DNA from: Bacteriovoracia bacterium
Lineage (GTDB): Bacteria; Bdellovibrionota; Bacteriovoracia; Bacteriovoracales; Bacteriovoracaceae
Assembly (NCBI GenBank): GCA_046570105.1
Contig: JBKHVI010000074.1
Coordinates: 1-10,746, forward strand
Reading direction: 5' to 3'
DNA length: 10,746 nucleotides
A model generated the notes under the pieces. It ran no database searches. It was not told where the DNA came from and saw nothing but the letters and a program-made list of their open reading frames with translations. The position numbers were made by a program, and so were the translations under genes. Positions 1 through 10,746 of this stretch are shown piece after piece (the first letter of the stretch is position 1; each line of letters starts with the position of its first letter).

Positions 1-104
1 CTAAGCCAAATCGAGACGATCTGTTTCATAAAGCTAGAAGTGAATTTAAAAGACTGCTTCAAGACGATGAAGATTTTAAGCTATTCAGGCATGTAAAGGA
101 TTGA
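1..104 (+). CDS. 3' end of a hypothetical protein running in from outside the window (…KPNRDDLFHKARSEFKRLLQDDEDFKLFRHVKD*)
   Basis: Frame 3 is open from the window edge to TGA at 102-104, reads like protein and converges on the FliG-C-like gene. Frame 1 is also open to 96, so the frame is uncertain. Confidence 0.4.
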   Translation, partial: KPNRDDLFHKARSEFKRLLQDDEDFKLFRHVKD

Positions 105-139
105 GCTGGTCATCAACACTCAATGAGTGAGTATTAAGG

Positions 140-454
140 CTAAGCACCTATTTTCAGAGCATAGAACTCAAGTTTTCCGGAATAGTAAAGGCTATCCATG
201 ATAGATTGGATAGTTGTTCGATTAAATTCAACGCTCTCCATCGAACAAAAAGCGAATTGATTTAAGTCCTCAAAGAAATATTCCCGTGCAGTTTCAGAAA
301 GGACTGAAGCTATTCGCCAAATTAAAGCTACATCAGATCCCTGACAGGCTGTCAGCAGAGTCACATTATCAATTTCTTTTAGTACAGTTATAACATCACT
401 GTCAGAAAAATAAAGAAGATCTGAAAATTCAAAAATTGAATCATGGTTTTCCAT
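140..454 (-). CDS. Stand-alone FliG C-terminal domain-like protein (~104 aa)
   Basis: IFEFSDLLYFSDSDVITVLKEIDNVTLLTACQGSD…IASVLSETAREYFFEDL…SVEFNRTTIQSIMDSLYYSGKL aligns without gaps, by eye, to the FliG_C pattern (F.FEDL..LDD..IQ..LREVD...L..ALKGA…I..NMS.RA...L.E.....GPV....VE.AQ..I....R.L...GEI). GAGG at 464-461 lies 6 nt before ATG 454. The start overlaps the recombinase stop. There are no FliG N or M domains. Confidence 0.75.
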   Translation of the reverse strand: MENHDSIFEFSDLLYFSDSDVITVLKEIDNVTLLTACQGSDVALIWRIASVLSETAREYFFEDLNQFAFCSMESVEFNRTTIQSIMDSLYYSGKLEFYALKIGA

Positions 455-1400
455 CATTATCCTCATCTAAAATCGTATTTGAAACCAAAGTTGAAATTGC
501 TCCTTGGGTGTCGCGTTCACGGTCACGATAGATCATCAATGTTGCGACCGATTTATGGCGAGAGTGATCCATGACTTCTTCCAACGCATACCCATTATTC
601 TGCGCAACCTTGCATGCTTCACTGATAGAAAGGTGGCGAATTCCGTGAGGTCTTGTTTTCACTTTCACATCTTCACCGAGTCCACGGATCAATTCATAAA
701 GTCCAACCCTGGTCAGCCGCTTACGCTTCCTTTTGTCACGAACAAGATTATAGAAAAGAGGACCATCAGCGTTGCCTCGTAGCTGAATCCAATCCCTGAC
801 AGCATCAATGCTTGTTTGTGGGATCGAGAGATATTCACGCTCAGATCTTCCTTTACCTTTGATTGAGATTCGTTTTTGTGAAATTTCTAGGTGTTTAAGG
901 TCAAGTTCTACGAGCTCTGAAGCACGAAGGGCTAAGTCAAACATCAACCTAAGAATTGCGCGATCACGAGCAGCCTTGACACTGCTTTGTTCTGTTGCCG
1001 TAATTATCATTCGCTTGAAGGCTGGCAATCCTGGCCCCTTTGTATCACGGTAAGCTTGTGATTTGATGTTTGGAATTTCAACTTTGATTGAGGTGAACCC
1101 AAGCAAACGAGCCAACTTAAATAAGCTACGAATTGCACCAAGACGACGATTTATTGTTGAGGGGCTGAAGTTTCGCTTCCTGAGATCGTCTCGATACTGA
1201 AGGATAAGAAAGTTCATCTCTCCGCTATTCATTTGTAGCAAGGGCTGCAATGATAGAAGATTAAAATTACTCATTAAGAAATCTTGGAAGCAGCCTAGAT
1301 CAGCTCTATAGGCCTCACGAGTTGCAGCACCTTGACTCGATAGGAATGTTTTCACCAACAAACCAGCACGTTCTTGAAGCGTTACGGGTAAGAAACTCAT
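441..1400 (-). CDS. Tyrosine recombinase/integrase, XerC/XerD-like (~319 aa)
   Basis: Core-binding domain motifs (ATREAYRADL; SPSTINRRLGAIRSLFK) and a full catalytic set: R in LALRASEL, K in KGKG, HxxR in PHGIRH, H in SRHKS, Y in TLMIY. Start moved to ATG 1400, which follows AGGAAGAAGG. No lambda-type arm-binding domain is evident. Confidence 0.93.
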   Translation of the reverse strand: MSFLPVTLQERAGLLVKTFLSSQGAATREAYRADLGCFQDFLMSNFNLLSLQPLLQMNSGEMNFLILQYRDDLRKRNFSPSTINRRLGAIRSLFKLARLLGFTSIKVEIPNIKSQAYRDTKGPGLPAFKRMIITATEQSSVKAARDRAILRLMFDLALRASELVELDLKHLEISQKRISIKGKGRSEREYLSIPQTSIDAVRDWIQLRGNADGPLFYNLVRDKRKRKRLTRVGLYELIRGLGEDVKVKTRPHGIRHLSISEACKVAQNNGYALEEVMDHSRHKSVATLMIYRDRERDTQGAISTLVSNTILDEDNDGKP

Positions 1401-1431
1401 TGGACCTTCTTCCTGAAATACATAAGCCACG

Positions 1432-1761
1432 ATGAAAACATGGCTCCTATTTTTAGTTCTTCTCTGTTTCGGGTTAAGCACTGAAGCAAGACAGATTGTA
1501 AGTATGTTCAATGCATGCGACCAGTGTCGATCTTGGTCAGCTAAAAGCACAGCAATTTTAATACAAACTCTAGATGCTCACGAGGTTGGCTATGAATTTG
1601 TTGCTGTAAGCAACCAAGTGATTTTAACTTCAGTAGGTCAACATCCTGTTTGCTACGAGCCATTTGCAATATTTTTCGAAGATCAGACGTCTTGCCGTCA
1701 GTATTTAAGCCGCATCAAATTCAAATGTGAGTTGACCGTCACTGCCATCACTGGCTACTGA
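1432..1761 (+). CDS. Possible small secreted Cys-rich protein (109 aa)
   Basis: Convincing Sec signal peptide (MKTWLLFLVLLCFGLSTEA|R) and the ORF fills the gap between recombinase and helicase. Against it: no clear RBS and a 57-nt tail-to-tail overlap with the helicase gene. Confidence 0.45.
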   Translation: MKTWLLFLVLLCFGLSTEARQIVSMFNACDQCRSWSAKSTAILIQTLDAHEVGYEFVAVSNQVILTSVGQHPVCYEPFAIFFEDQTSCRQYLSRIKFKCELTVTAITGY

Positions 1762-2925
1762 CACTGCTTCGCGGGTTCTGATCTCAATGGACCAGGTTGT
1801 TCCTCTATTGGTTTTCTTAGACGTAGCCCCATGTCCGGACACCTCTAAGATCCGTTTTAAATCCCTGGCGAACTTCTGAAACTGGGGGAAGGACTTTTGA
1901 TTCTGCCACAAACAAAAATCTTTGAAGGATTCATAGAGTTCTGAAGTCGTAAGTGATGACTCGTCAAAAGACACGACTATGCAATTTTCCTCGACCCATT
2001 GTTCAACTATGTCTTTTACTCTGATTTCAGCCTCCTGTACTTTGCGAATGTCACTTAGTACTTCAAGAATCGGAGTAGGCCCATTTTCATCAACTGAGCG
2101 CCATAGGGCTAAGTAGTCGATGCAATTGATTGCATTCCAATCAATTTGGCCTGCGCAGTTTATCTGCCAAAATCTGCGTGAAGATGTTGGGTCCTTAATA
2201 CGATCACGAACAGGATCATTACTGCAGCCAATGAAAGTTGAATTTTGAGGCGCTGACATCACACGCTCTGTGCGCATAGCTCGCCATTCTATGACAGGAG
2301 TTGTAATGATTTGCTTCATGGCATTCACGTCAGCATTGTCACTTCCTTGTAGTTCATCGAAAAAGACCACGAAATTTCTTGCAAAGGCCCTGCGACTGAA
2401 TTGGTCACTAAAGATCGACATATCCGTCTGCAAAGCAACGGCTCTGAGTGGCTCAATTAGCTTTGACACCGCTACAGATTTGCCGGCCCCTGATCGACCA
2501 AAGAGGATAGGCATCAGATGATGTTCGACTGCTTGTCCTAAGAGTTTTCGTTTAACTTGCCAAATGAAATGCGTTACGACAGCAATATCTAACTTTGAAC
2601 TCTTTCCGCAGACAGCGGTAACCCAAGTCGCTATCGGATCATTCTGAATAGATGTATAAGCCAGATATTGAGTGAGGAGTGTCAATTCAACTTTAGCTCG
2701 TTCATAGCGATAGACATTTAGCCCGTCACGGATATAAGAACGCAAGCTTTCAAGATCCTGTTCGTGGGCATCGAGACGCAAGAGGGATACTGCAAGCGTT
2801 TCTTCAAATACTGAATCACCTTTCCTAAGTGAATCTGTTTTGTAATCGTAATCTAGGCCATGTTCTTTTAGTCGCTCGATGACCCATGCTTTAGGTTCAA
2901 TGGGTTGTATATCTTGATCGTCCAT
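1705..2925 (-). CDS. VapE (virulence-associated protein E)-like SF3 helicase with C-terminal winged-helix domain (~406 aa)
   Basis: Walker A ILFGRSGAGKS, Walker B VVFFDEL, motif C FIGCSN and SRRFW. The C-terminal LTTSELYESFKDFC…KFARDLK segment resembles the D5/P4-alpha winged helix. Strong RBS AAAGGAG 5 nt before ATG 2925 (MDDQDI…), preferred over 3006. Confidence 0.88.
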   Translation of the reverse strand: MDDQDIQPIEPKAWVIERLKEHGLDYDYKTDSLRKGDSVFEETLAVSLLRLDAHEQDLESLRSYIRDGLNVYRYERAKVELTLLTQYLAYTSIQNDPIATWVTAVCGKSSKLDIAVVTHFIWQVKRKLLGQAVEHHLMPILFGRSGAGKSVAVSKLIEPLRAVALQTDMSIFSDQFSRRAFARNFVVFFDELQGSDNADVNAMKQIITTPVIEWRAMRTERVMSAPQNSTFIGCSNDPVRDRIKDPTSSRRFWQINCAGQIDWNAINCIDYLALWRSVDENGPTPILEVLSDIRKVQEAEIRVKDIVEQWVEENCIVVSFDESSLTTSELYESFKDFCLWQNQKSFPQFQKFARDLKRILEVSGHGATSKKTNRGTTWSIEIRTREAVSVASDGSDGQLTFEFDAA

Positions 2926-2983
2926 TAGGGCTCCTTTTTGTAGAGCGGTAAAGTCAGGATCAATATTTAAAACTAAATTTGTT

Positions 2984-3006
2984 GTCACTGTCGTCACTTC
3001 CGTCAT
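2984..3006. repeat. Three GTCA(C/T) repeats at 9-bp period just upstream of the helicase start
   Basis: GTCACTGTC GTCACTTCC GTCAT, with GTCA at 2984, 2993 and 3002. Confidence 0.6.
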
Positions 3007-3149
3007 GCTAAGGGCCTACCTGACGGCTACCTGGCCTGCCACTTTCGGTGAGTTAAAATGAAATCTAAGCGTCTACCTTCAGGGCACTTTGGTTTTGGTA
3101 AGGAAGAGGAGAACTACATATCTAAGCTGCTGAATTGTCAGAGATGTGT

Positions 3150-3195
3150 GAAAGAAAAGAAGTAAAGGCAGCGCCTCCTCCGTGAAATACTGCCT
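3150..3195 (-). terminator. Probable intrinsic terminator after the 3204-3551 gene
   Basis: Minus strand reads AGGCAGT…GCTGCCT (stem) followed by TTACTTCTTTTCTTTC, starting 8 nt after the stop codon. The loop is large. Confidence 0.55.
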
Positions 3196-3203
3196 AGAAA
3201 ATT

Positions 3204-3551
3204 TTATTTGTTGGCTATTACGACTGACTTACTTATTGTGGGAGTTGTAGAGTCAATGATCCTTTTGGCTTCCAGCTCACCAGCGACAGAGATAAATGCG
3301 TCCTTCCAAGAAGGGCAACGGCGTTCGGTTGTTTTGATGCTGACATAGTGATGACTTTCAATTCTAGCACCACCTTCAATTCTTGCAATGAGATTCTCTT
3401 CGAGGGCAGCTAGATCAGAATCGATCTGCTCAAGGCGCTTCTTTATAAATGCCTTGGACTCACGAAGGTTAATGATTTTTACGACATCGGCATCCGTTAT
3501 TGAAATACAGCTTGATTCGGGCGAACATTTTATTGGTTGGACACTTTGCAT
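3204..3551 (-). CDS. Hypothetical phage-like coiled-coil protein (~115 aa)
   Basis: Strong RBS AAAGGAGG before ATG 3551 (MQSVQPIK…). Central heptad segment KAFIKKRLEQIDSDLAALEENLIARI. Confidence 0.75.
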   Translation of the reverse strand: MQSVQPIKCSPESSCISITDADVVKIINLRESKAFIKKRLEQIDSDLAALEENLIARIEGGARIESHHYVSIKTTERRCPSWKDAFISVAGELEAKRIIDSTTPTISKSVVIANK

Positions 3552-3757
3552 AGGGCCTCCTTTTATTTGAAGGAATCTCGCTTCAGGAAAAGTGGCCCCA
3601 CTGGCCTCAGGATAAAAGGGAACCCCTATTTTCAGAATGGGTCCCTTGGTGTGCGCTTTGTGTATGCGACATTTCTTTTCTATTGTAAAACAGGGGCCCG
3701 CCGGCCTGATAGCCAGTTTGGGGCCCCAAGGTACTAATGGGTTTATAGTGCAAAAGT

Positions 3758-4192
3758 TCACTTCTCGATTCCGACTCCATTGATTCTTTTGTCACGACGG
3801 AGCCAATTATTGAGTAGGCCCAAGCAGTAAAGTTCCATTGCTTTTGCGTCCGCCATTTTTTTCTTATTCGACTCTGTATCCTTTAAAGTGATTTTCTTTG
3901 CTTGAAATCCAGCAACCAGAGCTGCGCAGATTTTTTTGATATGAGTCTCATTTAAAAGAGGTTTCACCGGCTGTTTGTTGGGCACGACAATTTTCTCCTC
4001 GCGAACTAAGCGCATCACTTCGATATACACGGCTTCTCGCTGAGTTAATACTTGAGATTCCTGTTTCTTCTCTTGGGTGGATTGAAATACGGAATCGGAC
4101 TTTTTCTCAAGCGTAGCTTTGATCTTATCCGTCACAGGTGTTTCGCTTTGGACACCACCAGGAACGAGCTTTGGTTTTTGTTTGCTTTCCAT
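3758..4192 (-). CDS. Hypothetical basic protein (~144 aa), first gene of the leftward operon
   Basis: RBS AAAGGAG before ATG 4192 (MESKQK…). Lys-rich, with a conserved-looking C-terminus YCLGLLNNWLRRDKRING. Confidence 0.78.
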   Translation of the reverse strand: MESKQKPKLVPGGVQSETPVTDKIKATLEKKSDSVFQSTQEKKQESQVLTQREAVYIEVMRLVREEKIVVPNKQPVKPLLNETHIKKICAALVAGFQAKKITLKDTESNKKKMADAKAMELYCLGLLNNWLRRDKRINGVGIEK

Positions 4193-4248
4193 AAGACATT
4201 CTCCTTTTTTAGTGGTCCCGGTTATCGTGACCAACGGTGTGCTCCTAC

Positions 4249-4329
4249 TTTCGGGAAGGTGTACTAAACTCTGTTTCTATGTACGGAGTTGTGTTTTTTT
4301 GAGACAGTGGGGTCCACTCCTTCCCGAAA
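4249..4329. promoter_or_regulatory. Long imperfect inverted repeat in the divergent control region
   Basis: Perfect 11-bp arms TTTCGGGAAGG (4249-4259) and CCTTCCCGAAA (4319-4329), plus inner arms CTGTTTC (4271-4277) and GAGACAG (4301-4307). Confidence 0.65.
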
Positions 4330-4348
4330 TCAGTCGAAGATAAATAAT

Positions 4349-4705
4349 ATGACAACGACAAGCCGCAAACGTAAAGGGACGGATAATCTTCCTTTTGCTA
4401 AGATATTAGAACGAGTAATGGAGGAGCGTGGCCTCAGCATTGGTGCAATTGCTGAAATGGCTGGTGTGTCTCGTTCCGTTGTTCAGTCGTGGACATCAAA
4501 AGCAAATCCTCACGATCTACAAGCTGTAGCGAAGCTTGCAAAAGCGCTCAACATGGGATTCAAGGAACTACTTCTTGGTGAGGCTGAAGATAGTTCCTTT
4601 TCAGAGATTTCAGCAAAAGACCTGTTCGACGAGCAAGATTTTTTTGACGGCATCTGTCGCGTCAAAATTCAGCGACTCGTTCCAAGGAAAGGACCCAACA
4701 AATGA
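4349..4705 (+). CDS. XRE/Cro-CI family HTH transcriptional regulator (~118 aa)
   Basis: FAKILERVMEERGLSIGAIAEMAGVSRSVVQSWTS…LQAVAKLAKALNMGFKELLLG is a typical HTH_3 pattern. No S24 peptidase domain. ATG 4349 has no obvious RBS. Confidence 0.9.
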   Translation: MTTTSRKRKGTDNLPFAKILERVMEERGLSIGAIAEMAGVSRSVVQSWTSKANPHDLQAVAKLAKALNMGFKELLLGEAEDSSFSEISAKDLFDEQDFFDGICRVKIQRLVPRKGPNK

Positions 4706-5088
4706 CCGATATCATTTTGCCAATCTTATTTCTAGTCGGCGCAGTCTCTGTAATCGCGTTGATAGCTGTACCCTTTGTTCTTCGGGGTCGCAAGAAGGGT
4801 AAAATCCGTCACGCAAACTTTGTCGCGACGAAAGCACTTTATGAAAAGGCCATGCTAGATCTTCAAGAGAACCCAGAACATGTCGACGCACGAACGAAAG
4901 CGCTGCAAGTTGGGCGTGAATACTACGCCTACCTTCATCCACAGCTTTGCAACTTCGGATCTGACGAACGGCCGCTTCGTCATCATGGAGACCCATCGCA
5001 AATAAGCTTTCGGGATGATGCCGAAATTATAGAAACAAAAATCCAGTCCGACATCCAAGCGCGGATTGGGAAAGGGAAAGTATCATGA
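4702..5088 (+). CDS. Hypothetical single-pass membrane protein (128 aa)
   Basis: N-terminal hydrophobic helix IILPILFLVGAVSVIALIAVPFVL followed by basic RGRKKGK. ATGA overlaps with both neighbours. Confidence 0.8.
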   Translation: MTDIILPILFLVGAVSVIALIAVPFVLRGRKKGKIRHANFVATKALYEKAMLDLQENPEHVDARTKALQVGREYYAYLHPQLCNFGSDERPLRHHGDPSQISFRDDAEIIETKIQSDIQARIGKGKVS

Positions 5089-5693
5089 GAAAAATCACCA
5101 CTGCCTCTTTATCTTTATTTATCCTTGCCGGTTGCTCGTCGGCTCCGGTTTCGACTACGCCCGAGGCAATGCCCGACAAAGTTCTATCTCGCATCAACGA
5201 TATATCGAGCCGACCTTTGTGGTTAAATGAAGAAAAACCTTTCGAAGTGAAGGATGGAGTTTTGACCTCACTTGGTCAAACAACGATTCCAGGAAGTGAC
5301 CGAGTTGAGGCGGCCTACAATATTTCTGACAACAACGCTAAAGGTGCAATTTGCTCAGCAATTGAATCAAGACTTGATTTTGTGTTCCAGAATGCAGAAG
5401 AAGGAACGGCGGTAGACGCTAATCAAGTTCGCCGTATTGGCGCAGAAGCTTGTAAAATCACGTCATCTTCTTTAAGGCCAGGAGTGAGATACTGGGAGAA
5501 GGTAGCAACGTCAACCGATTCGGGAGAAAGAGTAACCAGGTACAAAGTTTTTTCCACAGTAACCATGCCTGAGGCTGATTTTAGAAAAGCAGTAATGAAC
5601 GCAATAAAAAAACAAGAAGGTAAGCCTGGCATCAGCGAGGATTTTTCAAAAAAAGTAGACCAACACTGGGACGCATTTGTCCAAGGAAAGTAG
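5085..5693 (+). CDS. Lipoprotein, LPP20-like (202 aa)
   Basis: Signal peptide with lipobox ILAG|C. The P.W motif (RPLWLNE), SLG, A…A…NAK..I helix and RYWEK strand recall LPP20-type lipoproteins; the family call is tentative. Confidence 0.8.
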   Translation: MRKITTASLSLFILAGCSSAPVSTTPEAMPDKVLSRINDISSRPLWLNEEKPFEVKDGVLTSLGQTTIPGSDRVEAAYNISDNNAKGAICSAIESRLDFVFQNAEEGTAVDANQVRRIGAEACKITSSSLRPGVRYWEKVATSTDSGERVTRYKVFSTVTMPEADFRKAVMNAIKKQEGKPGISEDFSKKVDQHWDAFVQGK

Positions 5694-5694
5694 T

Positions 5695-6078
5695 ATGAAA
5701 AAAAGCATTCTTTTTGGATTTGCTGCTGTATTTTTTTGTTTGGAAACTTTCGCCACTGAAAAGATATTTCCTGTTCTAGAGTTGACGTCATCTACATGGA
5801 CACACGAAAGTGACTCTGAGTTTGCCATAGTTGTTGGACAAGTAAAAAATATTTCAAAGAATAAGTATGACTACGTGGAAGCAGTGGCGAACTTTAGTGA
5901 TGCTAAAGGTAACTTGATTGCTACCCATAGTAGTCTAATTCAGTACAATCCGATTCTTTCCGATCAAGTCTCGCCTTTCAAAATCATGGTTCCTTGGAAT
6001 CCAGCCTTTAAAACCCTAAATATTGAGTTTCAACAAACGATGCGAGGTAAGCTTGAGCATAGGACAAAAAAGAAGTAA
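5695..6078 (+). CDS. Secreted FxLYD-domain-like protein (~127 aa)
   Basis: ATG 1 nt after the previous stop; signal peptide MKKSILFGFAAVFFCLETFA. IVVGQVKNISKNKYDYVEAVANFSDAKGNLIA…ILSDQVSPFKI matches the FxLYD Ig-like pattern (G.V.N…V...FYD..G.LI…L.PG…PF). Confidence 0.8.
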   Translation: MKKSILFGFAAVFFCLETFATEKIFPVLELTSSTWTHESDSEFAIVVGQVKNISKNKYDYVEAVANFSDAKGNLIATHSSLIQYNPILSDQVSPFKIMVPWNPAFKTLNIEFQQTMRGKLEHRTKKK

Positions 6079-7144
6079 TCTTGCTGCAGTTCTGTCTCTA
6101 ATTAGTCTTTCAGTCAGTTGCGTTTCGACGCCGAAGTCTGTTGAAGCTCCACCTATTTGTTCTAGAAAACTTGCTACGCAAAAATATGTATGGACAGTGG
6201 CTTTTTCACAACGAGTCCCAAAGAATATCGAACTATCGAAAGTTTCTGATTTAGTGAAGCATCGCTCGGATTTGCAGGATAATGTCACTGATTCATTTGT
6301 GGGCGGATTAATTTATTTAAGCTCAAATAATGGGAGCTATTCTAGCCAATCTCGTTCACAACATAATCACGCCCTGAATCCGCAGGCCAGGTATTTAGCG
6401 GAGGAACGAAGCGCTGCTTTAATTGAGACAGGCGCTTCGAATTTTATATTTTGTATTTGGGATGAGTGTCAGGGGCTCAAGGATCCTCAGACTGGATCTG
6501 AGATTCAGAAATACTATGACTCTGACTTCGCTCAACGTGCCGGAGCCCCGGTGCGACCAATGTATTATGTAGAGGGTATAGTTGATGCGTCTGACAGTAG
6601 ATACAATGACCATAAAACTTCAAGCTATAACGCTCCAAGCCCCGCCTATGTTGAATGGTCTGACTACTTTGAACGACGCCCCTTCGCCGGTGGCAACCTG
6701 TTGAATCAACACTACTTCAATATCCCCGTATCGAAAAGAAGTGAGTTCTGTTTAAAAGCTGGACTTGAGAAGAATTGTTTTGAACTTCCTAAATATGACT
6801 TTCGAAATGATATCGTAACATTTCTGAGTTGCAATATCAGAGGGGGCGATTGCCTAACGGAGCTACAAAAAAATGCTCCGTTTCGATTTCAGTTTTTGTC
6901 TGACAATAATGGGTTATGCGGAACAAGTTGCCGCGATGATATTAATACTATGCTAGAGAAATTAAGGAATGATCCTCACTTTAGATTGCAGTGGGAAGAT
7001 GCAATTTCAAAAGATATATTTTTAAAGGTATCTACATCAATTACAAGAAAGGTTGAAAAGAATTGGATTATCCATCGGATCGAGTGGAATCCAACTTTTT
7101 TCTGTCAATATGCCCGTCCAAAAGCTGATCTTATTACTCAGTAG
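6053..7144 (+). CDS. Hypothetical Cys-rich probable lipoprotein (~363 aa)
   Basis: Long ORF with hydrophobic LAAVLSLISLSVS|C lipobox-like N-terminus. Start uncertain: TTG 6053 after GAGGT, or TTG 6023. Several paired Cys (CIWDEC, C…EKNC, CNIRGGDC, CGTSC). Confidence 0.75.
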   Translation: MSIGQKRSNLAAVLSLISLSVSCVSTPKSVEAPPICSRKLATQKYVWTVAFSQRVPKNIELSKVSDLVKHRSDLQDNVTDSFVGGLIYLSSNNGSYSSQSRSQHNHALNPQARYLAEERSAALIETGASNFIFCIWDECQGLKDPQTGSEIQKYYDSDFAQRAGAPVRPMYYVEGIVDASDSRYNDHKTSSYNAPSPAYVEWSDYFERRPFAGGNLLNQHYFNIPVSKRSEFCLKAGLEKNCFELPKYDFRNDIVTFLSCNIRGGDCLTELQKNAPFRFQFLSDNNGLCGTSCRDDINTMLEKLRNDPHFRLQWEDAISKDIFLKVSTSITRKVEKNWIIHRIEWNPTFFCQYARPKADLITQ

Positions 7145-7793
7145 CCTTCTGCCAGCTTTTGCGAGCTCTGGAGATTTACCTTCATGGATTATGAAAGGTC
7201 CGGTGTCGGACAATTCATTTCACTATGTTGTATGTTCTCATGATGGAATCGACCCTGAAGAGTCACGTCAAATTGCGGAATCGAAATGCCTAGTCAGCGC
7301 TGCAAAGCTTGGTGGTGTCAAGGTCAAGATCACCCAGAAGACTGTGCAGAGCTTGACGGGTTCGGACTCAAGCGAAGTTGCAGAGATTCAGCCACTTGAA
7401 GTTAATATTAAGTGTGAATGGACAGACCGATTTCTTGAAAAGATTAAGGATGGATTTCGTGTCTGGCTTCGCTGCAAGGTCGCAAAATCCTCCTTAACTA
7501 CTTCTATATTGAGCACTAAGAACAATGATCACGCTACCAACAAGATGGCAAATCGGGTGGAAGCGACTTTGCTTATCTCAACTGTGCCGAAAGCAGATCG
7601 GATTATTATTGTCGGTGAAGGTGGTGAAAGAGTAATCGAACCGATTTCGAACGTAGTCACCACAATGGTGTCAAGTTACGATTACAAGATCGAAGTTACC
7701 AAGCATGGATACAAGCGAGCCATTATCGAGATCCCCACTAACCTAAAACATGGTGAGAAGATTCAGAGAACTGCCGTTCTTGAAAAAGACTAG
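7110..7793 (+). CDS. Secreted protein with LPP20-like N-terminal part and PEGA-like C-terminus (~227 aa)
   Basis: Signal peptide MPVQKLILLLSSLLPAFA; LPSWI motif; C-terminal LLISTVPKA…YKIEVTKHGYK…AVLEK resembles PEGA. Overlaps the upstream gene by 35 nt. Confidence 0.72.
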   Translation: MPVQKLILLLSSLLPAFASSGDLPSWIMKGPVSDNSFHYVVCSHDGIDPEESRQIAESKCLVSAAKLGGVKVKITQKTVQSLTGSDSSEVAEIQPLEVNIKCEWTDRFLEKIKDGFRVWLRCKVAKSSLTTSILSTKNNDHATNKMANRVEATLLISTVPKADRIIIVGEGGERVIEPISNVVTTMVSSYDYKIEVTKHGYKRAIIEIPTNLKHGEKIQRTAVLEKD

Positions 7794-7821
7794 TTCAAAT
7801 TTCACTAGCGGTATCTCCATA

Positions 7822-9180
7822 CTATTTTTTAAGAAGCAGTTTTTCTAATGAATACTTCTCATGCACTTTAGCATAGTTAGTCAGCTCGACAATGGATTCG
7901 TGTGAAATTTCTTTAGACCTTGCAGACCAAGTTGTATCGGCGGCCCAGCTTTGTCCTTTATCGCGACCTACATAGTAAGCAACGTCGTCAAATTTATCTG
8001 CTAGGTATTCAAACAACAGTGGATGAATTTGATCCAATCTCAAATGTGAAATGAAATCGATTAATATAGATAATTTTTGATTATATCCCTCGAATGCTCC
8101 ATTGGGCTGACTCCGAAGTGATGTGATTTCGAAGCACTTAGCAAGAAACTGAATCATTAGTGTCGTCGATATCAGTTTTGCTCTTGAATAAGCATCAATC
8201 ATAGAAATTCTAAAGTCTTTATCGTCGACAAATTTAACAATATTTCCTTGCGCTGGATCCATTAGTGCCTCTGTTAATTTGCCTTTAATTTCAATCGATT
8301 TGATATCGGCCTCTTTCTGAATCCTTATTTTTTCGCCTATTTCATTGAGAAAATGCTCCAGGTCTGATGTTTCGATGATAAGTACATTGTTTTTATCTCT
8401 GTAAGGCTCAGATTTTGGATTGTCCGACCATTTTACTTGGACAAAATCAGAAGGAATCAATACATTGGTTTCATTGAAAACATTTTTTGCCCAATCCATC
8501 GCTGTTAAAACATTTTGGTCGCCGATTCCATATCCAAGAATTACCACAGTAGATTCTTTAAACTTCATTGGAAGGCTAACTTGCCGGTAGTCGTTGGGCC
8601 GATTAATAGCTATATAGTCCTCCTGTGTAATGACTATGGAATCTGGCTTCAATCTATGGCCATGTAAGTGATATATTGGAATTTGACCTTTTGGGACAGC
8701 AAAGGTATCTCTTGGTGAAAGTTGCACGCCTCTATCTGGTAACATACTTTCAATCACAAAATCATAATTCGTTGTTATTATCCACGATGGATCAATTTCA
8801 TTTAAATAGTCACCGATCTTTTTTCGAGTCTCAGGTTGTGGTAGCCAATTTACAATTCTCGCAATCGTACTTTTAAATTTTACCACTGACTCTCCATATG
8901 TGATTTTACTACTCTCTGAAATAAAGCCACATATTTTTGAGGCTTGGTCTGGGTAGCCATTTGACTCTCTTACGACTTCTTCAATATCCAAATTGAATTC
9001 CTCGCATATTTTTTCGAGAAGCTGTTGCCAACTGAGAGGTTTGTTTGCGCCACCTACAAATGCCTTCGAGAATCCCGCTCCAATAAATAGCCCTAGGGAT
9101 CCAATTGTGCTGGATTCCGCAAGAAACTTCATCGTATCTTCTCTTGTTGGTGTTGCGACCAATTTTGAAGATATGCTCAT
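7822..9180 (-). CDS. SIR2_2-family (sirtuin-like, putative NADase) protein with uncharacterised C-terminal domain (452 aa)
   Basis: LFIGAGFS, LSWQQLL, IITTNYD, IYHLHG, IVITQEDY and ILGYGIGDQNV are the ordered SIR2_2 motifs. RBS AAGGAG upstream of ATG 9180. Confidence 0.92.
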   Translation of the reverse strand: MSISSKLVATPTREDTMKFLAESSTIGSLGLFIGAGFSKAFVGGANKPLSWQQLLEKICEEFNLDIEEVVRESNGYPDQASKICGFISESSKITYGESVVKFKSTIARIVNWLPQPETRKKIGDYLNEIDPSWIITTNYDFVIESMLPDRGVQLSPRDTFAVPKGQIPIYHLHGHRLKPDSIVITQEDYIAINRPNDYRQVSLPMKFKESTVVILGYGIGDQNVLTAMDWAKNVFNETNVLIPSDFVQVKWSDNPKSEPYRDKNNVLIIETSDLEHFLNEIGEKIRIQKEADIKSIEIKGKLTEALMDPAQGNIVKFVDDKDFRISMIDAYSRAKLISTTLMIQFLAKCFEITSLRSQPNGAFEGYNQKLSILIDFISHLRLDQIHPLLFEYLADKFDDVAYYVGRDKGQSWAADTTWSARSKEISHESIVELTNYAKVHEKYSLEKLLLKK

Positions 9181-9197
9181 TATTGGTTACTCCTTAT

Positions 9198-9225
9198 ATT
9201 TAACAAAATGGACATTATGTAAACC
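9198..9225 (-). other. dif-like Xer recombination site (11-6-11)
   Basis: Minus strand reads GGTTTACATAA-TGTCCA-TTTTGTTAAAT, versus E. coli dif GGTGCGCATAA-TGTATA-TTATGTTAAAT: 22/28 identical, 10/11 in the XerD arm. It is intergenic. Confidence 0.72.
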
Positions 9226-9237
9226 ATGAGAAAAAAC

Positions 9238-9621
9238 TTAAGCGGCGTTTTTTACCTTCATCTCGATCAACTTTGCTTTGCTTTTTAATGGACGATAACA
9301 GTACCAGCCATCAACTCCAGCACTTCCAACCAATCTTAGGCTAAATTGAGTTTCTGTTTCTGTAACTCTAAAGATATCTTCTGGTAACCTTCTCGTAGTA
9401 ACTAGATTTAGAAAATGATCGACAGCAGTTCTCTTTGTATCAAGCTTTAGGTAGTATGCATTCCCACCAAACTTAAATTTGCAGAAAATTCCTGGATTAT
9501 TTTTATATATAGAACTGCCATCAAGTTGCTTGGCTGAGGGGTACTGAATTCTCCATTCACTCATTTTGATTATGAGTTCGTTGAAAGATATGGGAGTATG
9601 CTTTTTTCGTTTATTTTTCAT
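9238..9621 (-). CDS. Hypothetical small basic protein (~127 aa)
   Basis: RBS GAAAGGA before ATG 9621 (MKNKRKK…). Co-oriented with the SIR2 gene and 57 nt upstream of it. Confidence 0.72.
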   Translation of the reverse strand: MKNKRKKHTPISFNELIIKMSEWRIQYPSAKQLDGSSIYKNNPGIFCKFKFGGNAYYLKLDTKRTAVDHFLNLVTTRRLPEDIFRVTETETQFSLRLVGSAGVDGWYCYRPLKSKAKLIEMKVKNAA

Positions 9622-9770
9622 ATGATTCCTTTCAAATAAAAACACCGTGTTCCATCGGAACTTTGGGTGGAAAATTAAACGAGCTAATTGTATTGAATTT
9701 TGGAACACTTGACGTAAGTCCAGTGAAGATCCTATCTAAGATCACCGATAGATATTTACTGGAGCTAGTC

Positions 9771-10313
9771 ATGACAAATCGACTCAAAAAAGCGTCAACT
9801 AAAAATCATAACTTAGGTGAAGATCTTCGGTCTCCGTTTAATACTGACGAATGGCATAAGCTCTTCGATATTTTGGTGCAATACGAGCAAGATGGTGGTT
9901 CTGCTGACGACGAAGTCGGTCGCTTAATTCAAAAGTTTATCGAGAAACAATTTACTAGGCATTCGTTTCCCTGGAAAACTGAAGCTGATTTTGTAATAAA
10001 AAAAATGTTGGCAGTTGCTGGCTCATGGATTTTCGCAGGCAAACCGATACCAGCTAAGGATACATCAAATAAGAAAACGGCTGTAAATGTTAAAGGGCTG
10101 CTATCTAAGCAAGACTTTGACGACATTGTATCCGATGCTTTCACGAAGCTCATGGTTTCTGGAAACTATAATCTCACAGCAACTCAAGCTGAAAAATTCT
10201 CCTACATTTACCAAGTTACTTATTCTGCGACTATGGACCAACTCCGAAAACACAAAAAGTTTAACGCTCAACTGGTGCCAGATCCTGAGGTCCCACATAA
10301 GAAGACTGCATAA
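9771..10313 (+). CDS. Hypothetical protein with C-terminal ECF sigma region-2-like segment and no region 4 (~180 aa)
   Basis: RBS GGAG 6 nt before ATG 9771. DFDDIVSDAFTKLM…YNL…KFSYIYQVTYSATMDQLRKHKK follows the ECF sigma2 pattern DAEDLVQEAFLK…F…F.TWLY.IA.N…D.LRK.K. Confidence 0.65.
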   Translation: MTNRLKKASTKNHNLGEDLRSPFNTDEWHKLFDILVQYEQDGGSADDEVGRLIQKFIEKQFTRHSFPWKTEADFVIKKMLAVAGSWIFAGKPIPAKDTSNKKTAVNVKGLLSKQDFDDIVSDAFTKLMVSGNYNLTATQAEKFSYIYQVTYSATMDQLRKHKKFNAQLVPDPEVPHKKTA

Positions 10314-10323
10314 CTAAAGTTTG

Positions 10324-10382
10324 TGACTGTCATAGACGTCATAGAAGTCATAGAAGTCATGACAGCGGTGACAAGAATGACA
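10324..10382. repeat. Head-to-head 9-bp periodic GTCA/TGAC array (iteron- or operator-like)
   Basis: GTCAT at 10329, 10338, 10347 and 10356; TGACA at 10360, 10369 and 10378; central palindrome GTCATGAC at 10356-10363. Confidence 0.85.
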
Positions 10383-10415
10383 GCTCAGTTTCCATAATCA
10401 AAATAGTCCTATAAG

Positions 10416-10452
10416 TCCTTCAACCTTATTTCCTTCGCTTTCCTTCGACCTT
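10416..10452. repeat. Three TCCTTC direct repeats
   Basis: TCCTTCAACCTT (10416), TCCTTCGCTT (10431) and TCCTTCGACCTT (10441). Confidence 0.55.
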
Positions 10453-10517
10453 GATGATTAAACGTACAACTCCTCAAACAGTCCGCAATTAAGCGGCTGA
10501 TATAAAGGAGTATTGTT

Positions 10518-10746
10518 ATGAATAATGATCCAAAAACATCGACTACAGATGCGGAGTTCGTTTTTGCACACGAATTCACTCCGGTCGACATGGTGAGCTT
10601 TCTTTTAAAGCACGGCTACACTGCTGATCAAATTGAAGGACGTATTGTCGCTTCACCTGGCTTTGTAAAAGATTGCCTGTCTAGCACAAGCCCTGTTGGA
10701 GAAAATCTTGAGATGCCAATGGCTATGCTGAAGAACCTTTATCTCC
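10518..10746 (+). CDS. 5' part of a hypothetical protein with possible HTH (MNNDPKTSTTDAEFVFAHEFTPVDMVSFLLKHGYTADQIEGRIVASPGFVKDCLSS…), truncated by the window end
   Basis: Strong RBS AAAGGAG 7 nt before ATG 10518; open to the window edge; absent from the supplied ORF track. Confidence 0.75.
   Translation, partial: MNNDPKTSTTDAEFVFAHEFTPVDMVSFLLKHGYTADQIEGRIVASPGFVKDCLSSTSPVGENLEMPMAMLKNLYL

Follow-up and report, generated by a model that had tools for sequence, protein, structure and literature searches.

What is a dif-like 28-mer doing beside a putative defence gene, and which recombinase would use it? The question is raised by positions 9198-9225 of a contig from a member of the Bacteriovoracia. 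The window, that is, the whole stretch of DNA analysed here (10,746 nucleotides), is the entire contig. In the original prediction, it was suggested that the site may be the junction of a pdif cassette or an IMEX attachment site, driven by XerCD, or else a resolution site of an Xer-like recombinase encoded by the element itself, near-symmetric arms being suited to one enzyme. The features of the window are as follows.

140..466, minus strand: small FliG C-terminal-like ORF, overlapping the recombinase stop
441..1400, minus strand: Xer-like simple tyrosine recombinase, 319 aa (Pfam Phage_integrase and Phage_int_SAM_1; NCBIfam)
1705..3006, minus strand: VapE/DUF5906 primase-helicase-like replication protein, 70-83% identical in sister elements
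4289..4705, plus strand: Cro/CI-type HTH regulator
5085..7793, plus strand: lipoprotein-like gene cluster, inner module (tblastn synteny with sister elements)
7822..9180, minus strand: SIR2-domain putative defence gene (Pfam SIR2_2; PADLOC PDC-S25 and ThsA matches)
9198..9225, minus strand: 11-6-11 dif-type core site on which the tyrosine recombinase of the element putatively acts
9198..9208, minus strand: inner arm, TTTTG type, carrying the fixed T:T departure from symmetry
9209..9214, minus strand: spacer of 6 bp, putative overlap region
9215..9225, minus strand: outer arm, CATAA type (TTATG on the plus strand), directed away from the recombinase gene
9238..9708, minus strand: small ORF directly outside the site, with no Pfam, NCBIfam or PADLOC match
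9663..10746, plus strand: outer-module ORFs (9663-10313, and 10518 to the contig end)

The 28-mer and the element around it

On the plus strand, positions 9198-9225 read ATTTAACAAAA-TGGACA-TTATGTAAACC, an 11-6-11 dif-like pseudopalindrome with a self-complementarity of 8/12. Compared with E. coli dif, in the version printed in the consulted part of PMC3025954, the 28-mer is identical at 22/28 positions on the minus strand and 17/28 on the plus strand; the identity to B. subtilis dif is 19/28 on the plus strand. TTATGTAAACC is also the right arm of the dif sites predicted for Syntrophus aciditrophicus and Pelobacter carbinolicus in a table of the same paper. The site is intergenic, 17 bp from the ATG of the SIR2 gene and 12 bp from the stop of ORF 9238-9708, and an AAGGAG ribosome-binding-like motif (9190-9195) lies 2 bp from it. 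The resemblance to E. coli dif, the intergenic location and the distance to the SIR2 gene were thus as originally described. The XerD-like character claimed for both arms applies to one of them: the TTATG typical of XerD arms is found in a single arm, while the other has TTTTG, with a T:T mismatch that is fixed in all eight sites presented below.

In the 3.02-Mb assembly (87.8% complete), 9198-9225 is the sole match of at least 21/28 to E. coli dif, and 0.058 matches of at least 22/28 are expected per genome from base composition. With a leave-one-out matrix built from the seven other sites, it ranked first of 6,034,204 positions. No complete partner copy was found in the window, as the original prediction had noted, or anywhere in the assembly, where the runner-up has 18/22 arm bases; the further copies that were to be sought in the flanks and the genome did not appear. 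Unlike the folded-strand sites of the integron attC or CTX attP kind, the 28-mer forms no stable one-strand hairpin (-1.8 and -1.5 kcal/mol, z about 0, in a 44-nt context). A consensus scan for promoters gave three promoter-like sites against 2.2 expected, which lends no weight to the suggestion that recombination here would swap the promoter context of the SIR2 gene. With the window being a whole 10.7-kb contig, a terminus-type GC-skew switch was looked for at the sites of relatives instead: none was seen in G258, G242, G337 or G435, and a change was seen near the site in G436.

The 441-1400 recombinase is composed of core-binding and catalytic parts only and falls under the cut-offs of the XerC and XerD models. 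Its residues R159, K183, H252, R255, H282 and Y291, which we take to be the catalytic ones from the spacing in XerD, are invariant in 54 sequences. It is 28% identical to the host Xer, its nearest relatives are Bdellovibrionales records, and a PDB sequence search with its profile matched XerA and XerD chains and not Cre. Its gene lies 7.8 kb from the 28-mer. In most close relatives (L090-L093, L136, L137, L139), a stand-alone FliG C-terminal-like ORF lies behind or overlaps the recombinase stop; its product may be a motility modulator or an accessory factor of the recombinase.

The presence of the VapE/DUF5906 replication protein suggests that the element has a replicating circular stage. The lipoprotein-like cluster is shared, by tblastn synteny, with L093, L094, L138/L209, L139 and L212. 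The SIR2 gene is variable cargo immediately inside the site; its best protein homologues are 45-46% identical and, because no relative exceeds 46%, the context of its donor is not readable. ORF 9238-9708, with its conserved C-terminal GWYCY-like motif, is a marker of these elements and is often located ahead of the site: its homologues are followed by a sister site in G242 and L141, and by none in L136. Between ORF 9663-10313 and ORF 10518, a 9-bp repeat occurs in three and a half copies (10329-10360), possibly an operator or iteron-like array.

No DNA relatives of the window were found among 10 congeners. In runs X4 and X7, the window is included in single contigs of 16,814 and 16,861 bases, which start about 0.5 kb before it and stop about 5.6 kb after it. 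The common ends of these contigs probably mark the limits of the element, which would then be about 17 kb long; X4 and X7 may be the source runs. Both 16.8-kb contigs run straight through the 28-mer, so that the site is internal, and no joint or loose end was found at it in four runs of Logan contigs, which drop rare forms. In run X2, a relative 90-97% identical covers only parts of the recombinase-to-HTH module (within window positions 454-4578), with loose ends at 454, 4086 and 4578, a pattern consistent with modular exchange.

Sister sites beside homologous recombinases

A total of 125 loci around recombinase homologues were scanned with the arms of the window. The best sister site, in G337, is identical at 23/28 positions, has the identical spacer and lies 17.6 kb from a recombinase 68% identical to that of the window; a match of this quality is expected by chance 1.3e-4 times per 40 kb. 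Weaker sister sites were recovered by the arm scan in G242 and G258, and the core pattern combined with context added G437, G435, G438 and G436. Seven other genomes thus hold seven sister sites near homologues of the 441-1400 recombinase. All eight training sites (the window's and its seven sisters) are intergenic, 0.3-18 kb from the recombinase gene, with unrelated flanks. With the leave-one-out matrix, six of the seven sisters score comparably to the window site; G438 does not.

The inner six pairs are near-invariant across the eight sites, save the T:T mismatch, which is fixed in 8/8. The outer arms vary together: 34/48 outer pairs are complementary, against 44/144 in 24 other exact core matches, and when arms were swapped among the eight sites the mean fell to 21.1 pairs (p about 5e-5). 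These figures are somewhat favourable because G436 was picked partly for its intergenic, palindromic look. The spacer of the window is shared with G337 and differs in the other six sites, with T first and A last in all eight. The TTTTG arm is directed at the recombinase gene in 8/8, whether the site is upstream or downstream of it. As judged from these comparisons, 9198-9225 is a real, conserved site.

Among recombinase loci of at least 60% identity, the site is visible in only 2/10; five of these ten closest loci are on contigs of 5 kb or less, and two covered 10 kb upstream only. No site was found within 20 kb in L139, a close recombinase locus, on the 20-kb contig of G261, or in L136, where a homologue of ORF 9238-9708 is present. 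The exact consensus of three sites had no match in viral contigs and, among 401 genomes of the phylum, matched only its three source genomes, a circular result that indicates rarity only. The 12-base core seems over-represented in some genomes. A multi-copy regulon or pdif array was considered as an explanation and rejected, as 20/23 of the extra exact core matches fall within ORFs and the majority have poor palindromy.

Outside the 28-mer the window resembles G242, while inside it, beyond the cargo, it resembles G337. In G242, homologues of the last three ORFs of the window are followed, all within 5.5 kb of the site, by genes for a primase, a helicase and an integrase of phage type and by a tRNA-Ser; this integrase has no counterpart in the present assembly. 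The gene abutting the inner arm is SIR2 in the window, a DUF499/DUF3780/DUF1156/SNF2 cluster in G337, and unrelated genes in G435, G436, G437 and G242; a YgjP-linked nuclease-like gene was also seen as cargo. A gene lies 0-27 bp from the inner arm in the window, G337, G435, G436 and G437, and in the last four this gene terminates, and does not start, at the site. The synteny comparison proposed originally thus gave a break at the site between relatives; these are too distant for it to be placed to the base. Upstream of SIR2 homologues in viral loci, a dif-like site is absent in 4/4. In L083, a 21/28 match lies about 0.7 kb downstream. The G242 island carries two VapE-type helicase genes (C12:112100-113455 and 127187-128542) with the site between them, which suggests two fused satellite modules.

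Outside the training set, with a threshold of score 10 and palindromy 8/12, matrix matches were obtained in 34/115 recombinase loci against four in reversed controls. The TTTT arm is directed at the gene in 29 of these matches against seven (20 against six for unique sequences). Most belong to related phage contigs with recombinases 35-40% identical. On these contigs, the arms hardly change, the spacer is variable, and the distance of the site downstream of the recombinase gene is mostly 44-1147 bp. In L172, it is internal to the prophage, between a Gam-like gene and a methylase and before the terminase genes (labels read from translations). Real control DNA gave a background of 6-11 matrix matches per Mb. 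After clustering at 60% identity, and with clusters joined to a training locus excluded, 8/34 outside clusters have a match, four of them within 1.5 kb against 0.6-1.0 expected; a single 24-member cluster accounts for most outside matches.

Plasmids gave 28 matches to the recombinase at E 1e-30 or better. In the five whole replicons examined, one clear site was found in 1/5, plausible ones in 3/5 and none in 1/5. The phage-like replicon of Azospirillum thermophilum (54.9 kb) has exactly one site, circular pDESTI.01 one palindromic candidate (by a generic palindrome scan only), the Tolypothrix replicon two matches, one at the recombinase start, and the Annamia replicon a weak candidate beside the recombinase gene; the Crinalium replicon showed no credible site.

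The host Xer gene and a separate dif candidate

The host features are as follows.

G000:C2:119989-121038: host xer gene
G000:C44:2421-2448: host dif candidate, palindrome TGCACGATAA-N6-TTATCGTGCA (loci L315-L319)

A single conserved Xer-like gene is present in 10/10 congeners. None of the 11 genus genomes passes the XerD cut-off, a strict one that only 4/14 controls pass, and each has one strong Xer-like match; on the host Xer, that one protein, the XerC model scored 161 bits against 335. FtsK was detected in 8/10 congeners. Neither FtsK nor a 16S gene was found in the present assembly, probably owing to its incompleteness (87.8% complete). The arms of the window are absent from 10/10 congeners at up to three mismatches, the degenerate core is absent altogether from G008 (99%) and G003 (97%), and across 81 family genomes the canonical dif core is about as frequent as its backwards control.

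The flanks of the host xer gene contain no full conserved dif, only a half-site conserved just before the start codon, which possibly serves autoregulation. The search from this half-site led to the palindrome on contig C44. It occurs once per genome in 6/6 genus genomes examined (5/5 congeners searched), with zero control matches, two additional, poorly palindromic matches having been put aside. Close to it, a weakly positive GC skew becomes negative in G000, G001 and G008, and not in G005. The palindrome is not adjacent to xer in G000, and in G001 about 158 kb of contig C107 separate the two. The C44 palindrome is likely to be the host dif of a single-Xer system, of which no published description was found in titles and abstracts. 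It agrees with 9198-9225 at 10/22 arm bases, and by this comparison, which the original prediction had proposed, the 28-mer is not the host dif.

Canonical dif-like cores separate from the element sites are found in G435, G436 and G242, on other contigs. Elsewhere in the Bdellovibrionota, xer-like genes at L040:2500, L044:1268, L033:2711 and L034:2704 have 11-6-11 palindromes of their own within about 400 bp, which suggests that several single-Xer modules exist in the phylum. The host assembly also carries two tandem tyrosine recombinase genes (G000:C27:29285-31508), a separate mobile element, with a match to an FtsK/SpoIIIE-like ATPase at C27:34016, about 2.5 kb away.

A proposed cognate recombinase site and its alternatives

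Taken together, a site that is conserved with changing flanks, linked to the recombinase, covarying in its arms, single and internal leads us to propose, with a probability of roughly 0.6, that the 441-1400 recombinase has the 28-mer as its cognate core site, comparable to loxP with Cre or to the dif of a single Xer and located inside the element of about 17 kb. The site for the element's own recombinase in the original prediction thus gains support from the conservation and covariation seen beside homologous recombinases. One recombinase monomer would bind each arm and a homotetramer would join two sites, the fixed T:T asymmetry biasing the order of strand exchange. Recombination would take place across the 6-bp spacer, probably without accessory sequences since only 12 and 17 bp separate the site from its neighbouring genes. 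The probable task would be to return dimeric or concatemeric forms of the excised, replicating circle to monomers. Integration at a tRNA would probably be left to a second, phage-type integrase, known in relatives and probably encoded past the contig end here. As a by-product, spacer-matched elements could fuse and trade the modules that flank the site, which would account for the differing cargo found there. The facing bias of the inner arm (8/8; 29 against seven outside the set) is unexplained by simple resolution.

The same enzyme could act on the 28-mer as an attachment or end site, either by integration of the recombinase module at a palindromic CATAAT-N4-ATTATG target or by capturing cargo in an integron-like manner, so that the junction delivered the SIR2 gene. 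This is unlikely, even if it explains the orientation of the TTTTG arm towards the recombinase in the eight training sites better than resolution does, and even if genes abut the inner arm at 0-27 bp in five elements, the cargo there varies, and the window resembles an outer module of G242 type joined to an inner module of G337 type. Such a junction predicts a second one with the same overlap past the recombinase. The 35 kb downstream in G337 yielded none, the best candidate there being weak (6/12 palindromic, with a different spacer), and neither did the exact core matches across the whole G242 and G258 genomes. Moreover, the L172 phage site is internal, the hairpin advantage is absent, and no joint appears at the site in four runs. 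A role as a palindromic operator outside recombination, bound by the recombinase or an HTH regulator and controlling SIR2 or read-through, is quite improbable. The ribosome-binding motif of the SIR2 gene does lie 2 bp away from the 28-mer, and palindromes that covary are equally typical of the operators of dimeric repressors; yet the inner gene ends at the site in G337, G435, G436 and G437, the 11-6-11 geometry, dif-like core and free spacer suit a recombinase core, and the motif accompanies the recombinase into phage contigs that lack the HTH gene of the window.

Could the host enzyme be responsible? LME-1 in Legionella reportedly carries a dif mimic used by the host Xer. Here the single host Xer, alone on such a mimic or as a hybrid with the element enzyme, is a decidedly improbable user of the site: one arm is a perfect XerD-type arm, FtsK and one conserved Xer occur in the genus, and hybrid sites are described in the available part of PMC11014353, but the host dif candidate agrees at so few arm bases (10/22), the two arms vary together across elements, as would be expected if a single protein bound them both, the TTATG arm lacks the constancy expected of an arm recognised by the host, and three sister genomes hold separate canonical dif-like cores. 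Use of the site by host XerC and XerD, as the junction of a pdif cassette or as the attachment site of an IMEX, is extremely improbable, given the single conserved Xer-like gene and the different palindromic dif candidate. The 22/28 identity to E. coli dif and the adjoining defence gene had spoken for it; against it, XerD was not detected above the strict cut-off in 11 genus genomes, the canonical core stays at about control frequency in the family, no paired site was found in the assembly, four SIR2 homologues have no site before them, and the element is not lodged at the chromosomal dif, the candidate for which is on C44. This part of the original prediction is accordingly not supported. A chance match in AT-rich intergenic DNA is scarcely credible. 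The 0.058 expected per genome holds for one reference and would rise if several were allowed, and a bare 12-base core does arise by chance; conservation essentially refutes this explanation, through the 23/28 sister in G337, the first rank in the leave-one-out scan and the arm covariation.

Element-encoded tyrosine recombinases that resolve multimers or cointegrates are known from Cre/loxP of phage P1, ResD of plasmid F and TnpI/IRS of Tn4430. The present pair would share with them an element-encoded tyrosine recombinase and one internal core site, with resolution as its proposed role. An intact simple tyrosine recombinase is present on the same element, and a symmetric, covarying site co-occurs with the recombinase family, more weakly when counted per lineage (8/34). 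Unlike loxP, with its 13-8-13 geometry, the site here is 11-6-11 and dif-like, and no accessory repeats are seen.

Single-recombinase Xer systems, as presented in the consulted parts of PMC5357621 (XerS/difSL, XerH/difH) and PMC9765430 (XerL/dif, including a plasmid-borne copy in Coxiella), likewise combine one simple tyrosine recombinase with an imperfect palindrome of about 28 bp and a built-in asymmetry. In contrast, the pair described here is on a satellite-like element whose host has its own separate Xer and dif, and its site is kilobases from the gene, unlike difSL and difH, and probably not at the terminus. The 28 plasmid matches at E 1e-30 or better included no Coxiella plasmid. From the portion of PMC11014353 consulted, the nearest published mobile case is the hybrid site of Tn6022, in which an XerC-like protein acts with host XerD. 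Both are mobile elements with their own Xer-like gene, a dif-like site with one XerD-type arm and a proposed part in island diversification. The Tn6022 site, as described there, depends on host XerD, for which it retains a perfect arm; the present host shows no XerD, and the outer six bases of the TTATG arm differ among elements, covarying with the other arm. With pdif modules and IMEXs, as covered by the excerpts of PMC3025954 and PMC5357621, the site shares a dif-like 28-mer beside variable cargo; unlike them, it has no paired sites and no host XerC/XerD pair, and is not the chromosomal dif.

No published description of this recombinase-site pair was found in titles and abstracts, with subscription papers and bioRxiv supplements outside the scope of the search. 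Section 7 of PMC8138268, the part consulted, treats subgroups of simple recombinases, including a cyanobacterial one, and does not contain this site. An Azospirillum preprint (10.64898/2026.09.14.751567), in the part available, describes additional recombinases on secondary replicons, the smallest of which are reported to have no dif; its dif tables could bear on the phage sites. A broader proposal, which we put forward as a tentative one, is that the pair belongs to an undescribed Cre/loxP-like family spread across Bdellovibrionota satellites, alphaproteobacterial phages and some plasmids, with the site doubling as a programmed hub for module exchange. The 6-bp spacer would then set compatibility groups within which elements swap replication and defence modules, and the T:T asymmetry, with its arm toward the recombinase, would give a directional reaction that leaves the defence cargo on the inner side.

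The pair would offer a target site, and hence a testable function, for the common genes labelled 'integrase/recombinase XerC' on phages, plasmids and islands. It suggests a possible route for the reshuffling of defence genes in satellites of predatory bacteria, and its natural arm and spacer variants could yield small orthogonal recombinase-site pairs. A strong dif match need not imply the use of XerCD; the likely host dif here is another palindrome, served by a single Xer.

Sites of other types were also observed. A related lineage has GTTTAA-type sites with T....C-like spacers (L113:6479, L116:38 and 11601, L117:140, L121:8601), in both orientations and with two at one locus, more like pdif arrays. 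Near the genes of distant homologues, fully symmetric CATAA-N6-TTATG sites are found (L159:11001 and 11667; L161:12029; L194:1395), the two in L159 being 666 bp apart.
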